Below the pieces are notes generated by a model. That model was not told the origin of the DNA, did not search any database, and was given only the letters and a program-made list of their open reading frames with translations. The position numbers were made by a program, and so were the translations under genes. Shown in pieces: positions 1 through 64,000 of a stretch of 64,000 bases of DNA (positions are counted from its first letter, which is position 1; each line of letters starts with the position of its first letter). Source of the stretch: Stegostoma tigrinum (taxonomy: Eukaryota); NCBI RefSeq assembly GCF_030684315.1, contig NC_081369.1, positions 9,338,035-9,402,034 on the forward strand, read 5' to 3'.

Positions 1-654
1 CAAGCAAACCAGCCATTAACTTATTGAGAGGTGAAACACATTTGAGGAACTGATTGGGCTTCTGCTACAATTTCATACAAGTGTACATTCTTATTTTCAT
101 ACAACATTTGGAACATCATGAGCTCTTTCGTATCCAGTGCGCAGAATTCAGCTGATTATTCAGCTACTTTACATTGTGCATCATTTCATGCCCCAGTCAT
201 TTACACTTTGTAGAATTTCATTTTCTTTTTATGTTCAATTGATTAATTTGTACGCAGACTTATAATATCCATGCACATCACTGCCTAGAATCTTCTACCC
301 TTTATTTTCAGTATGCCCGATCTAATGCTCAATATTTTTAACACATTCAACTATGAATTTCTGTGTCCTCACCAAATTCACACATTCTATTGCATTCAAA
401 AGCTGAATGATGCAACTACTTACATTGCTGTGATAAAAATCATATTATGTGATTATGTTAACTTAATATTCAAGCCTAATTAAAATAATTTTTTAACAAC
501 ATGTTGACCTTAACAAAGAGTTCAACAAACAGACCACATGGAATTATTTCAGCAGAATAATTAGAAAGGAGATGACAAAAGATTGTTTTCACCCCGAGGC
601 CGGTAAGAATCTTAATATCACTGCTAGTAAGTGTGGTTGAGACCAGCAACTTAC

Positions 655-696
655 ACACTTGAAAAGTCTTTGGATGTCTGTTTTAACACCTATAAC
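655..696 (-). CDS. Candidate 42-nt coding exon of an unidentified minus-strand gene (VIGVKTDIQRLFKC)
   Basis: On the minus strand it has acceptor ttcacttgccttgcAG and donor GTaagt. It is open in phase 0, compatible with the 992-1038 candidate exon. No homology recognised. Confidence 0.3.
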
Positions 697-991
697 CTGC
701 AAGGCAAGTGAACACATGCAGGAAGGTGTGATAATGCTAAGGAGCTTCTCGTTGACTGGCACAGACAAGATATGCACTGATGTTTATCAGTTGCTTGAGT
801 CGTGTCTTATGACAATACTGCCTGGTTCTTGCCTCCAAACATTAGAACTCACGTTCTCTGGCCATTTACTGTTAATTCATTCTTAACATGACTCCTGAGG
901 GCCTGGTGCCTTGTAACATAATAATGCTAGCCTCCTGCCTATCCCCGTCACTACTGACCCCAGCAATGCAGTTTTCAACTTGGAATCCTAC

Positions 992-1038
992 CTCCTTTTC
1001 AATCATTTCATCTCCTCTGATGTTATTCAGTGAAACCA
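992..1038 (-). CDS. Candidate 47-nt coding exon of an unidentified minus-strand gene (VSLNNIRGDEMIEKE)
   Basis: On the minus strand it has acceptor ctccactctttcacAG and donor GAG|GTagga. Only the phase 1->0 frame is open. Confidence 0.3.
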
Positions 1039-2372
1039 CTGTGAAAGAGTGGAGAGCTGACTGTACCGCATGAGTTTAGCATGATTCAGTTCAGCTTCAG
1101 GCTGAATGCAGACAAAACAAACAGTCTTGGGAAAATCATTCAGCTTCATGCTATAGTCATGCTAATAAAGGTCTCTGGTGGAATGGGTTTGGGTAAGTCA
1201 TGAGGCCTGTACCCGAGCCTTGGGGAAGCAAATTGTTCAGCCATAAAAAAAAACTCAACATTTGGAAATTTGCAGATCAAGGTGTCAAAATCTTAAATAC
1301 AGCTGACTACATTTTAAAAAAGCAGGTTCTAAACTAGATATTACTGTATATTATAATGCTAGTGAATCAATTCCCTTCAGCATACATACTGAAGCCATTT
1401 GTAATGATGAGGCTAAGAACTTAATTCATTCACAAAACATATTGTCTTCCCATATCATAAGGAACGTCAAGAGTAATTGAATCTCTCTTTGCTTCTCCAC
1501 ACAGAAAGGTGACATGTGGGGATAAGATATTACACGACTAAATTTACTTGAGTAGCATTGCTCTTGACTCAGTGTTGGCAATCAATATCATGTGACACAT
1601 CAATAATGTGTGCTGTTATTGTCAATCTTGGCCTTGTTTCCTTTTAAGTGTTTTCATTGAATGGAAAATTTGTCGTTTGGTTACTTTTAGATATGTTGGC
1701 GCTGTAAATAAATGAAACCACCTGAAATATTTCAGTTATTGTGTGAAATTAGTAGCATGAGAGATTGTGCAATTCTAATGGTTTTCAAAATGTGTTGTGC
1801 AACTGAGCAATTGTAGGTCAGATATGAAGCTACTGCTTCCTGCCATTCTACTCCAAAGACTGACTGATAAAAATCACGAAGGCATGTTTCTAACCTCGAA
1901 GGGTATGCAATAATACTTAGCTTATTGTTTTAATGGAGAAATTTGTCATGTCGTAGCTTAACTTAGGCCCAACATAATTAGGATCTTCTGCATCAAGATT
2001 ACCAATCTAACTTGAATCATCAGCTGATACATTAGACACCATATAGGGTGCCCAATGAATGCTCCCAACCTTGTTGATCAGCTGCAAATTACTGTAATAC
2101 TCGGTATATGTATTATCAGATGTGTTCATTTTTAGATTGAAGAACAAACAAAACACAATAGAGTACTGAATAGAGTACAATTTTCTGCAACTTAAATAAA
2201 AAAAAACTCTCGATTCTGCAAATCATATGTTAGTTATTTTACGTGGAACGTGCCTTCACTTTCACAGAATTGGATTGCACTGTGACGATGCTGAAGTTCA
2301 GGCAAATTGAATAAGTAAGTAGACAAACAAATAAGTTAATAAGTAAATGTTACAGCAAAATATCTGCAACTG

Positions 2373-2640
2373 GAGATAATAGGAACTGCAGATGCCGGAG
2401 AATCCGAGATAACAAGGTAAAGAAATGGATGAACACAGCAGGCCAAGCAGCATCAGAGGAGCAGGAAGGCTGACATTTTGGGCCTCGACCCTTCATCAGA
2501 AAAGGGAGAGGGGAAGAGGTTTCTGAAATAAATAGGGAGAGAGGGGGAGGCGGATTGAAGATGGATATAGGAGAAGACAAGTGGACTTTGCCCCTGCAGT
2601 GGTCGAGAATGCCCTCGACCGTGTCTCCCGCATTTCCCTC
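2373..2640 (-). mobile_element. Penelope-like element terminal repeat (pLTR) fragment with degenerate hammerhead motif
   Basis: Reverse complement of the same ~180-bp terminus seen at 41890-42078 and 44265-44410. The sequence at 2605-2640 matches the Penelope body at 40156-40190. Confidence 0.8.
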
Positions 2641-3733
2641 AACATATATCGCTGGAAAACTCAGGGTATCATGGGCATTTGATTGGAGCCGTATATTAAG
2701 AGGGCAACTGAGTCCCACATGAAGGCCTGATTCAGAGTGGTCTCTCACCTCTTCCACATATATGGTAATAGAGCTTTGAATAAAGATCACTTATGCTGAG
2801 GAACATAGGCTGTAAGCCTCCTCTTTGGTACTTCTCCATGCAATAGTAGCCATTGGGCAGTCTTCAGTATCTTCAATAATCTGGAAACCCAAACAGTAGC
2901 CATCCATTCCACTTCAAGCAGATTGGATTAATTAATGGTGGGGCTTACTGCTGATTGAAAGGGGTGTGTTGAAAACTCCTTGACATCAATATATCAACAG
3001 CCTTCTTCATCCTGTTTGGAAATGTGTGTTATAATTAACAAAGGAAAAGCTTACATCTGTTGTTAAATTTCCCTTTTTGAAAACACCTTAATATCAGTTT
3101 TCTCAGATTTTAGAATCTAATTTTCTTCAAAGAAAATTGCATTTTCAAATTCTAATTTCTCGGCTACTTGCATACTTCCATACCAAAATACATTTAAGAT
3201 GAGCAAATTTTTAACATCCGGAATTAGAGAGACACTTCATGTCTCGAACATATGTGGAAGTTCACTCTGGCCAGAAAATGAAATTTTAAACATAATAATT
3301 TAGAAATAGTTACCCATGAGTCCTTGCTTAAGCCAAACACAAGACATATTGTACACTAATTTGGGGAAAGAGAAAATAATTTATGCTCTTTCAATTAACT
3401 TTACTCCTTCAATTAACTTTAATCAACAATGGCCAAATACAAATTTTTACTTTTATAAAACTTTAACAAAAACATTTTAAATCAAATCATCATCGCAGAT
3501 GTTTGCATTCAACATCTACTGGTAGATCCTTAAAAAGACAGTCCATTAATGGTACATGTTGCACACTGGCACAGGCACACAGCACACTTTCAAATCACTA
3601 TATATTCTCAAAATTCAAAGTAAATTCAAAGTATTCACAGATCTTGACCCCCAGGAGACAAAACATACAAATTACACAAGACAACTTTTAACAACCAATA
3701 AATGAAAATGCATACAAATCATACCACAAAGAG

Positions 3734-4297
3734 CATAGAACATACATCGAACATTACAGCACAGTACAGGCCCTTCGGCCCTCGATGTTGTGCCGACCTG
3801 TCATACCAATCTGAAGCCCATCTAACCTACACTATTCCATGTATGTCTGTATGCTTATCCAATGATGACTTAAATGTACCCAAAGTTGGCGAATCTACTA
3901 CCGTTGCAGGCAAAGCGTTCCATTCCCTTACTACTCTCTGAGTAAAGAAACTACCTCTGACATCTGTCCTATATCTTTCACCCCTCAATTTAAAGCTATG
4001 CCCCCTCGTGCTTGCCGTCACCATCCTAGGAAGAAGGCTCTCCCTATCCACTCTAGCTAACCCTCTGATTATTTTATATGTTTCAATTAAGTCACCTCTC
4101 AACCTTCTTCTCTCTAATGAAAACAGCCTCAAGTCCCTCAGCCTTTCCTTGTAAGACCTTCCCTCCATACCAGGCAACATCTTAGTGAATCTCCTCTGCA
4201 CCCTTTCCAAAGCTTCCACATCCTTCTTAAAATGCGGTGACCAGAACTGTACGCAATACTCCAAGTGCGGCCGCACCAGAGTTTTGTACAGCTGCAG
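3734..4297 (-). mobile_element. CR1/HER1 LINE 3' fragment (ORF2 C-terminus and tail), young copy
   Basis: ORF 3827-4315 encodes LYKTLVRPHLEYCVQFWSP...ERRRLRGDLIETYKII...RGH...FFTQRVV..WN.LP, a CR1 ORF2 C-terminal signature. It is nearly identical to 16390-16942 and has a (TTCTATG)-like tail. Confidence 0.95.
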
Positions 4298-4929
4298 CAG
4301 TGGTAATGCTGGCACTCACATTCAACTCTGGACAAGAAAGAGTTATTACCTCTGTCAAACACGAACTCTGATCTCTCTCTCTCCCCTTCAAGATTTATAA
4401 ATATTGAGAAAATCACAGTGCAGCTTCACATTCCAAGATAAAAGGGTGACTTTTGTTTTTATTTTCAGTGTTCTCTTTACCAGTGATCCCTCCTTTTTGT
4501 TTTGATACAAATGGGCCCTTTGGATCATTTGCTATCCCCAAGTTAAAATTATGGGCTGCCCCATGGTAAATTAATAATGTATTAACATGGTACCTTTAAC
4601 TCGTTTCATCTCTATATTTCTCGCTGTAGCTTGGGGTCTGGTCCTTGAATGCAATCATCCCTTGCAACCTTCTACAACTGTTTTTGCTTCAGTCAAAAGC
4701 GTTGTGGTTCCCTGTTACTATCCTCTTCATCAAGTAATTGATTTATCAGTCTCTGGGGCTTTGTCTTTGTGAACAGCTCCAGGGATCATTAACTAGCTAA
4801 CACATGCCAGAAAATTTGGCAATGTTGGTCAGTTCCGACAGTCCAAAGCGAGTGGCATAGTTAATATCTTGATCTGTCCATCCTCTGCTCTGTCTTGTTA
4901 CTACAGATGCCATCGGAGCGGATGGACAT

Positions 4930-5556
4930 GTGGCATGCTTTCCTTCAACGGACGGGGTATTGAGTACAAGAGTTGGCAGGTCACGTTACAGTTGTATAAG
5001 ACTTTGGTTCGGCCACGTTTAGAGTACTGTGTACAGTTCTGGTCACCACATTAGCAAAAGGATGTGGATGCTTTGGAGAGGGTGCAGAGGAGGTTCACCA
5101 GGATGTTGCCTGGTATGGAGGGTGCTAGCTATAAAGAGAGATTGAGTAGATTATGATTATTTTCATTAGAAAGACAGAGATTGAGGAGAGACCTGATTGA
5201 GGTCTGCAAAATCATGAGGGGTATAGACAGAGTGGATAGCAAGAAGCTTTTTCCCAGAGTGGGGGACTCAATCACTAGGGGTCATGAGTTCAAAGTGAGG
5301 GGAGGAAAGTTTAAGGGAGATATGTGTGGAAAGTTCTTTATGCAGAGGGTGGTGGGTGCATGGAACGCGTTGCCAGCGGAAGTGGTAGACACAGGCACGT
5401 TAGTGTCTTTTAAGATATATCTGGACAGGTACATGGATGGGTGGGGAGCAAATGGACACAGACCCTTAGAAAATAGATGACAGGCTTGACAGAGGATCTC
5501 GATTGGCTCAGGCTTGGAGGGCCGAAGGGTCTGTTCCTGTACTGTAATTTTCTTTG
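4930..5556 (+). mobile_element. CR1 LINE 3' fragment
   Basis: RGIEYKS..LQLYKTLVRPRLEYCVQFWSPH, then RDLIEVCKIMRG..RGH..WNALP with stops. The CR1 3' tail ggccgaagggtctgttcctgtactgta is present. Confidence 0.93.
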
Positions 5557-6599
5557 TTCTTTGTTGGTCTTTGTTGATCTGGGTACTCCCCTTTTCTTTC
5601 AAAAGGGGCAGGCACTCCCTTTACTGTTTATCTTCTTTCGTGTACTGAGCAGAGTCACATGCTGAACTTTCTCAAACTACTTTTCCATCACAAGCTTTGC
5701 TCTACATTTCAGGTAAAAAAACCATACATTATTCTGTTCTAAGTAGCGAGCTGGCTTTGTCAATTTTCTATTTTGACATTTTCATGATCTCCAGTGTTAC
5801 TTTTATTCTCCTTATCTGTTTAGTATGCTAGATTCGTAACAGTCTTCAAATTATTGTTTTGCTTTTTCATTGCTTCTTCCCCCTCATGATCTTGTTTAAA
5901 TACTTCCTCACTTTATTCCCCACCCTGTCTAATTTCTTGTGCCGTGTTTCACACTCCTTCATGTCATTGAGATTATTTTCAGCTTTCTCTGTAAAACCCG
6001 TTTATCTCCCTTTGAAGGTCATCTGTCTTGGCTCGAATCTCCAGCCTTTCCCACTGGCTTTCTGCCAGGTCCTTCAACAGACTGCCTGACAGAGCATTCT
6101 GCAAGTTTTTATTTGTGACAATCTTCCAAAGGTTTCTCCCGTGGTTTTCCCTTCATCTCTGGCTCAATAAACAGACTCCCTGCATTTTGGCTACTTCCCA
6201 ATTACACGCATTTGGAGGAAGTGCTCTAATGAAAATGCCCAAGTCCCCAGGACTCCGGGGTCCCTTTTGCTTCATCACTCTGGATTAAGTCTGATTCGAT
6301 TTGCCATTGACTCAATGGTCCTCAAATGGAATATTTCTGCCTGAGACAAGTCAAATTACTTAGCCTCAGATTTAAGTTCTCTCTGTGTTTTGCCAATCAG
6401 GCCCAACTTGAGTTCCTGCTGACTCAATGGTCCTTTAAGTCCACTGTCTCTTCCAGAGACAGTTGTTAGTGACAGTGGAATTTAGACTGTTTGTTGTAAC
6501 TCCTTCTCCTTCTTCATACCCCTTTGAAGCCCAAGTGAATGTTTCCATTTAGGAGTCGATCTGGATTTGTTGAATCAATGAAACTGCTTCTTCTAGACG

Positions 6600-6617
6600 G
6601 CCCTCACAGGGACGCCA
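6600..6617 (-). other. Primer binding site complementary to the tRNA-Asn(GTT) 3' end
   Basis: Minus strand TGGCGTCCCTGtGaGGGC versus the expected TGGCGTCCCTGGGTGGGC, a 16/18 match. Confidence 0.7.
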
Positions 6618-6743
6618 ATTCATGTTGCTGGGTCACTGCCCTCGAAAAAGTTACTGTCTTGGCATGAAGAGGACAAGTGCCAAGTTTGGATCAACTAACT
6701 GCTAACTTTATTAATTTAGTTAAGCAGGCATGCGATTCACGTG

Positions 6744-6986
6744 AAATAAAACAGAAATTGCTAGAAAAGCTCAGCAGGTCTGGCAGCGTCTGGAAAGGTA
6801 AATAAAAAGAGTTAATGTTTCAGGTCCGGTGACCCTTCCTCAGGAGAGTTCGGAGGAAGTATCACCGGACTGGAAATGTTAACTTTGTCTTTTCCTTCTC
6901 AGATGCTGCCAGACCTGCTGAGCTTTTCCAGCAATTTCTGCTTTGTTTCCTGATTTACAGCATCCACAGCTCTTTCAGTCTTTATT
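6744..6986. mobile_element. Palindromic insertion of two inverted Penelope-type terminal repeats (second family), each with a hammerhead-like core
   Basis: 6749-6843 is the reverse complement of 6850-6948. It is flanked by ATGCGATTCACGTG (6730-6743) and ATGCAATTCACATG (6987-7000), a likely TSD with two CpG transitions. Confidence 0.8.
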
Positions 6987-7299
6987 ATGCAATTCACATG
7001 GTTTGGTTAAGAAACTGTTAACAGCAGGCTTGCAATTCATGTAAGGCTAAAATCCAAAAGCACATGCACTAATTTTCCAGTAACGTTGTGTGAATAGTCA
7101 ATAAAAATAAAGGCTATTACCCAAGGATCACTGTCCAGGCCACTTCTCTCAAGTCTTCGGGCTATCTTTGTGTTTTCAGCATGGGGCTCACAACATTGAT
7201 TGCCAGAGTCTTCACTGACGACATGCCTAAATCATTCATTTTTATTCCTTTTCCTTATCATCTTAAACTGTAGTGTCTTCTCCATGTTGCTTCTTGGCT

Positions 7300-10200
7300 C
7301 ATCTGATGAGGTAGTGTCTTTCCAACAGCTTCAGCTTGGGGGCCGTGGATGACTCTGGTCGAGTTCAGCCAACATGTGGCGCGACCTTTGCTTCCAGAAT
7401 CACCATGCTCCCCCTAATAATGCACCATCCTCTCCTAAAATCTATTCTGCCCGTGTCTAAAAACATTTCAGTTGTGGTTGTGACAGCCCGTTGGTTTCCC
7501 CCATCACTACTAGTTGTTTCAGCTTTTCCAGAATCTGGTCTTTCCACATCTGAAGCCTGAATCTTTCAGCTGCGAGAGAGTGTGTATAGAAAATTGAAAT
7601 CATTTCAGATGCTTCCAGTGGCTGTACCACTAGTGGTGTAGCTGCCAGTAGGAGGCGGCGCAATTCACCCACATTTGTAAATTTGCCACCCAGTCAGTAT
7701 TCCAATTTGAAATGATACACACTTATTATTAGACCCCACGACTGAATGTGGCCTGAAGCTATCAGCCTTGTCCTCTTTAATTGGACCTAGAAGGGGTTTG
7801 TGATTGGTTATTATTACAAATTTACATCCATGATGGTATTGATGGAATTTCCTGACTCCAGATATGACTGCCAAATCTCCCTTCTCTATCTGGGCATGTT
7901 TACACTCTGTATTAGCCAAAGTCCTGGAAGTATACGCTATTGGCCGTTCCTTTCCACTGGACCATCACTGAGCCAATAACACCCGGAGGCCATGCAGAGA
8001 GGCATCGTATGTACATCTCACTTGGAATTATAGTATGCCAACCCCTCAGCGAATGATAGCTATTTCTTCAGTTTTCTGAAAGATTTGACTTGGCCACGTG
8101 ACCATTTCCAAGGCTGATGCTTTTCGGGAATTGATGCGAAGGTGCCAGGATGGAAGCTAGGTTATGCGTGAACTTTCTGTAATAATTCGCTCGCACAAGG
8201 AAATACATAATTTCTTGTACAGCCATGGGGATAGACACATTCAATCATTCTCACATTATCTTCTGATTTCTGTAACCCTGTTTAGGCCACTTAGGGTGCC
8301 TGGAACACACAGTTTCACTTTCTAATGCATGGACACACCTGGCAAAAATGTCTAAGGAATATGTCCACCTTCCCTGAATGCTCCTGATTGGTCTTCCCCA
8401 TTGTGACGTGACATTGACGTAAGTGTCAACTTAGACTGGCTATGCAGTATGTTCTGCATCATCCACAGAAATATTGCACAGGCTGATTGCACCTGAAATG
8501 GCAGTCTCGTATATTGGTCCAACTCTTATCTGTAATATTTGCAGCACACTTCTGGAAATCCTCAGCAAATTGCAACTGCAAGTATGCATGGCTTATGTCC
8601 AGGTTTGTGAATGGCAGTCCCCTACTATCTATATGTATAAATCCTCTGTTTGAGGGAATAGGCATTAAACGCTGCAAATATGTTTATTGTCTGTTTACGA
8701 TCCCCATTAAGGTAAATTGATGCATTGGGTTTCAAAATTGATACAACCAATGCTGCCTTTCTGCTAATTGGAGTGGTTTGATGGTTCATTTGCTTTTCAA
8801 CCTTCTGCTTTCTGTCTCTACTTTTGCATGTAAGACCAACGGCTCCAGGCAGCCTTGCAGATTTGTGGAGTTTTTCCTGGTCAACATGCAAGGCTGCCTT
8901 GGCTCCTTTGATGGTCCCTAGTATTTCCTGAAAAACGTTCGGGTATTTGATTAGGACTTCACACAGGCAGCAATACGTTGAACCAATCTAAGCGAACCTC
9001 TGTCAACCAATGTCGCCCCATCAAGCGTGGTCCCAAACTTTTTTCTACAATCAGCTGAACCAGCTGCTTCTCATAAGGGACCAGAATTGAAATTGTTCTC
9101 TTAACCTGTAAAAATTTCCCAGTGTAGTGTTTCAGTGTAGCCGAGGTCTTGTGGAAACGTAAATATTGGAGACCAGAGCAAATTTTGTTCATGTTGGGTT
9201 CTGCAATCACTGAAACAGGCACACTATTATCAACCCCCATTATAATTGGATGATTATTTCAACAGATGTTTATTTTGACTGCTTTCGTTTGCATGTTGCT
9301 CAGCAATTTAACTGTCCCAAACCAGATGTAGGTTGACTTTCAAGGTTACGCACTCTCCTGGATATAGGTGTATGAGTTGCCTTACTCAATTTAGGTCCAG
9401 TAGGACTGCTTCTCTGTCTCGGGTCTGTATGGCAACAGCAAATTCAATGGCTTGCTGACCCAAAACCTGAGGAAATTTTAAAATTTTGACCAAGGTTTGG
9501 CTTTGATTTGGGGTTTTGCTGTTGGCTGACCTAATGTTCCTCTATTCAGGATATGTCTTGGCTGTGGTTATCCAACTGCCTTGACTTAAATATTCTTCCC
9601 CAAGCTCAGTCAGACTGGCTAGAGTCTCCAATTCCATTGAAATACCTTGCAACACACTTTCTGCATTTTTCAATGAGAAAGCCTGTTGTAGTTTCTCTTT
9701 GACGTCCAGTTAGGCTTCAGTCTCCAGATGCTTTTGAATGGTGGCTTCATTAAACCCACATACAAACCAGTCTCTCGGTGGCTCATGGCTAAATAAACAA
9801 GAGCCACATGCCTCTTCAACCCGTCTTAACCTCGTCAAAAATCCTGAAATAGAATCTCCTTATTTTCGAATTGCTGAATAAAAGCCATCGAATTAGAGGA
9901 AGCTTTGTTTTTTAATATTATTTACCTAAATTGGTAAACTCTTTAAATGTTTTAAGATCTAGTGTCTCAGGGAAAATTAGGCACCTGATAACTGAAAAAA
10001 TCTGAGGATCCTCAAGCTGTCAGAAGAATTACTCATTACATTCCATGTCTGAGAAAATAAAACCATTCTTTCTAAATATTTGCTGCAGGTTTCAACAGCA
10101 GGGTCAAATGACTCATGCTTCACAAATGATGGCCTGATGCCTGAAATTCTTCTCCCAACTCAAAAACATTGCATTCAAATTTCTTCAGGATTGTGTTTTA

Positions 10201-10446
10201 CTATCATCACCTCAGAAATAACCCACAGAGGCTAGTATCCCATCACGAGATCACCCTTTATTTACACTTGGAAAGTCTTTGACACTGATTGACTCTCCCA
10301 ACGCTAGCCTTCAGAGTAAACAGAACCTCTGATACTCCTGTTTATACCTGTCAGCCAGGGTTCCCTGATCAGTATGATTATCGGCCCCAGTGAGGGAACT
10401 CATTTTTTATGTTGTCCACTTGGACGACCTTTTTACAATCAGTACA
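7300..10446 (-). mobile_element. Decayed Ty3/Gypsy LTR retrotransposon (5' LTR ~10213-10446, gag, protease, RT, RNase H, start of integrase)
   Basis: Gag-like ESFDPAVET..YLER (~10070-10115) and RLVCG. Protease-like MGVDNSVPVSVI (8959-9240). RT NLDISHAYLQL (8459-8677). RNase H EKGDLAVISGVRKFHQY..G.KF.IITNHKPLLG (7665-7919). There are many stops and frameshifts. The LTR resembles 50985-51200 and 51640-51760. Confidence 0.9.
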
Positions 10447-10619
10447 GCTGTCATTTACCAAGAAAAGGAAACAGGTGAAATTTCAAATTGTGTATTTTGT
10501 ATTGTACTTCAGAGGCCTTCCAACTTGTTCATCTGTATTCAGAGATAATGGGAACTTTGTTTGGAAATGTTTATCTTAGGGTAAGAATGGAAATAATCAG
10601 GTGCTACTCACCTTCGGCA

Positions 10620-10730
10620 GATTTTTGAATTTGCCTTTTTGCCAGTGGGTATGCTTATGGGATTTTACTATATTAGAACAGTGAATTTGTAATGGTTACT
10701 CTATTTATTTCCGTTGAAGTTTCCTTCTTG
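10620..10730 (+). repeat. Dispersed repeat, probable LTR fragment (copy of 12477-12580)
   Basis: gatttttgaatttgcctttttgcca...tatgggattttactatattaga...ctctatttattt is shared with the 12.5 kb copy. Confidence 0.7.
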
Positions 10731-10989
10731 CAACACAGCAGAAACAATATGCATGCCATTTTCCTTTGTTTGGGCCCGTTTCCCCAAATATATTGAGAAA
10801 AATACAGTTTCATCGATTTAATACAGGTATTTTGAACCGTTTGGAGCTGAAGACAAAATGTGTTCTGTCAAATGAAATAAAATAAACCCTATTCACACAG
10901 AACATTACAACCACATACACAGTGGAGAAAAAAGTGTATCAAGGAACAACACAGAGGGATTTCAATTTCATTACAAATAAATCACAAAA

Positions 10990-11680
10990 AGATAGCATAC
11001 AAGTTTAGCAGGTGATAGGGAAGGCAAATAAATTGGTGGCCCTCATTCCAAATGTAATAGAGCATAAAAACGGAGAAATTTTGCCAAAACTATACAAAGC
11101 ACCTGTTACTACAATCCTGGAAGACAGTGAACAGTTTTGTTTTAACAAACGTATCTGCACATTGAAATGATGGCAGTGGAGGCAGCCCAGTGAATATTAT
11201 CCAAGTTGATCCATATACAGAAGTCCTGTCTTACAAGGAGAGGTTGTGTAGGTTGGGCTGTAACCATTGGAGTTTAAAAGAATGACTGGCAACGTCTTAA
11301 AGCATGTACAATTCTTAGGGACTTGACAGGATACATGCAAAAAAAGTTGCTTCTCCTCATGAGATAGTCTAAAACTATAGCCTACTTTAACCTCAGAGAA
11401 ATGGTTCACTCATTTAAGAAAGTGATAAGGAGAAATTTCTCCTGTCAGAGAGTATTGGATCAATTGAATTGTTCACCATAGAGGGCTGTAGAGGTTGAAT
11501 TGCTGAGTATGTTCACGGCTGAAATAGGCAGATTTCTAATCAGTAAGAGTCACAAGGTTGATAGGGAAAAGTTAGAAGAATGAAATTGAAGATGATCAGA
11601 TGTGTCACAGACTGTTTGAATAATAGGACAGACTCAATTGGCCGAATCACCTCCATCTGCTCCTAGGTATTATCTCTTAT
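10990..11680 (+). mobile_element. Old CR1 LINE 3' fragment
   Basis: Degenerate CR1 ORF2 C-terminal nucleotide pattern followed by a CR1-type 3' tail (ggccgaat..cct..tctgctcct). Confidence 0.8.
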
Positions 11681-12019
11681 AGTGTTATGGAACAAAGCCA
11701 CTGAACTGATTAAAGCTATTGCCATGTTAATGAGAAAATCAATAAATTTGAACAGGATTTGGAAAATGTAGGATAACAAAACAGTTGGGGAAAACAGTGA
11801 AAGTTTCTCAAATGATGACTAATTCAGAGGAAATGTGGGAGTGGGGTGTAATTAACCTATGCAGAAGGCAAAAACATATCATGTGGATAAAATAGAAAAT
11901 GATGAGTGAAAGAGCAAAGGTTTTGGAGCAGTTTTCTTAACCTGAAATAAAAAATTCTGTTAGAGCATTACACAAATGTTTGAAGAAGACAACCTGAAAG
12001 CTGATCAGCCCATTGAGTA

Positions 12020-12370
12020 TTGGAGCTTGAGCCTACTTTTGGAGGACTGTATGCAGCTCTGGTTGTTCTGCCAAATGAAGCATATTGTTAAATTGATGCA
12101 GCAACAGAAAATATTTGCAAGTAAGTTCCTGGGCCTGGAGTGTTTGAGTTATAAGGAAAGGCTGGATGTTTTGCACCTCTTACCACTGGAGTATAGGAGA
12201 TTGATGCATGTCCTTAAAGAACTTCATAAAATCATGCGGGGTGTACACAAAGTGAATAGCAATGGTATTTTTCGTAATGTTGTGGAGTTGAAAACTAGAG
12301 GGCATAATTTTAACGTGAGAGGAGAAGGATTTAATAGAGAACTGAGTGTTCGTATGTGAAATGAACTGCG
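12020..12370 (+). mobile_element. Old CR1 LINE fragment
   Basis: LSYKERL..L.LLPLEYRRL...KIMRG...KTRGHNF.VRG in ORF 11976-12359. Confidence 0.85.
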
Positions 12371-12384
12371 AAAGATAGAAGCTG

Positions 12385-12745
12385 CTGAAGAAGTCAAACC
12401 TTTTTTCCCCTCTCTTGCTTCCTGCTAGAAAGTGGGGTTTCTCTTCATTCTACAAATGTTGCATGTAGGAAAGCCTGATTTTTGAATTTGCCTTTTTGCC
12501 AATGGCTATGGTTATGGGATTTTACTATATTAGAGCAGTGAATTAGTAATGGTTGCTCTATTTATTTTCTGTTAAGTTTTCCAGTAGAATTGTTATTCCA
12601 AGTTCTTCCTTCTTTTGTTGAATTTAAACTATAGTTTTGAATACATTGTGTTTTGCTTAATATCAACTAGATTGACCATTCCAATTGCATTTGGACACAG
12701 CATCTCCCATTTACCGTTAAAATAAGAAAATGTTAGGTTCTGGGC
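12385..12745 (+). repeat. Probable solo LTR fragment
   Basis: Shares about 110 bp with 10620-10730. The LTR assignment is inferred from its character only. Confidence 0.5.
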
Positions 12746-12747
12746 TC

Positions 12748-12845
12748 AAAAGCAGAAATTGCTGGAATAGCTCAGCAGCTCTGGCAGCATCTGTGGAGAT
12801 AGAACAGAGTGAGTGCTTTGGTTCAAGTTATCTTTCCTCAGAACT
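12748..12845 (-). mobile_element. Penelope-type terminal repeat fragment (second family)
   Basis: aaaagcagaaattgctggaatagctcagcagctctggcagcatctg...tcctcagaac, homologous to 6749-6843 and 38672-38766. Confidence 0.75.
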
Positions 12846-14814
12846 GAGGGTCTACATTACATTCTTAATACATTTTGACGGCTGGTCCATAGCAGTTGTC
12901 CTTGTGAATATGCACATCCATTGTTTTTACTTCCTCTCCTTTAGAGGATTGTGTAGACAAGTATAACTGCTGTTAGTATTCATTGACTCACAGTTACTAT
13001 TGATGTATCTGTTCAATTAAAACAAGGCCCTGAAATCATGACTGCCACCAAAAACCGAGCCATTACCTTCTCCTGCACATTCCCTCTTCTGAAATAATCT
13101 AGCAGTGAATGTTTGCTTGATGAATCTTGGTGACACGACAATGCTGGGAACAGGACTAAATGAAGGAAAGAATTTCACACCAAAAAGGGCAATGGCTCTT
13201 TGCAGCTGCTCAACATTAAGTGTGAAAGATGCATGGATCTATTTCTATGGAGTGTCATTTTAAAGCAAAGTAATTGGTAACTGGATTGCATCTCTGTTCA
13301 TTGCACATGATATGTATGATTACAGAAAAGAGATGAATAAGATGAGAATGCCCCACAACTCTGTTATAGCATTAGTGCAGGTTAGATTAGAATTGAATTG
13401 GTAAACCGCTCAGATTTGGGTGTGGAGGTTTAACATAAAGCCTAATTGAAAGGAGAATGCTTGGAATTTAATTCCTTAAAATTGATTTTTGATGGAATGT
13501 TCTTGCAAAAAAATTGCAGAAAAATGCATTTGTGTATTCAAAAGCTAAATTCCTGTCTATCTAAGGCACTCTTCTCCTCTTTAAAATATTTACAGTGCAA
13601 AATCACGTACAGTTGCTTTATGGAAACGTTTAGTCAGTAGTATGAAAAAAAGGAGATAGTGATGCACAATTTGTATTTTATTAATATAATGAAGCTTACA
13701 GAACTAATGTTAATGCAGGATGTTGCGTACGTCAGATGTAAAGAATGTCTACTTATAAATATTTTAGAAATTAACTCGTTTAAAAACGTCTAAAACAATT
13801 CCATGCCATAATCTTAATCTGATCAGATTTCTCTTCATGACCTTCAAGATAATGTTGTATTTGTGGTATTTCTTGGTCTCGAGAAATGTTAAAAAGATAA
13901 ATTTTCACATCGTGGAAAATGTACTGCCTAGGTACGAATAATCAACAGTTCCTGCTTCATACAAACAGTATTTAATACCAAAAAGGGATCAACCATTTCA
14001 ATTGAAGAATCACTCTTCCTTAATCGTAACTGAGAAGCATATAAAATGAGAAGAGTAGTAGGCTATTTGACCCATGAATAGAGACAATTTATTTAATTCA
14101 TCAGCTTGTATTTATAAACTACACATTCTTTTTGGGTAAGATTTCCAAATGCTTGGAAATGATGCAACCACATTATGGAGAATTGTTAATGATTGAGAGC
14201 AACATTTATGTAATTGGGAAGATAATTGACAAAGGAGAGGTAATACTGAAAATATTGTACATTCAGTGAAAGTACTTAAAGGAGCAATACTTTGGATTAA
14301 ATATAAGTTTCGCAGAATGTTCAGAACAATGACTCGGAACTTCACATGAGAATAACATCTTCAACTGTCCAGAGAACAAGAGTGAATTATTGATAAACCA
14401 AGTGGATGAAGAGCCAAATCAACATTTCCAGATAAGGACAGAGATTTCTGAAGCTTTGTGATGATCTGTTAAGAGCACTGCACAATGGGGATCATCATTT
14501 CACAAAAGACAAAGGCACTTGCACTGAACTGGGTGAATCCAAGTGTTATAGAAATGTTGGAAGATGTAAGAGTCTATAGATTGGGAGAGAAGGGAAAAAG
14601 AAATGTGATACAGTTAAGACACATTCAGCATTGATTCAGAACAATGGGCCCTTTGTTTAAATTAACAAAACTAATTTTTAAATTGAAAATTAGCCAAACA
14701 CTCACTTATAAATATTTAGAGAACTTGCCATGGTTAAATGTGGATGAATGAAATTCTACATCAACAGGAATCATGAAAGAGTGAGATAACTTTTCTTGCT
14801 CTTGACTATTTTAA

Positions 14815-16942
14815 AGATTTAGGGAGCATAGGATGGGGAAGGAAACTGCAGGGGATGGGCACATTAGAAATGTGGAGCTTATTCAAGGAAAAGCTCCTGT
14901 GTGTCCTAGATAAGTATGTACCTGTCAGGCAGGGAAGAAGCTGTAGAGTGCGGGAGCCGTGGTTTACGAAGGAGGTGGAATCTCTCTTCAAGAGGAAGAA
15001 GAAGACTTATGTTAGGATGAGATGTGAAGGCTCAGTTAGGGCACTTGAGGGCTACGAGGTAGCCAGGAAAGACACAAAGAGAGAGCTCAGAAGAGCCAGG
15101 AGGAGACATGAAAAGTTGTTGGCGGATAGAATCAGGGTAAACCCTGAGGCTTTCTATAGGTATTTAAGGAGTAAAAGAATGACGAAAGTAAGATTAGGCC
15201 CAATCAAGGATAGTAGTGGTAAGTTGTGTGTGGAGTCAGATGAGATAGGGGAAGCGCTAAATGAATATTTTTCAACAGTATTCACTCTAGAAAATGAAAA
15301 TGTTGTCGAGGAGTATATTGAGATACAGGCTACTAGACTAGGTGGGATTGAGGTTCACAAGGAAGAGGTATTAGAAATCCTACAGAGAGTGAAGATAGAT
15401 AAGTCCCCTGGGCCGGATGGGATTTATCCTCGGATCCTCTGGGAAGCCAGGGAGGAGATTGCTGAGCCTTTGGCATTGATCTTTAACTCGTCATTGCCTA
15501 CAGGAATAGTGTCAGATGACTGGAGGATAGCAAATGTGGTTCCCCTGTTCAAGAAAGGGAGTAGAGACCACCCTGGTAATTATAGACCAGTGAGCCTTAT
15601 CTCAGTTGTTGTAAAGTGTTGGAAAAGGTTATAAGGGATAGGATTTATAATCATCTAGAAAAGAATAAATTGATTAGGTATAGTCAGCACGGTTTTGCGA
15701 AGGGAAGGTCGTGCCTCACAAACCTTATTGAGTTCTTTGAGAAGGTGACCAAACAGGCAGATGAGAGTAAACCGGTTGATGTGGTGTATATGGATTTGGG
15801 CAAGGCGTTCGATAAGGTTCCCCACAATAGGCTATTGTACAAAATGCGGAGGAATGGATTTGTGGGTGATATAGCAGTTTGGATCGGAAATTGGGTTGCT
15901 GAAAGAAGACAGTGGGTGGTCGTTGATGGGAAATGTTCATCCTGGAGAGCAGTTACTAGTGGTGTACCGCAAGGGTCAGTGTTGGGTCCACTGCTGTTTG
16001 TCATTTTTATAAATGACCTGGATGAGGGCGTAGAAGGATGGGTTAGTAAATTTGCAGATGACGCTAAGGTCGGTGGAGTTGTGGATAGTGACGAAGGATG
16101 CTATAGGTTGCAGAGAGACATGGATAAGCTGCAGAGCTGGGCTGAGAGGTGGCAAATGGAGTTTAATGCAGACAAATGTGAGGTGATGCACTTTGGTAGG
16201 AGTAACCGGAAGGCAAATTACAGGGCTAATGGTAAGATTCTTAGTAGTGTAGATGAGCAGAGAGATCTCGGATGTCCATGTACACATATCCTTGAAAGTT
16301 GCCACCCAGGTTGACAGGGCTGTTAAGAAGGCATACAGTGTTTTAGCTTTTATTAATAGAGGGATCGAGTTCCGGAACCAAGAGGTTATGGTGAAGCTGT
16401 GCAAAACTCTGGTGCGGCCGCACTTGGAGTATTGTACACAGTTCTGGTCACTGCATTATAAGAAGGATGTGGAAGCTTTGGAAAGGGTGCAGAGGAGATT
16501 TACTAAGATGTTGCCTGGTATGGAGGGAAGGTCTTACGAGGAAAGGCTGAGGGACTTGAGGCTGTTTTCATTAGAGAGAAGAAGGTTGAGAGGTGACTTA
16601 GTTGAAACATATAAAATAATCAGAGGGTTAGATAGGGTGGATAGGGAGAGCCTTTTTCCTGGGATGGTTACGGCGAACACAAGGGGGCATAGCTTTAAAT
16701 TGAGGGGTGAAAGGTATAGGACAGATGTCAGAGGTAGTTTCTTTACTCAGAGATTAGTAAGGAAATGGAATGCTTTGCCTGCAACGGTAGTAGATTCGCT
16801 AACTTTAGGTACATTTAAGGCGTCATTGGATAAGCATATGGACGTATATGGAATAGTGTAGGTTAGATGGGCTTGAGATTGGTATGAAAGGTCGGCACAA
16901 CATCGAGGGCCGAAGGGCCTGTACTGTGCTGTAATGTTCTAT
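14815..16942 (+). mobile_element. 5'-truncated CR1/HER1 LINE with near-intact ORF2 reverse transcriptase (frameshifts near 15610 and 16270)
   Basis: ORFs 14855-15634, 15616-16314 and 16253-16861 give KSPGPDGIYP, W..ANVVPLFKKG, NYRPVSL, QHGF..GRSCLTNL, AFDKVPH, GVPQGSVLGPLLF, FADD and LVRPHLEYC, ending in a CR1 tail. Confidence 0.97.
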
Positions 16943-18039
16943 TTTGCAATATGTTGACACTAATTCGGTCCATATTAAACCATTCATTTTAATGATATGA
17001 TTTGAACCATATGCTCACTTTGTAAAGAAATTGAAACCTCTCCGGAGAAAAAGATGCATAAATTTACAGTCAATGGTTTTTCAGTTTGTTTGAGCTTTGT
17101 TCGTTCATGAGTATTATATCATTTCACATTCAAGCATTCTTTGTGGGCTGAAGGGCCTGTTCTGTGCTGTACTGTTCTATGTTCTCTATATTCTATATCA
17201 TGCCTGGAGAACTCAGCTATAAGGATCTGATGTATCATGATGTGTATGCATTATTTTGTAAGATTTGCATTGCAATAAATCTTGGACACACTGACTGTAT
17301 TTGCTAGCCATTCGCACAATTACTTAATTCGATACAGAATCTAAAATCACACTGGGTTTTGATGTCATTTTCTCGGAGAAGCCATGCTTTCATCTGACTT
17401 CAGTCAAGTTTTCCTCAAACTGAATCCAGCAGCTTTTAATCATTTAAAAAAAGGACAATGGTCTGCAACAGCTGATGGCCCATTGTTTTCAATATCCAGT
17501 GGTAAACTCCCAATGTCTAAAAAATCATGAGTGCTCCAGACGTTGTTAAACTTTCCTGTTCAGTATAACTCAGGAAGCCCGACTGGAAAGGATCATTGTA
17601 TTTTGTTGAATATTAAAGACGAGCCGATGCTTGGGATATGCAGAGACTACTGCCAAGCCAGAACAGACAATTCTGCAGATGCATTCTGAATCTGCTTCTT
17701 TTTTTTCCTAAAAGAAAGATTAACCTGCTTTTGTAAGCAACATGTTCAGAGATGTTTGTATGCAGCTCGGGAGTAGGTGGGACAAAAAGTTGTGTCTTCT
17801 GGTCCAGCAATAGGGACATTACCACTGTTCCACCAGAGGGTTCTTCCGTGTCTTTTAAAAAATCTAAATGTCATGCAACAACCATACACCATGAGACAAA
17901 AGTAAAACACTGATGCCGAAAATCTGAATTAAGCACAAAGAATGTTGGAGAAGCTCAGTGGCTCTGTTGATTTTTCAGTCCATGTGATATATCCCCATTG
18001 CTGTGAGGGAGGTTGTTTTAGCATTCCAGATAACATTTG

Positions 18040-19035
18040 AATTCATACCTAACAAAGGGTTAATCAAAATGTAAGACCCGTGATGTTGCAGATAGTATAT
18101 TGGTATGGATGGAAAATTGGCTCAAGGGTTGCCAACAGTGATTGGGGAGCAGGTGTTCTATTTCAGGATGTCAACTTGTAATCAGTGGGGCTCTACAAGG
18201 ATCAGTGCTAGGACCAAGACTGTTTACAATACATGTTAATAACTTAGAAGAATGAATTGAATACATTGCAACCACATTTTCAGACAACAGAAAAATGGGT
18301 AGAACAGGAGATGATATTGGAATCATCTAGGCCTGAAACATCAGCTTTTCTGCTCCTCTGGTGCTGCTTGGCCTGCTGTGTTCATTCAGCTCTACACCTC
18401 ATTATCTCAAGATCATCAGGTAAATAAGTGGGAAAATTCTTGCAAGTAGAGTGTGAAATCAGAAAATGTGAAGCTTTTCATTTTAAAAGGGAGAACAAAA
18501 GAACAGATAATTCCTCAAGGTGGAACAAAAGGCTCCAAGATGCAGGGATTGGAGGTTACCTGTGCAAAAAACACAGAAAGCAAGTACACAGGTGCAGCAG
18601 GTAATTTGGAAAGTTAATGGAACATTGACCCTTATTCCAAGGGAGTTTGAATATGAGCGTTAGGAAATCTGAATGCAACTGTCCAAGGTGATGATGAGAC
18701 AATATCTGAAGTGTTATGAGCGGTGTTGTCTATATATAAAAGGAAAAATATAGTTTCATTGAGGCTAGTTCCGTGAAGGTCCTCTAGGAATATCCCTGTT
18801 ATAGAGATAATGTCTTATGAGCAACCACTAATACAGATTAGGAGTCTATTCACTGCAGTTTGGAAGAATAAGAGATCATCTCATTGAAACACCTAGGACT
18901 CTTAAAGGGCTCGACAGGATCGATTCAGAGATGTTTCTCCTCCTGCGAGAGTCTACATGCAGAGTACTTAGTCTCAGAATAAAGGGGAACAAATTTTAGG
19001 GTCAGATAGGAGGAATTTCTTCTCTCAGAATGTTG
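18040..19035 (+). mobile_element. Old CR1 RT fragment interrupted by a Penelope pLTR fragment (18325-18410)
   Basis: Degenerate ...QGSVLG..LF...VNNL.. RT pattern and ORF2 C-terminal pattern. The inserted tctaggcctgaaacatcagctttt...ggcctgctgtgttcat matches the pLTR family. Confidence 0.8.
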
Positions 19036-19189
19036 ACAGAGCTCCTTTGCTCATCATTTGTTAAAAAATAGTAAACTGAGTCCAGTCCATGTGACAAGAA
19101 ATTTAAAGACTATTAGTAATTACTTCTGGTCATATTGGACATGTGCCAACTGTTCCTTCTAAGTCTCTGGGTCAAACTCCTGGGTCAAC

Positions 19190-19455
19190 TTACAAAATGG
19201 AGGACTGCAGCTTTTCAAGAAGTCAGCTCACCACTGCCTTTTCAAGGGGACCTGGGGACAAGCAAGAAATACTGACCAGCCAGCAGTGCCCATATAATAA
19301 AAATGAGAAACAAAGTTTGCCATCCCAGATTTTTATTTTATATCAAATTCAAATTTCACCATCAGTCATGACAGAATTCAAATCCGGGTCCATGGCTCAT
19401 TATCTGATTTTATGGGTTAATAGTCTAGTGATAATACTACAAAACCAATATCTCC
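19190..19455. mobile_element. DeuSINE-type fragments (3' part on +, tRNA head on -)
   Basis: Similar to the 3' and 5' ends of the SINE at 30245-30606. Confidence 0.55.
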
Positions 19456-20044
19456 CCAGTGGGTTGCCTGTTCCACCTATCTCCATCCTGCCTCGTCATG
19501 TTCTTGTTATTGTAAACTGAGACCAAAGGGCTAAATAACATCAATTTTCACAGTGGGCTCCTTGGCTAATTTCATGATCTTGCATATGCACTAATCAATT
19601 TTAAACATAAGGCCTCCAATCTACAATAAAGTGATGCTGTGCCCATTTTGTCCAAGTAGTTTTCCAATGATACTTGTGATAACCTACTGTTGTTTCTTTG
19701 TGAGGAGGCGTTTGTCGGTTATAGATGGCGAAGGATCTTGTCTGAAAACATTGGGCTAGGATTCACTTACAATGCATAGCAATCATCCTACAGTCCTCCG
19801 TCATAGTTGCGTTTGGTGTTGGTGTTAGTGGTGGATCAATCTGTTTCCCAGAGCCCACCTTAAGCAATTCTGTGCTTTCTTCTCATTCTTGCAGACCCTT
19901 GTTTTGACTCTTGTGCCCTTACTTTCTGCTTCATTTCCTGCCCATCAACCAATAATCTGCTCAATTTGTGGCCTAATTCCTTGCAGTTTCGACACTTCAG
20001 GTGATGTTTCTCCTTCTTGTCTTATTCCATAATATTGGATATGC

Positions 20045-20480
20045 AGTCATAGAGTCATATGACAAAAGAGGCCCCTTGGCTGATCGATCTATTTACACTA
20101 TTGCCGCTTCAGAGCATTTGGTCCATAGTCTTAAATGTTATGATTTCAAACAGTTATTGAAATACTTTTTAAATGTTGTTTTACCAACTCAAAAGGTTTA
20201 CCAACTCAACTACCCTCCTGGACAGTGGAATCCACAATCCTATCATCCTCTGGTTGAAATTAGTTTCTCCTCAAATGCCACTAAATCCCCCCTTCCTTTT
20301 CATTTAAAATTATTGCCTCTCCTAACAGAATCTTTCACGAAGAGGAATGCCTGTTTCCTATGCACCCTGTTAATGCCTCTCATAATCTTATACACCTCTG
20401 TCAGCAATTACCACTATCACCACCACCAGCCCGGATACTGCTGCTCTAACTTAAACAAGACGAGCCTGTTGCAGGGAGAA
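20045..20480 (-). mobile_element. Old CR1 3' fragment
   Basis: The tail (cagtcatagagtcat) and an ORF2 C-terminal pattern (cctcataatcttatacacctct) are in reverse orientation. The 171-aa + ORF is antisense noise. Confidence 0.75.
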
Positions 20481-21639
20481 ATAGCGAAGAGTATTCTTGA
20501 GATCTGTGTTCCATAATACAAGCAATTTTTATCTTGTGCGCTTTTGCTACATATGTGGAAGAGGCCAGCGACGAATTTGAAGCTGACTTTCACATGGTAC
20601 CCAGATGCCTTCTTAATACAGCCTAGATTGGAAGAGATGTCAATGATGGCCTAGGTTCCAAAACTGAATAGAACAATATTATACGTTTTGTGTTACAATA
20701 ATCACACACGAAATTGATGTCATTGTTAGCCACATCTTCATAATATGAGCATCCAATCTAGTAAACATATGATGAATGATGGATAATTGTATGGAGTCCC
20801 ACATTCATTACCAATAACCTAAATATTTGTTTATCATTAAGAACTTTTCCAAATTTTGTATGAACTTCAGTGTGGCAGACTAGGAACGCCATTAATTTCT
20901 AGCATATATAACAAAATGTTTGAAATCAATAGTAGTATAAATTTTCTACAATTTTGTGGCACAGATGACAAATTGAGAACAACTTTTCTCTGATTTGAGA
21001 CGGGGGGGGGGGGGTCAAGCAAACAGTCCTTCTGATTTGCAGCTGAAGTTTATAACTCCTGCTGTTTGTGTGCTGTAAGTGACTTTTTAAAAAAGTTTCA
21101 TTTTAAGATACATCTTTACTTTTTCTACACTGAATACTTCCCATTACTAATTATCTTTTCTTAATAGAAAGCATGCATATGAATTCCACTGATGAGGGTG
21201 AAATTCAATCACTATACAGCTTTAAAAAGCTATTGTATGAAACTTGTTTAGATTGCACAAATAACTAGGGCAGATAACCATATGTTGCTCTGTATTTTGC
21301 AATTAAGTCTCACATGTTTGTTTCTCCTCTGTCGTCACCTCTCTTCTTACAACATTTCTCTGCCCTCCTTCTATGTCAATGGTCACTTGGAGATCATGTT
21401 TACACCATTTATTACTTTTCTCTAATAATGTTATAGGCCTCTTTAGTGCCTACAAACTTGATTACACTAATTTGTTGTTGCATTTCTAATTCTAAAATTA
21501 CCTTAAAAGCTCAGAATACTTCAGCATCAACATTTTCCTTTCATTGTTTACAAAATCATAAGTTCAGGACTGTGGTTTAACTGGGTCTTTCAAAAATGCC
21601 CCTTACTAAAATGATTATGTGTTTAGAACTGGTATAGTG

Positions 21640-22222
21640 ATAGTAGGAACTGCTAATGCTGGAGAATCTGAGACAACATGGTGTGAAGCTGGATGAACAC
21701 AGCAGGCCAAGCTGTCCAGTTTTGGTCGCCTCATTGCAGGAAAGATGTGGAAGAGGTGTAGAGGAGATTTACCAGGATGTTGCCTGGAATGGAGGGAAGA
21801 TCTTAAGAGGAAAGGTTGAGAGAGCTAGGGCTGTTCTCTTTAGAATGGCAAAGGATGAGAGGGGGCTTCATAGAGGTGTACAAAATGATCAAAGGTGTAG
21901 ATAGTATGGACAGCCAGAGGCTTTTTCCTAAGATGGAGGTAGCTATTATGAGGGGCATTGTTTTAAAGTGAGCGGAGGTAGATATAGGGGAGATGTCAAA
22001 AGTAGGTTCTTTATTCAGAGAGTGGTAGGGCTGTGGAATGCATTGCCGGAGAGGGTAGTGGAGTTGGCCTCATTAGGGCATTTAAGCAGCTATTAGACAG
22101 GCATATGGATGATAGTATATGGTAGAGGTGGAGGTTAGCTAGACCTTAGGTTTAGGATAAAACTTCGGCACAACATTGTGGGCTGAAGGGCCGGTACTGT
22201 GCTGTACTGTTCTATGTTCTAT
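21640..22222 (+). mobile_element. CR1 3' fragment (21714-22222) preceded by an inverted Penelope pLTR fragment (21640-21712)
   Basis: CR1 ORF2 C-terminal pattern and tail tgtgctgtactgttctatgttctatg. The pLTR segment reads ggaactgc..atgctggagaatc...gctggatgaacacagcaggccaagc. Confidence 0.9.
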
Positions 22223-25200
22223 GGACCACACTGGTGCTGTAAACTGAACTCCTCATTCAAAACATTGTTTTTCTTTCAGATTTCCACCACCATAGTTCTT
22301 TGAGTTATTTTTGTGTTTACGCACCTTCAAAATGTTTATAAGGAATCATCACCTCTCTCCTGGTTGGTAGTACAAATGAAATTTCATTTGGTAGTGACTG
22401 TTCTCCTTGACAATCATATCGGCTTCAGCTTTCTTTTGTATTGTGCCAAATACAACAAACCAATGACTGCTGGTTCTATGAGCCTCCTTTGCATTTACTC
22501 TGAAATTGTCTTTTGTTTTATTTTTAATCTCCGAGACATTGACCAGTTCTGCAGCAACTGTGTTTAGCCTGGCTGCGATTGGGGGCGTATCTCTTCCTAA
22601 AGTGTCTGGGAATCTTTACCCCAACTCTCACATACATGTCATGGAGATTATACATGTATTAATCTTCCATTACCTCAAGTTTATTCCAGAAATCCATATT
22701 TAATTTTTAAGAGTTGAATTGGCGAGCATTCCCATCGCCATCTGTTCCTCAACCAGTGTGAAGGGGGTGGATTCCACCGTTGACTGGCATTAATTACCCC
22801 GTTTATATGTCATTCCTTCTTGTAACATGAGGTGCACATCTGTTAGTGTGTTTGCTTCAGAGAGGCTATAGGAACTACCACATCATTGTTTGATGCTTGC
22901 TCCAAATCATCACAACATATGTTGTACTCTGTTGTTTATTTTTCTAAAACTTCTACGGCTCAAGTCTTTTTTTTATCAGCAGGCAACAGCAAGATGAGTC
23001 ACTGTCTTGTAGTCTTTATAGCACTCATTACATTTTGTCTCATCTCAATTTGATTTTGTCATTTGTTTGATGGATTTTAAGCAGATAGTAATACTTAAAA
23101 TATTCATATCACGCACTTCTGTCCCCTTTTGTCATTTTGAGTTTCTCAATATTCATTCAATTGAACTGGAGATCTTCTGGGCTTTGTTCTCCCTTTTTCA
23201 ACTGATTTATTTGTGTTTTGTTAATGTTGATCTATTATAGATCTGTTTCATGACTCCTAAAGTGATCATACACTATCAATGGTGCTGAACAAAGTTATTT
23301 GTCATTGGCTTGTGCTCATTAACCTTTGGCCACTGTCTCTCCATATGTTTCAATTTCACCCATTTTGCGGGAAGATTTTGCCCAATTTTGAAAACTACTG
23401 GCTGCCAACTGCACAGATTCTGCATTCTCAGTTCCAGCCAACTCACAGGTTAATGGCTTTTGCAATCTGGGTCACATAATTCCTGATTTACACCTTAACT
23501 ACATGTGGTAAAATAACCTGGCTGGTGTCTCCTGCAGTTAGTCTATCAGTTGCCTCAGGGACCTTGCTCATAGTGACAATTGTTGGGAATCTCAAGATAC
23601 TCTGCAGGAGTCACTTTTAAATACAAGCAAGAAGCATTTTATTATTTGTGGAATGTATACATTACAGGAACTCTCAAATTTCTCTGAGAGGCATCTCAAG
23701 AACTTAACTCATTTCTAGTGCTTTTTGACCACGCCATGTAAGATTACCCAATGGACCATGATAAACTATATTACCTCGTTCTGACCAGTGCTTAATGTAA
23801 TCCTAAACCAGTCACACAGGTAGCATACTGCAGAAGAGAACACAATTGCATGATTTGAGTGATCGTAGGTGTTCAGCATCATTTACCATGACTTTCCAGT
23901 GACTAACCCAGGTTTGTGATTCAATCTCTAGGTGACAGCAGTGATTTGACAATAGATGCATTAGCCAGATGAGAGGAGTGGATTGATGCGCCACAGACTC
24001 TAGAAGTTGGTTGTAACATCCCTGAGCATTTTAATGAAAATAATAATAATAACAGATAGCTGCCCCTAGTGATCTTGACATGTAACAAGGAAGAGGAAGG
24101 TGCAGTGATTATGTCATTAAACTGAAATTTTTGAGGCTCTGTTGGTGTGGTTCAAATCTAACCAGAGCAGTTGGTAGAGTTTGAAATAACTAAAAATAAA
24201 CAGGACTAACGTGGTTCCCTGGATTTAAGTCATCCTTGTTCAACAGGCTTGTAATGGCCTTTCTAAAAATTGGTTAGGAAGTATTTAAGATTTCACCTCA
24301 GTGACTGACGATAATGGACAACAAACAAAAGTCTTTGCTGAGAGGCAGTTTCCTAAGGAGATCTGAATCCTTGAACTACCAATGAATCTACCCAAGCTGA
24401 TTGGCAAGAACTATATGACAATTGAAAGAAAAACTTCTTTGTTAACAGTTTGCCAGGCACCTGGAAACAGACTTTAAAGGAAGGTTTCGGTGATACATGA
24501 TAACAGCAATTCGGGACTGGGGTCTGAGGGTGAATGTTCATCATTGGACGAGAATTGTTTCCAATTTAGGTTCAACCAATCATTTCCATTTCCTCCCTTG
24601 GCATATTGTTTCCTGAACTTCAGGTGAGCTACAATGGAAGGTGATGTGGTGAACTCAGCCACTCAGGTTCAAAATGTAATCCTGAGGTGTGGCTGTACAG
24701 CCAAACTAGCGTGTCCACATCTTCAATTCCAGGAAATAAAAGTCAGTATGAAATCTCTTGGGCTGCCATATGAGGCAGACCAGACTTGGCTTTGACCACC
24801 CAGTTGGGGCGAGATATGTCTGTTTACAGTTTTAAGTCCGACACTGGAAATAAATTGTACCTTGGGCTAAATGGGTTAAAAATGCAGAAGTTAATGCTTG
24901 AGTTTTCATGGATACATGCTATACCAAGCTTGCTGGATTTTTAGAACAATTTAGGGCTAATACCCTGTTAGGTTGTGGGTCATCAAAATAAAGCTGGGAG
25001 AGGAAAAGTGCTCATCTCGGGGGGAGTAGTTCTCCTGATAATAACAGATATCAGGTTCGATTCAGTATCACTTCATTAATCTCAGTCTTGAAATACAACT
25101 CAGTGATTCAAGGAGATGCTGAGGGATTGGATTTTTATTTGAAAGTATGAAGAAAATAATGAAGAATCAAAAGCCAGGTTTAACTTACTTTTTCGGAAAG

Positions 25201-26185
25201 AAGCGTTTGAGGAACAGAGCACTGAGATGTAGTTGTGGGCCATTAATTGATTTTACAAGAAATGTACGTGCATTTGAGAAAATACCAACTTTTTGAGATG
25301 TCTGTTGAAGCTTTCTGAAGTGTTTCCTTTATTTCAATCCCTGCATTCATGTTACATTAGTCGCATTAGTTATCCCACAACAGCCAGTGCCTTGAAAGCT
25401 TCCACTGTTTTTGCCCTGGTAACATTGCATCCATCTCATCTACTCTTGATTCCTAATCAATGTGACATAGATGGCCTTTTCAGTGCCTCCTTGTTATCTA
25501 TTTTATTTAACTAAAATGCACGAAATACCAACCATTTCATTATGAGTAGAGCAGTGCTCTCTTGGTGATAATATTTGCAAAGTACCAATAAGCCGTGCTA
25601 ACTTCTTCAATTGTTCAATCCACTGTTTGGATCGTAATTCATCAGAATCAATCATCCACCAACCCTTTAGTCATTGTATTTCAACAGTATCTTTTTGGAC
25701 TGCCTTTTCACCTTTCAGTCTCTCTTTTGGTTTCTTTAATCTGTTTTGTTAATTTAACGTAATCTAACATATTTGGGCCTGATTCTTCATTCTGTTAACC
25801 ACTTGGCTTCTGTCACATGTTGCTCCATCTGGCTGCTGACAAAGACTCTGGGCCAAGAATTAATAGTGGCATCTAATTGCTTAGTATTCTGAACTTATCT
25901 GCATCATTTGACATGCTCAACAAAACAGTCATCCATCAATTGTCCTGTGTCACACTCAAAGTGGTTGCACAAATGTGACTTATCAGCAAACAATTCCTTA
26001 GCATTTAAAATTTAACACTGGCCCACTTCCTTAATGGCTGCTCTCTTGTACACTTTTACCTTGCTAGTCATCTTCGTCACACAGCCCCATTTTTGGTTCG
26101 AGGAGAAGGGAGGGTGGGAAGCACCAATGTACTGTTTCAGTTTTAAACACATCTTGATATCAGGTTCTCTCAGACATGCAGTACA

Positions 26186-26470
26186 GTCATGATGACTGTG
26201 GCAATGTCTGCCAGAATTCTACTGTGATGACTCTCAGCTACCCTCTGATTCACTGTGCTTCTTTACTGGGTCATGCAGTTTGTCCTGTGGAGGTCTCCTG
26301 TGTGGTCATGATGACTGTGCTGATGTGTCCCCGAATTCCACCATGATGACTCTCAGCTGCTCTCTGATTTGCTGCCCTTCTTCTTCATCTGGCAGAGGGT
26401 GTCCTGCGGATGTCTACTAAGCAGTCATGATGACTGTGGGGGTGTCTCCCTGACTTCCAATGTGATGACT
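26186..26470 (+). ncRNA. 119-bp tandem repeat (2.4 units), each unit with box C / D' / C' / D architecture; candidate C/D snoRNA-like array
   Basis: Units start at 26186, 26305 and 26424. Each reads ATGATGA-16nt-(CAGA/CCGA/CTGA)-8nt-RTGATGA-14nt-CTGA. The third unit lacks box D and runs into a CR1 fragment. The repeat is certain; RNA function is inferred. Confidence 0.5.
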
Positions 26471-26480
26471 GTTTGTCACG

Positions 26481-26640
26481 CCTCCACAGCCTGCTGTGGC
26501 AATGATTCCATACATTCTCCTTTCTCTGGATGAAGAAGTCGTGCCTTAATTCCTTTCTAAAGGACTTTTCTCTAAGGCTGTGTCCTCGGGTCCTAGTCTC
26601 TCTTGCCTTCCGGAGCATCTTCTCATTGTCCAGACTGTCC
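26481..26640 (-). mobile_element. CR1 3' fragment
   Basis: ETRTRGHSLR..FRKELR..FFIQR...WN in ORF 26385-26675. Confidence 0.8.
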
Positions 26641-29600
26641 ACGCATAACTCACTGCAGACTCCAGCTACTGTCACACATATGGCCCCTGAGATATGAAGC
26701 TAACAGTGCAGAGGCGAGCCAGCTCTTGATTAAATTATGTAGAATCACAGTGTAAACATTGTAACTGTTACTATTCAGGAAGATTGTTCTCTGAAATCCT
26801 CTTGGAAACATCGAGACAAATATTAAAACTAACCTGATTTCTTGTGAATACTTTATATCACCAACGATTGGAAATTCTCTACAAACATTCTTTCTTTTGT
26901 ATTCCATTGGTTTTACACAAGAAATTAATTGCAAAGAAACTCCATAAATTCGATCAAAATGTATGTATCTGCACCTGCTTATCATTGATACTTATCTGTC
27001 TTGTTTTTGTGACCACTGCCTGCCATCTTTGCACCCAGGCTATTATAATAAGTTGATATCCTTATGCCTGCACACAGATGTCTCCCAGTGTAGAGTCCAA
27101 TCTCAAAAGCAAAACATCACACAAGCAGAGAAGGAATGCTTGAGAATATGATGCCTCTCATTTTCAGAAAATTACAATAACACATTTGTTTTAAAAAAGT
27201 GAAAACAATGGATTAAGCCACCTGGTTACATAGAATCTGCAATACTGCCATTCAATTTTCAATAGTAATTTTATGAGATTGCCTAACTAGCAATCCCTTT
27301 CATAGATTCTGAACGTGTGTCTCTTTTATGAAGACCTTACGTTGAATATTACCTCAATTATGTTTTGCCATCCGGTTTTATGGCAATTTCAACAGACATA
27401 CTGAAAACCCCAATTTAGCTAATCAATGTTGCAATATTTTTCAGGCAACACTCACCATAATGCAATCATTCTTTCACTCTTGTAGCTAGTGTAGGAATAC
27501 TACTTCACTTTGGGACTATTGGGAGTGTGGCCACTGGACTAATGTTCCTGGCACTCATGATCAATGCTGAAACGTGGTCTCAACTGATGAATAACAATGT
27601 TAAGTTCTACTGTACCCTCACCATTTAAATGCAAACTTCAGTGTCAGTGATATCTTCTTACCTGAACTGGAAATGAGAATTCAAATGAAAGTTAACATTG
27701 ATAACGATATTATCTGTCATCAGCGAATGTCAATTATTTTGAAATACAGTTTACGCGAATGGTATGATTGCAGAATATTAAAAAAACTTTCATAGCAATA
27801 TCGATAGTTATTTGTTTGATAAAGATGTCCCTATTGAAAGATGTTAAATTAAGTGTGCCCTCCTCTACAATCAGTTGCTAACTCATTCTGTTGTGGTTCA
27901 AACCCGAAAGTGAAGAAGGACGGGTGTCTGGGAAACGTAAACTGTAAAACAATGCAATATCTCAACTTATCCATCTTACAATGCCAACGGGACTGATCTC
28001 CCATACTAACTCCAATTCTCTACCTATCTCCATATTTGTTGACACTTTATTCATTTTGTTGTCGTGTGTTTTGCAAGAAAGTTAAATATTTCTCGTTTAT
28101 CTCGATGTACCTGTGAGATATTGGCGATGAGGTGATTGGGCAGGACGGGGTTACAGTCAGAGATTTTTTACGGTCGCCGATGGAATTTAGAATAGAACGG
28201 CTGATACTCAAAATAAGCAGTGTCTCATTCGAACATCTACAACTAAGTTAAGGAGAAACTTACTTGGTTTGAATATCTACAAACTTGACTACCTCAGCCA
28301 GTTGCGTTTGCTCTATTCTTAAATAAATTAAACACTATGATAGAAAATTTCTGAACTTTCAGGAATTAAAGAATCTGTACTGCGTGGCAGTAACTGCAGC
28401 TGAGGTGGAAAACCAGGCATGTTTGCCTGCAGAAGGAGAAACTGTCTTCAGGGGACTTATTATCCGGTCTAGGTCTAAACGGTTACTGTGCTGTGTTTGC
28501 TCAGTGCAAAACCATTTCAGCCAATAATCAAGAGAAACCTCGGCGAACCTTTCTCTGGAGCTACAGAGATATCAGGCAGGCTAAGAACCCCCGAAGTTTA
28601 TGCAATGAAGACGTTCAGCAATGAGATGGTTTTCCTTGGTCCGCAAACGATGCTCTCTTATATTTCAAGTAAAATGCAGAACAAAAACCTCCAAGTTGCG
28701 ATAAGATGCAGCTTTGCAAAACCCTTGTTGCAATCCAGACTTGTCAATCATTTTTGACATTGCTTTCACGTTTCATGTGTATTTGCATTCGGGAATATGA
28801 GAACTAAGTAATTATTTCAAATATTACTACATTTTATTTATTCCAGGATATGCAAGACATAAACAAGAGCTGGCAGATTCTGAAACGGCAACGAATTTTG
28901 CTGTAATAGAAATAGTATAACATAGTCATTCCAGAATATTTCAATCTACTGGCTGAAATATCGGTCAGCTGACAGTAACTCTTTCAAACTATGGTGAGAA
29001 ATGATGGTGCAAGTAATTATTTTTTAATATTTCATGGAAATTTTCCGGGTTACTTAAAGATGTGCCGAGGTACTAACTGATTGTTAATAAAACGATGCTT
29101 CCTCAGGTTTGAGGAAGCATATCTTAATATTGTAAATTTGCTGCTCATGTCAGTAATACTGCCCTCTTGCGTAAACGCTGGCAGTATTATATATTATCTA
29201 TAGGCAGCACAGTGCTCCAATGATTGCATTTGTGTACACATGTATAGGTTATCGTTTGTGCGCCTCATCTCAAATTCTTGTCAACTCTTGTTGCAAATTG
29301 GTGAAAACCCACAGCTGTATATTTGTATTCTGGCACGTGTAGGGATAATGTACTAAGGCCGTGCATTTTATTGCATTGGATTTGATCAGAAGCAAGAAGT
29401 TATCCCGCCACAAATATGAAGGGGAAAAATACATTTATGCCAAGGTTGATTTATTGGCATAGATCACCAACATACGATTAACATTTATGCAAATATGAAG
29501 GCAATGGATTCTTGTGGATTGACACTGTTCACAACTGTGGCGTTTTGCAACCCTGCTGATAACAACTTCGAAGCACTGCCTAAAGCTGTGAAAATGATAA

Positions 29601-30244
29601 ATTGGGTATATTATTATGAAACATTGGATTTGCAAGAAAGTGCAAAAATTAAGAGAAATATTCGAGAATGTGCCCAATTGTAGATAAACAAGGGAAAGTG
29701 GACTACTGACACTGTCCACGTGGAAACAATATAAATGAGTAAAAAACGTATACGCGCAAACGTCATTCTATTGTTGTCGATATTTTCTGATCAATATGTT
29801 AATGAATGATATTACACAACCTCTTTAGCAGGAGGGACTTGACGCCAAACATCTAGCCCAGTAGCAGCAATACCGACATTTCTCCACAGGAGATTTTGGC
29901 TTTATTTCTGTGTTGTGTCATGTCAACTCAGGTTTGTGAATAGTGGGTGATAACATTCAACAGAGATATAAGACATTACATTGATGTCATTACATGGAAC
30001 GTTATCTACAGTAAAACGAAAATGCATTCAAGTATTTGTTTTATGTTCCGCTAAAGGTTTTTATGAATGAAAACTTTCTCACAAAATCTACTGCTATAAT
30101 TTTTATATGAACTGAGTCAATATATTTCTCTGATTGTGGTTTCGCAATACTATGGTATTATCTGGTTTGTACAAAGTTCTGAATTCAACAAACACAGAAG
30201 CTATGCTACCTGCTAAAAATCAGCATGCTACCTACTGAAAATCA

Positions 30245-30606
30245 GGGTAGCTGATGGCCTGGTGGAATTATCATCAGACTGTTAATCTAGAGACCCAAAC
30301 CATGTTCGGGGGACCTGGGTTCGAATTTCCCCACGTCAGATGGTGGAATTTGAACTCGATACGTACTTGGAGTTACGAATCTAATGGCTATGAGTACATT
30401 GTCGATGGTGAGTTGAAAAATCCTTCTGGTTCACTGATGCCCCTTAGGCAATGAAACTACCGTCCTTACCTGGTCTAGTGTACATGTAACTACAGCCCCA
30501 CAGCAATGTGGCTGACTCTTAACTGCCCTCTGGACAATTAGGAATGCGTAATAGATGCTGACCTAGCCAGTGATTCTCGCATCGTGTGAATTAATAATAA
30601 TAATAA
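30245..30606 (+). mobile_element. tRNA-derived DeuSINE (SacSINE1-like)
   Basis: A/B-box head (tggcctggtgg...gggttcgaat), Deu-domain-like core ccgtccttacctggtct...cccacagcaatgtggctgactcttaactgccctctg, and an (AAT)n tail. Confidence 0.85.
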
Positions 30607-32429
30607 ATCCTGCTTTTTTCCCCTTGGTAAGTGATATTCTCAGGTCAGTGATTTGATTTCTGTTGTATTTTGCAGTCTTGTGACTGCCAGTCTTGTTTAT
30701 ATTACTGATATGAGATGGTTGAAGGTTCAGTCTATGGAACAATCCAAGAATCTCCTGTTTCCGATTCCCCCCCCCCCCCCACCTTTTTGCTAATTTTAAC
30801 CGTTTACCTAACTCTTATGTATTTATGTGGAATCATAAAATATCAAACCTTTTCTGGGATCTGACACTTTTCAAAGAATCATCCAAATGATTCCTCAAAC
30901 AGCGCAGTTTTCTAATTTTGAATTTATAACTAATTCTTCACGTATTCTGCTTGCAATAGCGATTACACTTCGGTATTCCTTTGCCCTTTAATTAAAGAAT
31001 CAATTGAATCGACTTAAGTTATGTGCCATTTTAAACTATTGTTAATTCAAAGTTATTATGATACAAAGTAAAACGAAATTTCTTTACTGGAATCTATGAA
31101 GCTATGATTTGATTGGGCACAGCTCTCTGCCAAAGGTACCGTGTTTTATTTTGCCACAATAGATTTTCCTGTAGCCATCTATTGTTTCAATATCAAAGCG
31201 ATACAAATCATCGTGACAATGCATGAACAGAAGTGGTGGTCTACGTTAAAGACCACTGGACCACTGGACATATTGACCACATCAATATGTGGGTGAAATG
31301 TTAGCTTGACAGAATGCTGGATATTTTTTAACTTGATTGACGTAATCATCCGTAAAACCAATATCGACAATGGTCAGATGCTAATCAAGCTTGCTAGTTG
31401 CTAACCAACCAACACATTTAATGCTAAGTTTAATTTTGTTTATAGCAGGATACTGACAATATGTCTGGTGACGAATAGTAACAGCTTTGCCTCTGCATGT
31501 TTTGGTACTATATCTACACACACTGTTCAGATCCTACAAATATGCCATTTCATACTTTTCTGTCTAAATTTTCAAAATGTTTTCTTGATATTGCCGAAAA
31601 TGTGAGTGCTTCAGCTTATATGATATCGATTTCCATTTTAGACAATCCATTTCCTTGTTCAAAACATTTTGACTGCTTGTGGAGAATTGGTCTGTTTTCT
31701 TATCCCAATCCCAATATTCCTCTGTGCATAGCGTATTTTAAATTTAACCATGTTTGGGTTTGGTTCGTTATATAAATTGCAGCCTCTCTAATATTCGGCG
31801 CTGAGGACAAGTCAGCACATTTCCTTTACTCAACAAGAAATTTTAGAGTAAGACAAAGTACTGACATAAAGAGGGAACGTTATTGACAAGTATCGTATTG
31901 TTAACAACAAACCTATCCTTAATAAATCTATTACAGGAAGATCAACCTCTTCTGAGGAGAAAAAAGATGAAAAATCAGAAGTCTTTTAACTTTAACACAC
32001 TTTGTTCAAGTGACAGTTTAATGAAAAAAAGTAAGAAATCACAAGTTATCCCATTTACTGTTCTGATTCAGTAATTAATCTACACACACCGAAGCTGCTC
32101 GAACTGACTGTCTTCCTTGAACCACTGCAATTGGCTGATTTCTCTTTACGATGATAATGACCTCGATTTCAAGAGAATCCTCTTTAGGAACCACTTCGCA
32201 GCGATAAAAATGACTTTTGATGGTCACCAACTCTCACACATATTTGGGAAGAGTTTCAAAGAAGGCAAGTGTAATAATTGGCTATTGCATTGAACGTTTT
32301 AGGAGGCTTACACTCAAATCTGAATATGAGTTTGCTACTTTAACATATTGAGGCAGTTCTTTGCAAGTTCGATTAACGAGAGGACACCTTATGAAAACAT
32401 TAAGAAAGCGTTTCTTTGGGAACTTCACG

Positions 32430-32740
32430 GTACAACGCGAATGCGATGTTTGACTTCGCAAGAGAATTAGGACCAGAGGAGCATAATTTCAGGGTACAGG
32501 AATGGTCATTTAAGACACACATTAGATTTTTTTTCATCCAGAGGGCAGTGAATCTCTGGAATTCTGTGCCACAGAGCATTACTGAGGCAAACTGAAGGCT
32601 GACACAGGCAGGTATCTGGACCAAGGGCTAAAGGAACATGGCAAAAGGAGAACTCGAGGATTAACAGGCCAACAATGATCTAATTGATTGGAATGATAGA
32701 GTCAATGGGTTGAATGGCTTAATTCGGCTGTTATGATTTA
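32430..32740 (+). mobile_element. Old CR1 3' fragment
   Basis: accagaggagcataatttcagg...ttcatccagagggcagtgaatctctggaattctgtgccacagag is a CR1 ORF2 end pattern, followed by a tail. Confidence 0.75.
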
Positions 32741-33569
32741 TAATTGATTAAGTTTTGAGCAGGAGGAATAGACAGACATGAGCATTTCATGAGAGAAAAA
32801 GCAAATACTGACATTACATGATGTAATAAAAATACACTTTAGCTATAGAAATTGGAGAAAATTACAGTCATGAAGTCCATCAAGGAAATTTTAAAGTTTC
32901 TATTGATTCTCCTTATGGAATAGGAAGAAAAGAATGTGAAGGTATTGATATGTCAATTGACATATCATTGGGTGAAATGAAGTGGCAAATGCCACTTGGA
33001 TATTGCCTCTGCAGAACAGATGGCAGATAGAATATTTGCAATTTTGTATCCCCATCGAAGAGGTTTATATGAATTGTGATGCAATGAGCAAGCTTGTATC
33101 GAGTGCATGCGTCTTAGTTCCTGAAGCATGCTGGCAAAAATATCGAAATCCAAAGACCGAAAATGTCAGGGATCAACATGAAACGACCTAGACACAATAG
33201 CCGACATGATGCTGTCACCATCTCAATATGGCATAAAAACAATTAATGTACAGCAGCATTGACTGGATGAGTATGGAAGCGATGTATCTCCAAATAAAAC
33301 ACGAGACAAAGCATGTCCAGCAGGTGGTGCTAAGTGCTTTATATCTGGCCATTTGGAACAATCTAAGAAATATCATGAAGAACAACAACTGCAAAACCTC
33401 AGTGAAGAAAGGCCAGGGGAAAGAAAATCCAGTTTAATTGAAATGAATAAAAACAAATATCATTCCGAGGAATTACTGAGACAGGATAAGGAGAAAGACA
33501 ACTTTCCTAGGTAAAGTCAAACAGAATGAAACCAGAAAATAGATCATCATCTTAAAGTCGCAGTTTAAT

Positions 33570-33873
33570 TTTAGATTACCTACAGAGTGGAAACAGGCCC
33601 TTCGGCCCAACAAGTCCACACCGCCCCTTGGAACATCCCACCCAGACTCATCCCCCTATAACTCACACACTCCTGAACACTATTAGCAGGGCGAATCCAC
33701 CTAGCCTGTACATCTTTGGACTGTGGGAGGAAACCGGAGCACCCGTAGGAAGCCCACGCAGACACTAGGAGAATGTGCAAACTCCACACAGACGGTTACC
33801 CGAGGCTGGAATCGAACCCGGGTCCCTGGTGCTGTGAGGCTGCAGTGCTCACCACTGAGCTACCTTGCCGCCC
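33570..33873 (-). mobile_element. HE1-type V-SINE, full length
   Basis: Minus strand tRNA head GGGCGGCAAGGTAGCTCAGTGG...GGGTTCGATTCC, V-SINE core GTGTGGAGTTTGCACATTCTCC...GGGTGCTCCGGTTTCCTCCCAC, and a CR1-derived tail ending (AATCT)n. Confidence 0.93.
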
Positions 33874-33917
33874 CAAAACGAGACTCCTCGAAGCTCAGCC
33901 CTAACCAGGGCAGTAAC

Positions 33918-33988
33918 TGGCTGCACCCGGAGTTGAACTCGGATCGCAGAGCTCAGAAGCCAGCGTGCTGACCACTATACCACAGCTG
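33918..33988 (-). pseudogene. tRNA-Gln(CTG)-like pseudogene or isolated SINE head
   Basis: TGGTATAGTGGTCAGCACGCTGGCTTCTGAGCTCTGCGATCCGAGTTCAACTCCGGGTGCAGCCA aligns without gaps to vertebrate tRNA-Gln(CTG). The anticodon and T stems contain mismatches. Confidence 0.7.
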
Positions 33989-34481
33989 CCAGATTCTGTC
34001 GTACAGGCAAGCACTTTACCATCGCTGATGTGTGTGACAGTCAGGCAAATTAATACAAAGATAACAAGATAGACGTGTTGAAAATATAAATAGAAATAAC
34101 TGAACATGAGTTAGAAGCCAATTCAGGGACATCTTTGCAGAGTGGCCACGTTTGGTAACTCCATATTCAAGGGTTTTCAGTCTCCTGGAAGAATAGGCAA
34201 AATTGTAAAGGAGATGAAGTAGTTTTGTTCACGAAGGCGAGTATCAGTGTACAACCTGGAGTGGATTCAGTTCAAGTGAAAATGCAAAATAGCACGGCAA
34301 AGACTTCATGGCTGGGGCTTTTCTACATGCCACTGATTTGCTTCACTATTGGGCATTTTGCGCTGTAAGTACAGTAGACTAGATTCGGAGAAGCGGTGCT
34401 TCACTTGGAAGGTGTGTCAGAGACCTTGGATATTGAGGAGGAAGGAAGTAAATGGTCAGGCATTACACCTTCTGTGCACAG

Positions 34482-34573
34482 GATGAAGGGTCTAGGCCCG
34501 AAACGTCAGCTTTTGTGCTCCTGAGATGCTGCTTGGCCTGCTGTGTTCATCCAGCTCCACACTTTGTTATCTG
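34482..34573 (+). mobile_element. Penelope pLTR fragment with 5'-clipped hammerhead motif
   Basis: gatgaagggtctaggcccgaaacgtcagcttttgtgctcctgagatgctgcttggcctgctgtgttcatccagc. Confidence 0.85.
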
Positions 34574-34704
34574 GCACGTAAGTAAGCGACTGGTTCTCGC
34601 ATCCTGTTGAACGGAGTGGAAATGGCAGTTTACAGACCTTTGGGTGTGGGTTCTGGTGATCACAATGTCGTCGCCTCTACATTGCAGAGATTTTTTAATG
34701 ATTG

Positions 34705-34803
34705 AGATTAGATTAGATTCCCTACAGTGTGGAAACAGGCCCTTCGGGCCAACAAGTCCACACTGCCGGTTGAAGCATCCCACCCAGACCCATCCCCCAT
34801 AAC
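34705..34803 (-). mobile_element. HE1 SINE 3' fragment
   Basis: (GATTA)n tail and ccctacagtgtggaaacaggcccttcgg..caacaagtccacac, as at 33570 and 61795. Confidence 0.85.
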
Positions 34804-35899
34804 CTGAAGCGCAGACTGAGGAATTGATTTGAAGAACATGTGCGTTTTGTCTGCAAAAATGATCTTGAACTTGCTGTTGCCGATCACTTCAATACGCGAG
34901 TGTTCGCTTGCGAGTATCTTTGAATCGGGCTTGCTGCAGAGCTCCAGCGAAGTTATTGCAAGCTGGATGAGTAACATCTCATTTTCTGTCTTGGGACACT
35001 GGAGCCCTCAGAACTCAATATAGACTTCAATCCTTTAAAAGGATAAGTACCTTCTCCCCTCTCCTTACCCCAAACTGCAAACAACATGAGCTGCTATCAT
35101 AACCAACCCATTGTAAGCTACCAATGGTCCAGGTCATGAGGAAGAAGCTGATTTTGGAAGAAATGCTGACAAGAGTGTACAAAGTTATTAGAAGTTTTAG
35201 TAAAATTGAAACAAAAGAATCACAATGCTCTGTAAAATAGTCTAACGCACCTGCTTGCATTCTGCCAGGAATTTCCACATTGCTTGATTACAATGAAGAT
35301 TGTTTTTCTGAGCAGGATATTTTGTGATCTAGGTAGTTTAAAATCAATATTGTCAGGGGCATTGATGCACACATGTAGAGCAGATGAGCCGCGAAGCTGG
35401 CCTGCCTGGCTTACAGTTAAGGAAGCTATTGTGCAACACTAGATCGCTACCCCATGTCCTCCATTGCATCTACACAAATTAAGTGCACGTGTTTTTATGG
35501 TTGCATAATTTAGCAAATATTTCGAATTAATGATTCTCCAAAGGGAGAGTCACCCTTTATTTGGACGGAGTGCTTAGCACCACTTCTCATAAGGAAAACA
35601 TGCAGGTTGCGCCCTCGAGATGCAACGTACCGCTGCATTTTGTCTTTTTTTTCTTTTTCACTATTACTTCATCGGAATTTGTTGCATTTCTCCGCTCAAG
35701 TCAACGTGTTTTCTGCTCAGTTTTCAGTCTGTCACATCAAACTCAAATGACTCCATTCGAAGGCGCATGTCTGTTATAAATCCCTATGACAGTGGCTGGT
35801 AATATAATCACCATTTCTCGATGGATCCTGCCCTTCGGCATTTCAAACTATTGATAATGCTCTGCAGCTTCTCCTCTATTATCCATTACAATCAGGTTG

Positions 35900-36170
35900 C
35901 ATTCATTGTCAGGCCGTGGAACAATATCAGAAAGTATAGTTCTGAGTGAAGTTTGTTCACCCAGACATTGTGAGCCTGTGGAATTTTCTGTAACAGAAAG
36001 CAGTTGAATGTTTTCATGAAGGCGTTAGATCCCCTTTTCTGAGGGATAAAGAGGTCAAAGAGTGTGGGACGAAACAGGAACAGGGTATGAATTGGATCAT
36101 CGGCCACGATCATATTGGATGGAAGAGCAGGCTTGCAGAGCCAAATGGCCTCAACCCTGCTCCTATCTGT
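35900..36170 (+). mobile_element. Old CR1 3' fragment
   Basis: gtggaattttctg..acagaaagcagttga...ggaagagcaggcttgcagagccaaatggcct..ccctgctcctat tail pattern. Confidence 0.7.
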
Positions 36171-37577
36171 ACCAACCTGGGTTTCGAAAAGGCAGAACAT
36201 ATCTCATTTATATGATTATGACTTTACTAAAGAATGGGCAATGTTGATGAGGACAATGCGAGTGTTTTGGTGTCTGTGTAATTTCTAAACATTTCAAACA
36301 CTCTTACAAAATAGGGCAGATAACAGGCCCCTCATTCATGGAATCAAAGCAAAATGGTCGTAGTCGCAGCAATGTCAGATACCAGAGAGAATCGCAAGCA
36401 TACAATGTCAAATTAAAGGAACACTTTCAAATGGAGTTCTGCAATTGGGAGGACCTGAGACTATCTGCGCACTGCTTGGTGAAATTGGCAATGTTCAGAG
36501 AGCAAATGATTAGTGTGATATCCAATTTCAACGGCGTTACTATAATGATAATAAGTGTACCAAGGCAAGGATATTGTGGCGCAGAATTTGCAAGAATGAT
36601 AAAAAGAATTGAAATTCTTGGCGTTTTGTGGAACGATTTAAATTCCAACTTCAAGCTGCACTCAATTGATTATTTTAGAAGTGCATTCATTGTCATTAAA
36701 AAGAAACGCGGCAATCGACGTGCGCTGCCAAAATCTGCGAAAAGCAATCAGCTAAAAATATCAGGGAGTCTCTGTTTTTATGATGATCGGAGCATAAATA
36801 CTAGAAAGAACGCCAATAATTCCACAACTCTACTTTCATAAAATGAACTCAATGGATTGCTTAACATTTGTTCGACCTTGCACAAAGTTTAAAGTTGCAT
36901 TGGAAATCCGGCATCCCTGCCGTTACAGCGTGCCAACGTGTCTGTCCTGGTTTTTGTGTTGCTTTACAGAACTGTACCTTCCACCCAGAAAATTTTAGCA
37001 CTGAGGAAAAATTCCAACTCACTGAGAGATTGCTTCCCAAAAATTTGCCTGATTCCATGGATGGGAATGAGTGGTGAAGCCCCGTCTATTGCCGTTCAAG
37101 ACGAAAAAGTTGAGAATTCAAACCACGAGAGTTCTGAAGGGAATGCATAATGGCCAACTGAGCCCATTGACAGAAACTCCAAGCATCAAAGCCTCCGATT
37201 ATCGAAAACGTGAAAACGATGCTACGTGATCAACATCTGTGGTCAAGACCTGGATGTCCTCATTAAAACAGTGATGGAGCCAGACCTACCTGCGTTTGGA
37301 AAGAATATGGGCATTAGCAGCGTTAGTTAACTCTGCATTTGAAAATCAAATGTCTTTTGCTCTTTTGCATTACTTGATAAACACGATTTCAGACGTGACA
37401 TACACACAGAAACTGCAAAGTAGCATTGACCATACGAGACTCAAATTACCGACCGCATTCACAGGATGTTAAACATCATTGCCACGTATCTGATACAGTG
37501 AGCAAACTGGAAACCCGTCTTAGCAGTTACTAAAGCGCGGAGCTGCACAGCGTGGTTAGAACAAACCATCATTAATA

Positions 37578-37632
37578 ATGCCAGCGAGGATGATTTTTTT
37601 CTGCCTGACACTACTCGAATTTATTCTTGCTG
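37578..37632 (+). CDS. Exon 1: signal peptide MPARMIFFCLTLLEFILA
   Basis: ATG at 37578, hydrophobic core, phase-1 donor G|GTactt, and a 166-nt intron to the V exon. Confidence 0.85.
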
Positions 37633-40600
37633 GTACTTTGATTTTTGATTCACAGAACTGCTTTAATTCATTAAAGACTTTCGATGCAGCTCCTCCTTCC
37701 ATTAAATAATCTTAATTCATCTATCTGGTTAAGACCTTAACTCTCCTATCTTTATGCCGAATACGACAGTTATCTATGTTTTATTTTGTTTCTGACAGCT
37801 GCGGACCACACTTGTTTTAGGGTTACTCAAACGCCTAAAAGAGCAGCTGCGAACAGACGGGAAGACATTACCTTCTACTGTACATTCTCCATTTGTCAGC
37901 AAAGTTCAAAGCCAAATGTAATTTGGTGGAAGCAGGTTGGGAATGAACGTGTTCAGATTGAAGCCAGTGGTAGACAACAATTTGGATTTGAAAATGAAGC
38001 AACAGCGTTCCTTAGCTTGCTGCGCGTTGATATCCAAGATTCTGGACATTATCACTGCACGGTGAATTACCAAGGAATCGGTCAAAGAAGCGGAACCCCG
38101 TCCCAGCTATTTGTGCGTGGTAAGTGAGAGCGACACTGACTGAAATAATTTGAAATAACAAGATTTTTCCTGATCGCTGATTTCACCAATATTGGCGGTT
38201 AAATCGTGTCCAGTTATCATTTATACAGGAACCTACCCTTGATATTTCAGATCCGTTGAAAAAAAGTAAAATTAGATGATCAATATCACCGGTAGAAAAC
38301 TGAAGCTTTTATAAATATTAACAATTTACGCTGTAATTCTAAAGACAGCCTATACACTATGTGCTTTTTGCCGATATACAAAACTTCCGATGTACATAGG
38401 CAACAAGAAACCGCTTTGTCAGACTATTCGTCCACAATTCTTAGTCCCTGGTATGTTATTGAAGTCGTGTGACTGCCCGACAATTATTTTTTCTGAGATT
38501 GAAGATTCTAGAAATTAATTCTCACATTAATTTCACGTCATAATTTGAAAATCAGCATGAACTTATTTCATGAGTGAAGGAATCGATGCAAAAGAAACAC
38601 AGTTTGACAGATACAAGTAGGTTGAATCACTGACCTAGAATAAATAAAACAACGCAGAGAATCTGTAGCAATAACAAATTTGCTGGAAAAGCTCAGCAGG
38701 CCTGGCAGCATCTGTGGAGGACAAAACAGGGTTAACGTTTCGGGTCCGGTGACCCTTCCTCAGAACTTAAGGTTCAACTGATTCAATGTGTTTTGTCAAT
38801 TGAAATGCCTCGTTTTTGAAATCCGACTGATGCAATGATCTTGGGGTAATCGGCAATCTGCAACTTCACCGCCATTATGCACTTGAGCTTAAAAAAAACA
38901 CCAGGGCAGACGAGCACAATTTGCTTTGTTCCTTTCTTGTGCGCAAGCTCAATTTAATTAATTTATTCAAATATGCGACATAAGCATTGCTAAGCATTTT
39001 GTAGTTTTGTTCTGCCGAGGAAGGCCAGGTATTGGATTTGATAATTCAAGTAAAAATGGATAAAAGCCGCTGCCTGGAGAGCTATTTGTTTCATTAACTG
39101 AATGCTTGTGCATAAAATTAAGTTGAGAAGAAACTGCACTTCTGAGCATTGTAATTATAGGAAAGCATAGCGTCTGTAAATCAGCCTCAAATTTAACAAT
39201 TTCTGATTTGTTCCAGTAACTTGGCTTTGTTCAATCTCTGCTTGCAGTTGCTCCAGTCCCACTGAAAATTACGCCCAAGTTACATGAAGAAAATTCACTT
39301 GTGTCTTTGACCCTTCTGTGTGAAACAGCTGCATTTTATCCGGAGGATTTCACCCTCGCCTGGTATAAAAACGGCACGAAAACTACAGTCGGTATAAATA
39401 CGAGCAAGGTGCAGAACAGTGAGGGACTGTATGAAGTATCCAGTTCTTTGTTTGATCCTCATCCTCCCTCAAGTAATCTCAAGTATACCTGTGAAATATC
39501 TCACATCTCCCTCAAGACGCCTGCTGTTGTAACCCACAGAATTTCCACATTTGGCGGATTCCAAAAAGGCGAGTTAGTTGCTGTCAGTTTTGTTACGAAA
39601 TGCATCGTAGAATAGTGCAACGTGTGGGCGTAATCCGCAGTGGTTTCATGGAGATGTATTTAAATGTATTATACTAAGTTGACATCTCTGTTGTCAGAGC
39701 ATCAAAACTTATTTGGTATTCTTTTTCTTTGACTTTTGAAATAGTAATTATGTTCAGAATTGAGCTGATCTATCCATTTGTTTCTTCCCATCATTTTGTC
39801 CACGTTCACCTTCTTTGCCCAAGCTATGCCTACCTCTTTGTAGGTTACGTGGCACAATCCCTCTTCTGTACCTACACTGGTCCTAAACATCACTTTTTCC
39901 TCTGTTACATTGATGACTGCATTGCCATCTCCTTGTGCTCCCATGAGGAGCTCGAGCAGTTCATCCACTTCACCCACAGACTCCCACAGCTACCTAGAAT
40001 ACACCTCCTCCCACCCACCTTCCTGCAAAAATGCCATTGCCTCCTCCCAATTCCTTTGTCTCTGCCACATCTGCTCCGAGGATGAGGCATTCCACTCCCG
40101 TACATCTCTGATGTCCTCATTTTTCAAGGACCGCAACTTCCCTGCTCAATGGTTGAGAATGCCCTCGACGGTGTCTCCCGCATTTCCCACAACTCATCCC
40201 TCACACATCCTCCCTGCAAAAACAACCAAAACAGAATCCCCCTCATCCTCATGTACCACCCCACCAACCTCCTGATCCAATGCATCATCTTCCGACACTT
40301 CCGCCATCTGCAATCCGACCCCACCCTTAAAGACGTTTTTCCCACCCTCATCTGCTTTTTGGAGGGACCACTCTCTCCATGAATCCCTCGTCCGCTCCAC
40401 ACTCTCCTCCAGCGCTACCACACCGACACTTTTCCCTGCGACCACAGGAAGTGCTACACCTGCCCCTACACCTCCCCCTTCACCCTCATCTCAGGTCCCA
40501 AGAAGACTATCCACATCAAGCAGATGTTCACCTGCACATCTGCTAATGTGGTATACTGATCCACTGTTCCTGTTGTTGCCTCATCTACATCGGGGAAACC

Positions 40601-43600
40601 ACGCGGAGGCTTGGGGACCACTTTGCAGAACACCCATTCTCAGTTCGCACTAAACAACTGCACCTCCCAGTTGCGAATCTTTTCAATTTCCACTCCCGTT
40701 CCGCAGGTGACATGTCCATCCTGTGCCTCCTGCAGTGCCGCAACGATGCTACCTGAAGGTTGCAGGAACAGCGTCCTATATTTCACTTGGGAACCCTGCA
40801 GCCCAATGGTATCAATGTGGACTTCACAGGCTTCAAAATCTCCCTCCCCCACTGCATCCCCAAACCAGTCACTTTCTGGGTTACCCCAATCCAGAACTTG
40901 AAGTGGACAGTTGAGAAAATGCTTGTGATATCATTCCTCTAAATTTAAGAAAGCATAATTAGTAAGTAAGAAAGCTCAAGAACAACAGTATTTTGATTCA
41001 TGGGGAATTGACTTATCTCATATTCCTACCTTTCCGAAACAGTCCTTTGTGTTCCATAAATTGACAATCTATTCCAGAGATTGATTCAGAATTTGCCATG
41101 TTGGATCAAGAATTCACTTCGATATTTAACAGAAATAATCTTTGGCAGTTCAGCTTTTTCATTGTCCTTGAATAGCGCTGTGCAGTTGAAAATATCATCA
41201 CATTTTAAGCAAAGAACTAAAGTGACAATATTTTTAATTTAATGATCACATGCAAATAATGTCTTCTTTATCCTGCAGACAGTATCAACAATTCACTGGT
41301 CATCTGGTCTTCAGTTCGTTATGTGATTTTCTCGGCGCTTGTTGTAATTCTGTTCGTGTTTGGGACTGCAAAGTACTTGAGGATATCAGAAGTAAGGTCG
41401 ACTATCAAAGCCTGCTTTTCGCACAGGGCCTGGGTTAATTTGCCATTTCTGGAAAACAAGCAGGATACTTATTAGGGATAATTCGAATTGGTTGAAGACT
41501 GAAAAATGCAATCATTTTGTTCTTTTTTCCCCCGCAAACGTGGATTGCTCCAAAGCCACTTAAAAACACAAGAAGGTTCTTGGAAACATGAGTGAACCAT
41601 TCAGCCCCTTTGGGCCTGTTCTGCCATTCAAAGAGATCATGGCTGATGAATGGCTTAACTCTATATCCTTGTCCCTAAATACTTTGCTTAACAAAAATAA
41701 ATCGATCCCAGATTTAAAATTAAAATTAACTTCTATTTGTTGAAAAGTCTTGCAAACATGTGCATAGAAGAGCTTCCTCACATCTTTCTTGAATGATGTT
41801 GTTGCAAGTTTAAGAGTATGACCACCAGTTCTAGAATCCACAACCAGCGGGAGTAGGAGATGTTACTGACAAAGTGTGAAGAGGGTCTTCGGTCCGCCTC
41901 CTCCTCTCTCCCTATTTATTTCAGAACCCTCGCCCTATCCCCCTCTCTGATGAAGGGTCTAGGCCCGAAACATCAGCTTTTGTGCTCCTGAGATGCTGCT
42001 TGGCCTGCTGTGCTCATCCAGCTTCACACTTTGTTATTTGGCTTCTCCAGCATCTGCAGTTCCCATTATCACTGATACGAAATTACTGACACTCTCTTTT
42101 GCTATTAATGTCGTAAAGCCTTCAATTAGATCATCTCTCAACCTTCTAAATTGGAGAGAAAATAGTCTTAGTTTGTATAATCCCTCCATGTAATTAAATC
42201 CCTAAAGTCCACAATTATCATTCTGGTAATTGTACATCATACTCCTTCCAAGGTCAATGCACCTTTCCTGTGGTATGCTGCTCAGAACCGTTCACAGCTC
42301 ACCAAAATGTTTTCAAATGTAAACAATGCTCACGTGTGTTAATTTCCAAAGGCACATTTCAGTTTTCAACATGAGAAATGAAATTTATCACAATAAATAT
42401 GAAGTAGGTAATTCGATGCTTCTGTCAAGTAATGATTGCTCCTTGAAAGAATGGAGGATTAATAGCAGATTCTGATGTTGCAACCGTCTGATCTCTGCGA
42501 GCAACATAATCAAATGTATTCTGCCTCAACGGAACATTCACATCCTTTCTCTAATACTTTGATTCAGAAAAATGCGCTCATTTTCTGCATGGAAACTGAG
42601 TCAATATTTTCATCACTCAATGCAATTATATTTCATTGGTTTGCAGGTAAAGAAGAATGCACAAGGCAATCAGACTGCCATGTCAATGGGGTAAGTTCAT
42701 ATCATCATCATGCTTGGAGTTTGAAATGTTTGGATCAATGGCAATAATGGAAGAAATATACATTAATAATGACAGAACATTTTATATCTATTTATTGAAA
42801 GACTATTCATCTGGTATGTGTGTGTTTCAGAGCCAGGTTTGAAGCGCAATTTGTACAACTTGTATTACTGATGAAGGTTGGCAAGTGGATCTTCTTTAAA
42901 AAAAACCGTAATCATATCTTTGAGAATGTTGCAAGGTTGAGTCACGTTTTAGGGTTGAGAACAAATTTACTGTCTAAACCCATTGCATCTAACACTTAAC
43001 ATTATGTTTCAGCATGAATATGAGGAAGTTTGAATTGTTGCATTGAACACTGAGATTAACATTGTCTTCGTGCAGATATATCTATAATATGGATTCTGCA
43101 AGGGATGTCGAGTCTTGGTTAAATATGCTTAGTCCTTGATGTAGAAAATCTTCGAGACAATGAAAAGGACACTTATTGAAGTGTTGTTCTTGTCCTCACA
43201 GGAAGCCATGGCGGAGGTTTCCTGCAATAGACTTAGGCAAAAACAGGAGAACTCCTAGACATACGTTTGAAATAGAGAAAAACATGCCTATTGAGGTAGG
43301 GCGGAGTGGGAGAACACAAAATCAGGATAAAATTGTGATTCAAGATAATAAAATGTGAGGCTGGATGAACACAGCAGGCCAAGCAGCATCTCAGGAGCAC
43401 AAAAGCTAATAAAATGTGAGGCTGGATGAACACAGCAGGCCAAGCAGCATCTCAGGAGCACAAAAGCTACTTGGCCTGCTGTGTTCATCCAGCCTCACAT
43501 TTTATTATCTTGGATTCTCCAGCATCTGCAGTTCCCATTATCTCTAAAATTGTGATTCAGCCTGACAATGAAGGCATTTGCTTCTATGGACATTAGCCAA

Positions 43601-43856
43601 ATGTCATTTTGAAGCCGATTTTTGTGTCCTTCTGATTAGTGCTTTGCAGAAAGTTTATAAAAAAGGCCAATTAATAACATTTCCAAATAATATCTTTACA
43701 GCTCTCCATGTTGCTATCGGCAGTAAGATGACATACAGTCCTCTAAAGTTCTCTGTTTCTGCGAAGAAGGCACAGAGATTGCTTGAGCTGCAGACTGAAA
43801 AACAAAACAAAGTAACAGAAGATATCCATGCACAAGCAAGAAATAACAAGGCTTAA
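37578..43856 (+). CDS. Non-rearranging IgSF type I membrane receptor: leader-VJ-C1-TM-cytoplasmic tail (SIRP/B7-H6/tapasin/VJC1-like architecture); cytoplasmic exon usage unresolved
   Basis: Four phase-compatible exons (37578-37632, 37799-38119, 39248-39568, 41279-41391) join into one open frame of signal peptide, V, C1 and TM. Short candidate exons follow, then a terminal exon with two AATAAA signals. Confidence 0.88.
37799..38119 (+). CDS. Exon 2: Ig V-set domain with in-exon J-like G strand
   Basis: Acceptor ttttgtttctgacAG and donor G|GTaagt, 321 nt, phase 1-1. Motifs are RVTQTP, ITFYC, VIWWKQ, DIQDSGHYHC and SGTPSQLFVR. Confidence 0.95.
38672..38766 (-). mobile_element. Penelope-type terminal repeat (second family) with an intact minimal hammerhead motif, in intron 2
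   Basis: Minus strand GTT-CTGAGGA-A-GGGTC-ACCG-GACCC-GAAACGT-T-AAC. Confidence 0.8.
39248..39568 (+). CDS. Exon 3: Ig C1-set domain
   Basis: Acceptor tctctgcttgcAG, 321 nt. Motifs are LTLLCETAAFYPEDFTLAWYKNG, NSEGLYEVSSSL and YTCEISHISL. It ends at a non-canonical donor AAG|GCgagt in phase 1. N-glycosylation sequons NGT and NTS are present. Confidence 0.95.
39808..40863 (+). mobile_element. Penelope-like retroelement fragment (RT C-terminus and GIY-YIG endonuclease) in intron 3
   Basis: PSYAYLFVGYV..., YIDD, SSHP..CKNAI..SQFL....ICS, then FTCTSANVVY...C....YIGET. Frameshifted and internally deleted. Confidence 0.92.
41279..41391 (+). CDS. Exon 4: stalk and transmembrane helix with Arg (DSINNSLVIWSSVRYVIFSALVVILFVFGTAKYLRISE)
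   Basis: Acceptor tcttctttatcctgcAG. Phase-1 entry gives an uninterrupted hydrophobic segment followed by K/R. Donor GAA|GTaagg is phase 0. This frame is not in the ORF track. Confidence 0.88.
41575..42305 (-). mobile_element. Old CR1 3' fragment interrupted by a + strand Penelope pLTR (41890-42078)
   Basis: DSRTGGHTLKL....FKKDVRKLF in ORF 41560-41841. The insert carries ctgatgaagggtctaggcccgaaac...ccagcatctgcagttcccattatc. Confidence 0.85.
42647..42690 (+). CDS. Candidate 44-nt cytoplasmic exon (VKKNAQGNQTAMSM if entered in phase 0)
   Basis: Acceptor tttcattggtttgcAG and consensus donor GGG|GTaagt. Confidence 0.6.
43343..43544. mobile_element. Young Penelope pLTR-derived insertion (two tandem inverted fragments plus the 3' end) with a 15-bp TSD
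   Basis: TAAAATTGTGATTCA occurs at both 43328-43342 and 43545-43559. Inside are a ~60-bp tandem duplication and an inverted repeat. Confidence 0.92.
43702..43856 (+). CDS. Candidate terminal cytoplasmic exon with an ITIM-like motif (MTYSPL)
   Basis: Acceptor atatctttacAG. The phase-1 frame reads LHVAIGSKMTYSPLKFS...TEDIHAQARNNKA*. Poly(A) signals lie about 90-110 nt downstream. Confidence 0.55.
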
Positions 43857-43948
43857 ATATTTCAAGGCAAAAGATTATTCTTGGACTTGGACTGATCACA
43901 ATCGTTTGCACTTAGAGCTTCAGGCCTGCACAGTCTCACCTCTATGCG

Positions 43949-43970
43949 AATAAAGCATTACCGCAATAAA
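43949..43970 (+). terminator. Tandem polyadenylation signals
   Basis: AATAAA at 43949-43954 and 43965-43970, just after the candidate last exon. Confidence 0.55.
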
Positions 43971-44094
43971 GCAGATAGACATAGCGAGTACCTATCCTTT
44001 TAATGGCCAATTAATCCCTATTATTGGTTTTTAAGAACACCAACAACCTGCTTTGAAAGTATGTTTGAAAGACACTTTGCTTGAAGCAGAGTAA

Positions 44095-44560
44095 ATGAGA
44101 ATTGCAGGAGAATCCAAGATAACAAAGCATGAAGCTGGATGAACACAGCAGGCCCAGCAGCATCTCAGGAGCACAAAAGCTGGCATTTTGGGCCTAGACC
44201 CTTCATCAGAGAGGGGGATGGGGAGAGGGTTAGGGTTAGAGTTAAACCCTAATCCTATCGCCTGTCCCCGTCCCCCTCTCTGAAGAAGGGTCTAGGCCTG
44301 AAACGTCAGCTTTTGTGCTCCTAAGATGCTGCTGGGCCTGCTGTGTTCATCCAGCTTCACACTTTGTTATCTTGGATTCTCCAGCATCTGCAGTTCTCAT
44401 TATCTCTGATCACAATTTTAACCGCACTGTGAAGCCTCTTCCAGGGATGCCTAACCTGAAGACGTTACCTTCCTCTCTCTGGACCAACCTTAGGGAATCT
44501 CTCTCCAACTGCAACTCTCTTGGCCACCTCTCTTCTCCTCTATCCATCTTCAGAAGTTGC
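44095..44560 (+). mobile_element. Penelope-like element 5' end: inverted pLTR, pLTR and probable start of the ORF
   Basis: 44105-44226 is the reverse complement of 44262-44385. There are two hammerhead-like cores. It continues into MPNLKTLPSSLWTNLRESLSNCNS, which I recall as the N-terminal region of this family. Confidence 0.8.
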
Positions 44561-47500
44561 TTGAAGCAATTGGCTGCCTCTCAGAGCTTCTTGCTTGCTC
44601 TTATTGCATTTGTCTAATCAGAATCTAGCTGCTTGCTGTCTGCATCCATGCCTTGCGTTGATTTGTACTGTGCTTGCAGAGCCACACAGCTACCTTGCAA
44701 GTGAATGCTTCATAGTCAATGAGGTACGCAACCTGTAATACGCAATGTGTGACATGAGTGTCGCAGCTGCGACTTGTGTCAGCAGTTTATGCACCAAACA
44801 CACATCATGTGTAGCCAACAGGCAGCCATGTCTCAAAGTCAAAGGGAAAGAGACGGGTGCGACATCCTTGGAGGTACCTATCAATTACAGTGACCCAGGA
44901 GAGTAATGAACAGCTGTCTCCCATCCCAGTCCAACCATCTGCGGAAGGTCAGGCGTTTGGCCAGGGTGGTGTTGGTCAGGGTCTGCAATCCAGGGACTGG
45001 GTTATGGTCAGTCCAGTGCCTCCATAGCACTTAGGACAGTGGTAAGTGCAAAGGACAGAAGGGAAGGCAGTGATATGAGAGGAGGACTTAATCCCCAGTC
45101 AGGATCACACTGGCATTTAGGGGTGAGAGGTGGGGAGTGAGAGACGGGTCTATGACCACTCCTGGCAAGGTCACCTCATATGGCAATGGTGTGGTGATGA
45201 TCGTAATTGGCACAAGCAGACTCGAGAAGATGGGCTGCTTGTGGACCTCTGCAGGTGTAAAGCCTATGGGGTTCATGAGATGGGCAAGCAGTGAGAGAAT
45301 GCAGACGTTCAGAGGCTCACAAACGTTCAAATGGAATCTAGAAGCCATTGGCCTAGATTGATCATTGACAGCTTCCATCCTAGTGGAATTTTAATGTGTG
45401 CAATGTGAAGCCAAATGGCAGAAAATTATACTTGGATGAAGTTCGTAAGTTTATTGAACTGTGAAGGAAGGGGCTGCAGGACTCACCAGTTTGAGGCTTT
45501 TTAATTGGAAACTATATTACTTGCAGACCAATGAATGTTACAAGGCAGAGATTTGCAAACTCCTTGATCCTGGGCAATAGTCATGCACTGATCATACGTG
45601 TGAACTGTATGTCACTGTCTTGGATATGAATGATTAGCTTATTTATGCCAGCACCTTTGCACTCAGGTGCGAGGGTGTTAATATCGTAACATTTCACCTC
45701 GGGAGACGACGGTATCAGCAGAACCCTGTGCTTAATTCTCAACTCTTCATTTTGTCTCAATAGTTTCCCTTTGTCTTTCTGCTCCTCCGACAGCTTGTCT
45801 GTGCTGTCCTTGGTAACATAATTGGGTGGAGCGTACCTGCTTGGCAATGGATTCCATTGACAATGACGATTTGGGTCAGGCAATCCTGAGAGCATTTATA
45901 TCTGATATGAATACCATTTCCATTGTATTGTTTGTACCTTGAGTAACTCAGTAGCACTGTAACAATCATATAAATTGGAAAAATTGTTCATGGCATTTCA
46001 GTTACACATCTAAAAGGCACATATCGTTGAAACGTCAACATTGATGTTAGTCATTTTTGAATCTTACGTCCCTGCTCATAGTTTTAATGAATAGTGAACT
46101 TCAATTTCGTGAAGCATTTGCATGTCCCAAAAGGCTTGAAACCATCTGATGGTATTTAACACATCCACTCACTTGCCACTTCGTGATGTGTTGCAACAAT
46201 TTCGTCATAGCAAATTTTTATTCGCAACAATTAGATCATTCTGTCTCTGATATTCTTCACTGAATTACCATATCTATGTAGGTTTGTAAGTTTCTTCTGT
46301 AGGTCTTTATGTGACCGAGTACGCTGCCTCATTCATGATTGGCAGAGTCTATGTGAACTCTCGAATAACGATAACATAATTAGCAAAAACATCTGGAAAA
46401 TAAATAATTGTCAAAGCTCAGTGGCAATAAAAATACAGTTGGTTGAATGCTGTCATAAGATAATTGATGTTTCCTTACATATATTCATAACATTTTCCAA
46501 CTTCTTATTTGATTCTCTGAGATCCATTCAAGCTCATTCTCATACAACTAAGGCCACTAATTTTGGCCTTTATCGTACTGAATATCTTCTCCAGCATCAA
46601 GTTTCCTCTGTTGCTGAACCATCATCTGTGATTTAATTCACCTGTGCTCAACGATTCCAGTACACACATAGCTGAACTCCCATATTTTATCTTCTGTAAA
46701 CTGCAGCTAAACCTTTGTTTTTAATGTTTTAACAAATATGGGAGGTATGCTGCTAGATATTTTGGCTCCCAGTCAAGTGTAATATTAATTTTACAATTCC
46801 TATCATCGTTAAAAACTGCCATTTAATTGCCTCTCCCCATCTCTCTAATTGCTCTACCACTGGCAGCTATCCAAAAATAGTCTCAGCATCTAAGTTATGG
46901 AAACATCCTTACATCTCTCCACTCTTATCATTGCGTTAATGCGTAAATGCTTTTTTAAAGGTATCCATTTCAACGAGTGTTTGGCAGTGTAACCTTACAC
47001 ACCCTGATTTGTTCAATCAATGCTTCGTTTTGTGTTCATTTGATCTGTTTTGGGAGGCTTAAACATAGGTTTGTCTTCAGATATGCTTTCTTTCCACAGC
47101 TCTGAAAGGTCAACCGTGTGAAACCTGAATGGCTCACAAAATAAACAACCTCTTCAAAGAGAGGCACGTGTGCTTACCGCTAAACTACTGCTGACCATGT
47201 ATTCTCCTTATGGGTAACAGAAGCCCATTCTTAAGGTAATTTGGTCAACCAATTGAATTTGCGACAGCACAAGTTCGCTGTAAAGTGTGGACATTTAATT
47301 TACTGACACCATTATTTTTCGATTATGAAAATTTATTCTTATTTTGTCAATATAACCTCTGGAGTTAAAGAGTCAACCATTATTAAAGTTATGAACTTTA
47401 GTGTATATCCGCACTGTAAACAGTGAAAATACAGCAAAGAAAAAACACTTGTACTCCCAACCATTACTTCTGACTAATCTACCTCAACTGTTCGAATAAT

Positions 47501-48675
47501 CAATTTAGACACTGGTTTATTGCTTCAACAAAAGACTTCCCGATCTATTAACAACATAATAACCACAATTGAGCGAAACTTAGCAACAAAATAATTCAAT
47601 CTGTCTCTTCTACAAACCGAAAACCCTTTGTTTTTAGCACCATTCATACAAAGGGCAAACAGACAAACAAGCACAGCTAAGGGACAAATACAATCTATAA
47701 GCAAAACTAGCGAGATTGCTTCAGCGATTTCCGTGATGTGTTGTTCCCTGAGCATAGGTGATGTTTTCTTATTTATTTTCTGAACGCGCTGATCAAGGTC
47801 AGCTTTCAGTTTAATCAGATAAAGGCAGTAAAACTTTATACCTGAGTTCAGAGGAAGAGTCACTCGCTCCCGAATATTAACTCTGATTTCTCTCCACAGT
47901 TGCTGCCACACCTGCCAAGCTTTTCGCCAATTTCTCCTATTGTCTCATAATTTAAACTTAGTTTTCTATCCTGCAAGCGTTCACGAACTGCTCATTTGAG
48001 GTGAGGCAGCGAAGTTTTTTTAAAAAATGTCTTCATTCTGAAACATCAACGGTAAGATTCCTTTTCGCAGAAATATGAACAGAAGCCCAGAATCCAATTG
48101 AAACTCTGTCCATTCCTTGACTGGCTGACAGGCTTTTGCACGAGGCCCCAGACTCCATTCAATATCTAACATGTTTTGAAAACAGGGTCTTTACCAGGCC
48201 TATTGGAACCAGTAGTGATCGAGTTGATAGTCACCTTCGGCGGACTGTTTAAGCATAATGCTCCTCCCCGCTCATAAAAAAACTGCAACTCTAAAGTAAA
48301 AACAACACAAATGGTCAGCTGATCCCAAGTCTTTCTAATCTGTCGAGTGAAAGACTGTTTATCAGTTAATGAATTAGGTAAAGTAATGCAAGCTATCTTT
48401 AATTTTGGCTATTTATTGAGAAGTCTCACAGACAATCATATACTGAAGGAATTATTGTAACTTTGTTGCATACAGCAACCGAAATAACACTCCTCAAATA
48501 AGCCATTTATACCTCACAGTGTAGTTCTCCAGACATTTGCTACTGAAGAATTCTAGAGTTAAAATTTTACAGCGTTCTATTTTTCAAAGTGAATGATTGA
48601 TCTCAGGTATGATTCCAATCAATGGCGTCTGGCCCTTGGTGGGTCCAGTTTCGATTCTGATATACAGTAGTTACT

Positions 48676-49710
48676 CAATAGACAATAGGTGCTGGAGTAG
48701 GTCATTCGACCCTTCGAGCCAGCACCACCATTCATTATGATCATGGCTGATCATCCACTATCGGGATCCTGTTCCTGCCTTATCCCCATAACCATTGATT
48801 CCACTATCTTTAAGAGCTCTATCCATCACTTTCTTGAAAGTATCCAGAGACTTGGCCTCCACTGCCTTCTGGGGCAGAGCACTCCACATATCCACCACTC
48901 TCTGGGTGAAGAAGTTTTTCCTCAACTCTTGTTCTAAATAGCTTACCCCTTATTCTTAAACTGTGTCCTCTGGTTCTGGACTCACCCAGCAGCGGAAATA
49001 TACTTCCTGCCTCCAGAGTGTCCAATCCCTTAATAATCTTATATGTCTCACGCAGATCCCCTCCCATCCTTCTAAACTCAAGGGTATACAAGCCCAGTCG
49101 CTCCGATCTTTCAACCTATGACCGCCCTCCCATTCCGGGAATTGACCTCGTGAACCTATGCTGCACTCCCTCAATAGCAAGAATGTCCTTCCTCAAATTT
49201 GGAGACCAAAACTGCACACGATACTCCAGATGCGGTCTCACCAGGGCCCTGTACAGCTGCAGAAGGACCTCTTTGTTCCTATACTCAATTCCCCTTGTTA
49301 TGAAGGCCAGCATGCTCTTAGCTTTCTTCACTGCCTGCTGTACCTGCATGTTTGCTTTCATTGAATGATGTACAAGAAAACCCAGATCTCGTTGTACTTC
49401 CCCTTTATCTAATTTGATCCCATTTAGATAGTAATCTGCCTCCCTGTTGTTGCCACCAAAGCGGATAACCACACATTTATCCACATTAAACTGCATCTGC
49501 CATGCATCCGTCCACTCACCTAGCCTGTCCAAGTCACCCTGTATTCTCATAACATCCTCTTTACATTTCACACTGCCGCCCAGCTTTGTGTTATCAGAAA
49601 ATTTGCTAATGTTACTTTTAATGCCTTCGTCTCTATCATTAATGTATATTGTAAACAGCTGCGGTTCCAGCGCCGAACCTTGTGGTACCCCACTGGTCAC
49701 CGCCTGCCAT
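48676..49710 (-). mobile_element. CR1 LINE 3' half of ORF2 and tail
   Basis: VTSGVPQGSALEPQLFTIYIND..SKFSDNTKLGG...LYRALVRPHLEY.VQFWSP (49116-49793) and the ORF2 end (48819-49091). Confidence 0.95.
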
Positions 49711-50984
49711 TGCGTTCTCCAGAGTTTTGTTACTGAAGAATTCGGGAGTTGAAATCTTAGAGAATTCTGCTTTTCAAAGTTATGGTGTGACATTATTGAT
49801 GATCATTTAGACTCTTTCATTGGCAATATTGACGACTGCTGTGGAGCCATCAAGCCTGCAGCTTGCCTCCTTAGCCGAAGTAGCTTCCCTGTTCCCCGTT
49901 ACATTTGCCACGGATTGCCTGCTTGAAACACAACTTCCTGCAATCAGCTGCTTAAATTCTTCCACGAGAAAATAATTTCTCCTGGTGGTGTAATACCACC
50001 AGTTGTGAAGCCGGTATTAAAGTGATATTGTTATGTAAATTCGACTTCTCTTTCTCCAATGCATAGCTAATTGCTTTCAATTCCCGATTTGTCCTTGTCC
50101 CTTAACGATTATATTCCGGGTTATTGTCAGTTCTTTCAACCTATGAACACTAATGAACGTTCTGAAGTTTACATTATTACAATGACATTTCACTGAAGAT
50201 GGAAAACTTAGAAACGTTTTCGACTTTAAATACCGAAAGTGTAAAGTGTGGGGAAAAAGCCAAAACGTTAGGTCTGTGATAATTTGAGAGGCAGTGGAGA
50301 TTAAACAGTAAAAAGAGAGTTGGCCTTGCAAGGCCAGTCGGTCGCATTAAAGTGGTATAGTTGGATGTATAAGAACATGAGCAACTGCAGTCTTATCAGG
50401 AAAACCTGAGTGGAATATCGGGAAAATGGGTCAGTTGAAAAGATTGTGTAGAAGGGCTGTTAATGGGAGACCAATGAATATTTACTTTACAAACCAAAAG
50501 AAAGGTGTGGACGACCACAACAGCAACAACAAGCTTGCCATGTGAAAGGAAATGAATTGGGAGTGCGATTTGGAGATTATCTTTTGCTCCGTGTTTCCCA
50601 TTTTTATGAGGGAACATTGCCAAGCTGCTGTGCAGCTCTGTAAGGTGGCGGCAACAGACATCAAGGCGTCATTTACTTTTGCTTTCCACTGAGTGACAGT
50701 CATGGCCACTGTGATACCTTTAAATTGGCCCGTGTTTTAATCTCTTACCTCTACCCTCTGTTGTGTCACTTACTTGCCGCTAAACCTGTCCTCCAATCAG
50801 TCAGGGCCAACTTCAGGGGACATTGTGCCTAAAGATGCCTTCCTTCTCAGCATGCCGTTTGGACCCAGAAAGTGTTCCGATGCAAATGCAAGTGAAAATC
50901 CTCAATGTATAATATCTGTTCACCATTTGTCATTTTCTTATTTCCTATGATAACATTTTAAACTGTGTGATAGCACTACGTTAT

Positions 50985-51200
50985 TAAATAACTTCACAGA
51001 TGCCGGTACCCCGTCACCAAGTCACCCTTATTCAAAAGTGCATAATACTTGACACAGACCCGGCTCCCTGACAGCCAGCTCTCAGAGTCCACATAATATC
51101 CGACACTCCATTCTGCTCTGCTAGCTCAGAGCCAGTCGATAGAGTTAAGAAAATTTGAGTCCATTTTTTGCTCTTTTTATGGTTTCCTACATTACCACAG
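50985..51200 (-). mobile_element. Gypsy solo LTR (related to the LTR at 10213-10446)
   Basis: aaataac..cacaga..c.gta.ccc.tcac.a.gtcacc.tt.att...gacac.ga...ctccc...agc.ctcagagt is shared with the 10.2 kb LTR. Confidence 0.7.
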
Positions 51201-51239
51201 AACCTAAAGGGGGCTAGCAGTACTACTTATATTTCCGCA

Positions 51240-51376
51240 CCGCCCCCGAAATCATACGTATCTCTGCGTGTATGGACAGTGGCGCAGGGAAAAGTGAAAA
51301 CATGGCGCAGCAACTTTGTTACGCTGCCCATCACAAGGAAAACCCCCATTGGCTTGTGAAACGGTAACAAGGAAGT
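51240..51376. promoter_or_regulatory. Candidate immune-responsive enhancer/promoter (GC box, ISRE/IRF, NF-kB, CCAAT, ETS)
   Basis: CCGCCCC at 51240, GAAAAGTGAAA at 51289-51299, GGAAAACCCC at 51337-51346 (GGGGTTTTCC on -), ATTGG at 51348-51352 and AGGAAGT at 51370-51376. Locally CpG-rich. Confidence 0.45.
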
Positions 51377-51529
51377 CCTAATAAGGGCAATGCATGCATC
51401 AAAATGTGAAGGGGAGAAGAGCAGAATTATATCCAAATTGTTTTAGAGGGAGAATTAAAGTAGTGTATCCCCAGCAGTGTTCATCTCTCCATAAAGGCAT
51501 GGAGAGCATTGGTAGACAATATATTTCCT

Positions 51530-54500
51530 CTTCAATGACACCTGGGCTCAAATGGAACTGTGGGCGGGGGACAGAGAGTTCACAGAGATGACCCCACCCA
51601 CAGCCTACTGCCTGGACATGTTTCCAGCCAGCCTCACCAGGCCAATGCCCCTGCTTATATCTGTCAGCCCCAGCTCCCTTATTGGAGTAGATTTAGAGCC
51701 CCAATCAGGGAAGTCCTATTCAACAAGGTCCACCTGGCTGACCTCATTACAATTGTTACATTCTCCACCCCACCCCCACCAAATCCAGGGACATAGGCCT
51801 GTTCTTTGTCTTGTAGCCTCTCATGGGACATTTTTGCACCAGGTCTGGTTCCTCCAATTTGGCCTCAGGAATGGGTAGCATGTACCAGGCCATGGCCTAC
51901 CTCTTAAATCTAGAGTGTCTCAGAACAAGTTCATTCTCTTCCTCAGCTGGTAAAGGTGCGAGTCTGTGACATTCACTGTGTCCATCTGAGTGTCCAGGTT
52001 GCTTTGATGCTAGACAGAAAGGGAGAACTCACAGGCTTTGACAGCCTTTCTGGCTGTACTGAGGTGCCAGGTATGATTTGATTTTGCCATGTTTATGAGT
52101 TTGCAGCTTTCATGTGGTCCATGTGCTTGTTTAGGACTGCTTCACCTCCGTGAACTTTGTACGTCATGGTTCCTGGCTTTAGGTTAACCATGACTTTTAC
52201 CAACACAGGGCTATTCCCATGGTTCGGTACTAAACTTAGTTCCCTGAAGTAAACCTTTTCCCTCACTTAGAGGACCCTTGTGTCTGGCATTGGCATTCCT
52301 GATGTTATTTTACCGTCCCCCATGGTCCAGGAAGACCAGATTTAACCTGGGTGTGGAGTCTTCTCCCTGTTAGCAACTCTGCAGGAGCTATGCTGGTTAT
52401 TGCATGAGGGGTTGTCTGAAAATCAAACAGGAACTGGGACAGCTTAGTATCCTGTGAAGATGTAGGCTGTTCTGTAATCTTAACTTCAAAGTTTGAACTG
52501 CTCTTTCTGTCAGATCATGGCTGTCCTTATATGCTTAATGCCATTTGTCTTTATGAAATACGTGAGTTCCTTGCTGGTACTTGATGGCCCATTGTCAGTG
52601 ACCAACACTTCTGAAGCCCATGCATTGCAGAAGATGCCTGAAAGCTTTCCATCATCATCCTTGTATTTGAAAAATGAACTCAAGGCACATTCAACCACTT
52701 TGAGTGGGCATCCACAATGACTAAGAAAGTTGAGAACATGAAAGGGCCAGCAGAGTCAATGTATAACTGAGCCCACAGGTCATTCTCACGGATGTGGGGG
52801 AGCTGCTGGCAGTAATTATTATCCTTGTTGGTACTTTGGTTGCTGCCCCATCAACACAGCCATGTCTGGATCCGATCTTGCCCACCAGACATAATATCTT
52901 GTCAACAACTTCAGTTGGAATTTGCCTGATGACCCTGGTGGAGTTCCCCCAGTATCTGGCAGCAACCTTTGCTTGGGACAATCGGTCTTGCTCCTCATAA
53001 TAAAATGCCATTCTCGACAGTAATAGGGGCTCGCCAGGTCTAGTTTCAATTATGCAATGACCCTTCTGTTTCCCCTATCACCACCAGCTGTTTTAGTTTT
53101 GCAGATCTGTTCACAATCTGATATTGTCAGCGGAGACCAGAAGGGTTCCTGAAAATTTACAACCAGAATGGTCTCTTCAAGTAGCAGCAACATCGGTGGT
53201 CTATCTACCAGCTGGAGGCAGCTCAAGGCGTTCACATGTGCTACTTGGCCTCTTGGACAGTGTTCCAACTTGTAATTGTATCCACTTAGCATGAGAACCC
53301 ACCACTGAATTAGAGGTGATGTAATGGGCTGCTTGGCCTTGTCCTCTTTGAATAGCCCTAGAAGGGGTTAGTGGTCTGTTAGTATTACAAATTTACTTCC
53401 ATAAGGATATTAGTGCACCTTTCTCACACAAAAGATGACTGTCAAATCCGTTTTCTTTATGTACGAGTATATATGCTCTACGTCAGCCAAAGTCTGGGAA
53501 CCATGTGGTAGTGAGCGTTCCTCTCCATTCGGCAATCTGTGAGTCAACAGCACCCTGATACAATATGTGGAGGCATTGCAAATCTGTGCAAGATGTTGCT
53601 TGGGATCATAGTGTGCCAACACCTCAGATGATGATAACAGCTTCTTCCCTTTCTTGAAGGTGACATCTTGGCTGTGAGACAATTTTCTAGGCTGATCCTT
53701 TGTCAATAGTAAACGTAAGGGTCGCAGATTGAAGGTCAGATTACTTTGGAATTTTTCAACATAATTCACCAATCGCAGGGCAGCACTAATCTCCATTGTA
53801 GATGTTAAAGATGGGCCACTTTGATTGTCCTCACTTTTCTTCCCAGGTTTTGTAAGCTGGTGTTGTCAACTGCGTACCACAAATAGAACACTTGGGATAT
53901 CTGAAACACACATTTAGTTCCTTTCTAAATGATACAGTCAGCTTAGAGAAATATCTAAAGACTGCGTCCAAGTTCTCTAAGTGCACCTTTTGGCCTTCTC
54001 TGTTATTAGCATGAGACAGGTGAACTGGAGTAGGCCTTGTGAAATGTTCTCCATTGTCTTCTGAAAAATAGGCTGATGACTCCCAAATTAGCAGTCTTGT
54101 ATATTTGTGGGTACAAATTGCATCATATGTCTCAGAATCCTCATTTAACCAAAATAGCAGGTACGTGTGACTCATGTCCAGGCTCATGGAGGACAGCCCC
54201 CACCAAAACACACCAAATTTCCGTATATGTCTTCCATGTGAAGGATTGGGTATTGAGAAGAAATTTATCCATTGTTTAAAATCCTCACTGGTGGAATGAT
54301 TCTTTCACTTTCCAGCCTCCTGATTTCTGCCTCTACTTCTGCACATAAGGCAAACAACACTAGATGGGCCTTGTGGAATCATTGAATTGTTTTCTGGTCA
54401 ACATGCAAGGTGGTCTTAGCTCTTTTGATAGTCTTCGGACAGCCCTGAAAATTTAATTATGACTTCTATGAGCCAGCCATTTTCTAATCAAACAATGTTG

Positions 54501-54630
54501 AGCCGATCATGCTGAATCTTTCTCAACAAATTTCAACCGACCAGATTTGGGGCTGAGCGTTTTATGTCAATCACTGGTAACTTAAGCAATCAGTTCTCAT
54601 AGGACAATGGAGCTGACTTGTACCCTGGAT
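51530..54630 (-). mobile_element. Decayed Ty3/Gypsy retrotransposon (RT, RNase H, integrase, PPT, 3' LTR)
   Basis: RT LDMSHTYL. RNase H LLSSSEVLAHYDP...NASTY. Integrase RYYVWW and VLVTDNGPSSTSKE...NGIKHIRTA. A polypurine tract (51761-51780) abuts the LTR start TGTAAC at 51760. Confidence 0.92.
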
Positions 54631-54649
54631 CTGTAAATTATCTTGTCAG

Positions 54650-55290
54650 ATTGAATTTAAAGTGGAAAGATGTGAGCTTATTTACTTTTGTTGGAGAAAC
54701 AGATTTTCAGAGCATCATTTGAAAAGTAAGATAAAGAAGGACAAAGAACAAAGAAAATTACAGCACAGGAACAGTCCCTTCGGCCCTCCAAGCCTGTGCC
54801 ATGTGGGGGATGGTACCGATATACACTGGGGCCTGAGTTTCTTTGTCTGTAAGTACTGAAGGCTAACGTAGAGCTGCAGCAAACCATTGTGAAAGCCAAC
54901 AGAATATTAGTTGTTTTTCCAAGGCAATACAGTGGGGGTGGGGCGGGGGGGTGCAGGGGCGATGGGGAAAAGTATTGCTTGAATTCTCTAGGAGTTTGTT
55001 TAAACTCAACCTGAAGTATTGTGTGTTGTTTTGGTCTCTATATGTCAGGAAACATATTATGGCCACGGAGGGAGTACAACAAAACATCACCAAATTTGTT
55101 CATGACTGTCCTGTGAAAAAAGATTGGTCAAAATGGGCTGGTATTCTCTAGGGTTTTGCAGAATAAGATCTCATTGAAGGGTACAGAATACTTAAAAGAA
55201 TGGACCAGCTAGATGCAGGTAAGATATTTCCTTTGGTTGGGGAATTAAAAACCAGATGGCACTATTTTAAAATCAGAAGAATGCTTCTTG
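54650..55290 (+). mobile_element. Old CR1 3' fragment with a small nested CR1-tail insertion (~54740-54800)
   Basis: LKYCVLFWSLYVRKHIMATEGVQ in ORF 54951-55151. Confidence 0.8.
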
Positions 55291-57822
55291 GGTCCAAGGT
55301 GTTGATCAACATCACCCAGTCATGATGCAACACCATCTGTACTCTTAGGATCAATCGCAAGATTGTCATTTAACCAGCAGACAAAGGAGGAGCCCATTGT
55401 CATACAGAATATAATGGACTAATGAAAGGAGGTGCACTGGCAGCTGAACAACCAGGAACAAGATAGATGACTACCTGCTGATTCAAACAAAGAATACACC
55501 GGTCAACTGAACAGACTAGTCAAGACTTTTGATTCAGTCATTCAGAGTGCCCTGCACACTCTCCTCCCATGTAATTCCCATGTAGGGGACTTATACTGCA
55601 TTTAAAAAGATGCTCAAAGCCAACACACCTGGACGTCCCATCGTATCAGGCAAAGGCACCTTATGAGAGAAATTCTCTGGCTGTGTTGAGGGCATCTCAA
55701 AACCAACTGTACAGGCAACATCCAGCTTCAGTTGCAACCCTACAGATTTCTTACAGAAATGCAGTACCATAGATCAGAAAACCAGGAACCTTCCCCATCA
55801 CAGTGGATGTTTTGTGACTCTACGCCAGCATCCCTCACAATGATGGCATTACTGCAGAAGCCTCAGTCCTCAATACAACCAACTCTCCGTTTCCAAACGC
55901 TATCCTACAACTCATCCACTTCAAGCTTGATCAGAACAGCTTCACCTTTGACAGCCAGTTCTTCAGTGAGACACACAGAACAGCCATGGGACCACATTTG
56001 CTCCCCAATGTGTGAACACTTTTATGCATATGTTCAAAAAAGACATCTTTGCTGCACAGAACTTCCAACCAACGCTATACACCAGATACATTGATGACAT
56101 TTTTTGCCTTCAGCCTCATGGCAAGAAATCACTGGAAAAATTATATTGTGATGTCAATATTTTTCATCCCAACATCAGACTTTTTATGGCCGATTCTTTA
56201 GAATCAATCTCATTCTTGGAAACACACATCTCCAACAGGGATGGACATCTTGGTACAGCACTCTACTGCTAGCCTATGGTTAATCTGACAATGCTGCGCT
56301 TCTCTAGTTTCCATCCTGAATGTATTAAAACAGCCATCCCCAATGGACAGGCCCTATACATACACAGAATCTGTTCAGATATGGAGTAACAAGATGGACA
56401 CCTGAAAGTGTTGAAGAATGCCCTCATGTGAACAGGATACAATACTCAACTCATCAATCACCTGTTTCAACATGCCACAGTGAAAAAATTTAATGACAGA
56501 CACGAAATGCTTCCAATAGAGTGCCCATCATCTACATGTACTTGCTGGGAGCGGAGAATCTATGCAATGTTCTTTGCAGCCTTCAATGCATTGTCGATGA
56601 CAATGAGCTCCTCGACTTATCTTCCCCACACCTCTACCTCTCGCTTTCAAACAACCACCAAATATTAAATGCACCATTGTTAACAGAAAACTACCCAGCC
56701 TTCGGGACAACATTGACCACAACACTATACAACACTGTCAGGGTAGTCTATGCAAGACACGTCTGACACTGGAAATGGACACAAACATTGTACACTAGGT
56801 GCACGGCAATTACTCAAGTGACTTGGCCAACATCGTACGTCTCACATGCTGCAGGCAAGGATGCCCTGAGGGATGGTAAACATTGGCAAAAGTGTGCTGA
56901 CGCCATGACAATGGCTGGTTGAACATCACACAACAATTGACAGACAGGAATGTTCCCTCCCAGTGGGGGAACACTTCCCCAGTCAAGGACATTCGGCCTA
57001 AGGTCTTCAGGTAAATATCCTCCAAGGCAGGCTTCAGGGCACACAACAATGCAGTGTCACTGAGCAGAGGCTGATAGCCATGTTTCGCACCCATGAGGAC
57101 AGCCTCAGCTGGGATCTTGGGTTCACATTGCAGTACAGGTGACTGCACCACATTATACAAACACAAGCAGGCATACATAGACACGCACGCACATACACAC
57201 ACAAAGAAACAAACTGCCCCCCACACACACAGTCTCTTCCCCCTCACACACACTCTCTCTCTCCTTCACTCTCACACACTCGGTCTCTTCCCCCTCACTC
57301 TGTCTCTCTTACACACACACACAAGCACAAGTCTATGGGGTGAATTTGTGTTTGCAGATACATTTTATTTCGTTCAAAAGCACACAATTTATACACAGTG
57401 AATATGGCGCTTTATAATTTCCTACTTTAGTCATAGCCAATTTGACTTCAAACTAAGACACAAACAGATTCTAAACGAGGCCTCATACTTAACATACAGT
57501 GTCTGACCTAAAATGTCACCTCTTTTTTGCACTGATAAAAGCATTAGTTCTATCAGGGCAGCGACTTGAAAGAAATTCAGGGATTTCCATATACATAGTA
57601 ATCAATTAAAACCTTCTAACTGATTAAAGGTTTAACAGCATCTTTGCTTTGTTTAGTATATCCTCATCAATGGTGTGAAGCTTTGAACTTTTGATTATGA
57701 ATCCTGTGTCTGATATTACCTCTCTCATGAACACCTGACGAAGGACTGAGGCTCCCAAACCTTCTGCTGTCAAATAAACCTGTTGGACTATAGCCTGGTG
57801 TCAGGTGATTTCTGAGCTTGTC
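55290..57822 (+). mobile_element. Decayed Penelope-like element (RT, GIY-YIG and 3' region with CA/CT microsatellite)
   Basis: ADKGG, PGRPIVSG, TAMG, YTRYIDDIF, SISFLET, ANIVRL.CCRQGC. A degenerate hammerhead ctgacgaagga...aaac lies at ~57735, and the terminus is aataaacctgttggactat. Confidence 0.9.
57158..57325. repeat. Compound (CA)n/(CT)n microsatellite
   Basis: Imperfect CA and CT runs inside the Penelope 3' region. Confidence 0.85.
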
Positions 57823-58799
57823 CCTTTGTTAAGACAGAGGGTGGATGATTTATTGGCCATCCACAGCCATTTTTGCTTGGGAGCAGGAAGGTATAAAAGT
57901 AGCTAGGCTTAAACTGCTTCTTCGCCTTATTCTTCACTCTGTTATGTGGGTTGGTAGCTCAGTTGGTTGGATGGCCAGTTAGTGATACAATTTGATGGCA
58001 ACTTTGCAGGTTCAGTTCTCGCACTGGTTGAAGTTGTATAAGGTCCTGGCCTCTCAGCCTAACCTGAGGTGTAGTGTCCTCAGGTGAAACCAATCATTTG
58101 TCATCTCCCTGATGAGAGAGACTATGATGACTTTTTTTTAACATAAACATTAGATATTCAAGTAAGTCAAATTGAGAGCATCACTCAGGATCAGGAAGGA
58201 TAATTGGCCAAGGTAATATATGTCTCTCCAATCTGTGTGGGGAATAAGAATTCTGAGGTTGCGATTTCAAATAAGGAAATTGCCTGTCCTGCAATTCCTC
58301 ATGCTGCTTTTTGATGCACAAAATGCTAGAGATATTTGACTCATTTCTTGTTTTCATCGTTTGCAATGGTGACTTATTATCATAGCTATCTATACACAAT
58401 GAAGACCGTATCAATACACAACTCATGATTTCAAACAGAATTTTTTGAATAGAAAGTGGGGTTTGTACAGATTGGGAATGAGTACAAGACAAAGAACATA
58501 CTTTGAACCAAATCAATGGCCTAGCTTTCTTGTATGCTTTTATCCTATATTCAGCAAGATTTACTCAACAATGATGCAAAGTTTACTGACAGGCAGTTTG
58601 AAATGTTGTTGGCAAATATGCATACACTCTTCGAAATAATGTAACAACCAAAACAGAGCCACACTGCTTTAAAGAGAAAGAAAGTTATTGTTTTCTACAT
58701 TGGTCAACTTTAGTTCAAAAAATTTTTGGTGAAATAGTTATGAATCCTTAAAGAAATGGAAGCATTCATATCAATTCACAGAATAAGTATTTGAATGTT

Positions 58800-60200
58800 A
58801 GTGGATCACTAATATTTATTGCAATTAGTTGGAGTACAACATCAGAGACATCTACTGCATTCATACAGGGCATTGGTGTGAACTACCTCAAGCATTTGGT
58901 TTCCTATCCAATGAAGAAAAAACTTGTCTGAAAGGTTCACTGGATTGATTCCAGAGATGACAGGTAATTCTATGAACTAAAATTGTGATTGTGATTATGA
59001 AGCCCTCCTATATTCTCATGTTTCAGAGAAATGTTGTCTGCTTTCATTGAAATTTATGAAATGCTTGATAATACCAAGGTAAATTAGGAAAGGGGGCAAG
59101 ACACTCAACACCTTTACCCTGTTCTGTCATTGAATAAATCATGATTGATCTAATTGCTCTGAATTCTTGCCTACCTTTCACTTTCTCCATCTCTGCTTCA
59201 CTTGCCTTTTGAGTTCAGAGTTGTGAAGTGTCATGACTCTGAGGAAATATCCTCCTTGCCTCTGTTCAAATGCATGAGACATATAGGATATCATGTTGAC
59301 CTTGTGCAGAAGATTGATGAGGCCACTTTTGTATCACTGTGTACAATTCTGGCCACCCTGCTACAGGAAGATATTAGTAAATTAGAGAGGGTTCAGAAAA
59401 GATTCAGCAGGATTTTGCCAGGACCGGAGGGTTTGAGTTATATGGATAGGCTGAGACTTTTATTTCTCTGGCGCATAAGATGTGAAGGGGTAGTCTGATT
59501 ATTGTTTATGAAATCATGAGTGGTATTGACAAGGTGAATATCGAACAGCTTTTCCCATGGATGGTGAGTTCAAAACTAGGGGTCATATTTTTAAAGTGAG
59601 TGGAAAAAAATTTAAAGAGGGACTCGAGAGGCAACTTCTTTCACACAAAGCTTCTTTCTTATGTGGAAATAACTGCCAGAGGAAACGGTAGACGTAGGTA
59701 GAGTTACATATTTATTGCACATTTGAATATGTACATGAATAGTAAAATATATCGAGGGACATTGGCCAAACCCTAGCAAGTGAGACTGTTAGATTGGGAA
59801 ATTTAATTGACATTGACGAGTTGGACTGAATGGCTTGTTTCTGTGCTGCATCACTCTTTGAATCTATGTGACCACCAGTTTTAGGATCTCACGCAACAGG
59901 CACTACATTTTGCACATGCACCTTATCAAGACTGTCAGGATCTTGTATGTTTCTATCAAGTTGCCTCCACCTATCCTAAACTCATAGTAAAAGAAGGAAG
60001 CAGTCTACCAATGAGAACTGAAATGAGAATTTTTTTTTATCCTTGATATCTTCTGCCTCTGGATGTTCAATTATTGAGTATATTCAAGATTAAAAATATA
60101 AAAAAAAGTTTGAGATCTAAGGTAGTAATTTGCTGTGGAAACAGAATGGGGGTGCATAGTTAATGTGACAGCTTAGCCATGATCTTTCTGAGTGTGCATC
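58800..60200. mobile_element. Nested old CR1 fragments in both orientations (best copy + 59290-59870)
   Basis: EDISKLERVQKRFSRILPG.EGLSY.DRL in ORF 59202-59498, KTRGHIFKV, and CR1 tails. Confidence 0.8.
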
Positions 60201-61794
60201 TGGAAGGCATTGTCTTAAGAATATAAATGTGTCAAGATAGTCACAGTCAAGGAGTGACAGAGTCTACTCTTCTTAATTGTGGTACATAATGACAGTTCGA
60301 TTCTCAACAAGTAGTTTCTGTGACAGCGGTCATTCATAAACTTCCACAAGGACCAAAAAAGTGGGGCATTTATTGAATAAGGAGAAGAAATTAGAGATTC
60401 AAGAGGATGCTTGTTTCCAGTTCTGACACTTGTAATGAAAGAGATATTTGACCTCAAACTACAGATCAAGTTCAAGTTTGTGAAACCATTCTCAGGTAGA
60501 AATGCAAAAAAAAATCTGTATGACCTGTTGGATGGTTTGTTGGATAAAAATGGCTTGCAATGGTCATTTTGTGATAGCTTTTCTTTCACATTATGGTCCA
60601 GAGAATGCTGTCGTATGTCAATGAAGGGAAAAAAAAGACAAACTATGGGATGATTACTGAATTTTGTTTGGGCTCATTGGAGCTGCATGCTGGTGAGACA
60701 ATCATTCACAGCCTGGACAGAAGGGAAATGTGCTGATTCCTCCTGAGAATCATGTGGCATAATGATAGTATTCCTACCTCTGAACTAGGAAACCCAGATT
60801 CACTACCAGCTCCGGAGGCATGTAGTATCATCTCTTATCGTGGTGAACTCGGGCAAGATACTGAAAATCATGATATGTACTTGTGAGTGCTGCAAAGCTT
60901 CCCCAGAGCAGTGGATATATTGCTTGAGGCATCTTGTTATTAATCCAACCTTGGTTCTTCTGAAAGTATGTTCAATATCCCTATGGTTAATATTTGGTTG
61001 TATTGCAGACTGGATTCATGAGACATGTTATCAGATTTCCCTCTTTAGCTGTTGATTTGATCCGTTGGCTTAAAAATTGAGCCTACTTCTATTGATAAGA
61101 AATAATGCTATCTATCACCTCTTTGCATTACGTGTATCAGTTAACACACTTGCACAGCAATTGACGACAAACTAGGATATTTTAAAGCAATTGTCGGCTC
61201 TATTTTGCAAGGATTCTGATATTAGACATTCATGGGCATTGCCACTTGGTGTAAATTCCAGGCCTTCTCTGAGATTTCTTGTCTGCTTATGCAAAGTGCT
61301 TGATTGCTGCGAGTAACTTCTTAGAATGGAAACATTGCCCAAACGCTTCCTCATCAACGAGTTTAGTGTCCTCTGAATACAATTTGAACTTCTCCCTCAA
61401 ATACTTTGTCTGTTTCCCCAAGCAGCTTTTCCTTCCCTGTGCCATTTCTAATGACTCTCCTGTCGTGTCAGGAGGTCATTGCTTGAACAGAATCCTTGAA
61501 ATGAGCGCCAAGGCATTCAGCATGTACTGTATCCATCTCAGCGGACTCACCAGCTTTAAGTAACAATATAATCCACCAAATGCTTCTACGAGCTCAGTAA
61601 CAATTAGAAGATACAGTCAGCAACTACTGTGAAAATAGTTGATTCCTTTTAATCCTGCTGTTAGTGGATACTTCCCATCACTGTATGCTTGTTAAATCAG
61701 GTGAAGTTAAGAACGGGTATTGAATAAATTCTTGAGTTCAAAAGTGATGCTTCATGCTGATGGATACCAAGATCTATCTACTTATGAAAGCCTT

Positions 61795-62103
61795 TGATTA
61801 GATTAGATTCCCTACAGTGTGGAAACAGGTCCTTTGGCCCAATAAGTCCACACCGCTCCTTGGGCAATCCCACCTAGACCTCCCCCCCCTCCCACCCCGA
61901 TAACTCACACACCCCTGAACACTACGGACAATTTAGCATGGCCGATCCATCTAGCCTGCACATCTTTGGACTGTGGGAGGAAACCGGAGCACCCAAAGGA
62001 AACCCACACAGACACAGGGAGAATGTGCAAACTCCGCACAGACAGTTACCCAAGGCTGGAATCGAACCCAGGTCCCTGGTTCTGTGAGCCAGTGTGCCGC
62101 CCT
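61795..62103 (-). mobile_element. HE1-type V-SINE
   Basis: Same head, V-core and tail as 33570-33873, with a short deletion in the tRNA head. Confidence 0.92.
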
Positions 62104-64000
62104 TAGAATGTGTTAACGATATCACTAAAATGAAGTATGACATGGGCTGTATCGTAAGACTGTGTGCGTCACCATATTCAAGTACTTAAAAAAGGGTGTT
62201 TTCCTCATTTAACAACTATTCAACAACATTAAAGTCAGCAACATGTTTATTTCATTGGCATGCACAGGGCATTGCTGTGTTCATTCTGACTATAATGTCT
62301 ACCTAGAATGTACTCCATACATTTCAAAAAGTAACTGCTTTTAAGAAAATTTACGAGTTCTTGAGTTGCGAAATGTTGCACATTTCTATTTGCTGTTTTT
62401 GCAGACCAAATACTGTGGAGAATATGCTGAAATCTTAAATTAATTTAAAAATCATTGCGTTGATCCAACTGGAGTATGGCTGTGGTTTTCTAGATGCCTG
62501 TCAGTTAAGTTAGACCAATCACTTTCATTTGCATCTACTTTATGAAGAGCATTCCTTAGGTCTGGAGTACCACCTCACACTGTAATGAAGCAACCATAAG
62601 TTAGTGTAACCAACAGTTCCATCAGTGACAAATTTGGTTGGCCTGTGCTTTGAGCTAGGAGCTAAATTACGTTTGCACAATTAAGTTCACGAATGATTAT
62701 TTTAGTTAATGATGTGATACTGTGTTTACCCCATTAACTCATGTAGTTTGAAGAAATTAGTTAAAGGTTAAAGCCCATGCTCGAAACTATTTCAAACCAA
62801 CGTTGGTTCTTTCCATGTAATTTTAACGGAAACCTCAACTTCCCTATCATGGCTATAACTTAAGACTGTGCTGAGATACTGTGACGTAAGAGATATGTTG
62901 GGCATTGTGTTTGATTTTCATTACTGTCTCTTGGAGCCATGTTTTGATTATGTTTGGCTGTTGCAGAAATATTTCTTTCGTTCCCCTTGAATTATCTTAA
63001 ATTTTTTTCCTATTATCTCCACTTCTTTGGAGAATAGCTGACTTTTGTTGGAAGATGATGATTTGCATACATAGATGCTTAATTAGCAACTTCCCTTATT
63101 TTGATTGATCTTTCTAGTGTGTACTGGTCTCCATGCTGCAGTAACCGCTACCTGCTACAAATTGACCATGGAACGCAAAATGCTGACTGAGCAATGTCTA
63201 ATATCCCTTCAGAATTCCCATGGGTATTTTGGTGCATCACACAACTTGGGCACAGGAACACATCATTTAGTCCAAAGATCAATGCTCCACATATATTTCC
63301 TCACATTACTTCATCTCATCTCACCAGAACCAGATCCTTCTATTTCCTGCTCCTTTATACTTAGCTAGTTCCAACTTAAATATATCATTTCACATCGTTG
63401 AACCACGCCACAAAAAGCTTAATTATCCCTTTTGCAATATTTTCTAACAGATATATATCAAGTGAAAAAAAAAAAAAAGTTTGGGAAATTTTGTCTTCTC
63501 CTTGTCATCCCTTTTTGCGCTAATCAGGAAATGAATCTTCAATTGCTGGAGAACTTCAGGACAATCTAGGAAAGTTGCCAATTCTCAGGTATTCTAATTT
63601 TGCTTCTGTTTGGATGAAAAATGACCAAGTACCGCCTTCGTTACGAAAGACTTGAATATTGGAAAGCTCAAAATAAAGGAAGTTAATATTAAAATTACAA
63701 CATTCTGTGCTAACACACACTCAGCAGCGCCTGAAAAGCTCAACACAATCCACTAAAATTAAAATGAGAAACATAATTGCTGGATATTTGAAATAAGTGA
63801 AAATTATAGAAGATTATGGAGATATCGGTGAAGATCTGAAAAATAATAGGTCGGTTTGATTTTCGCCATCCTAATTCCCCCTTCATTTTAGGGACTCGTT
63901 GAAAACTGTTTGGAAATGTTTCATCTTCTGAAATTCTACAATTGTTAATCCTGCTTCATTTTATGGTGGTTATTTCATATAGTCTTTTCGAGAGCTTTCT

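Follow-up and report, generated by a model that had tools for sequence, protein, structure and literature searches.

A 119-bp tandem array with box C/D-like words is probably the internal module of an unnamed dispersed repeat

The 119-bp array analysed here probably represents the tandem monomers inside a non-coding, moderately repeated element of mobile or dispersed type, of which the window (the whole 64-kb stretch of DNA that was analysed) would hold a dead fragment. A non-tandem flank module and additional sequence upstream of it are common to the relatives of the array, which possess tandem units of their own. The original prediction had interpreted the units as an array of orphan guide RNAs with variable guides. 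This interpretation was not supported: the block belongs to a multicopy repeat, and the guide variants are absent from the contigs of a second species (species B). The likeness to methylation-guide RNAs is most likely a coincidence. Judged from its sequence, the array seems to work like a mobile element containing tandem repeats.

The predicted period was borne out by Tandem Repeats Finder, which placed the array at 26184-26470 with 2.4 copies, 74% matches and a score of 311. The self-similarity of the array exceeds chance (blastn E 8e-26). A pattern scan found RTGATGA words at 26189, 26224, 26308, 26343, 26427 and 26462, CNGA words at 26212, 26331 and 26450, and CTGA words at 26245 and 26364; all box positions originally given were correct, and boxes C and C' are intact in the three units (Table 1). 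Units 1 and 2 show the exact spacing 7-16-4-8-7-14-4, with box C (RTGATGA) near the 5' end and box D (CTGA) near the 3' end, and the spacers between units measure 59 nt. On the plus strand of the 64-kb window the pattern C-N16-CNGA-N8-C' occurs three times and on the minus strand not at all. A simulated 20 Mb (order-2 Markov) contained 15 pairs of C boxes separated by 13-38 nt and not one full loose box layout. The proposed C/D'/C'/D guide layout is a fair mimic that is rare by chance. D' reads CTGA in one of the three units. This rare full layout has to have arisen just once, in the monomer. The unit junction is marked by a 15-nt palindrome (26184-26198 in unit 1), self-complementary at 14 of 15 positions in units 1 and 3 and at 10 of 15 in unit 2.

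Table 1. Coordinates of the array and of neighbouring features in the window
Feature	Position	Strand	Remarks
Flank module of the repeat family	26014..26081	.	non-tandem; left end of the window copy is a truncation; depth and contig numbers jump at 26014
Lead-in	26082..26185	.	variable and degenerate; several relatives skip it (joints from 26081 to 26134, 26165, 26207, 26395)
Unit 1	26186..26304	+	119 bp; C 26189-95, D'-like CAGA 26212-15, C' 26224-30, D 26245-48, then linker
Unit 2	26305..26423	+	119 bp; C 26308, D'-like CCGA 26331, C' 26343, D 26364
Unit 3	26424..26470	+	C 26427, CTGA 26450, C' 26462; ends after C', no D box
LINE fragment, CR1-type (presumed name)	26480..26641	-	frameshifted end of a reverse-transcriptase ORF; cuts unit 3
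Ig-superfamily gene	37590-39615	+	likely leader exon 37590, V-type exon 37741-38124, C1-set exon 39220-39612

A coding repeat was rejected, as the period is not a multiple of three and stops occur in all six frames across the array. Duplication of a half-unit as the origin of the two C boxes was not significant in any of six pairs (p 0.09-0.38). The last 40 nt or so of the lead-in resemble the second half of a unit in a decayed state, its C'-like word being broken. In the window alone the match of the lead-in to unit 2 was not significant (76 of 1000 shuffles); as judged by eye, four of the five majority bases of the relatives at 26147-26180 shift the lead-in toward unit 2.

The evidence for a multicopy block comes from contigs of four runs aligned to 25600-27100 at 80% likeness. 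Two of the runs, X7 and X8, are two studies of species B, and the comparison draws on 40 of the 212 rows of differences, 15 of the 27 joints and 25 records from about 1475. The block from 26014 to about 26470 has many relatives in two species. At 26210 another base was present in 62 (X2), 58 (X7) and 48 (X8) contigs; rows in the flanks were supported by just one or two. Summed depth in X2 stays level across the flanks (13.5-17 in most bins), rises at 26014 and peaks on unit 1, with peak values of 425-540 in X2, 914-1851 in X7 and 217-229 in X8. The core of the LINE, taken as a positive control, reached 15401 in X2, and depth was very high at 26569-26619. Because depth is not copy number, the multicopy claim rests on the contig counts. 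The relatives pile up on 26161-26262, favouring core over linker, and the core of unit 1 is closest to them. Both the multicopy nature of the block and the cutting of unit 3 by the CR1 fragment had been missed originally. No RNA data set was listed as containing 26120-26478, and contigs of X12 matched the LINE fragment only; neither result has a bearing on expression. Two overlapping X2 contigs, one covering 25600-26220 with five other letters and one 26191-26599 with three, span the array and the right junction with few differences; the array is therefore no assembly artefact, with the caveat that X2 may be the source sample.

The contigs also reveal how the relatives are built. Upstream of 26013, 11 contigs of X7 and 8 of X8 continue into one common other sequence (agreement 0.91-0.92), and it follows that the window copy is cut on its left. 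Several joints lead from 26081 into array units. Among the joints listed, back-joints correspond to periods of 118-119 and 236-238, and the letters between them resemble the linkers of the window (27 of 37 for one, by eye). The relatives therefore possess whole tandem units in varying number, and the combination of skips with back-joints of one and two periods is that of a varying number of internal repeats. A variant unit of about 52 nt without a D word was found in both species-B runs, and several long contigs contain merely a short matching stretch. In a species-B piece that is probably the orthologue, the copy and its junction with the LINE are already in place. One X8 contig departs from the window sequence at 25996 and continues for 338 letters; at 25996-26014 species B might retain a larger part of the element or a different insertion. 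In the right flank (26648-26968) species B has two variants and one X2 contig has a 288-nt skip, which hints at local duplication or alleles.

A possible history of the block can be put together from these observations. A non-coding cassette, made up of the flank module plus 119-bp monomers in varying number, would have spread through the genome before the split of the two species. Slippage or unequal recombination, acting at the recurring TGATGAC words and at the 15-nt junction palindrome, may have altered the number of units, and the differences between units would represent neutral decay from a single monomer. The box C-like words, being part of longer conserved DNA words of 15 and 15 nt, may serve the element at the DNA level. 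The window copy would have lost its left part, been cut by the LINE fragment and be decaying, and is not expected to yield a stable small RNA. Terminal repeats, a target-site duplication, a tail and a protein were not found at the window copy, whose two ends are both breaks, and the parent element is unnamed. An internal repeat of a known transposon had been named beforehand as the observation that would speak against guide RNAs; the array agrees with this in shape, although the element is unnamed.

The flanking ORFs had no protein homologue, and they gave no Pfam match in a search that took in 76 proteins (the two flank ORFs together with 74 of the 116 ORFs of at least 78 aa) and seven more. 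Two HMMER hits of flanking ORFs were rejected, since they are long repeat proteins that sum weak matches, one of them a fern LRR protein. The pattern had no match in viral contigs, and 11 metagenome loci containing it were taken as chance because similarity did not extend beyond the motif. A search of the open-access literature, with Repbase and Dfam entries outside its scope, found no description of the repeat or of a shark C/D array.

The conservation of the units bears on whether the boxes or the guides are under special constraint. The 16-nt segments do differ, as predicted, with pairwise identities of 11/16, 12/16 and 12/16 (69-75%), but all non-box positions give 43/56, 22/29 and 22/29. 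Because the identity of the segments is in line with the non-box average, the guides are not specially variable, and their divergence would seem to be mostly decay. Invariant columns make up 20 of 22 in the boxes versus 40 of 56 outside, a difference that is not significant (p=0.079). The conserved runs are two 15-nt words which reach well past the boxes, the first overlapping the junction palindrome. The linkers are indeed heavily diverged, the core being better kept (63 of 78 aligned columns versus 25 of 43), yet they are still homologous (shuffle p=0.002).

Comparison with species B points in the same direction for the guides. At 26321 and 26442 every aligned contig of both runs has the unit-1 base, so the guide differences of the window are absent there, and the window base at 26210 is lacking from nearly all contig depth. 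These three variants and the stem base at 26256 are not common to species B. In most relatives the D' word of unit 2, CCGA in the window, is CAGA, and the majority D' word is CAGA, not CTGA.

Several observations were counted against the mobile-element reading. The layout is rare by chance, the half-unit idea was not significant and the core is better conserved than the linker. Moreover, the block is less diverged than its flanks: the probably orthologous X8 piece (26015-26599) shows 42 differences in 585 positions, versus 95 in 842 for three flank pieces (p=0.010), a contrast of 7% to 11% in which gaps are uncounted and the orthology of the flanks is uncertain, as there are two right-flank variants in species B. 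X7 has the same trend, with 27/349 and 11/206 in the block versus 17/130 and 51/457 in the flanks. Among the 16 array difference rows listed (from 40 of 212 rows), one falls in a box, box positions amounting to about 22%. Finally, units 1 and 2 have different bases at both positions of one stem pair, which stays paired all the same.

A first alternative is that the monomer goes back to a genuine box C/D snoRNA, captured and multiplied by a mobile element, or to a functional orphan cluster elsewhere, the window copy in either case being a decayed offshoot. We regard such a descent as unlikely. In its favour are the exact order C/D'/C'/D and a size like that of fish snoRNAs, the absence of the layout from 20 Mb of simulated sequence, the weak lean to box conservation and the piling up of relatives on the core and not on the linker. 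As to size, zebrafish SNORD32 has 59 nt and a similar layout (compared by eye), so the likeness to archaeal RNAs that had been invoked is unnecessary. A precedent would be snoRTE, an H/ACA-snoRNA-derived retroposon, as cited in PMC4233971. Against descent stand the majority D' word and the results for family, target and stem.

The Rfam comparison that had been suggested yielded no family at gathering score in the 64 kb; on the array the best matches had E 1.1-9.5 and 12-17 bits against cut-offs of 38-55, which is the level of chance. The closing stem reported for unit 1 exists and comprises 8 bp, but the fold is no better than that of shuffled sequences (z -0.16), and three of its eight pairs (26180, 26256, 26257) are broken in most relatives. 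It is also out of K-turn register: in register, both complete units have U-U as their first pair, and the best stem lies 3 nt away. When units 1 and 2 are folded as a consensus, C pairs with C', no snoRNA-type closing stem forms, and none of the 19 pairs is compensatory. The register miss is not fatal in itself, because only 14 of 19 standard-format zebrafish SNORD entries (from the first 22 listed, with three non-standard ones skipped) pair at both first positions when inspected by eye.

Zebrafish guides require nine pairs at positions 2-10, according to PMC7668251. None of the five guides has an rRNA target by this rule in a by-eye, non-exhaustive scan of the zebrafish early and late and the human 18S and 28S rRNAs, in agreement with the original failure to recognise an rRNA target. 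Near misses with eight of nine pairs occur in three guides, about 0.67 being expected per guide. The D' guide of unit 1 reaches 8/9 in the SNORD72/78 region of 28S, solely through base 26210; the D guide of unit 2 does so near the 3' end of 28S and also, in the late zebrafish 28S only, by pairing at 3-10 with a mismatch at 2; the D guide of unit 1 has its mismatch at 4. Eight letters of the unit-1 D' guide (26204-26211) are, by eye, part of the guides of zebrafish SNORD72 and SNORD78, a match that depends on a base lacking in nearly all relatives. Orphan snoRNAs need no target. Since stem register, target and family match were all tested with a negative outcome, we do not file the array as a box C/D snoRNA.

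The second alternative is a satellite-like or clustered tandem repeat, a short piece of which was moved to the window with its flank by recombination or repair and without a transposon. The tandem back-joints of the relatives, the breaks at both ends of the window copy and the fact that no transposon hallmark was seen would fit this explanation, and the contigs do not separate dispersed from clustered relatives, low-copy flanks being known for the window copy only. However, the relatives have in common the non-tandem flank module and the upstream sequence, and the long contigs with a short matching stretch agree with a cassette of few units. We consider the satellite explanation doubtful.

That the array is a functional local cluster of orphan guide RNAs of the C/D type whose guides have diversified is very improbable: C and C' are intact in three units, unit 1 has its 8-bp stem and the block is less diverged than the flanks in species B (p=0.010), but unit 3 is destroyed by the LINE fragment, the variants at 26210, 26321, 26442 and 26256 are not common to species B, the 59-nt spacers lack splice signals, and no host exons were found on the plus strand. 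Between the units there is no GTRAG donor, and the pyrimidine tracts are weak (10, 7 and 11 of 16). A plus-strand host gene had not been recognised originally either; because the likely leader exon of the Ig-superfamily gene starts about 11 kb downstream, the array lies outside the coding introns of this V-C1 gene, although a non-coding host spanning the block may exist. Clustered intergenic snoRNAs do exist in zebrafish, as stated in PMC11880993.

The window consists mainly of LINE and LTR-element debris plus the single Ig-superfamily gene, whose closest solved relatives are weak matches (titin, CD79b). Recombination-signal heptamers, considered because an Ig-type gene lies nearby, were rejected by eye for lack of a nonamer at 12 or 23 nt. 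The LINE fragment next to unit 3, which we take to be CR1 from its peptide, is 65% identical over 170 nt to a LINE copy near 48855-49024 (E 3e-10) and matches a profile of the window copies with E 4e-11; a Pfam search of its ORF gave no match. Insertion of the array within a single LINE copy was rejected, as the profile found no LINE to the left of the array, and a resumption of unit 3 beyond the fragment was not significant (191 and 58 of 1000 shuffles). Two LINE 3' ends, at 3746-4299 and 16389-16942, are 94% alike, lie in opposite orientation and are 12 kb apart. Broken LTR-element fragments at 7668-7964 and 52513-53865 (minus strand) have RNase H-like and integrase matches. Within an element that is presumably SINE-like, the stretch 30511-30532 resembles the second half of a unit (nhmmer E 0.29, not significant). 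A tRNA scan of the window found no tRNA.

If the preferred reading of an unnamed repeat with internal monomers is correct, the array is of little consequence in itself, but it cautions that, in this lineage, snoRNA scanners can be expected to report false C/D candidates in large numbers. There is a slim chance of a more consequential case, in which a vertebrate mobile element captured a C/D snoRNA as its tandem monomers, thereby seeding putative K-turn- or Snu13-binding units across the genome, with some copies still yielding small RNAs. Such a case would be the C/D counterpart of the H/ACA snoRTE, in which a C/D snoRNA had become the monomer of a mobile element. It would offer a testable route for the seeding of tandem orphan clusters such as SNORD115/116.

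Comparison with known systems shows partial likeness to several. With the zebrafish SNORD set (PMC7668251) the units share the RUGAUGA and CUGA consensus, the four-box order and a core of 55-65 nt. Unlike vertebrate C/D snoRNAs they have no canonical terminal pairs, no 2-10 rRNA target and no host intron, and they stand in a multicopy flank context; moreover, the perfect box is C' (three of three units) and the imperfect one D', opposite to what is seen in zebrafish, and this also counts against descent from a snoRNA. The SNORD115 and SNORD116 clusters (PMC3845636) likewise consist of tandem related C/D units without an rRNA target. There, however, typically one copy resides per intron of a long non-coding host, which speaks against a functional array, whereas the units described here are 59 nt apart, have no splice signals and lie in a truncated repeat. 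In snoRTE (as cited in PMC4233971) an H/ACA snoRNA is joined to an RTE tail; the array is C/D-like, and neither a parent snoRNA nor a LINE tail was identified.

The closest parallels are with tandem-repeat-containing elements of the kind represented by the MITE DTC84 of the clam Donax trunculus (PMC3879986), and they lie in anatomy. The array differs in having a vertebrate host and a 119-bp unit, and the terminal inverted repeats, AA target duplication and microsatellite of the DTC84 group were not seen in the window copy, whose ends are missing. In DTC84 there are as many as five core repeats; each has a palindrome close to the junction, within a stretch that varies less. Like DTC84, pearl/CvA and DINE-1 as described in that source, the array consists of a few head-to-tail core repeats, varying in number, within a multicopy cassette, and, as in elements of the DTC84 type, the palindrome near its unit junction falls within a better-conserved segment.

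Follow-up and report, generated by a model that had tools for sequence, protein, structure and literature searches.

A non-rearranging V-C1 gene with a transmembrane arginine in the zebra shark: probably a hybrid, and probably an activating paired receptor of elasmobranchs

The 64,000-nt stretch of zebra shark (Stegostoma tigrinum) DNA that we analyzed, called the window here, carries a real V-C1 gene with leader, V, C1, transmembrane (TM) and tail exons. It is non-rearranging, has an arginine in its TM segment and is predicted to have a tyrosine-free tail. We consider it probable that this gene is an activating member of a group of elasmobranch paired receptors and that it arose as an unequal-crossover hybrid. 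Little is known of the receptors by which shark innate cells tell self from non-self, and the mis-annotated paired family to which the gene belongs offers concrete candidates. A first-pass annotation of the same DNA was supported in part; it had overlooked the arginine in the TM segment, the loss of the ITIMs from the tail and the probable hybrid origin in a tandem array.

Exon structure and domains of the zebra shark gene

All exons are on the forward strand. The leader exon (37578..37632, 55 nt) encodes a split leader, ends in phase 1 and has an N-terminus that matches RefSeq XP_059507816.1 (P0003). It is followed by a single V exon that includes the G strand (37799..38119, 321 nt), a C1-set exon (39248..39568, 321 nt) ending at a GC donor (AAG/GCGAGT), and a stalk and TM exon (41279..41391, 113 nt), in which the Arg246 codon (41317-41319) lies towards the outer end of the TM segment. 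The tail exons were assigned by homology to an ITIM-bearing paralogue, not from transcripts, and the splicing proposed at the GC donor and between the tail exons is likewise a model. No RNA data set was listed as covering 37400-44100, which has no bearing on expression. Tail exon 1 (42647..42690, 44 nt) is homologous to that of the paralogue with its frame shifted. In tail exon 2 (43202..43295, 94 nt), an 8-nt deletion, identified by alignment with copy 6 of the array described below, takes out the first ITIM tyrosine. In tail exon 3, whose coding part ends with the stop (43702..43731), a 1-nt deletion puts this stop ahead of the second ITIM. Homology with the paralogue revealed an out-of-frame relic of the second motif (MTYSPL, 43728..43745), and 3′ of it is a third ITIM-type motif with a mutated tyrosine. 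The predicted full product is 325 aa long, with all three ancestral ITIM tyrosines gone. Two AATAAA signals are present, at 43949 and 43965 (43949..43970). We also considered 42831 and 43013 as sites of the last exon but preferred the tail exons at 43202 and 43702, which match those of the paralogue. A 196-aa frame at 36251-36838 had no Pfam match.

These exon calls confirmed the leader, V, C1, TM and cytoplasmic layout proposed in the first pass. The phase-1 introns reported there hold for the first three introns; the TM/tail-1 intron is in phase 0 and the next two are in phases 2 and 0. This change comes from the TM exon, which lacks one base relative to the 114-nt exon of the nearest paralogues. 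The RefSeq model, named "MHC class II beta-like", reads through the GC donor and halts before the TM exon, giving a 247-aa product without a TM segment.

The second domain matched Pfam C1-set (E=1.8e-10, above the curated cut-off). The first domain matched I-set (4.6e-8) and V-set (6.3e-5), the V-set score being below its cut-off, and it carries two extra cysteines (24, 51). Two Ig domains were present in the AlphaFold model (mean pLDDT 83.7). A homodimer prediction for residues 20-230, run without an alignment, scored 0.00 and has no bearing either way. It had been claimed that the V exon contains its own J-like strand. The G strand is indeed inside the exon, but in this gene a proline interrupts its GxG (G-T-P); among the family V exons examined, 17 of 26 keep G-x-G-[ST]-x-[LV]-x-V. 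The claim that no RSS is present at the V end stood, as a scan of 37501-41400 yielded no RSS-like sites (shuffle mean 0.6) and the V exon terminates directly on a GTAAGT splice donor. In this the gene is unlike rearranging Ig and TCR genes, where V and J are split by RSS. Only one C1 exon was found in the window, and no V-C1-C1 ectodomain.

A six-copy tandem array and the origin of copy 3

The window is inside a tandem segmental duplication at C19:9.22-9.61 Mb, which was delimited by V spacing and identity blocks. Its unit is about 78 kb, and it holds six gene copies, as counted in one assembly; the gene described above is copy 3. The V copies are 76.7-78.2 kb apart, and blocks of 8-10 kb are 98.9-99.85% identical between units. 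Copy 1 is an arginine gene, copy 6 is an ITIM gene, and copies 2-5 are mosaics of both, with a 5′ half like copy 6 and a 3′ half like copy 1. Copy 6 encodes P0004, with VQYSAV, VTYTTL and TEYAAL, all on exons of copy 6 itself. We rejected the idea that P0004 is a gene-model chimera, as its exons lie in order 3′ of the copy 6 C1.

In the upstream 10 kb, the window is 99.6% identical to copy 2 and 99.4% to copy 6, whereas copy 1 aligns in patches only (66-84%). On the 3′ side of C1, the identity is 94.7-100% to copy 1 and 65-81%, where alignable, to copy 6. The exons of copy 3 are 99.1% (V), 99.4% (C1) and 52.7% (TM) identical in nucleotides to those of copy 6, against 95.9%, 98.1% and 100% for copy 1. 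Windowed identity and informative sites delimited a forward-strand tract, 38770..39576, in which copies 1 and 6 are nearly identical. The crossover of copy 3 was probably within this tract, between 39451 and 39577. From these patterns it seems likely that copy 3 was formed by unequal crossover between the 5′ half of an ITIM-bearing gene and the 3′ half of an arginine-bearing gene, its V exon presumably coming from copy 6, the ITIM gene. The V exons of copies 1 and 6 differ by nine non-synonymous and two synonymous codons; these differences are too few, so we claim no selection on V. The three tail indels were also present in contigs from two of the four public runs listed (records 6-8, 13, 15 and 16 without gaps), which behave as genomic DNA and come from one study and possibly from the same animal as the assembly; read depth was not used for copy number.

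Activating hybrid genes that acquired the ectodomain of an inhibitory gene through unequal crossover have precedents in FCGR2C (PMC6563257) and LILRB3/LILRA6 (PMC3894450). As described in those papers, these loci also resemble the array in their modules of about 80 kb and in copy-number change; their domain type is unrelated, and the likeness is in the genomic mechanism only. The FCGR2C-type route to activating receptors appears to operate in cartilaginous fish.

Some features of the array would suit hybrid copies that are decaying passengers, or that yield only a soluble V-C1 decoy by read-through of the GC donor. For five copies, the RefSeq model lacks a TM segment, a frameshifted V fragment is present in each unit checked, and 11 of the 49 C1 matches on the contig have stops. 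The 1-nt deletion in the TM exon is missing from another, neighboring arginine gene (114 nt) and may reflect decay, not adaptation. However, the 325-codon frame, with its stop in the last exon, is intact in all five arginine copies. Apart from its GC, the donor fits the consensus, and it is common to all six array copies and two further paralogues (L037 has GT there); in copy 6, the RefSeq model splices at this donor. We judge decay or a decoy role to be unlikely.

The V-C1 family and its relationship to known receptors

The paralogue count proposed in the first pass gave about 45 V-C1 genes, all on one zebra shark chromosome (C19) and linked to CBFB. Homologues were found in 14 sharks and rays, arginine-TM and ITIM members are known from other sharks and rays too, and the family is older than the shark-ray split. 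Most homologues are V-C1, and one model has a duplicated C1. The gene belongs, as had been suggested, to a poorly characterised innate-type receptor family of cartilaginous fish. We found no published description of it in the literature; the supplements of PMC10751288 and PMC12227049 may list such genes. Mislabelling by pipelines had also been foreseen, and the automatic names are SIRP-, tapasin-related-, NCR3LG1- and MHC-II-like. When 1.84 billion representatives were searched with a V profile, multi-Ig proteins crowded the result; among the 150 matches listed, ten of which were looked up by name, just three were single-stretch family members.

Family members have an ITIM-type tail or an arginine in the TM segment. 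In the cluster at 9.18-10.26 Mb, 8 of the 19 located TM exons encode arginine, and tail exons with tyrosine motifs are at most 10 kb away from 8 of the 11 neutral ones. A second Arg/ITIM pair shares its ectodomain (V 99.0%, C1 98.5%, TM 77.5%), as does, less closely, a third (V 95.2%, C1 86.0%, TM 63.8%); the arginine members of both were called from their TM exons. Near-identical ectodomains with either an ITIM or a basic TM segment, the genomic hallmark of paired receptors, were thus found in three pairs of one cluster. Two cluster-1 genes of the tyrosine-motif lineage also carry a TM arginine, so this residue alone is no proof of activation.

In our trees, which were built without TCR C and VH/TCR V rows, the family V and the family C1 domains each formed their own branch. 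The C1 branch (100/97) was sister to a multi-C1 gene on C20 (95/83), not to IgL, IgH or UrIg domains, in a tree rebuilt with 11 fewer rows and with outgroup exon labels assigned by contig and motif. One NITR-like row, on a long branch, did not join the family. In sequence score and in Atlas features SIRP came closest, and it also combines a non-rearranging V with J-like G strand and a following C1, in ITIM and charged-TM forms. The family might therefore be the shark SIRP family, of common ancestry, relocated to another chromosome and with one C1 instead of two. Turtle SIRP-like proteins were the best non-elasmobranch matches (E 2e-35), the top ESM Atlas clusters for P0004 were SIRP-alpha (0.97, 0.96), and no other SIRP-like gene stood out among the 103 of 594 genome candidates scored. 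An AU test with 26 of the 64 V rows did not reject a clade of the family with SIRP (p-AU 0.147), but it likewise did not reject one with NCR3 (p-AU 0.273). There is also a large score gap to the elasmobranch matches (E<=3e-63), and neither SIRP C1 was sister to the family C1 in free trees. The markers PSMF1 and NSFL1C, which we take to be at human 20p13, map to C23, and a search of 200 kb around NSFL1C revealed no Ig exon. The family also differs from SIRP in its linkage to CBFB and its number of genes, about 45. A SIRP identity seems somewhat unlikely. One-to-one orthology with NCR3LG1, TAPBPL or SIRP was not found.

The first-pass annotation had linked the gene, by its architecture, with the pre-RAG ancestor of Ig and TCR. 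A two-domain VJ-C1 precursor was posited by Flajnik et al. (PMC12227049), and the split leader, single-exon VJ, C1 and TM exons would suit a direct descendant of the gene that RAG invaded, sister to Ig/TCR. The top Foldseek matches were light chains and TCR chains, the library being rich in antibodies; the PDB sequence and Foldseek searches together matched mostly titin, contactin and antibodies. This link found no support in the C1 tree, where the family is outside the Ig and UrIg C domains, in the degenerate GxG, or in the suggested synteny check, since MHC is on C44 and C19 is not one of the four MHC paralogon contigs marked by PBX. UrIg and UrIg2, both linked to MHC or Ig/TCR loci, have been put forward as candidates in the literature. 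They resemble the family, as do PRARP and tetrapod VJC1, in their non-rearranging VJ-C1 and split leader; UrIg differs in its 3-11 C domains, its linkage and its liver/gill expression, according to the same accounts (PMC12227049, PMC10751288), and its C domains group apart from the family C1. We regard direct descent as very improbable, and a VJ-C1 architecture by itself is no mark of an antigen-receptor ancestor. The RefSeq names imply a ligand or chaperone like B7-H6 (NCR3LG1), tapasin or MHC-II, but there is scarcely any likelihood that the gene encodes one. B7-H6 was the top VIA-align row (Z 16.7, rmsd 3.4, 193 aligned), but IgNAR V, Rst and PD-L2 were within 1 Z; SIRP and NKp30 were missing from the 50 rows, which excludes nothing. 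The V domains of tapasin, TAPBPL and a frog B7-H6/TAPBPR-like protein (P0198) clustered away from the family (99/92) in a tree without human B7-H6. UEV genes, presumably markers of the human 11p15 region of B7-H6/NCR3LG1, are on C20, and MHC I and tapasin are on C44. The only Ig exons are V and C1, without an MHC-type peptide-binding domain, and ITIM/Arg pairing is typical of receptors.

Possible function

Our preferred reading remains that of an activating paired receptor. If, as it appears, a crossover placed the ectodomain of a probable inhibitory receptor, a "brake", on the membrane end of a probable activating one, an "accelerator", copy 3 probably helps to switch immune cells on. Its protein would be displayed on leukocytes, and its V domain may bind the same ligand as inhibitory copy 6, or a closely related one. 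Arg246 would pair with an ITAM adaptor with an acidic TM segment, most likely FcR-gamma or CD3-zeta and possibly DAP12, and this pairing would trigger Syk/ZAP70 signalling. The position of the arginine near the outer TM end is unlike SIRP-beta1, which uses a TM lysine with DAP12. In the usual reading of paired receptors, pathogens that exploit the inhibitory receptor are countered by its activating counterpart. Copy 3 could act in this way, and extra copies would raise the dose.

NKp30 and CD3zeta provide a precedent for adaptor coupling through TM charge (PMC12272517). NKp30 and shark NCR3 share with the family a single-exon VJ and a charged TM segment that couples to CD3zeta/FcR-gamma, as described there; unlike the zebra shark gene, they have an MHC-linked, V-only ectodomain, and the NCR3-like V exons of the zebra shark are a separate set on C44 with a separate branch (96/90). 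Medaka NITR9 has a TM arginine and its zebrafish counterpart, Nitr9, signals via Dap12 (PMC2442602), so the adaptor of copy 3 is uncertain. The NITR genes of bony fish, in the same account, also form a large cluster with a VJ-like first domain and ITIM or TM-arginine forms, but their second domain is I-type rather than C1-set. By analogy, the mode of action may be like that of SIRP, NITR and LILR paired receptors.

Quite tentatively, this two-domain VJ-C1 family on the homologue of human 16q may be the elasmobranch equivalent of KIR/LILR. Its ITIM members would recognize self through MHC class I or some other marker, its arginine members would have been generated repeatedly by conversion and unequal crossover, and the five-copy array would be a recent pathogen-driven amplification. 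If so, sharks would have in this family their missing NK-receptor complex, made from antigen-receptor-type domains. Copies 6 and 3, which differ at three ectodomain residues and have opposite predicted signalling ends, are a ready test pair. Two TM exons of the zeta/FcR-gamma family, both with aspartate, are present in the zebra shark genome.

Structure and extent of the gene family

The gene proposed in the first-pass annotation is real. It lies at 37578..43970, and seven coding exons were located on the forward strand: a leader exon (37578-37632), a V exon (37799-38119), a C1 exon (39248-39568), a TM exon (41279-41391) and three tail exons (42647-42690, 43202-43295 and 43702-43731), with AATAAA signals at 43949 and 43965. 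Splicing was modelled on paralogues; on this model the predicted protein has 325 amino acids, carries Arg246 at the outer TM end and lacks tyrosines past residue 265. The second domain matched the Pfam C1-set (E = 1.8e-10), as had been claimed. The first is V-type by its motifs and predicted model, with a score below the Pfam V-set cut-off. The reported lack of an RSS at the V end also held: a scan of 37501-41400 found 0 RSS-like sites (shuffles, 0.6). Two other claims stood in part. Phase-1 introns were confirmed for the first three introns but not for the later ones. The J-like strand was kept as a full motif in 17 of the 26 family V exons examined, but its GxG is interrupted by a proline in the window gene.

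The RefSeq match, XP_059507816.1 (Stegostoma tigrinum), is named "MHC class II beta-like"; its model reads through a GC donor behind C1 and has no TM. All 36 V matches in the zebra shark genome were on C19, the contig with the window (other C numbers denote contigs of the same genome), as were 49 of the 80 C1 matches, the best 44 among them; both counts are lower bounds, and six further V exons were met in fetched DNA. Stops were present in 11 of these 49. The C19 loci fall into one cluster at 2.1-3.0 Mb, a second at 9.18-10.26 Mb and a single gene at 13.68 Mb. Of the 36 proteins recovered with a profile search, 24 were from sharks or rays at E ≤ 3e-63; turtle SIRP-like proteins (2e-35) came next, and then frog, fish and TAPBPL proteins. 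In the combined protein searches, homologues spanned 11 shark and three ray species, and none from chimaeras was among the proteins returned. Ray sequences fell into two different subfamilies of the V tree, which suggests that diversification had begun before the shark-ray split. Two protein models, P0177 (Hemiscyllium) and P0005 (Chiloscyllium), had V-C1-V-C1 or V-C1-C1 layouts, either true domain duplications or fused gene models. We did not find a description of this V-C1 family in the part of the literature that was accessible; the accessible parts of three papers name UrIg, UrIg2, NCR3, PRARP, SIRP and NITR as joined-VJ genes (PMC12227049, PMC10751288, PMC11599192).

Probable hybrid origin of the window gene

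The window gene is copy 3 of a six-copy tandem array, whose V exons stand at intervals of 76.7-78.2 kb and whose units are 98.9-99.85% identical across 8-10 kb blocks. Copy 6 is an ITIM gene (product P0004), whereas the arginine TM and the 325-codon frame are found in copies 1-5. On the 5′ side of C1, copies 2-5 follow copy 6 rather than copy 1: across 10 kb of this side the window gene is 99.4% identical to copy 6, whereas copy 1 aligns in patches at 66-84%. On the 3′ side the resemblance changes to copy 1 (94.7-100%), and copy 6 no longer matches. Between copies 1 and 6, a near-identical tract lies at about 38770-39576. Judged from these alignments, copies 2-5 are most simply accounted for by unequal crossover inside this tract, followed by more rounds. 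At informative sites, the switch point in C1 was later in the window copy than in copies 2, 4 and 5. According to the accessible parts of the sources, human FCGR2C likewise arose by unequal crossover, with ~80-kb modules (PMC6563257), and LILRA6/LILRB3 show a similar exchange (PMC3894450).

The alignment with copy 6 indicates that the window-gene tail descends from an ITIM tail. Tail exon 2 misses 8 nt spanning the first ITIM tyrosine. Tail exon 3 misses 1 nt, which places the stop ahead of the second motif; this motif can still be read in another frame at 43728-43745. The third motif has lost its tyrosine by mutation. An adjoining arginine gene has the exon-2 deletion at the same place and a TM exon of 114 nt; thus, the loss of 1 nt from the TM exon in copies 1-5, which may be neutral decay, arose later. 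Contigs from two genomic runs spanned the indel sites without gaps, so the indels are not assembly errors, although both runs came from one study and their source animal may be that of the assembly.

Other features of the array were also observed. Copies 2-6 have two extra V cysteines, at 24 (Trp in copy 1) and 51 (window 37799-38119); these may be linked in a non-canonical disulfide near CDR1. A frameshifted V fragment was a passenger in both ~78-kb units checked (C19:9403452, locus L184; 9248795, locus L183). By eye, LINE-type reverse-transcriptase remnants lie in the window at 14777-16858 (+), 3830-4315 (-), 49119-49802 (-) and about 39850-40850, and 3746-4299 and 16389-16942 form an inverted pair with 94% identity. 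The high-copy repeat in intron 3 of the window gene is missing in the copy 6 intron.

Paired members and the proposed function

Nineteen TM exons were located in the 9.18-10.26 Mb cluster, eight with Arg and 11 neutral, and eight of the 11 neutral ones had Tyr-motif tail exons within 10 kb. Both types were also present in other species. In three Arg/ITIM pairs the ectodomains were far more similar than the TM: nucleotide identities for V, C1 and TM were 95.0%, 98.1% and 52.7% between copies 1 and 6, 99.0, 98.5 and 77.5 in the second pair, and 95.2, 86.0 and 63.8 in the third. The nearest TM to copy 1 was that of the adjoining arginine gene (69.9%) and its nearest V and C1 were those of inhibitory copy 6, which suggests conversion of ectodomain exons. 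However, a TM Arg also occurs in two genes of the Tyr-motif lineage in the 2.1-3.0 Mb cluster, which counts against a clean Arg/ITIM split.

We conclude that the window gene works like a paired receptor of the SIRP/NITR/LILR kind. The exon structure, the arginine, the ITIM loss and the mosaic are seen directly in the DNA; the product is probably an activating receptor on leukocytes. Its ectodomain differs from that of copy 6 by one V and two C1 residues, and their ligand would be common or nearly so. Arg246 would pair with a putative ITAM adaptor. An arginine close to the outer TM end favours FcR-gamma. The zebra shark genome contains two zeta/FcR-gamma-type TM exons with Asp. In the accessible parts of the sources, NKp30 couples to CD3zeta via TM charge (PMC12272517); medaka NITR9 carries Arg and zebrafish Nitr9 uses Dap12 (PMC2442602), so there is more than one candidate adaptor.

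Ancestry, linkage and alternative readings

In the V tree (64 rows) the family was one branch (80/91), apart from NCR3 (96/90) and SIRP (100/98), and in the C1 tree (43 rows after fixing and thinning) it was again one branch (100/97); neither tree has TCR, VH, PRARP or tetrapod VJC1 rows, and the outgroup labels are our reading. Translocated SIRP co-orthologues are a possible though rather doubtful origin, a question of ancestry compatible with an activating receptor. The family, SIRP, NCR3, IgL and NITR formed a polytomy, AU tests on V rejected neither family + SIRP (0.147) nor family + NCR3 (0.273), and the inhibitory paralogue (P0004) was nearest to SIRP-alpha clusters of the ESM Atlas. PSMF1 and NSFL1C (labelled from its exons) are on C23, and no Ig exons were found in 200 kb around NSFL1C; as a control, the SIRP-V profile failed to pick up the V of the window gene as well. 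NCR3-like V exons have their own clusters on C44. It is unlikely that the hybrid copies are decaying or soluble: the 325-codon frame persists in all five arginine copies.

A pre-RAG relic is improbable. Despite the VJ-C1 layout, the family C1 lay outside the Ig/UrIg branches, in a tree whose deepest split is weak (67/78), and the suggested tie to an Ig/TCR ancestor was not upheld. A B7-H6/tapasin-like ligand is very improbable: the structural match to B7-H6 (Z 16.7) was generic, on a par with IgNAR V, Rst and PD-L2, and tapasin/TAPBPL and a frog B7-H6-like V grouped together (99/92), apart from the family. Synteny with the MHC or its paralogons, a check suggested in the first-pass annotation, was not found, with the window gene on C19, MHC I on C44 and PBX paralogues on C10, C37, C44 and C45. 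CBFB, which we take as a marker of human 16q22, is at C19 12.77-12.82 Mb, 2.5 Mb from the family cluster; by this one marker, C19 holds at least part of the 16q22 homologue. The UEV genes of 11p15 are on C20. Domain number, linkage or RSS speaks against membership in SIRP, NCR3, B7-H6, tapasin or Ig/TCR.

Several other loci carry C1 exons. Many tandem C1-like exons occur in the gene(s) at C20:34.37-34.48 Mb (loci L106-L108), two of whose domains were sister to the family C1 (95/83). A separate V-C1 gene on the window contig (C19:32485404-32490468, L181) has a V that looks like the B7-H6/tapasin type and not VJ. C1 exons at C15:76.96-76.98 Mb (L113, L114) grouped with UrIg domains and are probably UrIg2. 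A separate non-rearranging VJ-C1 pair at C14:31.98-32.00 and 32.13-32.14 Mb (L101, L102, L152) has the CDR3 E-I-P-P-P, which the accessible part of PMC11599192 describes as a motif of chondrichthyan CD28H-like V domains. Its C1 grouped with Ig/UrIg domains (90/84) and one gene has an Arg in the TM; this pair is a better candidate than the window gene for an antigen-receptor relative.
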